Shown: positions 1 through 64,000 of the stretch, one piece after another
Position numbering within the stretch: the first letter of the stretch is position 1
Layout: the number at the start of each line of letters is the position of its first letter
From: Laetmonice hystrix
Taxonomy: Eukaryota
Length of the DNA: 64,000 bases
Direction of reading: 5' to 3'
Assembly: GCA_965235115.1 (NCBI GenBank)
Contig: OZ249436.1
Span: 30,070,001 to 30,134,000 of the forward strand
Notes under the pieces: model-generated
Told to the model about the DNA's origin: nothing
What the model saw: only the letters and a program-made list of their open reading frames with translations
Database searches by the model: none
Program-made: the position numbers and the translations under genes

Positions 1-12400: not shown

Positions 12401-15400
12401 GCTTTGGCAATTAATTCATAACAACCTATTACTTACGATGTCGTACATTTGTAGGCGGACGGGGTTTCGTCACAGGAAGAACTTGTGTAGAAATGATGGG
12501 TGGCAATATCTGCGCCGTGTGCGCTACCAACTCCTTGTGGGTGATCCTCGGTTTCCTTCCGGCTCTCGCAAACATTCGGTCTGCAAAGGAACCCAGCACT
12601 GTAGGCCTACAGAAGAGACTACATGTACTCGCATACAACTTCATGTACACGTAATTAAGACTGGCTGTGTTATGTTATAATATTGTGAAACAATAGGCCT
12701 ATTAGAAAAGGAAGTTGATAGGCCGCGGGCTAGCTGTGTATAGGTATTTTCTATACTTTTCTGGAAACAAAGTCCTTTGAAGTTTAATGTAGTACGTACT
12801 AGTCATACTGATGAGGTTGAAACTTTGCATACATTAAGATAAAAAACGGGGAGCAAGTTCGGTAATAATAATGTTAATTTAATAGGCGTACGCTGTTTTG
12901 TTTCTTCAAAGGACTATGACTAATTCTGATTCAGTACAACCAAAAAAGTCCATTTTGCATTCGATTTCCGACCACCCGTTCCTAACCATAACATGGTCTA
13001 AAAACGAGGTTTGCCATCTGCTTGGTCTGCCGTACACTTGTCGGTCGGTAGCTGCTGAATGAATCAGCACCAACCAGACACCGGATAGACTGACACCTCT
13101 CGAAGAAACTCGATGGAATTGAGCCAATTTCAGCCTCTGTGGCTCACGTGAATGTGACCAAGTCAGGAAAATAACTGTCTCGACAGGAGGTGGTGACAGT
13201 ATGCAGGGCGCAGCCACGGCACAATAAACAAAACAAAAACGGACGACGGCATGGCAAGTAGGCCTACGAGGGGAGGGAAATGTCAGGGCTGGGGGGCATA
13301 CATAACACACTAGATCTACAGCCTCTTGACTTGTGTGCATGGGTTAGGCCTCAGGCTTACAGCCTCTTAACTTTTGTGAATGGGTGAGGCCTCAGGCTTA
13401 CAAAGGTATGGACACTCCTGAATCTTTCAGGGGCGTTGGCCGATTTGGAGGGGGGAGCTGATAGGGGGCCTATGGTCTTAAATTAAAAATGAAAAATGAC
13501 CTGTTTGCGAAAAGGGACAAAACGTATCAAGGTCCAGAAAAAGATTGATAAATTATACGCAATTTAATTCCTTCCATTTAACAGTATTCGTAAATAACAG
13601 CTAACAGCAAGAAGTGTCATAATAGAATTCTATCAGTTGATGTATTCATTCCCCAAATGAAATTTGTTGTTTTCAGTGAAGTATAATTAGGACCTTTAAT
13701 ATTTATAAAATTGGCAAATATTTTGCAATATATAATTGTTTCCTATTTGGATGTGAATATCATTGTGTTCATCAAGGTATTCTAGATTTCCTTTGTCCTA
13801 ACCGTTGTTTCTAAGAAATAAACGATACGGGAAGTAATTTGTAAAAAGTTACCAACCTCTTGGTATGGACTGTCGGGAAACGCGAAGTTGGTGTAGGCTA
13901 TACACGTTATTTTCTTACACCTCGAGAAACCTTTTAACCCTTGAAGCTGTCTGCAATCTCATGACACTCAAAGGATTCTGTTTCATTACCGTCAGGACTA
14001 AGATGACCCTTGCGGTATATATTGGAATTCCAGATTACGTACCCCTTCCACCATCTGGTCGAGCCGCCAAACACACTGCGTATATTCCAGTCCATTCCGC
14101 CGGAATTTCCACCCAGGTCAAACGATCCTAACACGTCAGGCAGCCAGCTTGTAATGTACAAGGGACACGTCAGGCAGACAGCTTGTAATGTACAAGGGAC
14201 ACGTCAGGCAGACAGCTTTTAATGTACAAGGGACACGTCAGGCAGCCAGCTTGTGATGTACAAGGGACACGTCAGGCAGCCAGCTTGTAATGTACAAGGG
14301 ACACGTCAGGCAGACAGCTTGTAATGTACAAGGGACACGTCAGGCAGCCAGCTTGTAATGTACAAGGGACACGTCAGGCAGACAGCTTGTAATGTACAAG
14401 GGACACGTCAGGCAGCCAGCTTGTAATGTACAAGGGACATGTCAGGCAGACAGCTTGTAATGTACAAGGGACACGTCAGGCAGCCAGCTTGTAATGTACA
14501 AGGGACACGTCAGGCAGACAGCTTGTAATGTACAAGGGACACGTCAGGCAGCCAGCTTGTAATGTACAAGAGACACGTAAGGCAGCCAGCTTCTACATGT
14601 ACAAGGGACACGCCAGGCAACCAACTTGTAATGTACAAGGGACATCAATGTCCAGAGGATCCTTAGACTATGCAGATACAAATAATTTTGATGAATGTAC
14701 TGTTGCAGTGGGGAAAATGCCCCATCTCTGAAAGACCCTTACGTCCAAATAGAAACCAAAGCGCGCTTGCAATCTAACTATAGTAAAAAAAACCTAGTAT
14801 TAATCTTTAGACCTACAAAAGGCCTTATGAAACAAATTAACCCAAAGCAGGTTAAACGAAGTACTCATTCTCATGTTGTGCATTACATATTATATTTATT
14901 TTAAGTTAAACCAGACTACTTTGAATTAAGGAGATTGCCATGCAGTTTATTGGGGATCCAATGTGAGTTTTTGACCCTACAAAGATTCAAAGAAGAGGTG
15001 CCCCGTTAGGCCTGATGACAGCGCGATATTCTCAACTATGTTATCTGCATTTTGGCTAATCAAAGCTATCATATCTTTTTTATAGACAGTGCGTGCCGTC
15101 TGTCTCAATAGTGCCAAGAAACAATGATGTCTTGTTAATAACAGCACCAATCTAAGTATAGGCTTGCTCCTGCAAAAACAGTGACGGAGTCAGGGTATAC
15201 TTGGGGCAGTAGGCCCACGTTCGCTCACAAAGTTCACAAAGTGACCCCAAGGCGCAAAGCTGCCTTTGGCCTGATCTTTTAGTTACTGGTGTGATCTCGA
15301 GACCGTGGGCATCGACTGGAGGGTGTTAACACGTAACGGGATTCGGGTCCTTCACGGAGCGAAAGTATGGAACGACATGCCTAGCGCATGAATACGGCAC

Positions 15401-16678
15401 GACACCGAAGGTGAAATGGCATATTCATGCGCCAGGTATCGAGTTTTATACTTTCCTACCGTGAAGGACGTATTTACTTATTTTAATAAGTATTTTAAAA
15501 TACTTTTTTGATGGTTTGAAATGGTCGCAAGAAAAAGAATCATTGAATCTCTTTATTAAATTAAGTTTTGTTCAGTATGAAAAAAAATTTCATACTGAAC
15601 AACAGCCAAATAGTTTCTTTTTCAACAATCTCGATATGAATTGATTCATTATTCCCACCGCGAGCGCATTTTAAAGCATCCGAGTCCAGAAAAAACTAAG
15701 CTTTTAGTCCCCAACTTATACCGGTTACGGTACACGTCTGTAATTTATAATACATGTCCCCGTGCTTCCATAGGGCCCTATGGTTAACGTCGCGTCACCC
15801 TGAAACATGTACAATAAAATCAGTCCGTATGGAACACGCGTTCCATACGGACCGTCATATGGCACCCCCATGGGGTATGGCATGGCACTGCAGATATAAA
15901 ATCTAATGCGCATAAGGTTATCTGGTGATGTGCTGGCGATATATTTCAACCCTCTCTGCCGCAGTCCATAGGTCCACAGTGTATTAATTAAATCCATAGA
16001 GTGAGAGTGGGTGCAGTGCCTTCCAGACCATAATGCCGGTGTTATAGACTAGAAAATAGTCAATTAATGTGTAGGTGTTATGGGTATGTAGTGTCGGGTT
16101 TATGGGTAAAGAGCTTGAGCCATGGCCAATAGGTGTTGCCGAAGTGTTGGTTATGGCTGATGGGTATAGTGATAGGTGTGACACCCTGCATGGTCATGTT
16201 TGGGTTGACGTCACTGAGGCGAGCAAGCAGTGTAGCTATCTAAAGAAGCTTCATGAATTAATATAGCTATAATAGAATGGACATGCACAATTCATGTAAT
16301 ATAAAAAAGTTTATTAATAAATTAGAGACATCAATTCTGGGCAACACAATGTCGGCCTAGATTCATTCACTGAATGTCATCATAAAAAGATGTAGATATC
16401 AACAGAATATGGTGACGACCAAAATCAAGGTTGTCTACAGAGAATGGAAAAACGGAGGGAAAAGTGGAAATATTATGAAAATCTGTTGTTTTCATAGGTA
16501 TAGATTAAATTTACCTGTCTTGGTGCCTGGATCTTTCTGTCGGGGTTGCCTCTTCCTTCCTGTCGGGCCGTGGGTTTTCATCGTGTTTGCGTGAGTTGTA
16601 CCGTATCGGATAGTCGACAGCAGTGAGGGTGAGCGTCGGCCCCAGGAGGAGCGTACAAAACAATACCGTCCACTTCAT
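3028..16678 (-). CDS. Periostin/TGFBI-like secreted fasciclin (EMI-like + 4x FAS1), whole gene, 15 coding exons, ~819 aa
   Basis: Exons 16515-16678, 14043-14147, 12437-12580, 10944-11038, 10526-10692, 9433-9621, 7748-7898, 6920-7057, 6280-6492, 6018-6154, 5373-5543, 4820-4918, 4440-4586, 3676-3772, 3028-3470 join with GT-AG boundaries and consistent phases to 2460 nt. Signal peptide MKWTVLFCTLLLGPTLTLT; WWKGPNVC...ECCHG...GCP; FAS1 H1 (TVFAPKDEAF, TLFAPSNGAF, TLFLPTNQAI, TFLAPTDQAW) and H2 (NGVVHVLEKVL, SNGVVHIVDDVI, NGVVHIIDKLL, SNGVVHVIDDVI). Confidence 0.92.
3676..3772 (-). CDS. Fasciclin gene exon 14
   Basis: AWAALG...RLLLHHITTG; tttcag acceptor, gtaaaa donor. Confidence 0.85.
4440..4586 (-). 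CDS. Fasciclin gene exon 13
   Basis: LLIPPKGDVLDTISQLPNMTTLVRLLKVAGVSEGLQGSGPFTFLAPTDQ. Confidence 0.88.
4820..4918 (-). CDS. Fasciclin gene exon 12
   Basis: APFGLRREKTTQCGRLAHPDIETCNGVVHIIDK (frame not shown in the ORF track). Confidence 0.88.
5373..5543 (-). CDS. Fasciclin gene exon 11
   Basis: KVLHYHVIPG FAS1 YH motif; phase 0-0. Confidence 0.88.
6018..6154 (-). CDS. Fasciclin gene exon 10
   Basis: NVTLFLPTNQAIQ; ttttag acceptor, gtaggt donor. Confidence 0.9.
6280..6492 (-). CDS. Fasciclin gene exon 9 (alternative in-frame starts at 6528 and 6564)
   Basis: DIMASNGVVHIVDDVIVP; donor gtaagg; acceptor triplicated. Confidence 0.88.
6470..6578. repeat. 36-bp x3 tandem repeat spanning the fasciclin exon-9 acceptor
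   Basis: unit AAGAGGTGACTCTTCACCAGATCTAGAGAGTGAAAC, three perfect copies. Confidence 0.95.
6920..7057 (-). CDS. Fasciclin gene exon 8
   Basis: GQLTLFAPSNGAFDK; phase 1-1. Confidence 0.9.
7370..7685. mobile_element. MITE with CAG...CTG termini and 5-bp TSD CACTA
   Basis: TIRs CAGGGACGGATCCAG / CTGGATCTGCCCCTG; CACTA on both sides; related GGATCCGCCACTG ends at ~4150, ~21195, ~51900. Confidence 0.75.
7748..7898 (-). CDS. Fasciclin gene exon 7
   Basis: LLTANCVPVASADHMVENGVVHVLEKVLPT; donor gtaagt. Confidence 0.9.
9433..9621 (-). CDS. Fasciclin gene exon 6 (FAS1-1 middle)
   Basis: TLMAHVAPG (YH-motif equivalent), VRINLY; phase 0-0. Confidence 0.85.
9775..9862. repeat. Local duplication of 36 bp at 52-bp spacing
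   Basis: GGGAAATGTGAGTGTTCAAAGCGCCGCGTAGTGAGT twice. Confidence 0.85.
10526..10692 (-). CDS. Fasciclin gene exon 5 (FAS1-1 N-half)
   Basis: GNFTVFAPKDEAF motif; tttcag acceptor, gtatgt donor. Confidence 0.88.
10944..11038 (-). CDS. Fasciclin gene exon 4 (VNLWGKKRTLTVLLECCHGFQRAKGQPGCPV)
   Basis: Matches periostin-type GxKxTVxYECCPG...GCP; donor gtaagt. Confidence 0.9.
11660..11715. repeat. 15-bp tandem repeat (TTTATGACATTTACC x~3.7)
   Basis: direct reading. Confidence 0.9.
12437..12580 (-). CDS. Fasciclin gene exon 3 (PNVC...YKCTTS)
   Basis: ttgcag|ACCGAAT ... ATC|gtaagt; GPNVC motif of the periostin/TGFBI EMI-like region. Confidence 0.88.
14043..14147 (-). CDS. Fasciclin gene exon 2 (SWLPDVLG...STRWWKG)
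   Basis: Phase 2-2; WWKG joins PNVC of next exon; acceptor lies inside the first unit of the 34-bp minisatellite. Confidence 0.7.
14131..14643. repeat. 34-bp minisatellite (~15 units) overlapping the fasciclin exon-2 acceptor
   Basis: unit ACACGTCAGGCAG(C/A)CAGCTTGTAATGTACAAGGG. Confidence 0.95.
16515..16678 (-). CDS. Fasciclin gene coding exon 1 (signal peptide); exon extends as 5'UTR to acceptor at 16804
   Basis: ATG at 16678, hydrophobic leader, donor CAG|GTAAAT; upstream acceptor ctctag|GTG preceded by a long CT tract. Confidence 0.8.
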
Positions 16679-16805
16679 AGAGGCTGAAATACGATCGGGT
16701 ACATTAGACTTAACTTTGGATCCAAGGGGCTGGGTCAACGAGTTTGGTCTCCCCCATCCATAAATCAACCAGCTAAGACTGACTTCTTCAGTCTTGAACC
16801 ACACC

Positions 16806-16893
16806 TAGAGAGAGAGGGGGAGAGAGAGAGGACAGAGAGAGAGAAAGAGGAGAGGGAGAAGAGAGAGAAAGATCGGAGAGGAGATAGAGAGCT
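16806..16893. repeat. GA-rich microsatellite serving as the polypyrimidine tract (minus strand)
   Basis: abuts the acceptor at 16805. Confidence 0.85.
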
Positions 16894-17877
16894 ACCTACT
16901 TGAAGTTGTTGGGGATTGTTTTAAAATGTTATGTTATGCAGGACTAACATTATAGCCCTGTGTGTGCGTGAACAATGAAAACCAGCCCACACGATGTAGT
17001 TATTCCATCATGCTATGGTCCAACCTCAATATTTACGGCATAGATCTGTGCCCGCGCCTGAGAGCGACCCGTGCATTCTCTATAGAAGCACTGATTCTTT
17101 GTTTGACAGTAGCCCAAATACCATCCAACAAAGGAGCACATTCGTTTATAAACACAGGCGCCATCACTTTGATCCAATACTATTTTAAAAGCTAAAATGG
17201 TGTAATTGCACTTGAGCAATAGACCTACACTTGAAATTAATGCTTCAGAAACGAACTAAAGATAGCGCTAACCGAAGTATTATAATAGATGTGCTATCCC
17301 TGGGATATCATTGTAGGCCTGAAATGAAAGCCAAAGGTAAATGTCTTTTGTCGAATATACTTTACGAAAACCCCAAAGTTCATGTGTTAGACATGATGAG
17401 GAAGACCTGCGTGTCGGCCTAGTGCGCGCTTATAAACTCACCTGCTGGTAGATCTATCTATATTGGCCTATAATCGTCCAGTATAGGCGGTACCTCATCT
17501 ATATTGGCCTATATCGTCCAGTATAGGCGGTATCTCAGACACTTGTTGCAGCGTCAGTGGTCTGTGGCCGAATGGTGCTCCGTGTGCCAGCGACAACCAA
17601 TGTATACTCTCGCAGCTGCATGGCCGGCCCCTGGAGTGCTCGGATCAGCTTGCAAAGTTCTCTGGAACCTTCGCAAAAACAAGCATGCTTCGGAGGGGGG
17701 GGGGGGGCTTGGAAATCAGGGGGGGGGGGGGGGAGTTATTGGCTTTTGAAAAAAAACCTTTGGGGAAAGTAGTGGTTAGTATTAATAGAAAGTATTATTT
17801 CTGCTATATTCAGATGAGGCCTATTTGAATAACTTTAGACAGCTACCAAAAATATTTTTCGGGGGTTTTTCGGGGTG

Positions 17878-18053
17878 NNNNNNNNNNNNNNNNNNNNNNN
17901 NNNNNNNNNNNNNNNNNNNNNNNNNNNNNNNNNNNNNNNNNNNNNNNNNNNNNNNNNNNNNNNNNNNNNNNNNNNNNNNNNNNNNNNNNNNNNNNNNNNN
18001 NNNNNNNNNNNNNNNNNNNNNNNNNNNNNNNNNNNNNNNNNNNNNNNNNNNNN
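17878..18053. other. Assembly gap (176 N)
   Basis: run of N. Confidence 1.
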
Positions 18054-18411
18054 TGCTGCGTACAAATGCAATATGATTTCTCCGAACCCCCTGCTGGTTC
18101 CGCCATACATAAACATCCTTGATGAAATCACCCCATGGGAGCCGCACAGCCCGTCGACCTGCTGTTGCCTGTATCTGGTTTAAAACCGCGCGTCCGGTTT
18201 TCGCTGTGTTTGGGCCTACCGCTGTGTCATCTGGTACACATCTCGGCGGCTTCATCCATACTGACTGATGAATCACAGACTCCACGAATGGTGGCATGGA
18301 TATAGCAGTACTACATGGCCGGGATGTGGCTCCAGTTTCCAAGTTACGTAACGCTCGGGTTGTGCTGCATTGAGTTGAGAACGCGCCCTGTAAACACTTA
18401 AAAATAAATTA

Positions 18412-18421
18412 TTTTTATATA
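18412..18421 (-). promoter_or_regulatory. Candidate TATA box for the fasciclin gene (upstream non-coding exon)
   Basis: TATATAAAAA on minus strand, followed by CpG-rich sequence; the 16804 acceptor requires an upstream UTR exon. Confidence 0.3.
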
Positions 18422-19204
18422 GGCCTAGGCCTGCATAATTATATAGGCGAGACCCTAGGCCCGGATTTATAGCCTACATGTCACAGGTTTTTTCAGGGGG
18501 GGGGGGGGGGGCGGTAGTACAGCGAAAAGAGTTCTAACAACTTTTCCTGAGATATGAAAAAAATGCTTTAGGCCTATAAATTATCACGATACATGCCCAT
18601 TGTACATTTGAACTATAAAAAAATGTTAACAAGGACAAATCAAGATGCAAGTAGGTGTATTTTTTAAGGATTTAAAAAATAGGATTTCTAAGCTGTGTGC
18701 TACTGTGTTTGAATGACGTTACATCTGTGACTCAAATGCTATGCACCTGCCAAATCACAGGTGAGCGGTCAATAGGATTTCCAAGCTAGGGGGTTGCACT
18801 ATTTTAGACGTTTTGACTAAAAATTTCCTTGTAATTTGCATATCGTGACATTGGGATAAAATTGTAGAAGTTATAGTCAAGAAAAGAGTGTTCCAGGTTT
18901 TTTTGGCCCACCCGATATATGGTCTGGTAAGCCTTGCCACCTAGCGACAAGAGGAGGAACTTCTCGACAATCAGGAAGAAGTTTGCCCTTTCATGTTTGG
19001 TTATTTTGTTTTTTTCCATATACATGTAAACTAATTAGTTTAAGTTGACTTGGCTCATTTGCTAATTACAGCTGCATGCCCTAACTTGTTTGAATCAACT
19101 CCGCTTGTATACGTTACATGGCACATCAGCTGCTGAAAAAAAACTTTATTGCTTTTTTATCAATGAGTGCATAGACCCTACAACAGCTAGGCCTACCATC
19201 ATTT

Positions 19205-19431
19205 GGGTGAGTATTTGGGGTTTTACGCCTTGCAACAGCCAGGGTCATATCACGGCGGTGAACATGATGATGACAGTCAGTGTTTCTTGGTGAATGAACC
19301 CGTAGTATAGGCCTACCCGGAGGAAACCACTGACTGACAATTACCCTTTCACACAGTCATGCAGCCCTGGCCGGGGAGCGATCCCGGACCACAGTGGTGT
19401 GAGGCGATGGCCCTATACCGTGTCATGAGCC
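19205..19431 (-). mobile_element. tRNA-derived SINE (core GGTTTCCTCCGG; Meta/MESC-type invertebrate SINE-like)
   Basis: Reverse complement has a tRNA-like head with A/B-box-like motifs (GGCTCATGACACGG; GGTCCGGGATCGCTCCCC), the GGTTTCCTCCGGG core and a CCGCCGTGATATG...GCGTAAAACCCC tail; family name is from recollection, not a search. Confidence 0.65.
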
Positions 19432-19475
19432 AATGTTTAAGACAATTGACGCAGTATTAGCGGGTAGAGGTTAAA

Positions 19476-20000
19476 GGGGCATATTATGAGGAAACGTGAA
19501 AAAATCGGTATTTCAAAGAACTTTTGCTGTTTTCATAAAGAGATCCTTCATTAAAATTGCCTGGTAAACAAAGACAGACTTATCAGTTTCATTTTGCGTG
19601 AGAAATCGAAGTTTATCAAGCTCCCTTGCCCGCTTCTCTGCCGATTTAGTAAAATATTTTTTGGGTGGCATTCTGATATGCCGGACGATCGAGTGCAACT
19701 GCTGAATTATTTACAACTAAGCGAAGCACATGACTAAGCACATGCAGAGAGTGCACATGCAGGATGTGACGCAGTATGCGATTACAAGGGTTGATGGGAG
19801 GTTGTCTACCAAATTATGGCGGGAGATGTGCTATCGGGAGAAATCTATAGGTTTGGTCGTATAGAACCTACTTGTGCTCCATACGCAGCGAAAACACGTC
19901 GGACAAAATGCTGTGGTAGGATTATTTATTTGGATATAGTACACGGTCCGGTTGGATAATTGACGGAAATCCTCCAAAACGTGTCCCATAGCATGCCCCT
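19476..20000. mobile_element. TTAA-flanked non-autonomous DNA transposon (Kolobok-like)
   Basis: TTAA|AGGGGCAT ... ATGCCCCT|TTAA; TTAA TSD with RR termini. Confidence 0.7.
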
Positions 20001-20629
20001 TTAACTGACTAGTGCCAGTAACTAGGGGCCTAACCTAGGCAAAACGGATTTACGTTGTTTGGACCCATTGTATTGTTGTCACTCATTTAAAGAGAATAGA
20101 AAAGTTCAAACTATCAATATTGTTCAGCATGAACAAGCTTGTTCTTACCTACAATTCTGTGATTATCTGATCTTTAATAAAGGAATAATCAACCGAAATG
20201 TAGAGACATTCTCCCGCTGGCTTCGTCCGTTTGTTTACCCTATTTGGCCCTTATCTCAATCTATTAATAGATATAGCTCCCGCTGTCTCGCGTGGGAAAT
20301 AGCGAATGACCCGGGCGGTATTTTTAAAAAAGTCGCCGTTGACAGTGTTCCACTTATCGGTGTGACCTTAGACACTTTATATGGTGTTACTGGTGTTCAA
20401 AGGTATACGTTAGTGAGGAACTTTTCTATTCCCTTTAAAGGAAATCTGTCCGAAAATTGAAATAAACGCAGTCAATTCAACAATACTTGAGTAAAAACAA
20501 TTATTTTAAGGGGTTTCTAGCAGTCTGGTACCATGGCGCGTCCCTATCGACACTATTTTTTATTAATTAATTAAGCGTTTACCTTTTTGGCTAGAGACGA
20601 GAGCACGCGAATCAAATCATGCCCTTATT

Positions 20630-20879
20630 TGGATTATGGGGGGAGGGCGGGCGGAGCAGTGCGAGGCAACGCATGCGCCCAATCCCGTTGCTTAGTAACG
20701 ACCGCCCTAACAATGCTAACGCGGTGATGGCGGTCGTTCTCGGTTCTCAGTCCATTGAGATGAAAAATATGGGATGTATCGCCTCATTATGGCTCATAAT
20801 CAACAAGAGACCTAGCACAACAATGTTATGGATACGACAGAATGTTTTATCAGTCCAGTGGGATAGATTCAAGATCAGG
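20630..20879 (+). promoter_or_regulatory. GC-rich promoter and probable 5'UTR exon of the Roco fusion gene
   Basis: GC box GGGAGGGCGGGCGG, CpG-rich, strong donor CAG|GTAAGC near 20879. Confidence 0.4.
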
Positions 20880-21637
20880 TAAGCTTGAAATACGCGGATT
20901 CGTAGGAGATGGGGACAAAACTCGGCGGCCGTCTAATCAAGCCAGGGCTGAGACGGGCACTGGTTACTCGTTGTTTCAACTTCAATGCAAGTTACAAATG
21001 CCTTAAAATATTTGAGTTATTTCAACTCAATAGGCCCCATTCGAAAAACGTTTAGCTGACTCAAATGAAATGAGCCACCCTGGGCATCACTATAATAGAT
21101 CTACTGTCAAATAGGGTTTACAGTGCAGCTAGGCATGCAGCCAGCTTGGCTGAGGGGTCTTAACGAAAGCAGCTTTAACCAAATCCTGGATCCGCCACTG
21201 ATGCCTACCGTGCCTATAATGGAAGCTACGCGCCGGGTACGGGCCTATTTATTAATTGGCTACTTTATTTGGATAAAGGGTAGGCCTATAGGCCTATTAT
21301 GAATAGCCTATAGGCCCTAGGCCCTAATTCCCGGTTTAGGCACTAGGGGCTAGGGGGTACTAGACGGTTTAGGCAATAGGCGCTAGGGGGCACTGCTGTT
21401 TCGCTAGATGGTTTCTGAGTCAGAACCTTCTCACATTGCTTTCTGGGTCACGGAGTCCGTCCGTCCGAGCACGGGCCCGCTCCCAACAGAGGAGAGTGGG
21501 CTTTCATCCCATCCGATCACTGTCTTTGGATCCATCGCACCAGGCTAGCCTAAATCCATGTGATGATGTAGGATTAATGCATTTTCTCAACTCAAGAGGT
21601 ATGAATATATGGTTCCTGAATATATTACTGATATCAC

Positions 21638-24600
21638 ATGACATCTAAGATGGTAAGCAGCGGCAACGTTTAGGCCTAATTGGATAATTACCTCCAAAAC
21701 TTTCTACTTTCTACCCGCAGGTGGGCGATAATGAAGTTCACATTATATCCGGACTGGTCGATTCTAATCTAGAAGTGTAAGGATTACACATTTTAAAAAC
21801 GTATTGAACATTATAGAGCCAGACTAGACTAGAGAATTAAGTGGTGTAGACAAACATAGGACGCGATAGGTGACAGGAAATAATGCAAGCCCAAGCATTT
21901 ATAACAATATAAGTGCCTACCGAGGAAGAATCCCCCCCCCCCACCAAAAGAAAATAATTTTAAATTGTGTTAAAAGGTAAAAGAAGGCCTATCTCTTTGC
22001 TTATTTTGTATTGTATATTTCTATATTGTATGAGATCAAAATATGCCATATTGATCATCACAGGCTATGATAGAGTATTATTGATCAACACTGTTTTACA
22101 GTGCAGACTGTCACTGTGGAAAGACATCAAGATCAAAGATGTCAGTAATAAAGAAATTATTCTCCAAGATGCGGGCCAACAGTGGCCCAGAACTAGGCCT
22201 TCAGAATACAGTTGTCACCAAAGAAAAACGACCAACAGGAATATCAGTCACAATTGTCCGTGGATTCATTCAAAATGAACAGGTAAATTATTACATTGTT
22301 ACCTAACAAATAGAATGTTTTATTGCCATATTTAATTCATAATGATACCATAAAAAGGTAAGGGGTGGTTCAACATTTTCAACATCCTACAAAGAATACT
22401 CTTTTTGATGACCATCCCCCCAAAAGTGTACATAGAAGAAAATGTCTGGTTTTTTTTGCGTGGCTGACGAACTACAGATCAACATTTTTTCCCTTTTTTC
22501 AAAAAGCGTATCTTAGGTGTTAACCCCCTCCCCCTAGCGTACGGTTTGGGCATCTGTGAAAATGATAAAAATGTTGAACGACCCGTAAAAGAAGTTATTT
22601 ATAAAAAATAAAAGTTTTCTTGAGAAGCAGCATGGTATTTCAGTACGGTAGTGTACCATATTACATATGTATCATATCAGGAAAATGAAGTTTAAAGTGA
22701 TATATCAGTGATGGAACTTTGTTGTGAAAGCTAAAAATGATGCTTTCTGACAAGGGGCTACATTGAACTTTGTATATTATGTTAATCCATTGTATCCACA
22801 AAATTATAGTTTTTAAGAGGATCAAGTCACATGTTATGACATAAATATAGAACATGCATGTACCTACTGACTGGTATTTTGTTGCAGTCAAATGTCCTAG
22901 TGAATTCCATTTCGAAAAGTAAGGAATTGAACTATGGTGCCATCACCCGGGCACTCTTAAAGAAGGCAGGGCGGGAACTTCAGAAGGCAGTGGATGTTGT
23001 GCCTGGTATGCCACAATCTGGAGATGTATTGGCTACTGCTGCCTATGGCTTGGAGTCAAACAAAGTATTCCACGTTGTCCTTCCAGACTTCTACGTTGAA
23101 GATGCTGGTGATGTAGGTCATTTTTATCTAAATGCGAAACTACTCCATTCTTGCTTGTCTTTTGTCTTCTTAAAGGTAAAATTTGCTTGATGTTACGTAA
23201 TGACTTCATATCATAAAGGTAAAGAATCAAAGCTTGCTCCTTCTAAGGGTGTTCAGGGTAATAACTAGCATTGAGGAAGATGAGGCTTGGTTTGTTTGGT
23301 GTTTGTTGTTTGAAATGACGATTTTTACCCAAGTTAATCACTTCAGGTTCATACCCATTGTGTGCTTTTATATAGAGGTTCTGGGCCCCAACACCTAGCT
23401 AAAAAATGTGAGAAAACAATAAAAAAAATCTCAAAATATGTAATGGCATTATATATGACAACATACAAATTATAATCCAGAAATGAAAACTATCCGATCC
23501 ATCCTATATCATGATGAAGAATGCTAGCGTCTGCTTAGTACTCAGAAAATCCACTAGGTTGCAGGACCAATCCCTGGGCTGGTTTTCCAGGCAAAAAATT
23601 TCTGGGGGACCATGCCCCCAGACCCCCCTAGAAGAGTTATCTTCATCGCGTCACTTTTTAAGGTCTGGTACGTGACAGCCCTGGTTTTATACAAGCATGA
23701 GTTGCAGGCATGAAGCATAGGCATGTAGGCATAGTCTCACATCCATTCATGAAAGAAATCTTTCCTAATCAGTTTGTTTGTATGTCTTCAGATTTTGGAG
23801 AAAGCTGTACTGCAATGTCTTACCATGGCAAACAACGAGTCTTTTCGATCCATCTCCTTCCCAGCTCTTGGTACGGGGGGACACGTCTACCCAGCATTTG
23901 TCAGTGCCCACAGGATGATGGAAGCTGTTCGTCGTTTTGAAGCGGAGGTTCAAACTCACCATGTGTCAGACATTCGATTCATCTGCAGTGAAAGCCGTAA
24001 CGTCAATGTAGGACTAATAATTACTTCAATACATAATCAGTATTTTCATAATCAGTGTTATTTTATAGGACAGTCCGACAACCCTTTTTTCCTTTGTGTC
24101 CAGTCATGTATCTCATAATAGCATTTCTGAATGTTCTGATCCCCTCTGTAAAAAAAAGTGAATAGTAGGAAAAAATATCTGGATCACACTGTAAAATTTC
24201 ATTACCTGACAGTGTCGTAGAATACACCTTACTGTAGAGCAATCACATTTATTTGGACTCGGGGAGTATGTCTCATTTCAATGACTTCAAAATGCAGACA
24301 TGGGCTGTTAGGTTAGATAATGCAGTGGTGATGAAAAGTGCCGGACTGCCGGACATTGCCGGCAATTTTTACTGATGTCCGATGTGAGGCATAATAACAT
24401 CTGACAGATTGTCTGGTGTTATCAGATGGTCATGATGTTGGTAACCAGTACTCAAGGTCCATGAGAAAGGTGGCAGCCTCACAGTCGGTGGTCTGTCAGG
24501 CTGCCGCCTGGCCCTGGCCGGGTGTTATGTAAGGGTAGCTGATAAGGGCAGGTGGTGGTGACTTCCCCATTCCTCCCAGTGAGGGTTGGTTTGGAGGATT

Positions 24601-27600
24601 CTTGTGCTCAGAAGAGAGCTACTTGAACTAGCTGGGCCTTGTATAACTGTCTACTATATATTTTCTTGAATCTTCTATTGGAGGAGAGCGGAATAAAACA
24701 ATACTCTGATTATAGGTTGGCCAGCTGCCCTTGGTTTAGTGAGCCAGCAGGTTGGCGTGGATAGCATTAACACCCATTGGCATTGTCTTTGTATGACACT
24801 GGGATGGGAAGGAGCTGCTTGATGTACGTGTGTTGTTAAAATGCTAAGAAAGGGGAGTATTAATCCATGAGGAGTATCATAGTTTGCAATGACAAAGGGC
24901 AACTTACTGAATTCATAGTTTGATATATTCATTCTTGGTTGAAAAAGTCCAGAATTTGAAAATGTGCCCCACCTAACATTATGGGCTGGCTAAGGGCCCG
25001 TAACTCCCTCATCAAGCACAAACCCTAGGGCCTATAGGAATTATTTTCAAAGTTGAAAAATTGTGCAATAAATTGAAAAATAAATTAAGGGCCTGATCAA
25101 ACTTGTAAGGGCCTGCTAAAAGTGTCTAAGGGCCTGCTAAAACCTTTTTGACGCCTGTTCAGATTTTGGCTAACTTCGTGTCCTAAGGTTCCATGAATTG
25201 CAAATGTGTTCCAGAATATATTTCAATGTTTTTCCATCAATAAATCTGTCACTATTACTTTGATTATTTCCTACTTTCTACTTTCCTGAAGAAATATGGA
25301 TTGTATCAGAAAAATGTGACTGATTGATATATCGTAACGCGTAATTTGACTGATACCCAGGCCAACCGTCTGTAAACATGTCTGGTTCCTTTTTGTATTT
25401 TTAACTCCAGTACTTATAGTACGGATCTAAAATTGGATATCAAACGCAGAGAAAGAAGCACAAAAGAGGAACGTTTTAAAAATGAAAGTCTAATAAGGCT
25501 ATACTTGTATTACAAAACAACAATATATTAATTTTGTTTATTGTCTGCGAAATGGAAAAATGTCAGGTGTTAAAGCCATTTTACATCTGACAAAAATGTC
25601 TGATGTAAAACAAAAATGTCAGATGTAACGCTCTTTTATATCTGACACTTTGTCAGATGTAGAAAAAAACTTTTCATCCCCACTGTAATGACTTGGACTA
25701 CATTAATCTATAAATGTATATACCCATTGACATGAACAGCCAATGAAATTTCTCAGGCCATGAACCAGTGAACTTTATTTCCTTGAATATTAGTAGCTGA
25801 GCTTACACTGGATACAATGTACATACAATGTGGCAACTGGGCCACATTAGATACATTGTATCCAGTTTGTTAGTAAATTGTAATAGATTTTTACAAATGT
25901 ACAGTCTTGGGAAAATGTTCTTTATAAAAATTAAAAAAAACTTAGGGGTTGACCATTTGTGACTGTCACCATAAAAGTTTTCTGGGAGCATCCCCCAGAG
26001 CGCCCCCTAGAATTAGCACCTTGGAATTAGCACCTTGCCTTGTGCGTTGCTTTTACAGCCTGATATACAAATATGAAGCTGTGCAACAATAAAAAGGTTC
26101 TATGAGTGCAAATGGGGTTTCCTAGTATAATTTAATGTTTTCTTCAATGATTATTAATTTTTCACTACATTTGTATTTGTGAATTTTTTCAATGTGGCTA
26201 TTTTCTTGATAAGGTATTTTCATGATATATAATACAAAGCCATATATAATGCCATTACATAATAGTAAATTATGTTTGTTTAGCTATCCAGTCCTATATG
26301 TGATGTGTTCTTGTACTAGGCTTTCCGTACAGCGATACATGAAATGCCATCAGCTTACCAACGTCCTCTAGTGCAGAAAATGAAAGACCTGCAGAAAACA
26401 TCCACTAAAAAAGGAGGAAAGACCATGTTCCGTCCATCGTCCATTCTAAGGGACAAGAAACATACACCTTCTCCTCTTACAAAGGAGTCCAGGTCATCTA
26501 CTGGAAAAACTCACCTGTTCAAGATTGGTAAAGGTTTGTGCCCTTTCAAATGCTCTATATTTCTCTGTATCCAAATAGTTTCTTATTTTGTTTTCTACAA
26601 TCAATTGTTTTCATTTTTTTTGTTAAGATATGTAATTTAGTTAAAAGATAATGTGCCCTGGGCTAAAGGATTATACATGTAATTTATTTTATATGCTTTC
26701 TTTCTTAGCATAATCTTGACTATAAATGTATGTTTGATAAAGTTCAGCTTGGAGCTCACATTGGTATTCTATGAAATGTTAGCAGTTGCTGAGGATTAGA
26801 TGGTTACAGTTGGTGAGGATTAGATGGTTACAGTTGCTGAGGATTAGATGGTTACAATTGCTGAGGATTAGATGATTACAGTTGAACTAGATAGAATTTT
26901 CTTCCCAAAGTCAGCTCCAAAAATTGTGGCATAGTCTGCGATAAATATATTGTGCTAATAACTGTCTGAGACCCCTCAGTCTTTTTCCATGACAGTGATA
27001 TATTAATCTACTGAGAACATTGCTTCCTTGCAGCCCTCGGGAAGAACAAAACTTACCGCGCTGAACAGTTGCTGACGAAGATTCGATCACATTATACATC
27101 GTCCAATGAATCATTGGTAACCACTTCATTCATTCCGTGGAGGTGGGTTCTTACACAAAGTCGATCTAGTACTTCAGGAAAAGATGTTTCCCTACTGTTG
27201 GATCAAATATTTTCTGACTCCCGACGAAGCCCAATCCTTATTCATGGCATAACTAGTGTTGGCAAATCAAGGCTTCTTCACTTGATCACTCGAAAGTGGG
27301 CAACGGGTGACTTGAAAAATGTCAGGCTCGTGGTTGTAGTGTCTTTTAGGTTACTACTTGAAATGGATGACACATCGCTTACACTGCAAAACTGTGTGCT
27401 CCACTCGCTTCAGACATTAGGAGTAGACCGTGACAGGGTCGATGAGTTGATGCATTATTGCAATGGAAAGATCCTGGTCTGCATCGACGATTTAGAAGCA
27501 TGGACCCAACGTTTTGCACAGGACCTTGTTCAGGATCATTTCTTTTCCCGCGCTCAAGTACTTGTAACAGCCCGCACGTCAAGCGCATGTTTCTCGGCCA

Positions 27601-30600
27601 AAAACTATAATCCAAAGGTAACAGTTGAACTAAAGGGTTTCACGGCAGAGCAGGTCCTCTCGTTTCTGAACGTTCACGAAGAGAATGGCAGTTTGAAACG
27701 GGCACAGCATTCCTTACCAGAAAGTGTCGTGAAGACATTAACCAAAGAATCATCATTGGCTGTGACACAAGCTCCAGGATGGTTAGAACTCATACAACAC
27801 TATGCCTTGAAAACCTCCAAGGACATAGAAAAAGAAATGGAGAGGCTGACAAAGTTTTACCCCTTGCTTAATCTCTCAGTGACCAGTCTATTTGTCTCAG
27901 ATGAGTGGAATTTCCTTGAATTTGCCATAAAAATGGGTGAAGAGTTTTTACTCCTTCACCTTCAACAGAGAAGCAAGGTGTCAACAGACTGGAAATCGCT
28001 TCTCGGTGTAATACAGGACCATCCCATGACGTGCAGGTCCATGGTGGATTACTGCATGGGGGTGTATATGGCCTCACGGGTGAGCTATGGAGAGGGTGTG
28101 CCTGAAATCACGTCAATGGAGACATTGTACCTTCTCCAAATGTCACTGACCATAGCTTGCGGACGTTCTGCAGCCACAGCTGAGTACATCCAACTTCTCA
28201 CAGATCGACTAGCACTTGATGACCCTGATGTCCGATGGGCCAGGGAGCATGCACTGGACACAGATTCGCACAGTGCGCGAGTGTTGAAACGTCTCCATGA
28301 CCTCCAGGTGGCGTGTCTCCGGGAGAGCGGCGCCTTACCAACAGGAGGACCAGGTGGGTCCATGCCTCGAGACAACCAAAAGTTTACCTTTTTCTAAAAA
28401 TTCTTGAGAAACCTTATATCAGTTTGGCTTTGCTTCTGCCTTATAGACATATAATATTTTTCAGCTGTTGTGTTTACCATTGTTAATTCCATTTTGGACA
28501 TGTCTATTTTGCAAATCCAGACGTACCTGCTGAACTGGAGTACCTTGGTGCAGAGTATGCCCGAGTGTACCGACGAGCTTGTGAGGAAGGCACTCAGACT
28601 GTCCACCGGACCCGTGTCATGCTGGTGGGTCACTTTGGGGCAGGCAAAACGAGCTTGAAACGGCGTCTCGTGAATGAGGAGTTTGACCCTGATTATCATA
28701 TCACCAATGGTATAGAAGCCGATCCGTCGGCCTGTACCATTCATGTAGATCACACCCACAACTGGAGCCTCATAAAGAAAGGTAAACTTTCTGTGCAGGG
28801 TAGTGTTAGGGATGACGTAATTTGTAATTATGTTAGCTGAAGGTGATCCAGTCCAAGGGATAGGAGAAATCTTTTTAGAGGAGCTCATATTTACCCCGGT
28901 AATAGATGGTACTTTTGTAGATTAAATGAAGACTTCCAAAGCTATAATAATAACAGTATTCTTTTTAGATTCCAGATACGTCTTTGAGTTTCCACATATA
29001 ATTTATAGGAAGAGGTCAAATCGTGAACGTGAACCTATTCCTCTGTATTTGTGGATCGCTTGTATACTTTTTTATCCTCAATGTGAACGTAAATACCGCT
29101 TAAAACTTCAGCACTGAGAGATGTAACCACGGATGAGCACAGTAGCGAAGTGGCAAAAGTCTTGTTTAGGTATTTACAAAAACTGAGTTCATCCCAGCTG
29201 CCAATCAGTGATGTCTATGATGAAACAAATACCACGGACACAGAAGAGGACGCTTCTGTATCGTCAGATGTTGCATCAGACAGCGGTACTGAAGGGCAGG
29301 GCACTCCGGAACCAGTGCTGGACACCATAGGTAATTGTGAAGTTTCTTCCTTTTGAAGAATTGATTTCTGTGTTTTTAGACCATTACCTAATTGTACACC
29401 TCAGTCGAGATAAACTTGTCGTGAATACTTCTGTGACCTTTGATTCATCTGAAATAAGGAGACCATGTCCCCTGGTGACCTGATGCTGGTATCATCAAAC
29501 GTGCCTTTTCAGTTAACTATTTAGATATTTTGCATAAATTAATATGTCTCTTACAGTGAATTATTGATATCTGAAACAAACGTTTCTTTCAGATGGTAAA
29601 AATAGTGATGCTGAAAGTGGTTCTACTGGATTCCTTGACATTTCTGGTAGCCATAACAACAGTTTTACCTCCAGTAATGGTAAGGAAGTTTTACTCATTT
29701 AAAGTGAATTTTTATAAGACCTCCTAAGACTTTTAATGTTTTTATTTTTTTCATTTTTATTGCCGTACATGTTTAGTTAGAAGTGCAAAGTTCTTGTATT
29801 TCACATGTTACGTTCCCGCTATATTTCACTCCTTTTATTTTTCCATCCTACCAATAGGCAGCCTTGCTCAGCGGTCAACATCTATGAATCTATTGGTACA
29901 AGCCATGGGAGAAGCTGGCTTACAAGATGCGGAAGAGATTGTTCAGTCTCTCCCGTTGAAAGTCATCGAAGAGTTTAAGAAACTGGTGTTGAACAAAGAC
30001 TGTCCACCTGAGTCTACGGGTGATGGCAGCGAGGTGAAGCTCTCATTCTGGGACTTTGCCGGTCAGCAGGTGTTTTACACAACCCACCAGACTTTCCTGT
30101 CCCACCGAGCCATATACCTGCTTGTACTTGACATCACAAAGGATCTCAAACATCCAATCAAAACTCTGCGCCAGGGGCGCCATGGCAAGAGAGTGGATAA
30201 GGCATGCCCTCAGGATGTAGGCCGTAAGTGGATTAACTTGTTGATAGCTACGGAATTTATGTTTTATCATGCATGTGGGATTCAGTTATTATGATGTTTG
30301 AAGGATTTGTGGCCTTTCATAAAAAGATGTTCACCGTGTCACGAGCTGGACCTGGTGTGTGTATAATTGTCCAAGGTGTTACCCCGAGTCTTGGCAAATG
30401 CTGTTGGTCACCCATGGCTGATGATATATGGTACTTTTTACAGTTCTTAAGGAGTATCTCTGCGAATTGTTGCAGATACTTTGTGATGAAATATGTTTAA
30501 CTTTCCAGAGTACCTCGATTACTGGTTAAACTGCATACACACCCATGCTGTCAAGTCTGATCAGGGTTGTCCACCGGTCCACCCAGTCCAGCCACCGGTG

Positions 30601-33176
30601 ATCATAGTCTGTACTCACAAAGATGCCCTTGAAAAGGTATTTCTCCAAGACATTTTAAGTGCAATATCAGACAATAGTAACTATATTATGCTACGTTATA
30701 TATTATATTATAAAACTACAGTTTCTTGATGGAAACAATCACTAGGGTCAAGGGCATTTTCTGTACGGTAAAGAATTGGTTATGATTTATGTTTGAAATC
30801 CTTTACTGTTGTGTCACAATTAGATCTGTTTTGGAGGATCTCCTAGCCATTATGTCAGGTAATAATTTCAACTTAAGTAAGGCAGGGTTTGTAGCAACCA
30901 CGTCCAATATCAAGAGATATTTTCTTGAATGCTCTTTAAAAATTCTGATGTGCTGAGACCTAATCTTATCAAATTTTTTACTTCAATTTGGGGAAAAGGA
31001 TTGCCAAAAGAACCAAGCATGCAAGGAGTATTTCCATGACGTTTATAGACATATCGAGGGAAAGGCCTACGCTGACCATGTCTACCAAAAGTTTTTTGCC
31101 GTATCAAATGCAGAGGAAAATGACAAAGAAATAAACCGACTGCAACAGGCCATTGTTCAGCTCGCTCAGAAACAACACTACTGGGGTGAAAGCATTCCTT
31201 TGAAATGGTTGGCACTTCGAACCAAACTTCGTGAGGTGCATGCATGTGAGGGTAGCGTGATGTCGGTCGTAGCAATCAGCGAGCTGGCCAATGAAGTAGG
31301 AATTACTAAGGAGGACGAGGTTAAGACATTCCTTCTCTTCTACCATGCACTGGGAGAGATCATTTTCTTTGACGACGTCGCTCTCAAAGAGTTTGTGATA
31401 CTTGATCCCCAGTGGCTCATGGATAACTTCCGTAAAGTGATAACAATCAGTGAATTCCACAAGCAAGAACAGTTTGAAAATAGTCGTATTCATTGGGCAA
31501 ACCTGGACGACTATGGAATCCTGCATGACGTTATTCTTGACAACGTCTGGGAGCCGAGTTTGAAACACCAGTTGGTGTGTATCATGCAGAAGTTCGATCT
31601 CCTTCTTCCAGTACCTGAGAATTACGACTTTGGAGATGATATACAGATACCTGGATACAAAAAGGGTGGGGTCAAAAGGCCGTTGTACTTTGTGCCTTGT
31701 CTCCTGCCTCAAGCCAGTGAGGAAGATATTCCACCAGTTGGACCAGCAGACCCTGGTCCCTTACAGATCGTCTTTAAGGATGGATTCGTATCAGTGGGCG
31801 TTTTTCATAGAGTTCTGGCTAGCTGCATCAATGACCTCAAGTGGTTGTGCTTTAGCAACATCTGCCATGACTTTGCAACATTTCTCCCTGATGAAGAATC
31901 GCCAGTGAGTATCAGTTTGCGATGCTTAGCTGACAGCATTGAGATAGCCGCACGAGTTCTCGAAGAGGAAGTTCAAGGCGAAAGCTCAGCAAACCCGGAA
32001 ACAACATGGCAGGAGGGCACTAGCATTCTGCCGCAGGTTCTACAGGGCCTGCTTGGTCGAGTCACTGTGATTACCCAGTCCGTGAGTCCATCTAATGAGT
32101 TTGACATTGCCGTCCGATGCCGATGCCGTGGAACGCAACAAAAAGGGGCTGTCATCAAAGTAGGGTGCAATGGTGAAAGGATTGTTGGCAAGAAACTTAT
32201 CAAATGTGCAAGACATTATTCCGCCTTTAATGCCAAGCAGTTCCATCCCTGGTTCACGGAGCCACAAACCAGAAGCGTATGTATTTTTATGACTCAGACT
32301 CAGGAAAAAACTTATCATCTTAGGTTAAACATAACTTTGGTCTTACCCTCGTAAGCATCGTTTTTTCCCCTGTACTTGTTTGTGGTAGTAAAGGACCATA
32401 TTTTTCTAGCAGGAGATTTTTTAACATTATTAACTCTTGGTGGAGGTATTGTTTTGATTTAGTGTTGAGTGATATAAATTGGAACTACCCCCAGTACTTC
32501 TCATTTATTCAGGCACAAAATAGACCAACACCAACAAACCCAACACCACCTAAAGGTAATCACTTCAAAAGATACTGGAAAAATATCTGAGAGGAAACAA
32601 ACTCTTACTCTTGGTAACATGAAGTGAAAAAAGTCACAGAGGATCTTAAAGTAATAATTACTGTATTAAATATATATCGAGAATCTTAGAGTAATAATTA
32701 CTGTATTAATTATATCGATAGGAAATTTACGTGTCATTTAACATGTGACCTCGAGTTATGTTCAAGCTTTTTACACTTCGTTGACTATGCAATTAAATCC
32801 AGTACATAACTGGAAAGATGAGTGCTACAATGACTGCAGAAGAATCAAAAGAGTGTTTTTGGTGTTTGCAGAGGTGCCTACAGAAGACCAGTTGAGCGAC
32901 CTTGCCAGCGAGTTGGGCTTTGAATGGGAACTGCTCGCAATCAAACTTGGGCAAACCTACTCGCAGATCCAGCAGTGTAAAATGGAGAACCAGTACAGTG
33001 CACACGGGTGTATATTTTCAATGTTGTGTCGATGGAGAATGCGGGCTAAGCCGGGCCATGTACTAGACATACTCACCGGGGCGCTTATTCAGTCGGCGAG
33101 AGTCGACCTGGCTGAGAAGGTCGCTCGATGGAGGTTTGCAGGCAAGGACCCATCAGTGGACCAGTCAGGCCGATGA
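21638..33176 (+). CDS. Macro - NACHT-like NTPase - Roc - COR - Death domain protein (Roco family fusion), 15 coding exons, ~1635 aa
   Basis: Exons 21638-21652, 21721-21776, 22102-22282, 22888-23112, 23792-24007, 26320-26527, 27034-28353, 28521-28781, 29112-29330, 29593-29679, 29858-30223, 30509-30636, 30999-32276, 32513-32555, 32872-33176 join in phase to 4908 nt. The first two exons and the 30999 acceptor are least certain. Confidence 0.85.
22102..22282 (+). CDS. Roco fusion exon 3 (start of macro domain: GISVTIVRGFIQNEQ)
   Basis: ttttacag acceptor, CAG|gtaaat donor, phase 2-0. Confidence 0.75.
22360..22586. mobile_element. MITE (~227 bp)
   Basis: TIRs AGGGGTGGTTCAACATTT / AAATGTTGAACGACCCGT. 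Confidence 0.55.
22888..23112 (+). CDS. Macro domain exon (PARP9/14/15 macro-2/3-like)
   Basis: NVLVNS...GAITRALLKKAG...GLESNKVFHVVLP. Confidence 0.88.
23792..24007 (+). CDS. Macro domain C-terminal exon
   Basis: LQCL...RSISFPALGTG..YP....A..MMEAV..F, IRFI. Confidence 0.9.
24323..25685. mobile_element. 1.36-kb non-autonomous TIR element with 5-bp TSD TAATG
   Basis: TIRs CAGTGGTGATGAAAAGT / ACTTTTCATCCCCACTG; subterminal (A)TGTCAGA/TCTGACA repeats. Confidence 0.75.
26320..26527 (+). CDS. Basic linker exon
   Basis: tactag|GCT, G|gtaaag; phase 0-1; AFRTAIHEM ends the macro helix. Confidence 0.75.
26785..26884. repeat. 24-bp tandem repeat (GTTGCTGAGGATTAGATGGTTACA x~4)
   Basis: direct reading, intronic. 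Confidence 0.9.
27034..28353 (+). CDS. NACHT-like STAND NTPase exon
   Basis: Walker A ILIHGITSVGKS, W-x-x-G and VVVVSFR, Walker B ILVCIDDLE, sensor-1 VLVTAR, VELKGFT; single 1320-nt phase 1-1 exon. Confidence 0.85.
28521..28781 (+). CDS. Roc GTPase exon (G1, G2)
   Basis: VPAELEYLG..YRRACEEG pre-Roc helix; RVMLVGHFGAGKTSL; ITNGI. Confidence 0.92.
29112..29330 (+). CDS. Acidic/Ser-rich insertion exon within Roc
   Basis: cttcag acceptor, G|gtaatt donor; phase 1-1. Confidence 0.75.
29593..29679 (+). CDS. Second Ser/Gly-rich insertion exon within Roc
   Basis: tttctttcag|AT ... G|gtaagg; open, phase 1-1. Confidence 0.7.
29858..30223 (+). CDS. Roc GTPase exon (G3)
   Basis: KLSFWDFAGQQVFYTTHQTFLSHRAIYLLVLDIT. 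Confidence 0.92.
30509..30636 (+). CDS. Roc GTPase exon (G4)
   Basis: YLDYWLNCIH...PPVIIVCTHKD. Confidence 0.9.
30999..32276 (+). CDS. Roc G5 + COR domain exon
   Basis: FFAVSN, WGESIPLKWLAL, FLLFYHALGEIIFF, VILDPQWL, MQKFDLL, YFVPCLL, GVFHRVLA. Confidence 0.92.
32513..32555 (+). CDS. Pro/Thr-rich micro-linker exon
   Basis: tattcag|GCA...AAAG|gtaatc; supplies the phase 0->1 change needed for the death-domain exon. Confidence 0.7.
32872..33176 (+). CDS. C-terminal Death domain exon
   Basis: LSDLASELGFEWELLAIKLG...IQQCK.EN....IFSMLCRW....L..ALIQSARVDLAE; TGA stop. Confidence 0.9.
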
Positions 33177-35931
33177 ACTTTTTTTGGCCAACATCTGTTG
33201 ATAAAAGTGAAGTCACTTTAAAGTTGGAAATAGTGAAATGCTAGCAGTGGTGCTATCTGAAATGGACCTGGTAATACACTGGTTCATCGTATTTTGTTGT
33301 GAGCCATTGCAATTTTCTAATTGCAGATATATTTTAGCTACCCAATTAGATCTTTACCGTGTCGATGAGATCTGTCACATAACTGATTGAGTATGTTGTT
33401 GCTCCTGCCAGTGAAAACTTTTTATTGTATTCTTCACTGCCAGAACACTGGGTTTATAAATGCTCATCTCTTTTGCGCAAGATGCAACATCTATCTAATG
33501 AATTCTGTGAGTTCAGAGAAAGCATTCTATGCAATTACAGTGTGCAAAACTCTTTTTCGCCTTAAATCCATACTTGTATGGTTGGACCTGTCTTTTTGCA
33601 GTAGGCCCCCTTTGCATCCTGATATTCTGACTGTGCCTTTCCTATTGATATTTTACTTATAGATTTCATTGTGTATTGTGTACGTCCATGGGCATAGGAA
33701 GCATGACAAATAGGGGGTCTGGTCACCCCCCCCCCTCCCTCTTCCCCCCCCCCCCCAAAAAAAAGAGTCGAATCTTCCGTGATCAAAGTCAACCTTCCAA
33801 GGAATAAGGTTAAACTGGTGAACACCTTATGGCTCGTATAATCCGTGATGTATAAGAAGAGTCAGTGTGTACATACGGACTTGTATGTATAATTATGTAC
33901 CGATATAACCACTGCTTTACATATAATATATGTATACTGCCTTAGAAAGATACAGCTTCGCTGCTAATAACCGTGATTGAAATAATGAAACCTATTTGAC
34001 AGCTAGAGTGTTCACTGCTGGGTGAACCCGGGTATTCTACGAGTACATTGTGATTACGACTGACCTTTTTAAGGGGAACGTTTCCCAGTTTGATAAAGGC
34101 CAGGTAACACTGCCTAAGGTGTTGTCAAGAATTGATTAATATTTTCTTTGATGATTTGTATTTTTTAGTGTTGACGACAAAGATAAGACTGTCTTGTGAC
34201 GATCATCTAAATTATATGCACCAGTTTCACTGCCGGGAGCAGTTAACACTTCTATTTTTAGAATCTAACGTTTTGGAGTAAATAATCATGTAGGCCTACG
34301 CCGTATGTATTTTTGTAGTAACAACAGCCTTTTGCTGTTGCAATGGAATGAGCCATCGTGTCATAAATCATGCTGTAACATCAGCAAGTTATACTGCCAG
34401 AAAAAAGTGTTTATGAATGTGAAGTAATTAGGCTCAGGTGTAGCGTGATTACAAGGACAAGCATACAGATGTTCCCAAATGAAATTGTTTATTGAGACTA
34501 ATGGATTTGTTTTAGAGTTTGTGGTTGTTATTGGGTCACACTGTAAATGACTGTTACAAATACAGTATGTATTCTATATTAGGGGTACTTTCTCAGTGAT
34601 GAAGCCCTGCTGTTTTGTGTTTCCCTCCTCCTTTGAGGTTAATGGGTATGCCTTAACGGTCAAAGTAGATATCGTAATTGCAGTAAGATGCATACTTGTC
34701 ATAATTTTTCTCATCATCTTGGTAGTTCGCAACTGCCAATTACTAGGTAATACGCCCTAAAAGAAGCAGGATTATTCGCGAATCAGTATTTTCAATTACA
34801 TTGTACAATGTATCGCCCAATGACAATTTTTCAATCCTGTTTCGCTATTCTCATTGTGAACATTTCTATTCTAGGTACTGTCTAAAAATTACAGCTCGTG
34901 CTTACACATTTTGCTTTTGACCTTTTCTACGAGAATTGGGACGTGAAATTATAGTGAAATGGTAGGTATATTGATTGAAAAAAAGGATGTGTATATATTA
35001 TTAAAACTTCTTGTTTTCGGAAAGAAATGGTATATAAAAACAATGGTTTATTTGTCAATGCCTGGGACTTTACCATATCCATCAATCGTGACTGACGAAT
35101 CTCACCTTCGAAAGGAGTAGGTCAACGTTTGATTTTATATCAGAAAAGAAAGAAAATGCGCACAAAAAAGGACACATTTTGCGCCAAAAAAAAAGAAAAT
35201 GAAAAGAAAAAAATCTTTATAGATAGTTGTATAATTATTCACGTGGAACTATTTGTAATTATCGTTTTATCTGGCTACTTATTTTGAGATTTCGGGAAAG
35301 GTCGACTCATGATAATTTTAACCCATGTCGACACCAGAGGGCAGTGTAATGCGACTGGTTACTATTAGTGGCGCCACTGCCGATTTGTTTCAAAATCTAT
35401 AAGAAGTGAAACTGCCATTCTCCAACAATAATTGGCTACCATGATGACCTAATTTATGATGTGTCACTTAGTATATTTTTATATGATATGAATAAATCAT
35501 CCTATAGATGCCGTTCAAGATGTCATTCTTGTTAAGTCATGCATGTCCAAGGCCTACCCCAACTGTAATTCTCCCACAGAGATAGATATCTAAATAACTA
35601 CACCTCTTATTGCTTGTCGCGTCAGTTGCAACTTTTATGTGGCTCTGTATCTAGGTTGTTTCTTTGTTCCTATATTGTATTTTATTTGATAATTAACGTA
35701 TAAATCCTTTCCAGGCCCATACCCGTGGTTGGGCTGTAGGCCTATTGGGGGGAAAATGGACTTGCCTGAAGGAGTAGGCCATTATACAAGATCTATAGGC
35801 CCTACATTTTGAGAAAATGTGGACCTTTACAAACATAGTGGACCTTGGAGCCAGGCATTTCATCTACGGAAGCTTTGCCCTTCACTGACTATGTAACAAT
35901 CCGGCCCACTATAGTCGTAGGGCTGCACAAC

Positions 35932-37064
35932 TGTTGCACCCTCAAATGTAAAAATTCCGCTAAATGTAAAAACGCTGTCATATGTAACAAATATTTACGA
36001 CAAATGTGAAAACGTCCGTCAAATGTGAACAAATCTACCGGATATGTAAAAACTACCTTCCGTCAAATGTAAAAATAATTTACGGTAAATGTGAAAAAAA
36101 TATTTTACTACATATGTGAAAAACTTTTACGACAAATGTAAAAAAGGACTTTTTACTTCGATTACCAAAGATCTATAGGTTATTACTTTATATACTCCCT
36201 CGATATATACAGTCGGCCCGGAAAATATGAATGGAAGCTGCATATTTCAGTCCCACAGAAATTTGAACTTCACCCACATCCAAATGTTAAAGTAAGGAAC
36301 TTAGTGGGAGGTTTGTGTTGCTGCAGTATATTATGGTATACAGTATAAATGAGACTGAAATGAAAACAAACTTTCTTTTATTTTTAACTTTCAATATAAT
36401 TTATATTTAAATACCAACAAATAATACATCAGTGCAAGTCTCGATAATGACTAAGAGTGTTAAAAGCAATTAGATAAGAAATTACCTTTGCAAGTGAACA
36501 CTTGCATTTTACAATAAAGATCAACTTATCTAACCTGAGGCCATTAGATCTAAGTTATATAAAAATGAATCATGAGCCTCGACACAATGATTAAGATACA
36601 GATATAAAACTTTTAGTCGAGCTTTCAAAGTTTCAGTCCCGCGGGCCTTTAGTCGAGCTTGAGTTACAAAAAATTGAATCGTGAGCTTCAATACAATGAT
36701 TAAGATACAAAATCTAAGCAAACACCTTCGAGAGGAATACTTTCAAAGTTTCAGTCCTGAGCCTTCAGTCCTGCTTCCTGCTTCCCGGCATGCAATAGTG
36801 CAAAACTAACCGATCACACTATCCGCCCCTGGAAGCAAAGTCTTAGGCAGAGAGTCGGATTTTCACATTTGACTTAAATGTTTTGCACATTATGTGGTAA
36901 AATATCTTTTTCACATTTAGCGTAATTTTTTTTTTATATTTGACGGAAGGTAGTTTTTAAATATGCTGTAGATTTTTTCACATTTGACGGACGTTTTCAC
37001 ATTTGTCGTAAATATTTGTTACATATGACGGCGTTGCGGAATTTTTACATTTGAGGGTTCAACA
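35932..37064. mobile_element. Foldback-type element with ~200-bp TIRs (TGT...ACA termini)
   Basis: TGTTGCACCCTCAAATGTAAAAATTCCGC vs GCGGAATTTTTACATTTGAGGGTTCAACA; TIRs built from AAATGT(G/A)AAA subrepeats. Confidence 0.8.
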
Positions 37065-37959
37065 CACGACCCGCCCCCTCCCCATACAATGCTGACTTGG
37101 CTCAACTAAGGTTTACTCATTAGGCCTGCAAAAGACTCATTTTGGAAACTTCCCCAGTAATAGCGTTACGTAACGCCACAGAAATTGACCCCCATAGCCC
37201 AACCCTTAGATCTAATGTTCCGTAACCTTTGTTTACTGCTGCACCCCTGAAGCGTTATGTAATTTTTAACGGCCCCCTGTTATTTCAGGTCCTTTACGGG
37301 GTCGAGTACGGGCATTGAAGCTCTCAGAACAAATCGATGTGTGATATACGAGCACGACGAACGTGGTGGCCGTAGGTTTGTTATATGTAATAAAACCCAT
37401 TCTTAGATTCATTAATTACCGGTAAATAATCTTTAATGGATAAACTAGGGCTATTTATGCATTTGTATCAATCTGCCATGATGCAGAGGAGTTGCTCCGC
37501 GATAACGGAGGGATGTTCGGAACGTGCATTTGTATACATGTGTATTTATTTGTGGTCCTATAGGGAAAACAGTATGTAATTTAAACATAAACCATATATT
37601 GAAAGTTTAATTCAAAGAAAAATCATCTGTCCCGATACCATTAGATATGTTACATAGGCCTTTACTATAAGTATATAGTATTAGGAATTCTATCTAATTT
37701 AGGGCCTATATCATTCTTCAAATTATCAACAACAGTTAGCACATGAACGTCTCTTTTCTAATTACTCCATACGAATAATAATTCTTGATGGCTCACTTTC
37801 ATTCAAGCTGTTACTACATACATAGGCCTACTAACAAGATAACTAGTGAAAGAATAGGCCTACCTAACGGATGTTTTTTTAAATAAAGTATCTTGACGTT
37901 CAAATAGGCCTACGTTTTGCGAACAGAGCTCACGGTCTCATTTCAAGTGGAACGGTATC

Positions 37960-38549
37960 AGAATGTCTTCAGCGTTCGGCAGTGGTCAACCTCCACTCCC
38001 TGCTCGCCTAATTTGGACTCGCCCAAGTGACGTCAGCTTGATGCCTGTAGCTCACCGGCCTGGGCTGACGTTATACTGCATGTACATGGACGGGACAGTA
38101 GGACTGTGCACGACGATTTTAGGGGAAATACCGTCACACGGATTGCTTTCTCACTGGTAGGTGGCTGTGCCTTTGGTGTATTATGTCTGTTTTCAGTATG
38201 CAATGGCCTAAATTGCTGCATTGACTCTATGTTGATATCCACGAGACACTAGAACTAAAAGGATCCGGAGTGTGGTACATATTGGCCGGGCAAACCAAAG
38301 GAGAAACTGGCTGTGTATACATACTTGGCCCTACACCCGGCTGGCGCCGTAGTGTGGCGCGGTTCAGGCCCGCTGATTTCGTATGGGTAGAGATATATAT
38401 GCTCACACAGGGGGTCAGCGTGGACATAGACGGGCATCTGCTGTCGCAAACTGTTGTTAGGCTGTCTTTGAATACAGCACTTCTGACACACTTAGTGAGT
38501 GAAAAGTGTCGAAGTTCCCAACAGGTTAGCATCGATTCCTTCTCAGCGG
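37960..38549 (+). promoter_or_regulatory. CpG-rich promoter/first exon of an unidentified third gene
   Basis: CRE TGACGTCA 38028-38035, CpG-rich, donor GCGG|GTAAGC at 38550; no recognisable protein product. Confidence 0.4.
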
Positions 38550-41500
38550 GTAAGCGTAACGATTCGGTGCGTTCGTTGACACTGTTGACAAGGTGGCAGG
38601 GTGCACAGCCACCCCAAACTGACACCGTCGCGGGTTCACGAGTTTCACGTGCATTTGAGGTAGACCAAACGTGAGCAGGAGCGTGTACATATTATATGTT
38701 TGTCCACAACTCGCTGACACGGATTCAGCCAAAAGTTCAAATGAATGACAAGTCAATCGCATATGATATGTAGCCCTAGGCCTATATATGGTAGATCAAG
38801 AAATGGTGAAACTTGCGTTTTGTTAAAATGCGGCTGGATTTAGAGTAGGCCCTACTGTAATACTGGTCTATATATAGCAGACATATCACTATATGTGACA
38901 GGCCTACTTTCAGTAGATTATGTAGATGCAGACAGCTCTTATTATTAGTTTTATGTAGGCGTCCTAACATACTAGATAAAGAGTGAAGAACACTAGATAA
39001 TACTGCATCAATTCTAGTACAATGTACTTACTGTGGCCTATATAGACCCTAACATTGTCTAGTGCATGTCACATGATATTCTTGGTTTAAGTTATATGTT
39101 TCTGTCTAAAATATGTGAATCTTCATTATTAGTGGTTGATCTATGTCTTCTGGTCTTAATGAGCATAGTGGGAGGACAGTGATACATTATGAAAGGTATT
39201 TCCAGTCATTAATATAGGAATTTTGTAAAGAATAATTACTTTCTGTGGCTATATATCATATCATGTACATGTTTGTATCCGGTCCCCTCAACCAGACAAG
39301 ACCCAGTAATTAAGGAAAATCTGAAGGATTTCAAGGGTAGGTTAAATGTATGCAGATTAAAAATCTTTGTTTGACCTCAGCAGGCCCCTTCTGTTATAAA
39401 CATATAAGCTCAGTATTGTTGCTAAATTTTACAGTGAATGCCTCTTTAATTACTGTCGACTGTATTATACTTGTTTTATAATATACTAGTAGTGAAAATG
39501 TAGAAACTTGTTAAAATACATGTAGTTTGATCGTATCTGCATGCAAATACTCTAGATGCTAACTTGGTACATACTGCAGGGAGACTTCTGCTGTTGAAAA
39601 CCAGTACTTAACCATGAATTGAATAAAGTCACAGATGACCTGCCCATGCTTATTTATGCAAATAATGGGCAGGTGCATCGAATTGCTTCCACAGATATCA
39701 TGGCCAAGGCGTTTTGAATAGTTGTTGGCACATCACCGTTCACGCATCACCAAACTGGTTTCATCAGAGCATATAGTAATACTTCTTCTAATTCTGTTCA
39801 GTTTTCTGATACAATGAGTCTTCATTTGTACAGAAAAAAAAATATAAAAAAACAAACAAAGAACTTAGAATGTTTATCGTGTATGTGGTCAAGGACTTTA
39901 CTGATATGCCCGCTCTTTGTTAATATGATGCATTGTATTGAAGTAAACCTTCAGCACACTTAGAATGTAATTTTAGACTTTCAGTATTTCAACAGTATAA
40001 TTGCCGTCAAGGATAAATGCTATACATGTACTTGTAATCAAGTAGCAGTGGTCACAGAATAATTATCTTGATTTTTTTCAGTCTGAACTGAGGGCCTTGA
40101 TTATTTATTATCAAGGAAGATTGCGTAACCATTCTTGTCTGACAACTTAGAAGCATGTCGGGGCCACCATTCAGTAGTTGACCAGCCACCTGCTGGTTGT
40201 CACACATCACTAACGCTCAGCTCGTTGGTCTGACCTCCTTCAGCTCTGGTCTTCTTGTGTGTGCAAGCAGGAAATCACCTGTCTTTAAATGGTGTTTAGA
40301 TGTATTCAAGTCATGCAACATCCATAAATCCACCAGAGTGCCGAGATCGGGGCTGGACTTCGTTCCTAACTACAGAATGGTTTCACAATTTATTTCCATA
40401 AATTTTACTGTCAGAATTAATTCGAAATGTGGATCTGTAAACCTTTTAAAGAGATATTTATATATAGACATCATGGTGAATAGTTATGGTAGGTGGTTGG
40501 TTTGACTGAACCCGAAGTGTATAGACTACACGGTATACTGTGGTGACCTTTCAGACTGTGCGTGCAGCCGAGTTGTTATGATCTAAAGTTCAGTGTTTAT
40601 TGATGAATAATACCACTTTGGTCTCTGTGAAAGGCCACTTAGAGGGATTATAATGTCAAATTTGATCTAGGCTACAGGGGTCAGACTGCGTTTTGTATAT
40701 CATGAGACAATATCTCATATTGAAGAGAGTACCTCAAAGATTACAATAAACAGATATTACTGTATTTCTGTTGAGAATAAGATTTTATGGTGTTTGTGCC
40801 CAGTGTATCAATACAGAATACAGAATCGCCTCTGAAATACAAGTGTATGTCCCCTAATTACCTGTTTGGATTGCCATGAGGCACTTACCTGTTGTCATTA
40901 TATGGCAACATATATAGTGAATGGTGATGCATAACAGCTTAGAAATGGAGACCACCCATGGGAGATCGAATGTCGTGATATGGCGGCCCAACCAGATCCA
41001 TGAGACCAAATCCCAGATTTGTCACTATAGCACTCTTGCAACCACTAAAATAAGTTTGGATTGGTGTGAAAATGTTGTGTGTGACTGCCTGACTGGTAAG
41101 GTTTCTAAATGAAAGTCATGCAGTGCAGATGTGCAAACCATATCTGTTTGGCGATCTGTGAAGCTTAGAAGCTTCTTATGGCCCTTCAAAGGGGAGGACT
41201 AAATCTGTGAGCAAAGAGAACTTCTGGACATGTGAGTTTGGATGATGTCCAAGTGATAAGTTTTTATTATAATTTTTCAGAGGGAATTATTGATGCTTTC
41301 CATGTTGTTGTAATTCAGCGTTATAGTCTACCACCAAAATTATGGATATTACAACTGAGGGTCGATACTTAGCCTTTCAAGAAAAAAAAGATTCATTGCA
41401 CAAGTCAATCAACCTAGTGTTTTTAGGCAAGGTCGTTTCATGGATTTGAATTCCAATGTCTCACGTTATTTGGTTGAAAATCATAATACGGTAATAATGA

Positions 41501-43017
41501 AGAAGATTCAGTAGTTTGGCAGCCCTATCTTTACCCTCTGTAGTACTGCAACATGTGACGTTGTAGATGAGTTCCCAGAGGGGGTTGAATGCTTGATAAT
41601 TTGACAGTAGATTTTGGAAAGTGAAGATTATGTTGTTTGTGCTATCTGTCATCTATTGACATAACATGATCGTCTGCCCAACACTGGCACTGATAAGCAG
41701 ACTGCTAGAGGTAGTCATGATGCCGATATTTATGTTTTATTTGGCTCCACAGTCAAAACATCAACGAAGCAGTGATATGTTATGAAATAATTGGTCCTGA
41801 TACGAACAAATTTTTATATTTTTATTTTTATACTATGAAATAAGCGTATAAATTATTTTGATGATTTCAGAATTGAGAGCAAGGAGATGTTTTGGGGGTG
41901 AAGTAACGGGGTATGGACTTAGAAAATAAAGCTGAGTGTAATTGTCAGTGCAGAATCCTTATCACAAGATCAGTGTATTTATGCTGCCATTTTTTCTGGT
42001 TTTTTTCTGGCAAAGCGACCACAACTTTGTACTCAGAACGTAAATGTTTGTCCTAGTTCAGTCTTTCTGGAGCAGTAATCGTATTATATCATGATTGATG
42101 TCAGCAGAGATAATTGTATATGCCAGTAAGTAGGTCTGCGTGCGAGTCACACTTAAGGATTCTGTCAGTGGACATGGGGATTCAGAATTCCTGATATTTA
42201 TGGCTTGTCATACATACTGAATTTAATTATTGGTTTTGCCTGGGTTAACAGGATTTTCTGGAAAACGTAAATCATAAATGTTCACATTATCTTCTAAGAA
42301 AAGGGAAAATGTTTGGTAAGTACATGTATCTCTCGTTGGACTTGAGTATGGAGTGCACTGCATATATATTGGAAATCAAAACACATGTTTCTTGTATATC
42401 TTTTAGCCATTTTACTTCATATGCTGTTGTGTGATGCATTCTGATGAGGGGAATAGCTGACAAAAAGCCAGAGTGAGGCGCCGTGGAAGGCGATCCATTA
42501 TGTAGATGGGGTTACATTTATAGCGCACGGTGACGGGCTGATCTCAACGGTCGTCATAGATAGGGCTGGAAGTCAGGAAGGCATTTTAAAACACATCTGT
42601 AAAATTTGAGGGGCTTTAAGGTAATCGGCCCATCGGCACGACTATCATGGAGTTTGAAGAAGAATTTAACGTGGTATACTTGATATTTTTATAATCTTTT
42701 TATTCTATGCGCCATGACTTGCACCTCTGAAAGTGAAACGAACTCTGTCTTATGGGGTTAGGAGCCTCGTGCATAAGTACTGATCTAGACTTACGATGAG
42801 AGCATTGCTGTTTAGCTTTAGGTCTGCCTACGGTTCACACGGTGTGAGGACAGTGCTCGAATGATGGCAGGGAGTCCAAATGATGCCCGGGTCTGTCTGA
42901 GACCCGTTCTGTCAGTCCCTTAGTGGGCTGGGGTCAGTTTGGAGAGTGGCAGGGTCATCAAGTGTGGACCTCAAGGTGACAAGTGACAGGGTGCACTCAA
43001 TGGCAGGGTCACCCAGC

Positions 43018-43051
43018 TATATATAAGTCACTGCTGAGGATGCGTCAGATT
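43018..43051 (+). promoter_or_regulatory. TATA box plus Inr-like element (candidate internal promoter)
   Basis: TATATATAAG at 43018 and TCAGATT with A at 43047 (~29 nt spacing). Confidence 0.3.
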
Positions 43052-46000
43052 TCAAATTGGTTCCCAGCATATCACATTTGTTTTCACAATCAAACAGCTT
43101 AGAGTAGGACGGAACGGCTTTTGACACATTAGCTCTTCAAGTCATCAATGCTAATGTCTGGTTTATTGCAAGTCGCCGATTCTAAAGATGTTCGAGAATT
43201 AAATTTAATCAGGGTTGTGTTTGTCATCGGTGTTAATTAGAAGGTGGTGTTCAGGATGACACTCAGTGCTGAGTACATGTACTCATTTATGCCTGAGCGA
43301 GGCGAAACCCTCAGATGGGTTAGCCACCCCATAGCTACTTGCCCTGGCTGCCCTTCAAGTATCAGATACCCTCGTTACAAAGCCTGAATCCCACCATCAA
43401 TAGAGCTGCTATACCTTTAATTAACATTAACACTGGACAAACACCCTATGTAGAGAATGAAACGAACCACAATGCAGTATACATTTTGTATTCATGCCTT
43501 GAAAGGTTACCAGAAGGGTAATTAGAGTAACAAGACATTATTTTCTCATCAACGGAAGTCTGAGGATATAATAGTTGGCGTGAACCCGACTACAGGCAGT
43601 GAGATTTCACCGACGGTAAGGAGGGAGCAGCAGACAGAGGGAAAGATGCTGACTCGGCGGGTTATCTATCCTGGAGAAACAGGAAGCACCTCAAGTCAAC
43701 TACCGGCAGCTCCTTACAAGATGATCCCTGGATGGAGGAGGCCTTTCATGAAAAGAAATCGGTTTCTGTGCACATAGAGGCCTTCTTCGTTTTTTCCCTC
43801 CCACAATGTTTCATTGTAATTTTAAAGTAACTATAGCCAGCGAAGTGTTTATTTTGTGTTTTCTCTTGCAATTGAATGTGCAGATAAAAACTAAATTGGG
43901 TAAAAGCAGAACTTTGTCATTGGCGGAAATTTAAGGCCCCCCCAACATGACCTGATAAAACGTGTAGAATACGCGTTAGCGTTTATTGTCAGTTCTCAAT
44001 GAATTATTTTCTTTAGGAAAGAGACAAGGGGTAATTCACTTTTATTTATTTCGATACAACACAAGGCTCATAAACAAGGTTGATCAAAACTCCATGTAGT
44101 GCAATTCGCTTCAGGTAAAATCATTTTGGCCACTGGGTTGGCAGTTTGTAAAACTGTTTTATTATACAACCGCGAATTCTTGGAAGCACTCGAGCTCTTA
44201 TCAGTTAATGGCTGTTAGTGTGCCATGTTACGGTGTAGTTTACGAATGTTTGCTGTGCTGCTCTGGTTCAGGTGTGTAGTTGTTAAACTCGGCGTACCGT
44301 GTGCACGTAAACCTTCACACCTAATGAAACGTACCGTAATCCTACCCGTTCGACCGAGCCAGGCTATGGAAGCCTGCTGGTCGCCATCCATTGCCCTCCA
44401 CCCTGGCCCCCATTACTTTCAATGGGGTCTAGCCACTCATGCAAAGTCTCTATTTAGTCTGTGATCATTCACCCAGGGGGAATGAAATGAGAGTTGAGTT
44501 TCCATGTGTGGGGAAATGCCTTTGTGTGATTCAACGGATGTTTATTGTTGAAGATCAGCGTGTTGCTAAATATTAAAGCTGGATTTACATCCAGGAATGA
44601 GAGGTTTCTATTTTGGAGGACAAAATAAAAGCTGGTGTTGACTGTTGAACTGCTTCAGACTTTTCAGGAAACTCAAGTTGCACAGTGCCCTCTGACTGGA
44701 ACTTGGAGTCGTATACATAGGAAAGTGTTGAGTATGCCAGGTCAGTGGCAGGATTAGGCAATCCGAAGTATTCGAGTACCATTGATCCCATGTGATAATG
44801 TGAGGACGACGTTGTTAACAATTCATAGCTATTTTTAGTTAGATTTATTAATATAACATTCAAATCCATAGTTTGAGAGTAAATGCCTCTGAAATAACCC
44901 AGCCGATTTTTCTCACTGCAGTAGAGCGCCTGTGGCATTGCTCCATGCTTGGGGTTTATAGAAGTGGATTAGACCAAAGACCAGTGCCCTATGATAAAAT
45001 GCTCGACTCCAGGCGACGAGAAATGTGTTATTGGATCTGTGATTACCAGGGCATAGAGATCTTCCGGCAAGTGGTCCTTAAATATTTGGCAGCCAATGAT
45101 TTACTACGTGGTCAGGACAGAGAGCGCTAACCCATAAACTGGTAAAACCCTTGCCATACGTGCTGTCCACCAGCGCCTTGCCCGAGACGTGCAAACACTT
45201 TCTGCTCACTGCCGACCAGGAAGTATGGGGTCTGATATTGAACCTCTGTCACATTCGTATGCATGAAAAATCACCATGCCTTATCAGAGGATATTAACAG
45301 GAGAAACATGCAATTTTCTCTGCGTCTACTCGGGTCACAGTCTGTGTGGGTGGGTGGGTGGGGGTGGGGGGTGGGGCGGTATAGCCCCTGATTGTGCTCC
45401 GTATGTACTGTAAAAGTTGGTCGACACAGGATTCTGAGGGCGTGGTCAACCTCATAGAAAAGACGAATTGCGAGCAGTATGACACGGCAAAGGGTCTATC
45501 AAATCAGTCCACTGTATTGAAGCCCGAAACGTGACGGCACATGTTGTCAAACTTTATAGCAACTCTTTAACATATAGTATCGAGGAGATTTCTGTAGCAA
45601 GGTTGGAAACATGGGTGGCGAGATGGAAACATCCGTTATCTATACAGTCTACTGGTTATTGGCATTCACAAGTACCAGTATCTCCACGTTTCCTCGTATT
45701 CTAACATTTTAACCTATGGATCTGCGGGTTGTTGAAGCAGAAAAAAAAGACACGGGACCTGATGGACAACGTTCAGTGTGCCGTCTCACGAGGTGTGATT
45801 TATTTTGAGTTATTTCCACCTCATCATTGATTACAAAATGATTGAGTCGCTCTCCTTTCTCACGACAAACACTTGAGTTTTTTCCCCAACGTGAAATAAG
45901 GCTGTTGCCGCGCGATCCTTGGTTCGAGCTGTAGGTGATGTATGGAGGAAGCTGATGGATGGTACCAGTGGTGCTGGAGGTTAAGCACGAATCCTGCACT

Positions 46001-47644
46001 TCGCAGGGAATCGCTGCTATTTTACTTCTAAAGGCTCTCCGCCTTTGAAAGTCGCATCTATTTGTCCACGGTATCCCATCTGAGAGAAAAAAAACGTTAC
46101 GAATTGTTGCTGGGGTGGATATTGCCTGGCGTGGCATAAAGAAGCTGTATGAAGTACTCTGATGGGTTGTTTTTAAAAAACGACAGAATAGAGACTGAAG
46201 TGATCGCTTTCTTCTCGCTTTAGAACTGATGCCTTTGAATCAGTCGTGTATAGGAAGGCCTGTTGTAGCCTTCTCCTAGATGGTAGTGACTGTGTCTATC
46301 AGTATTCTGTCTGCAGGGGAAACTAGAGAATAAAGTTCGCCAGTACCCTTGTGAATACCAATGCTCCACCTCCAAAATGTTGGGTCGTTTCAGTTGCAGC
46401 CTTTCTGTCCGAGATCTGGAAAATTGCAGTTTAGCCGGAGTGATTACTCAATTCATACATGGATTTAGGGCTGGGAATTTCCCATCACGTTAATCGGATT
46501 TAATGGTAGAAAAGAAACCCTTTTATTAATGAGGTGCAGCTATAGGTCATGATCCATAATTATTTACTTTAGGTGTAAATGACTGGTTTTCAGGGCTCGA
46601 TTTGTCAAAAAAGAGGTTCTTGCGTAAGCTTAAGATTAAGATTTTAAGATTAACGCTCCTGATTGGCTCGTGTAAGCAGACCAGCCAATCAGGAACTGTA
46701 AGCTTAAGCAATAACCTGGCTTATGGAACCAGATAGTGACTCCAGAACGGAGGGAATTCCGAGTATAACCGTGGGGATGCGGAAATAAACGCCAACCCCG
46801 GAGGTAAAAACGTCAATAAGGTGAAGTAGGCCCCGATTACATGCGAACCTTAGATCCAGTGCGTGGTACGACATTTAAGATGTTCTGAGGCTGTGATCAG
46901 TTTCATGTGTACAGTTCGTGTACAGAGACATGGTATGTGGCAAGGACTATACTTACGTTGGTAGCGTGGCAGTAAGACTTTCTTGTGTAACATTGTACAT
47001 GCCGAATAATTTTATTTTAGTGCATTACCTTTAGCATTTCTTTTTTTTTTGGGGGGGGGGGGGGGTTATTCTGTTTGAGTGGTTGGTTATGCATTGAATG
47101 CCTTTAGAATGTGGCTGAGTGCAACGGTCAAATTACTGCGGTAAACGCAGGTTCCAGCAGGTATTAATTATTATGATTAATTAAGTGATCATTGTGATTA
47201 GATCCTGTAATGAAATGTAGGAACGAAAGCTTTCAGCATCCCTATGTTGAGCTCTGTATTAACTTCAACCATGGAGTGGATTATTTTTTATGCTTCCAAA
47301 CCAGAGAGGTATAGAGATTCATGATGAGTAGAATCTTCAACATCTACTCCCATGATTTGTGTTGTGTGTGTGTGTGTGTGCTTCAGCAGCATTAGTATCA
47401 TCAGCAGGCAGCTATTCAGGCTAGACGGACGGCCTGGTGTAAGGCCGGTAGTGCCTGCCTGCCTGTCTGCCCGCCAACCGGGGCCGTTTCTTAGCGCTGG
47501 CTCACAGAGGTTCTGTTCAATATGAGGAGATTCATGTCATCTCACACAGTTCTATCTCATGGTAGAAACGTTACGTTTTATGGTAGTATTTGTTGTAATA
47601 TCTTAGACGTATTCGGTTACCAATAGCGGTTACCAAGAAGAATC

Positions 47645-47669
47645 TTAGTTTTCTCTGTCGTAGGTAAGA
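47645..47669 (+). other. Candidate recursive splice site (polyY-TAG|GTAAGA)
   Basis: tcttagttttctctgtcgtag|gtaaga. Confidence 0.5.
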
Positions 47670-50600
47670 ATGGATGTTATATAATGATGAACATTACTGG
47701 TTTTGTGTTAGCAAGGCTCATGGATGTGTCCATGTTGAAGCCAGGCTGCCTGGATAACTCTGGACGGCATGAACAGTCCCTTTTCAAAAATCCAACCAAA
47801 CATTTATTTATATCAAAGTATTATCTCAGTAAAAACGTAAACAATACCTTTCAATATTTCTTTGGAACTTAACTTTTTAGAAATAAATGTACTATTATAT
47901 GCTTTCCGAATAAGGTTATAACCATGGTATTTCTTGAGATGGGTGATTAACAAAACGTAAGTCAAATTGTTTGCAGAATATAGCTGCCCTGGACGTACTG
48001 AATACCCTGCAGAAATTCCTATCAGGGTAAATTTAAAAAACAGGGGCCTTATTCGAATCCACGCCCCAGCTATTGAGAAGGAATCATATCGGTATATTGC
48101 TATTACGATGGCCTGTCGTTTGAAAGCTTGCATCATTATGATGCCTGCGTTTGATAACTTGCAGGCTAGAGATGCTTAGTGGTGGGTGGCCGGAGCTGAT
48201 TCAGCTCTTCGGAGAGTATCAGCCTCCGCAGCATGTGAGGGCGAGTCGGAGTCCTCGCCCTTTATCTCAAACAGCCACGGATCAGAGGATGAGACGAGCT
48301 TTGTGATGTCTGATATAGAGACAAGGGCTGTATGATGCATGCGTTGGCAGCCCAGTTATACAGCGCCGGCAGGTCAAACGTCGGGCGATGGGATTGTGCG
48401 AGTGTTGTTGGCAGCCCCTGCTGAAAGTAGCAATGTATATTAGGCCTATGTTGTGGCAGCGACAATGTATTTATGGCCGAGATCTGTAGGATATTCAGCT
48501 AGTTACTGTATCTTTTTGGTGGGATACCGCTAATGTTTATGCAGAACCGATGCTGCAGGGAAAGAAGGCGTGCACAGATGCAAGGCAGGACGTGGGGGGA
48601 GGCCTCCGGCCAGTGATCACACGACCTGACACCTCCGGATTGGGATTCCTGTACTCATCTCTGGATTACAACACCCTTCATGCCCTTTCAGGGTTAGTTT
48701 TCAGGCTTTCCTGGAGATTTTCGACTTTTTGGGGGGGGGGGGGGGGTGCTGCGAGTTTGGGGGGGGGGGGAGAGTAATGCAAACTATTTCCCCTTGGAAT
48801 TTTTTGGGGGGGGGGGTAGCTGAATTATTAGGGGAGTCCCCCCCCCCAAAAAAAAATTGGCCTGCAGGAAACCCTGGTTTTATTTGCCGCTGCAAGATCC
48901 AGGGGCATTAGAAGCTATTTTTAAGTTGGTGGGGAATATAGTAAATCTTTGCCCTATTCAGAGTCATCAGTTGACCTTTTTATTTGTTTGCCTGTATCCG
49001 GAAAGATTTGACCGTTTACAAATGTATATTCGATGGGAAGGTCCCACTTCTAACGCCGCTGAGATCGGTTGTTTTCCCCCGTCGTTCACGTTTCCACCAA
49101 CAGTCAAAGTGGCCGGCTGGATATGGTCGCTGAGGCGTAAAATGGGAAATGTTTTCTTTTCATTTTTGTAGGTGGTTTTCTTGCTCTCGGGTCTTGTGGA
49201 ATTACAGACACGCATCTTACTGTGAGCACCATAGCTGATTGTGCTTCAAGTCTGGGAGAAAAATGGCCCCAGTGGACTGTCACCTTGATTGTCGCCTGGA
49301 AACATTCTATAGTCAGTATAGTCTATAAAACCGTTCTTGTTTACTGGCACCCGTAGATAACGAATTTATTCCAAAAATAGTTTGTTTTACTCCAACCAGG
49401 TTTCTCTCTCTGTGTGTCTGGTCGGTGTCGCTGTGTTGGAATGATCGGCTTGTCTGGCTACATCCCACCGTGGTGAACCAATTGATGGGCAGTATGTGGG
49501 GAGGGGGAGCTTTAAAAAAAACGACCGCCGCTGGAGCTGTGATTGCGGATCATGGTCATATTAAGAGGGCAGTTTTCGGAAATGGCTTGCGAAATGCAGG
49601 AAGGTTGGGCCTTACAAAAGCGACCGCTTTGCATAAAGGAAATAGTTACCATATCTACATATTAACCGTAATTCTGCAGCAGTTTTAGAAGGCTGTGGTA
49701 TGAGAGTGGTTTTACCTGGAAAAGAAAGCGGCGGTAATGATTGTGTACGTGACATTATGTTGTCGCACATATAGGGTTCTTTTGATCCGGAGAAGGACGT
49801 GTCCCAACACACAATCGAGGTCTTGGGTATCCATTGAGTGCAGGAGTAACTATTGGCTGGAACAGGCTTTGAAAGACAGTGTTCGAAATAATTATATGTG
49901 CAATGTAGAAATGAGAACCCCCAGTTTGATTTAGAATTGCACCTTTCGGTGTTTCCTTGTTGCAAGCGTGACATGACACAAAGAGATGTCAATTCTCAGA
50001 CAGCGGACACGGACGGATCCAATGTTCTGAGTATTTCGGAACTGATAAAAAAAAGAGTCCACAGCATGTGGCTGCAGGAAAAAAGAATGTCGCAATAAAA
50101 GTACCCTTCAGATCCTTCACCTAGTCGTTATCAAGATCCACTACTCGTCCGACGACAAAAGGGATCATGAAAAGCACGAACCAGTTTGAAGGGTTCTGGG
50201 GAACCGCATGGACATTATTGCTGCAGTTTACATTGAAGTATGCCATAACATGTGGGGAATCGAGTCTTGGCGAGGAATTAGGAGATGTAAAGTTGGTATG
50301 TGATTCAGGCTATAATGTTGTGAGTAGGTAAGTGGTTAGAAACCCCTGTCGACAAGTATGAGCCATTTGCCGGGCAGGAATGCCGTATTTATGGCCCATA
50401 GGTAACTATGTTAACCTACCTGTGAGGAGATTTGTGGATCCCGAGCCCACAGATGATGATCATGCTGATAAATGAGTAGAGATCTTGGAATACTGCAGCA
50501 GGTTGAGAACACAGTGTATATATAACCAAAAGCTTTGAAATAGGTACATGTATACAAAAAAAACCATGAGAATTGAAGGTATGTCATATAAAAGACCCGC

Positions 50601-51104
50601 AAATACAATGAACCTTTACCCGAAAGCTTGGCTTCTCTGACGTAATATTGTAAACGCCTAATTGTGAATTGGAGAGCAGATAATTTTGTATGAATGATAG
50701 AATTTGACTACAGAAGGTTTTCAACCAATGACGGGGTTATAGTCAGATGGTCGGATAGAGAAGACGTTCGATTTGTAGTGGCAGTGACCCTGTGACGGTT
50801 ATGGTGAACGTTATGGATATTATATGTTCTTGTGACCACCCTCAACCTGTGCCGGGAGAGGTGGCCGGTCAGTAAGAGAGCAGTGGGGACCGCCTCCAGT
50901 GGCAGGATATACAGCAGGTTGCCCTTGTATTGATTCTGTCTGGAGAAGATTGGATTTCGTGGATATTGCCTGCATCTCTGTGCATGGACGGCCGCTGTGT
51001 TACTTTGTCCTTATGTAGATCTGACATCTGGAAGAATATGTAAACCTGGGTTACCTTGTGAACATTCGGAATGAATTTGCTGGTTAGTTGAGTTGTAGGA
51101 ACCA

Positions 51105-52848
51105 GGGCCCATATTCATAAAAGCTAACTTAGCTGCTTATTAGGACGTAGTAAGTTTCTAAATCCCAAAGTTACCATCTTAGCAGTTAAATAAATTTTAA
51201 GTAATAAAACCTTACTAGGAACAATTCTAGCTAGTGGGTAACTAGGACAAATTATAAATATAGATCTATACTTGAATGGCAATGGCAGTTATATTCCTAT
51301 GTAATACTGCTGTCGCACCGATAACAGTCCTCAGGGTTTCTCAGTCGACTTTCTAGATGGAGAATATGAGAGCGACACTTCTACCTCCCAATCGTTTGCT
51401 CTACCGATACTCTTGTGCATTTTTATGAGCACAGATGAAACGCCGTTCTGCAGCATGCAGTTTCTGGATGCGGGGGAGGGGGTGTCATCAACCATTTTGC
51501 GACAATGGATAGCACTGTCTCCAAGAATGCCACGAACCACCGCACGTTCCATAGTTTTCTATACGGCCTATCATGGGCAGATCCAGGCCATGCATCTTGC
51601 CCATATATGTTAATCCACAGTGGCCCACGGGGGGGGGGGGGGGGGGAATTCGGGGGGAGGCCCGATCCTATTTTCCAAACTCTTGCCTATTTTCTATTTT
51701 TCTATGTTTCAGGAATAAAAAGAATGGAATCTCGTTGAAAGATTTGGGAGAAATTTTTACTCGATATGTTTAGAAAAGACGTATCCGGCGTTTCTGAAAA
51801 AAAGGTTCTGGGAGAGGCCCCCAGACCCCCCCCCCCCCCGAAAATAGGCCACCGATTATCCACTGAAAGGTGCCCCCTTTTCCTGAAATCCTGGATCCGC
51901 CACTGATTCACTTGCCTCTATCATCAGAAATCACTTGCATGTTAAGAGAATGGTACCATTTCCTATTAAATTAACGTACTTGAAGTCATGCTCGTGCGGA
52001 CGGATTAGCCATATGTGCGTGCCGTCGATACTACTCTCGGAAAGTAGAAACCATTCTTGACTTGGCCTAGGTTGCCTTGGTCGGAAAATTTCACAAAGTT
52101 GTTTATTTTGTGTGCCAGTGCTTTGGAAACTGAATGGCTCTAGAAGCTGTGGGTTGAGACACTTCCAAGGGATCACCCACAATGTTATGGAATATTGTGT
52201 GCCACTATATCTGTAATCGCCATGATTCCTTCACAGCAAAATTGGTATTGCTTTAACAACTCTTCATCGCTAAAAATATCCAGTGGGTATCCTTCAGTCC
52301 CAGAATACACGTTCTCTTCTCATTGCACGACGGAGTCGTGCCAACTCAAGGATTCGACTTGCCATGTTGTCACCTTGCACTGTCTTGTTGAGTAAGGAAT
52401 TAGTTGCTAAGCCCACCGCAGACGACGAACAATTGTTCGCGAACATTTTGTTCACGAACAAAAATCCGCACGTGTGCTGTGATCAAAACGCCGAACAATT
52501 GCTCGTCGGTATTCGACATGTTTAATATTACTGAACAAATGTTTTTCATCTGCGGTAAACCACGAATTTCTGTTAAACATCTGCATGTCGAATACCGACG
52601 AACAATAAATTATAATTCTTCACGAACAATAATTGTCCGTGTGGATTTTTGTTCGTGAACAAATCTTCGCGAACATGTTCGTCGTCTGCAGTGGCCTTTG
52701 TTTTGCTCAGGATCAACTCTAACTTTAGTAAGCAACTAGGCGTAGTAAGGTTTTATGAATAACATTTAGTCGCCGACTGGGCTTAGATGCCAACTTTGGG
52801 CTAAATTGGTAATCAACTAGCCTTAGTAAGCTTTTGTGAATATGGACT
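51105..52848. mobile_element. Inverted ~130-bp MITE-family ends (PIF/Harbinger-like), one element or two copies
   Basis: CCATATTCATAAAAGCTAACT near 51110 vs reverse-complement CCATATTCACAAAAGCTTACT near 52840. Confidence 0.4.
52411..52696. mobile_element. MITE, GAAC/GTTC-rich family
   Basis: TIRs GCCCACCGCAGACGACGAAC / GTTCGTCGTCTGCAGTGGCC; same family as 62929-63750. Confidence 0.8.
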
Positions 52849-53384
52849 CTCCCTTGTAGAGGCCAGCCAGGACTGTATCTGATACAGGAGAAAGGAGTGC
52901 CTCAACCAGAGCTTGTAGAGTAGCAGCCGGCAGTGTCCCATATCCCTAATGTTGTATAGGAGCCAGGACTATAATATCCCACCAGTTAGTACGACAGCTC
53001 GCATTAAACACAAGCACTCGCGTCTGGGCCTGATGTAGTACTGTCCTACCACTCAAGCTGACGTGTATGGGACACGATAAATATTGCGTGCTATTCATGG
53101 AGACAGTTTATTACTCTCAACTACAGACCTTGATGGCCAAATGATTCATACTTTGCATGGCCATGAGCATAAATGATGTACAGCGGAATTTGTTTTTGTT
53201 TGAACAGTGTCACAATGACATTTTGTTGCATTTTCCAGGGATTCTCCTGACTTTAGAGAATGAAACAGGAAGGTGATTTTGTTGACCTATTTTTGTAAAA
53301 CGCACTTACTACGTATCCGCGCCCCAGATTTTAATAGTTTCTTCCACAGTGTAAGAAGTTCTCCTTGATGATCATTTATGACAA

Positions 53385-53408
53385 ATTATTTTTTTCTTTC
53401 AGGTAAGC
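53385..53408 (+). other. Candidate recursive splice site (polyY-CAG|GTAAGC)
   Basis: attatttttttctttcag|gtaagc; second donor CTG|GTAAGT at 53539. Confidence 0.55.
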
Positions 53409-54392
53409 CGCCTTTATGCCATAATAGAACATCGTTATGAGTTGGTGCTTATCGTAATGGTGTTGGCATCAGAAGTGGGCGTCGTAGACTAGATCACTCA
53501 GCCAGCCTATTGTAAAGAGCTCTGCTTGATAAATCCTGGTAAGTGAAAGGCCGTGGGAGCAACCGGCAGGGTCTGATCAGGCTGATTTTTTCATGTGATG
53601 CATTGCATTTCCTTCTGTAAAATATTATCATTGTCAGGAAACCAAGTCTTTTAGTAGCCATGTATCCATTTACAGTTTGGATCTAAGGGAATAATTTAAT
53701 CCATCGTTTTGATATTTGGAGAACAAAATAAGTGGATATACACCGTATGACTCCCTATATCGCAGATATTCCAGGGTGCCCGATATTCCACGCTAAGTTT
53801 TCCCTCAAAATTGCCGGACATTCCAAAATTTTACATATTCCAAAAGTTGAATAGGAGGAGGCCTTTTCGGTTCCACACACACAAAAATTTGTGTCTTCTT
53901 TTCGACCCTTGTTTACAACGTTGGTTAATTACAGTCGAGTAACCAGTATGTTGAAGGTTTGAAGTTGTGCCGAGTGTTGACACTGGGCCAAGGACGGGCA
54001 GACCTGACAGCTCCCTCTTTGAGTGAGTTAATAACGCCGTTATAAATCGATGGCCAAGTGTCTTTACTTGCTGCTGACCACACTACCCTCTGAGCCAGCT
54101 GAGACCTTCACAGAAGAACCCGATCTCCTTCTAATAGGGATTTCTTAAAACTGCCGGGCGCAGTGGCTTTGTCTGAAAAAGTGCTGAAATTGTAGCTTCC
54201 CTGAAGGAGCCAAACTGCTGGATTATTTCCAAGAAGGGACCCCGGGGTGCTATTGTATTGTAAAAGCACGCCCAACGTTGGACGGCGTCTCAAATTAGAC
54301 CATTGATCTTTATTATCCCATCCCCCCTGAAGGGGATGGGATCTTGAAGTTGTATGGTTTCATCTTCCCTATTATTATTATACATGTAGGGT

Positions 54393-54424
<32 letters not shown>
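54393..54424. repeat. (GTA)n microsatellite
   Basis: direct reading. Confidence 0.95.
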
Positions 54425-55019
54425 CGTTAACCCATGGTCGTATTTTGGTCATTTTTTAAGATATCTTAATGAAACTTGGTGGGGAGATAGGTACTGGGAT
54501 TCTCTACTATGCAAATGAGTTATGACGTCATATGACGTAACGTCATGGAGTTATGACGTACTAATGGTTCCATATATAAAGGCCAATATTTCATTGAAAA
54601 TGAAGATTTTTTTTAAACAACTCATACCATTGTTATTGGGACATGATCCCCTAAATTTTGTTTGGTCAATTTGACCTTTGACCTTTGACCTATATGACAC
54701 TAAGGTCAAAATGTTGCAGTTACTTAAATCCCTACTAGTCCCACAAATTTTGAAGAAATTCCATAAAACTGAACTCAAGCAAGGACATTAGTGGCCTCAG
54801 TACAGGAACGTTTTGGGATGAGCGATTTGACCTATATTAAGGGAGTCACGTGACCTCAAAGATGAGTAAAATTGCAAGAAAGGAGTATTACTCAATTTAC
54901 AAGCTAAAAAAGCCTGATATCATTCACCATTTGTAGGTACTACTCACAAAAGTACGATGGCCCAAAATTACAATTTGTGGTACAGACTACTAAAATGCTT
55001 TCTTCACGGGTAACAACTG

Positions 55020-58000
55020 AAAATAGAGTGAAGGTGATATCTTTCGGAATTTTACCATTGGGTTCAGGATTTGACCGATTTCCCACGAATTTGAAAAATC
55101 CAAGATGGCGGCCAAGTTGACCTAATTTCCGATTTCAGCACCATTGGATTGGGTAATAGGTCAACTGTCTCTGACTCCGAGATGGCTCCCCTAAATTCAG
55201 TAGTTTCTATGTTATGGGCCCTCAAAGTTGGCCCTTTTGGGTCATTTTCAACTAAAAATCAGTGATATCTCGAAAACGGTTAAAGATATCAATGTCTGGT
55301 TTTCACCATTAGGTTTAGGATGAAAACCTTGACCCATTTCCACCGAATTTGAAAAATCCAAGATGGCGGCCAAGTTGACCTAATTTCCGATTTCAGCACC
55401 ATTGGATTGCATAATAGGTCAACTGTCTCTGACTCCGAGATGGCCCCCCTAAATTCAGTAGTTTTCATGTTATGGCCCCTCAAAGTTGGCCCTTTTAGGT
55501 CATTTTCAACCAAAAATCAGTGATATCTCGAAAACCGTTAAAGATATCAATGTCTGGTTTTCACTATTAGGTTTAGGATGAAAAACATGACCCATTTTTC
55601 CTGAATTTAAAAAATCCAAGATGGCGGCCAAGTTGACCTAATTTCCGATTTCAGCACCATTGGATTGCATAATAGGTCAACTGTCTCTGACTCCGAGATG
55701 GCCCCCCTAAATTCAGTAGTTTTCATGTTATGGCCCCTCAAAGTTGGCCCTTTTAGGTCATTTTCAACCAAAAATCAGTGATATCTCGAAAACCGTTAAA
55801 GATATCAATGTCTGGTTTTCACTATTAGGTTTAGGATGAAAAACATGACCCATTTTTCCTGAATTTAAAAAATCCAAGATGGCGGCCAAGTTGACCTAAT
55901 TTCCGATTTCAGCACCATTGGATTGCATAATAGGTCAACTGTCTCTGACTCCGAGATGGCTCCCCTAAATTCAGTAGTTTCCATGTTATGGCCCCTCAAA
56001 GTTGGCCCTTTTAGGTCATTTTCAACCAAAAATCAGTGATATCTCGAAAACGGCTAAAGATATCAATGTCTGATTTGCACCATTAGGTTTAGGATGAAAA
56101 ACATGACCCATTTTTCCTGAATTTAAAAAATCCAAGATGGCGGCCAAGTTGACCTAATTTCCGATTTCAGCACCATTGGATTGCATAATAGGTCAACTGT
56201 CTCTGACCCTAAATTCAGTAGTTTCCATGTTATGGCCCCTCAAAGTTGGCCCTTTTGGGTCATTTTCAACCAGAAATCCGTGATATCTCGAAAACGGTTA
56301 AAGATATCAATGTCTGGTTTTCACCATTGGGTTTAGGATGAAAGACGTGACCCATTTTCCCCTAAATTTGAAAAATCCAACATGGCGGCCAAGTTGACCT
56401 AATTTCCGATTTCTGCATCATTGAATTGGGTAATACGTCAACTGTCTCTGACACTGACATGGGTCCCCTAAATTCAATAGTTTCCATGTGATGGTCCCTC
56501 AAAGTTGGCCCTTTTAGGGTATTTTCAACCAAAATCAGTGATATCTCGAAAACCGTTAAAGATATCAATGTCTGGTTTTCAGCATTAGGTTTAAGATGAA
56601 AAACTTGACCCATTTTCCCCGAATTTGAAAAATCCAAGATGGCGGCCAAGTTGACCTAATTTCCGATTTCAGCACCATTGGATTGCATAATAGGTCAACT
56701 GTCTCTGACTCCGAGATGGCCCCCCTAGATTCAGTAGTTTTCATTTTATGGCCCCTCAAAGTTGGCCCTTTTAGGTCATTTTCAACCAAAAATCAGTGAT
56801 ATCTCGAAAACGGCTAAGGATATCGATAGACAGGTTCTGCTATCCCGTTCCGTCTCCGGCTCCGGGATCGGCTATGCCGATCTCGGCGCCGGAGACGGAA
56901 CGTCGTATTTTGGTTCTGCTACGCCGGCGCCGCCGCGTAATAGGAAGTCAATTTTTTTTAAACTCAGGTCTACCATTCTGGCCGGTGGACCACGCATCTC
57001 GAATCGCCGTCATAATGGCGGTCGGGAAAAAAAACCCGCGAACATGGCCGCATACCTCGAAAACTTTACAACCTAGCTTTCACCAAACTTTCAGAGAATA
57101 GAGAGACACAATCATGTTTTTAGTCGATATTGCAAATTTCATAAGAATCGGTTCAGTAATTACATTTCTGTCGATGGTAATTTGAACCCCTATCTGGGTC
57201 CTATCCTTTAACATTGTGTCGCCCTGCGATCGCCATGCGATGACACGGCCTAGCTGCAGTGAATGCAAAATAGCACATCACTTTATGACCAAAATAGTTG
57301 AAAATACCACGAGATAATTGTGCTGACAGCCGATTCACTAAAGTCTTCAAATATTAATCCAACTACTTGACACTTCAAATCCATTGTATCAACTCATGGA
57401 AAGAAGAAATCGAGGAAAACCCTATGCCGTTAGACACTTACGGGACAGAGCCGATCTGTCTCGGGACCCGGGAACGGCTCAGCTTCAAATACGCGCGTCT
57501 CGATGACGTCACGGTATTTTCTGATGACGCGATGCTGTGCTAAGCCGGAGCCGGAGACGGAACCGGGATAGCAGAACCTCTCTAATGTCTGGTTTGCACC
57601 ATAGGGTTTAGGATGAAAAACATGACCCATTTTCCCTGAATTTGAAAAATCCAAGATGGCGGCCAAGTTGACCTAATTTCCGATTTCATCACCATTGGAT
57701 TCCATAATAGGTCAACTGTCTCTGACTCCGAGATGGCTCCCCTAAATTCAGTAGTTTCCATGTTATGGCCCCTCAAAGTTGGCCCTTTTGGGTCATTTTC
57801 AACCAGAAATCAGTGATATCTCGAAAACGGTTAAAGATATCAATGTCTGGTTTTCACCATTGGGTTTAGGATGAAAAACTTGACCCATTTTCCCCGAATT
57901 TGAAAAATCCAAGATGGCGGCCAAGTTGACCTAATTTCCGATTTCTGCATCATTGAATTGGGTAATACGTCAACTGTCTCTGACTCCGAGATGGCTCCCT

Positions 58001-58385
58001 TAAATTCAGTAGTTTTCATGTTATGGGCCCTCAAAGTTGGCCCTTTTGGGTCATTTTCAACCAAAAATCAGTGATATCTCGAAAACCGTTAAAGATATCA
58101 ATGTCTGGTTTGCACCATAGGGTTTAGGATGAAAAACATGACCCATTTTCCCCGAATTTGAAAAACCTAAGATGGCGGCCAAGTTGACCTAATTTCCGAT
58201 TTCAGCACCATTCGATTGCATAATAGGTCAACTGTCTCTGACTCCGAGATGGCTCCCCTAAATTCAGTAGTTTCCATGTTATGGCCCCTCAAAGTTGGCC
58301 CTATTGGGTCATTTTCAACCAAAAATCAGTGATATCTCGAAAACGGTTAAAGATATCAATGTTTGGTTTTGACCATTGGGTTTAT
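55020..58385. repeat. 258-bp tandem array (~10 units) inside the HINE-like element
   Basis: CAAGATGGCG recurs at 55101, 55359, 55617, 55875, 56133, 56378 (13-bp deletion), 56635, 57652, 57910, ~58168. Confidence 0.95.
56828..57583. mobile_element. ~756-bp MITE inserted in the 258-bp array
   Basis: ~40-bp TIRs AGACAGGTTCTGCTATCCCGTTCCGTCTCCGGCTCCGG / CCGGAGCCGGAGACGGAACCGGGATAGCAGAACCTCTCT; interrupts a unit at GATATC-AAT-GTC. Confidence 0.85.
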
Positions 58386-59083
58386 GAGGAAGTCATACAT
58401 CTTTGGTTTGACACGATTATTTTTTAGGTCACATGACCTATGACGGCATAAAGATTTCAATATTATCTCAGGACTATAAATGGTAAATGGTTGAATTTAG
58501 AGGCATAGCTGCTATTGATGTCAAATAGGAAGTCATATATATGCTCTTTCATTTCGCACAATATTATTTTAGGTCACGTGAGCGATGATGTCATAATGAT
58601 GTCATCGATATTTTCTCAGGGCTATAACTTGTAAATGGTTCAAGTTAGAGCCATAGTTACTATTAATTAAACACTAATAGGAAATCATACATTCTCTTTC
58701 GTTTGACACCACTATAATTCAGGTCACGTGAACTATGACGTCATAATGGTGCTATCTATATTTTCTCAGGGTTATAACTTGTAACTGGTGGAAGATAGAG
58801 TCAGTAATGGGACATATGACGTCATAATGATGTCATTGCCATAATGATGTCATTGCCATCTTCTAAGGCTCATAACTCAGAAACGATGCAAGATAAAGCC
58901 CTACTTCTTAAAAGGAAAAGAAAGGATACATAGCAAATGACATAAAAAGGGCCTTGCTACATAGGCTATGTAAATATGCAGGCCTATCGTTCCTAGAGGG
59001 GATGGGATCTCATGTGGCCCCTGCCACATGGCGTCTAGTTGTGATTATTGCAGCAATCATTGTATCGGTTTCCGCCTCTGAGA

Positions 59084-59245
59084 CCTCTGGGGCTGTTTGG
59101 GGACATGCCTCTGGGGCTGTTTAGGGACATGCCTCTGGGGCTGTTTGGGGACATGCCTCTGGGGCTGTTTGGGGACATGCCTCTGGGGCTGTTTGGGGAC
59201 ATGCCTCTGGGGCTGTTTGGGGACATGCCTCTGGGGCTGTTTGGG
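59084..59245. repeat. 24-bp minisatellite (~6.7 units, CCTCTGGGGCTGTTTGGGGACATG)
   Basis: direct reading. Confidence 0.95.
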
Positions 59246-62200
59246 GACATGCCTCGGAATAGAAGGTAGGACGAGTGATTGCGTTCGTCTTCACCCTTTT
59301 GTAGAGTAAGATTTTCTGATCACTTTCGTGGAACAACTACCGGTAGAAGATAGTGAAATTAAATCTGGTGGAATGGTTGTGAACCGAAAGAACAGGTATA
59401 CGTACGGTGGTAAGTGGAATACACGGAATGCTTTTCCCTGACTTCTGAAGAAAATTGATTGATTTAGATTTAGATTCAGAACATAGATTTAATCATCTGG
59501 ACGAGAACGAGTTATGATTGGCTGTCAAATGAACGTTACGGTATGTAGCTACCAGTTTTATCAAATGAAATAAAACCATGTACATGTACCACTCCAACAT
59601 CTATTACTTTGCACTCTAGAGGATTCATAATTATAGTAAAGGAATACATGATTAGAGAAAGGTATGTATCAGATTTGATCAGTTAACTGTAAATTCCCTA
59701 CATGCGTGATAACAATGATGGAACGTAGATTAATCTGGCAAATTATTTATCTGTCCTGTCCTAGTGTACCTGCCAGACACCATTGGTCTAAAAATCCTGG
59801 TACTTTTCATTTATAGACCTAGAATAAGACAGTTCAGGTTGGGTGAGAGGGAATCTCTTAAACTGTTGGGTTCCGTCAGACAGTGCTCCATGGATCCCTC
59901 CCGTCATACCACAGTGTCGGTTGTGTTTTATTAGTAACAACAGGACAGACCCATCCCGACTATCGGGGATTATTGTTTGGGCGACACCGGCTCCCCGAGG
60001 GACATGCCGCAGCTGCCAGTGGCGGTAGATTGATGGATCTGACTTGTAAATCTCATTTTGACACCCAGCTATCTGGGAAGATTACAATAACCGCTCCAAA
60101 AACGGAGATGGATCACCCAAGATGTGTTTTCTCAGACTGGGAGGTATTGGCCCTGGAAGTGCATTTGTCTTGAGATCTGAGCAGTGCCGACGTTGAACTA
60201 GGAAACGAATAGATGCGTATGAATTTTTGCGATGATTTATAGGTTGTGGGGTTGGAGGAATGGGCGGGAAATGCCACAGGTTGTGTGCAACAAACCAGGT
60301 GATCTAGACTCCAGTACCAGAGTGAACCTACCATAAGTCCAGGCACCGTTACAGGAATGTTAATACAGTTAGACGGAGTACCAGCTCCTTTGGGGCGTCT
60401 TTTTCTCCAACATTTCTCCAAGACATGTCGAATGATAAAAGAAATAGGGGCGGGGAGTATACGGTAGAGAATTCTGCTAGCATCAGTCTTGAGCATACCC
60501 GAACCTACGATGTATGCATGCTGAGTACATGCTGGGGTTATAGCTCTGCAGATCCGACAGAAGATGGAGTATCCAAGTGGCCTTGGAACGCATTCAGAAT
60601 GCAACAATTAGAAAGGGAATTCTGTCTGACTCGTTCTTACCGAAGAGCAACATACTGTACCTGTAACGACTTGGTTAAAAATCACACTGATAAAAGTATA
60701 CTTTGCATCATGAGCCATAGTATAATTTTGAACTAATTTTGACGAATGACTATGATGTGAAAACTGAACAACCTTCTTACTAAAGCAAATCTGTAAGAGG
60801 ATGGTTAGCAAGTTTGAAGATGGTGACCACAGATGACTTCTTAGATGCAGCCAGACAGTTGCTCGGCTCACGCCGGTGATGAAGAAAATATGACCAAGTC
60901 GGTGTACGAGGTTATGGGACCTCTATGGAAGCCGTGTATTTATGTGATGTTTGTATAGGGCATCATTGGAGTGGAGCTATTCAGCTCACAACTGAAGACT
61001 TTCTGGGCGCCAGAAGGACTGGGTTGTTTGGTGTCGGCAGGACAAAGAATTCTGTGGCTTTATTGATAATAATTGTAACCCATCATAAGCTATGAATATG
61101 TCACTGCTGTGCTAACAACTAAAACATTTCCCGCGTCCTGTTATCTTCTTAGACAGCGTCGATGTATTCTGTGCTGTTTATGTGATAAGATATTCTGTAA
61201 GAGCGAAGTGGAAAAACGGTGATCACCTCACGGCATGGCGAGATAATACCACTGTATTGGCGAGCATACGCCTGATTTGCTTTCTTCCAAAAACCAATTT
61301 GTATCATTTGATAGGAAGTCGTGGTATATGAGACGCTAGTGTGGATAAAAAAAAAATTCCCGTTCTGGTTAGGACTTCCATCAAACGAATGAACATGCCG
61401 TGAGTGCGCGCTCTGAGAATTGAGCTAATTTCGGAGTTGTCACTTTACATGTGATTTAAATAAATCAAGCCGAGTCGACTTAAAACACTCGTAAAGATCG
61501 CTGATCTGTTCTCAATTGTGAAATACGGATGGCTTTTTCTGTACCACGGTTCACTTTGTCGTGTAAGTGAATAGAAAATGATGGCTTAGAATATAGGTGA
61601 TCAGGAACTTGGGGTGAACTTGAACAGTATGGCATCGCATGCCTCATGCTCTGCTCCCTTCATTTACGCCGGAACTGGGGGGAGGGGGAAGCAAGCCCCC
61701 CCCCCCCTGTTGGTCTAAGTGGCTTAGCAACTGTGAACGTCTATCAGCCCCCAATCGCATCTGGGGTTTGCGCCCCCCACCCCCACGCATGCACTGCACT
61801 CCGGAATATCTTCCGGCGCCTGTGCTCTATCTCTCTGACTGTGTCGATCTGATTATGTCTAGAGCTCTGATTATGTCTCTTTGACTGTGTCTGTCTCTCT
61901 GACACTGTCTCGTTATTCGTTATTTCTCTCTCCCTCTGTCTCTGCTGATAATAGTAACTGTCGACAATATAAATGAGAATACATTTGATGAGAACTGTGG
62001 TCACGCTGTCTGGGACTGTTGATGAAGGCCCGTGTAGCTCAGGTTTGGTATATCCGCTTGCTTTGTACGCCAAGTTGACTTTGGTCCAGGGTTAACAAGA
62101 TGATTCGAGGCAAAATCGGGCCCCTACGCGTTTAACCCCGTTTTTGCAAAGTCGGCCGACCCGTATGGTATCTGTAAAATTTAACGTACCTATAAATCCC

Positions 62201-62928
62201 AAAACCGAGAGTATACCAAGTGACTAAAGCATTCAAGAGAAATACCTGATGAATATATTAGGGAAATCAGCTAGTTGCAAGTCGGTTGGCCAGTTTTGGG
62301 ATGATTCGAAATACTATTCTAGGTACTTCCGTTCCGAGTGCCTCAGCAAAATCGAGCAGCCACGATTCGAGCTCGGCAATGTTCAGCTGTCCCGGTCGGG
62401 GATTTCTAGGTCAGGTCAGAGGTCACTCAAACGGCAGTACCCAATGTGTGGCAGAGATTGAATGAAGGGAACGATCTCTGTCCGGAGAGTGTTTCCCGAA
62501 AGCAAAGTAAACCGGAAATAGCTCAGTCGTTCCGGTTGCCTTGATCGGCAGATGTTTGCCCAAATAGGCCTATCACAGAGGAGATGAGAATTATTACATG
62601 TACAACTCAACTGAGACCTGTTATTTCGGAGAGTTCGACAAGAACAAATACACCCAGTTATGAAGCTAACCTCCCGGAGATATGAGACCACAGAAATGTG
62701 AGACTGCGACACCGGTTTTGAGCACTGGCCGAGGGAAGGTAGATTCCAACTGTGACAATGTGAGTGCAAGTCTCGTGTCCTTGACATGTAAATGAGCAGA
62801 AATAGCCTCAAATCGCGTCACTTTGGTCCCTAAACGATTGTTACGTCATAATTTCTCCATTGGTTTAACATAGGATGAGAAAATACACTTTCAAACATTG
62901 ACCAAATTTTTGTCAATTTTGGCATCTA

Positions 62929-63750
62929 AAGCCCGCTGCAGACGACGAACAATTGTTCGCGAACATTTTTTTCACGAACAAAAATCCGCTCGTGTGCGGT
63001 GATCAAAACGCCGAACAAAACAATTGTTCATCGGTATTCAACATGTTTAATATTTCCGAACAAATGTTCGTCTTCTGTGGTAAACCACAAATTTTTGTTA
63101 AGGCCGCTGCAGATGACGAACATTTATGCGCGAACATTTGTTCCTGAACAAAAATCCGCTTGGACAATTATTGTTCACGCACGATTGTTCGTCGGTATTC
63201 GACATGGACGTTTGACAGAAATTCGTGGTTTACTGCAGACGAGGAACATTTGTTCGGAAATATTAACATGTCTAATACCGAGGAACATTCGTTCGGCGTT
63301 TTCATCAGCCCACACGAGCGGATTTTTGTTCGGGAACAAAATGTTCACGCAAAAATGTTCGTCGTCTGCGGCGGGCTTAAAGCATCTGCATGTCGAATAC
63401 CTAGGAACAATTGTTCGCGAACATTAATTGTCTGAGCAGATTTTTGTTCGTGAACAAATGTTCATCGTCTGTGGCAGCCTTTAAGGCCGCCGCACACGAC
63501 GAACATATTCGCGAACATTTGTTCACGAACAAAAATCCGCTCAGACAATTATTGTTCGCGAACAATTTTATTGTTCGTCGGTATTCGACATGCAGATTCG
63601 TGGTTTACCGCAGACGACGAACATTAATTTTGTTCGGAAATGTTGAATACCGACGAACAATTGTTCGTTCGGCGTTTTGATCACCGCACACGATCGGATT
63701 TTTGTTCGGGAACAAATGTTCGCGCACAAATGTTCGTCGTGTGCGGCGGC
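62929..63750. mobile_element. Cluster of three MITE copies (one nested, one adjacent)
   Basis: Copy A 62929-63479 interrupted by inverted copy B 63102-63376 flanked by TTAA; copy C 63485-63750. Confidence 0.8.
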
Positions 63751-64000
63751 TTTTAGTAAGACATTTTTCGTCCGGCAGTTGCAACGAAAAATGTCCCAAT
63801 GATATCTACAGGCTTGTAAAGACACCATGGTCGAGGGGTTCGTACAGAAACGCTATGGATTTATAATTTAAATGAAAGCGTCCTGAAATACTAATATTTT
63901 AGAAGTTGAGAATTGCCCGCTCATATGGAATTCGTAATGCTAAAGTGACGATATTACGACGACGTTAGGACCAAACCCGGCTGTTCTCGTGTTTTCTCAT

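Follow-up and report, generated by a model that had tools for sequence, protein, structure and literature searches.

Does a single gene at this locus encode a polypeptide that carries both a STAND ATPase and a Roc-COR GTPase, and what might such a protein do? A sequence-only reading of the window (the whole 64,000-nucleotide stretch of Laetmonice hystrix DNA analysed here) had proposed a fusion of Macro, NACHT, Roc-COR and Death domains without leucine-rich repeats (LRRs), spread over 15 exons and ~1635 residues and beginning at 21638. Pfam and PDB searches bear out the fusion as one phase-consistent gene: all five modules are matched on the + strand, in the order Macro, NACHT, Roc, COR and Death. 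These searches, like the structure and other sequence searches, were run exon by exon, not with the whole spliced protein. The gene occupies 22139–33176 of the + strand and has 12 GT-AG exons, not 15, encoding 1570 residues (ATG at 22139, stop at 33174–33176). Boundaries that had been placed at 22888, 27034–28353 and 28781, and the stop at 33176, agree exactly with this model. The start had to be moved. The ATG of exon 1 aligns with that of an orthologue in a second species (locus L002), where a TGA stands in frame three codons before the ATG; the protein therefore starts at 22139, and the exons proposed upstream of it, from 21638, were rejected because of that L002 stop.

The orthologue also has 12 exons, with identical phases and several equal exon lengths, and its product aligns end to end with 46.7% identity over 1536 aligned residues. 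Chance is ruled far out by this shared structure. From the comparison we infer a single transcript across the 12 exons, and their translation into one 1570-residue cytosolic protein is strongly supported. None of the exons gives an LRR match in the per-exon Pfam search, nor a kinase or ankyrin match. Since the five modules and two short linkers account for all 1570 residues, the protein is without LRRs, as first suggested.

The N-terminal module is a macro domain, the sequence signature of which lies in exons 2 and 3. Exon 1 (22139–22282; residues 1–48), which ends in the donor CAG/gtaaat, holds the start codon and the first strand of the domain (ISVTIVRGFIQNEQ). Exon 2 (22888–23112; residues 49–123), 225 nt long in both species, encodes its N-terminal half, and exon 3 (23792–24007; residues 124–195) its C-terminal half. 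Both pieces score just over the Pfam gathering cut-off for Macro (E 4.2e-5 and 5.9e-5, respectively). The best sequence matches to both exons among solved structures are PARP14 macro2 (3vfq, 3q71 and 5o2d at E 9e-11 for exon 2; E 1.7e-9 for exon 3) and macroH2A1.1 (E 3e-7 for exon 3), which have in common with the fusion protein a (D/N)VxVNS strand and an FPA(I/L)GTG loop. Unlike these relatives, the fusion protein has one macro domain only and neither a PARP catalytic nor a histone part. The loop reads PALGTGG here (23861–23881), and its P-x-LGTG core does not vary across four family members. The (D/N)V(I/L)VNS strand begins with Asn (NVLVNS; 22891–22908), whereas PARP14 macro2, L002 and the paralogue L006 have Asp. 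In macro domains this Asp touches adenine, and its replacement by Asn could weaken ADP-ribose binding. Judged by its sequence, the domain is nonetheless a plausible reader of ADP-ribose.

Macro and NACHT modules are joined by exon 4 (26320–26527; residues 196–265; phase 0 to phase 1), a basic linker rich in Lys, Ser and Thr. Its first 22 residues are conserved in L002 (AFRTAIHEMP here, AFQTTMNEIP there), and an in-frame 3-bp indel is polymorphic at 26412. Intron 3 contains a high-copy repeat, probably a transposon (24260–25860), which lies outside the protein. Contig depth over this repeat is 1,000–35,000 against ~45 elsewhere. Its presence is polymorphic: three DNA runs show 24309 joined to 25728 by 21 replacement letters. 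In the same three runs, depth is even at ~45 across the introns of the fusion gene. A run of the same sample comprising 59 M letters (X4) contains 25% of the COR-exon words and may be of RNA origin.

Exon 5 (27034–28353; residues 265–705) encodes the ATPase. The assignment of this interval to the STAND/NACHT class is confirmed by profile search (Pfam NACHT, E 7.9e-11; 42.5 bits, cut-off 26.7). The Walker A (GITSVGKS; 27246–27269), Walker B (ILVCIDDLE; 27471–27497) and sensor 1 (VLVTAR; 27558–27575) motifs that had been quoted are all present, as are the quoted Roc motifs in exons 6–10, and both Walker motifs and the sensor-1 Arg are intact here and in L002. An AF2 model of the exon (pLDDT 78, pTM 0.80) retrieves NLRC4 first in Foldseek (4kxf; E 1.6e-11, TMq 0.63), followed by NOD2, NAIP5 and NLRP3, with alignments of ~500 columns to all four. 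The predicted structure thus strongly supports a complete NOD module of NLR type, comprising NBD, HD1, WHD and HD2. Look-alikes of exon 5 in the Atlas are animal NACHT clusters. The NOD module is the fastest-evolving part of the protein (35% identity to L002).

The GTPase half follows in exons 6–10. Exon 6 (28521–28781; residues 705–792) carries Roc G1 (GHFGAGKTS; 28628–28654) and G2 (ITNG; 28700–28711) and matches Pfam Roc at E 3.4e-7. It is 261 nt long in both species and 70% identical between them from the acceptor onward. A separate protein cannot begin here: the exon starts in phase 1, its conservation reaches up to the acceptor, and no in-frame ATG lies before the conserved sequence. Exon 7 (29112–29330; residues 792–865) encodes the conserved start of a ~130-residue insert in Roc, 68% identical to L002 over ALRDV...LPISD and followed by an acidic low-complexity stretch rich in Ser and Thr; the exon is bordered by phase-1 introns here and in L002. 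The remainder of the insert, strand 3 and G3 (DFAGQ; 30052–30066) are in exon 8 (29858–30223; residues 865–987; Pfam Roc E 1.2e-9; 62% identity to L002). Exon 9 (30509–30636; residues 987–1029) contains G4 (THKD; 30613–30624) within the conserved YLDYWLN...VIIVCTHKD(A/T)LEK, and its donor end is the same in L002. G5 (FAVSN; 31095–31109) lies in exon 10 (30999–32276; residues 1030–1455), which also encodes COR-A and COR-B. All five G motifs are intact here, G1–G4 also being conserved in L002.

Exon 10 matches Pfam COR-A at E 1.5e-16, and prokaryotic Roco chains are its best match by sequence in the COR region. Its AF2 model (pLDDT 69) covers the whole COR of C. tepidum Roco, COR-A and COR-B together (3dpt and 3dpu; E 3e-12 to 4e-12 over 353 columns in Foldseek), with LRRK1 and LRRK2 next. 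By sequence and by predicted structure, then, the protein is of the ROCO type, with a Roc G-domain and COR directly after it. Exon 10 has a weak acceptor at 30999 (caatttggggaaaag immediately before the junction). By analogy with L002, Roc and COR are most simply joined directly, in phase 0, from 30636 to 30999 and with no mini-exon. A 22-nt mini-exon at 30837–30858 used with an acceptor at 30958 would also be phase-consistent; it was set aside, as L002 joins LEK straight to the COR exon. Three other Roc-COR loci occur in the genome, one of them next to a retroelement, and none has Macro, NACHT or Death matches to the fusion protein within ~10 kb.

The C terminus is a death domain. It is reached through exon 11 (32513–32555; residues 1456–1470; phase 0 to phase 1), a 43-nt mini-exon rich in Pro and Thr that links COR to Death. 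Exon 11 is the sole candidate to pass the phase and splice-site filters, and its L002 counterpart is a Pro/Thr mini-exon of 49 nt. Exon 12 (32872–33176; residues 1470–1570 and the stop) matches Pfam Death at E 3.9e-11 over 84 of the 86 profile positions and is 47% identical to L002. The nearest solved chains are the death domains of PIDD (1.3e-7), CRADD and RIPK1. The sequence-only reading was right that the macro domain at the N terminus and the death domain at the C terminus enclose two P-loop switches of different kinds, the NACHT ATPase of the STAND class and the Roc-COR GTPase.

The gene is single-copy in its own genome and lies outside any tandem cluster. Queries from either lineage of the family find no other NACHT-family exon in the genome or the window, and the other large open reading frames of the window yield a fasciclin match only and no paralogue. 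A diverged paralogue lineage from three other sources keeps the module order, which is retained in L006 and in loci P0001, P0004, L003 and L007. Among the exonic SNPs listed, 11 of 12 are synonymous in the 12-exon frame and the other changes R to K. Polymorphism of this kind indicates purifying selection, and the gene is intact. A pathogen receptor that evolves fast would fit the single copy and the almost wholly synonymous polymorphism less well than would a conserved signalling hub like PIDD1 or DAPK1.

In the literature library searched, no description of the Macro-NACHT-Roc-COR-Death order turned up, and among 1.84 billion cluster representatives none is a full-length protein carrying the NACHT module; within these two collections the novelty claimed earlier stands. 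The next-nearest sequence relatives of the module are NACHT-LRR proteins. With the NLR family (NLRC4, NOD2, NAIP; invertebrate Death-NACHT-LRR and Ig-NACHT-LRR proteins) the fusion protein has in common a complete NOD module, to which NLRC4 and NOD2 are the closest structural matches, and a death-fold domain in the same chain. It differs in having Roc-COR, not LRRs, C-terminal of the NOD module, a death domain at the far C terminus and not the N terminus, and a macro domain at the N terminus. Lacking C-terminal LRRs, it is not a bona fide NLR (NACHT plus LRR).

As a theme, the Roc-COR-Death half has precedents in DAPK1 and in Atlas COR-A clusters. DAPK1, a human ROCO protein, likewise runs from Roc through COR to a death domain at the C terminus and has no LRRs (PMC6337361, which also reviews ROCO dimerisation and GAD behaviour), but it has a kinase, a calmodulin-binding segment and ankyrin repeats where the fusion protein has Macro and NACHT. 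With such an N-terminal half and no kinase or ankyrin match, the fusion protein is not a DAPK1 orthologue. The nearest Atlas clusters of the COR exon are mostly molluscan and combine COR-A with Death or CARD. Lophotrochozoan fusions of Roc-COR to Death, CARD or TIR resemble the fusion protein in pairing Roc-COR with a death-fold domain, and ROCO-MyD88-like and ROCO-TLR-like genes are reported from Aplysia (PMC9334734). NACHT or Macro occurs in none of these reports or clusters, and the proteins are uncharacterised.

Two prokaryotic systems are similar in principle, compared here by shared domains only. In the bacterial Runella gasdermin system Roc-COR is joined to a cell-death executor, a caspase-like CHAT protease that it drives in gasdermin cell death (bioRxiv 10.1101/2021.06.07.447441). 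In Thoeris ThsA effectors the macro domain is the receptor of a NAD-derived immune signal (PMC11204291; bioRxiv 10.1101/2024.01.03.573942). The effectors in these systems are a protease, or membrane or NADase domains, whereas in the fusion protein the corresponding part is a death domain.

Taken as a whole, the locus is on balance best explained as one conserved 12-exon gene for a nucleotide-gated death-domain signalling hub. The protein probably assembles a signalling complex in cell death or immunity, and we infer that it works as an ADP-ribose-gated, dual-NTPase hub. At rest, the NOD module would be ADP-bound and closed. Roc-COR, occupying the place of the LRRs in NLRs, would hold a GTP- or GDP-dependent dimer or monomer state, like other ROCO proteins. 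An input, most likely an ADP-ribose-containing ligand (a mono-ADP-ribosylated protein or a NAD-derived nucleotide) read by the macro domain, would open the NOD module and allow its ATP-dependent oligomerization. This would bring the death domains at the C termini together as a helical seed like that of the PIDDosome or Myddosome, which may recruit death-domain adaptors and, via them, caspases or NF-kB-type signalling. Since the gene is single-copy and evolves conservatively, such a hub would serve in stress or danger signalling and not as a diversifying pathogen receptor. That the signal enters at the macro domain and leaves at the death domain is an assumption modelled on NLRs.

The logic could also run the other way, which we think unlikely. 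The death domain would then be the input, docking onto an activated death-domain receptor or adaptor complex that NACHT and Roc-COR time or scaffold, and the macro domain would be an output or regulator that recruits or protects ADP-ribosylated targets or acts as a hydrolase. The Roc-COR-DD C terminus of DAPK1 (PMC6337361) and molluscan MyD88-like adaptors fused to ROCO (PMC9334734) are consistent with such a role. An adaptor would also suit a single copy under strong purifying selection. However, the nearest relatives of the macro domain, PARP14 macro2 and macroH2A1.1, are binders, not enzymes, and oligomerization of known NACHT proteins clusters the death-fold domain as the output.

A more elaborate version of the signalling hub would make the protein an animal counterpart of nucleotide-signal-gated immune effectors, with ATP and GTP as the two keys of a checkpoint. 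Here the macro domain would sense an ADP-ribose-derived signal (for instance a product of TIR or PARP activity, or a protein bearing ADP-ribose), and the ligand would permit oligomerization of the NACHT ATPase only with the Roc-COR GTPase in a permissive state, so seeding a death-domain signalosome. We know of no receptor class with such a two-key (ATP and GTP) checkpoint described in animals, and regard this version as decidedly unlikely.

Little probability attaches to a housekeeping role outside immunity, in the cytoskeleton, autophagy or DNA-damage checkpoints after the manner of DAPK1, LRRK or PIDD1, without sensing of pathogens or danger. The single copy, with no tandem cluster and no paralogue in the window, the nearly all synonymous polymorphisms and the highly conserved Roc core (77% in the G1 exon) would fit such a regulator. 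Against this, immunity and cell death are the pathways in which NACHT, death and PARP14-type macro domains are all concentrated, the NOD module evolves fastest, as in sensors, and two diverged paralogues exist in other species. Equally improbable is that separate units or isoforms dominate, so that the locus mainly yields something other than the four-module polypeptide, for example a Macro-NACHT protein ended by intron 5 retention and a Roc-COR-Death protein made from an internal promoter. If the exon 5 donor is read through, a stop does follow after 14 codons, making a Macro-NACHT-only isoform possible, and exon 4 holds in-frame Met codons. But exon 6 is conserved (70% identity) from a phase-1 acceptor with no ATG upstream, all 11 intron phases (11/11) are conserved between two species at 47% identity, and the paralogue lineage repeats the module order, so that with linkage and phases conserved independent genes are not expected.

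The fusion protein bears on two fields. Two families dominate the multidomain nucleotide switches of cell death, immunity and neurodegeneration, the STAND ATPases (NLRs, Apaf-1) and the ROCO GTPases (LRRK2, DAPK1), and they have been studied apart. Both switches in one natural chain offer a direct system for the coupling of ATP-driven oligomerization to GTP-driven dimerization. The fusion protein, conserved across species and paralogues, begins with a candidate ADP-ribose reader and ends with a death domain, and raises the question of what substitutes for the LRR sensor in an NLR-like protein without LRRs. It should also put NLR surveys that filter on LRRs on their guard. If the macro domain is the sensor, ADP-ribosylation or NAD-derived signalling would be tied to the assembly of a death-fold signalosome in animals; if the protein is instead a conserved adaptor, it would still add to the range of architectures known for ROCO and NACHT proteins.

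The window contains, between 21 and 34 kb, a run of open segments on the + strand that is apparent on six-frame inspection. From the phase of splice sites, the open frames and comparison with L002, the orthologous locus of a second species, these resolve into 12 GT-AG exons (22139–22282, 22888–23112, 23792–24007, 26320–26527, 27034–28353, 28521–28781, 29112–29330, 29858–30223, 30509–30636, 30999–32276, 32513–32555 and 32872–33176, all +). Together they form a CDS of 4713 nt without interruption, encoding 1570 residues. An earlier sequence-only reading had proposed 15 exons and ~1635 residues; its borders at 22888, 27034–28353 and 28781 and its stop at 33176 recur in the new model, whereas its exons from 21638 are unsupported. 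The ATG at 22139 was chosen as the start because the L002 ATG aligned to it is preceded, three codons upstream, by an in-frame TGA. For the junction between Roc and COR the simplest solution is to join 30636 directly to 30999 in phase 0, as predicted in L002, the alternative being a 22-nt mini-exon. Between COR and Death, phase 0 must become phase 1, which requires the 43-nt Pro/Thr mini-exon at 32513–32555; its L002 counterpart is 49 nt long and has excellent splice sites.

We consider it very probable that these exons constitute a single gene encoding a single polypeptide. As the sequencing runs containing the locus are DNA (depth ~45, even across exons and introns), the case is comparative and population-genetic. 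Run X4 of the same sample, with 59 M letters of contigs and 25% of the COR-exon words, may be a transcriptome, which its size would fit. An exhaustive HMMER search of 1.84 billion representatives with the NACHT exon as query returned only 23 matches. Seven of them are close, each a short ORF call from a single exon, and the contigs of these were then inspected. In L002, which comes from another organism, the modules lie in identical order and strand. Its gene model, built independently, also has 12 exons, with matching phases at 11 of 11 introns and several equal exon lengths (225 and 261 nt), and its protein of 1586 residues is 46.7% identical to the window protein over the whole length. In a diverged paralogue lineage the order Macro, NACHT, Roc, COR, Death is preserved wherever contigs are long enough; its members are L006, on the same contig as L002 but on the opposite strand and ~11 kb from the L002 stretch, P0004 from a third assembly and L007 from a fourth source. 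In the closest relative, P0001 (61% identity), NACHT, Roc and COR-A ORFs follow in series.

Exon 6 (28521–28781) cannot open a separate protein, since it begins in phase 1, is conserved with L002 from its first codon (70% identity) and has no in-frame ATG ahead of the conserved sequence. Retention of intron 5 might yield an extra, short Macro–NACHT isoform. Among the best-supported exonic differences that separate the assembly from three DNA runs, outside which lie 41 further differences, 11 of 12 are synonymous in the frame of this model and one changes Arg to Lys, a synonymous bias far above the roughly one-quarter expected by chance; the linker exon also has a 3-bp indel.

The five modules of this single polypeptide occur in one + strand series, in the Pfam order Macro, NACHT, Roc, COR, Death, and leave no residues that could form LRR, WD40, TPR or ankyrin repeats. 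The architecture first proposed thus stands, including the absence of LRRs, and all the motif strings quoted for it were found where expected. Conservation with L002 is uneven: 77% identity for the Roc G1 exon, 61% for G3–G5, 50% for COR, 47% for Death, 46% for macro and 34–35% for the NACHT exon.

The macro domain (residues ~30–195) is detected by Pfam in two pieces (E 4.2e-5 and 5.9e-5), each barely above the gathering score. The best solved-structure match for both of its exons is macro domain 2 of PARP14 (E 9e-11 and 1.7e-9), followed by macroH2A1.1; both are 'reader' macro domains that bind ADP-ribose. Four family members share an unchanged P-x-LGTG core in the loop. Codon 50 (22891–22893) encodes Asn, giving NVLVNS where PARP14 macro2, L002 and L006 have DV(I/V)VN. 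The Asp of this strand contacts adenine, so ADP-ribose binding by the window protein is plausible but not assured, and the substitution may change nucleotide recognition in Laetmonice hystrix.

The NACHT region (residues 265–705) is encoded by one exon, 27034–28353, which scores as NACHT in Pfam (E 7.9e-11; 42.5 bits against a cut-off of 26.7). An AlphaFold2 model from eight family sequences (pLDDT 78, pTM 0.80) best matches NLRC4 (E 1.6e-11, TMq 0.63), NOD2, NAIP5 and NLRP3 over ~500 columns, indicating that the module comprises NBD, HD1, WHD and HD2. The window and L002 both preserve Walker A, Walker B together with the acidic residues after it, and the sensor-1 Arg. Next in sequence similarity come ordinary NACHT-LRR proteins of animals, in some cases with an Ig or Death N terminus, and look-alikes in the Atlas are animal NACHT clusters. 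In P0005, the protein of L006 (10001–11245), the Lys of Walker A is replaced by Arg (GAPAIGRS), a hint that this copy of the ATPase may be degenerate or regulatory.

Roc (residues ~705–1080) is likewise scored in two pieces (E 3.4e-7 and 1.2e-9), with G1–G5 all found; G1–G4 are the same in L002, whose G5 reads FAVSNS. An insert of ~130 residues separates the post-switch-I strand from the DFAGQ strand (28782–30030, exons 7–8, residues ~793–922). Its ends are kept in L002 (68% and 62%) and its middle is acidic, Ser/Thr-rich and of low complexity; we know of no comparable insert in LRRK2 or DAPK1. COR spans residues ~1081–1455, of which Pfam scores only COR-A (E 1.5e-16). The predicted COR model (pLDDT 69) aligns with C. 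tepidum Roco (3dpt, 353 columns) over its entire COR and also with the COR of LRRK1 and LRRK2, so both COR-A and COR-B are present. The Death domain (residues 1471–1570; E 3.9e-11) has the death domains of PIDD, CRADD and RIPK1 as its nearest solved chains.

The surrounding sequence is AT-rich eukaryotic DNA from an assembly of 627 Mb in 35 contigs, in which the gene is single-copy: genome searches with its own NACHT exon and with that of the paralogue lineage gave no other match, and no relative occurs elsewhere in the window. At least three further Roc-COR loci occur in the genome, and no similarity to macro, NACHT or Death was found near them. At L019 2927–5370 (G000 C19), reverse transcriptase and zf-RVT ORFs of a retroelement adjoin a paralogous ROCO gene downstream; L019 also carries a 685-aa ORF with TX13 repeats on the opposite strand. 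Intron 3 contains a high-copy repeat (24260–25860; contig depth 1,000–35,000 against ~45 around it), probably a transposon. This insertion is polymorphic, as three DNA runs also hold a form in which 24310–25727 is exchanged for 21 other letters. Smaller tandem repeats lie in intron 4 (26778–26884; 24 bp, 4.4 copies, 92% matching) and intron 11 (32639–32715; 40 bp, 1.9 copies). A run of 176 N (17878–18053), an assembly gap or masked sequence, lies ~4 kb upstream of the gene, and a Fasciclin-domain ORF at 3028–3411 (−; E 8e-6) is probably an exon of an unrelated neighbour.

In sequence and fold the window protein fits the NACHT clade as well as the ROCO family. Lacking LRRs, it falls outside the bona fide NLRs, and as it has neither kinase nor ankyrin repeats it is no DAPK1 orthologue either. 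Our literature search found no description of NACHT with Roc-COR in this arrangement: NACHT is absent throughout a ROCO review (PMC6337361), neither Roc nor macro is named in a broad survey of NACHT repertoires across metazoans, and in a sponge NLR paper COR appears solely as an abbreviation among the domains of an NLR architecture figure. Nor did the NACHT-exon query find a full-length protein with this module among the 1.84 billion representatives, which may under-represent annotated eukaryotic proteomes, as none of 10 more distant matches checked had a name or accession. The apparent novelty initially suggested is supported within the literature covered and the protein representatives, the latter searched exon by exon. 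We judge the protein to be a new combination of known kinds of module, one that is conserved in a limited number of invertebrate genomes.

If NLRs and ROCO proteins are taken as models, it would most likely act as a nucleotide-gated hub. Input would best be assigned to the macro domain at the N terminus, and the NACHT module would turn it into ATP-dependent oligomerisation. Roc-COR, in the usual place of LRRs, could provide autoinhibition or a second, GTP-dependent checkpoint; ROCO proteins undergo a GTP-dependent monomer/dimer cycle via COR-B and Roc (PMC6337361). Once clustered, the C-terminal death domains might nucleate a PIDDosome- or Myddosome-like assembly. Precedents for the individual links include Roc-COR joined to a caspase-like CHAT protease, the activator of a bacterial gasdermin (bioRxiv 10.1101/2021.06.07.447441), Thoeris macro domains as receptors of NAD-derived signals (PMC11204291; bioRxiv 10.1101/2024.01.03.573942), Aplysia fusions of ROCO with TIR or Death (PMC9334734) and brown algal ROCO proteins as candidate immune receptors (PMC11378527). 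An alternative to be taken seriously is the reverse direction of signalling, in which the death domain, instead of the macro domain, receives the input. As to the role of such a hub, the single-copy state of the gene and its almost exclusively synonymous polymorphism favour a conserved hub for stress or danger signals over a pathogen receptor that diversifies.
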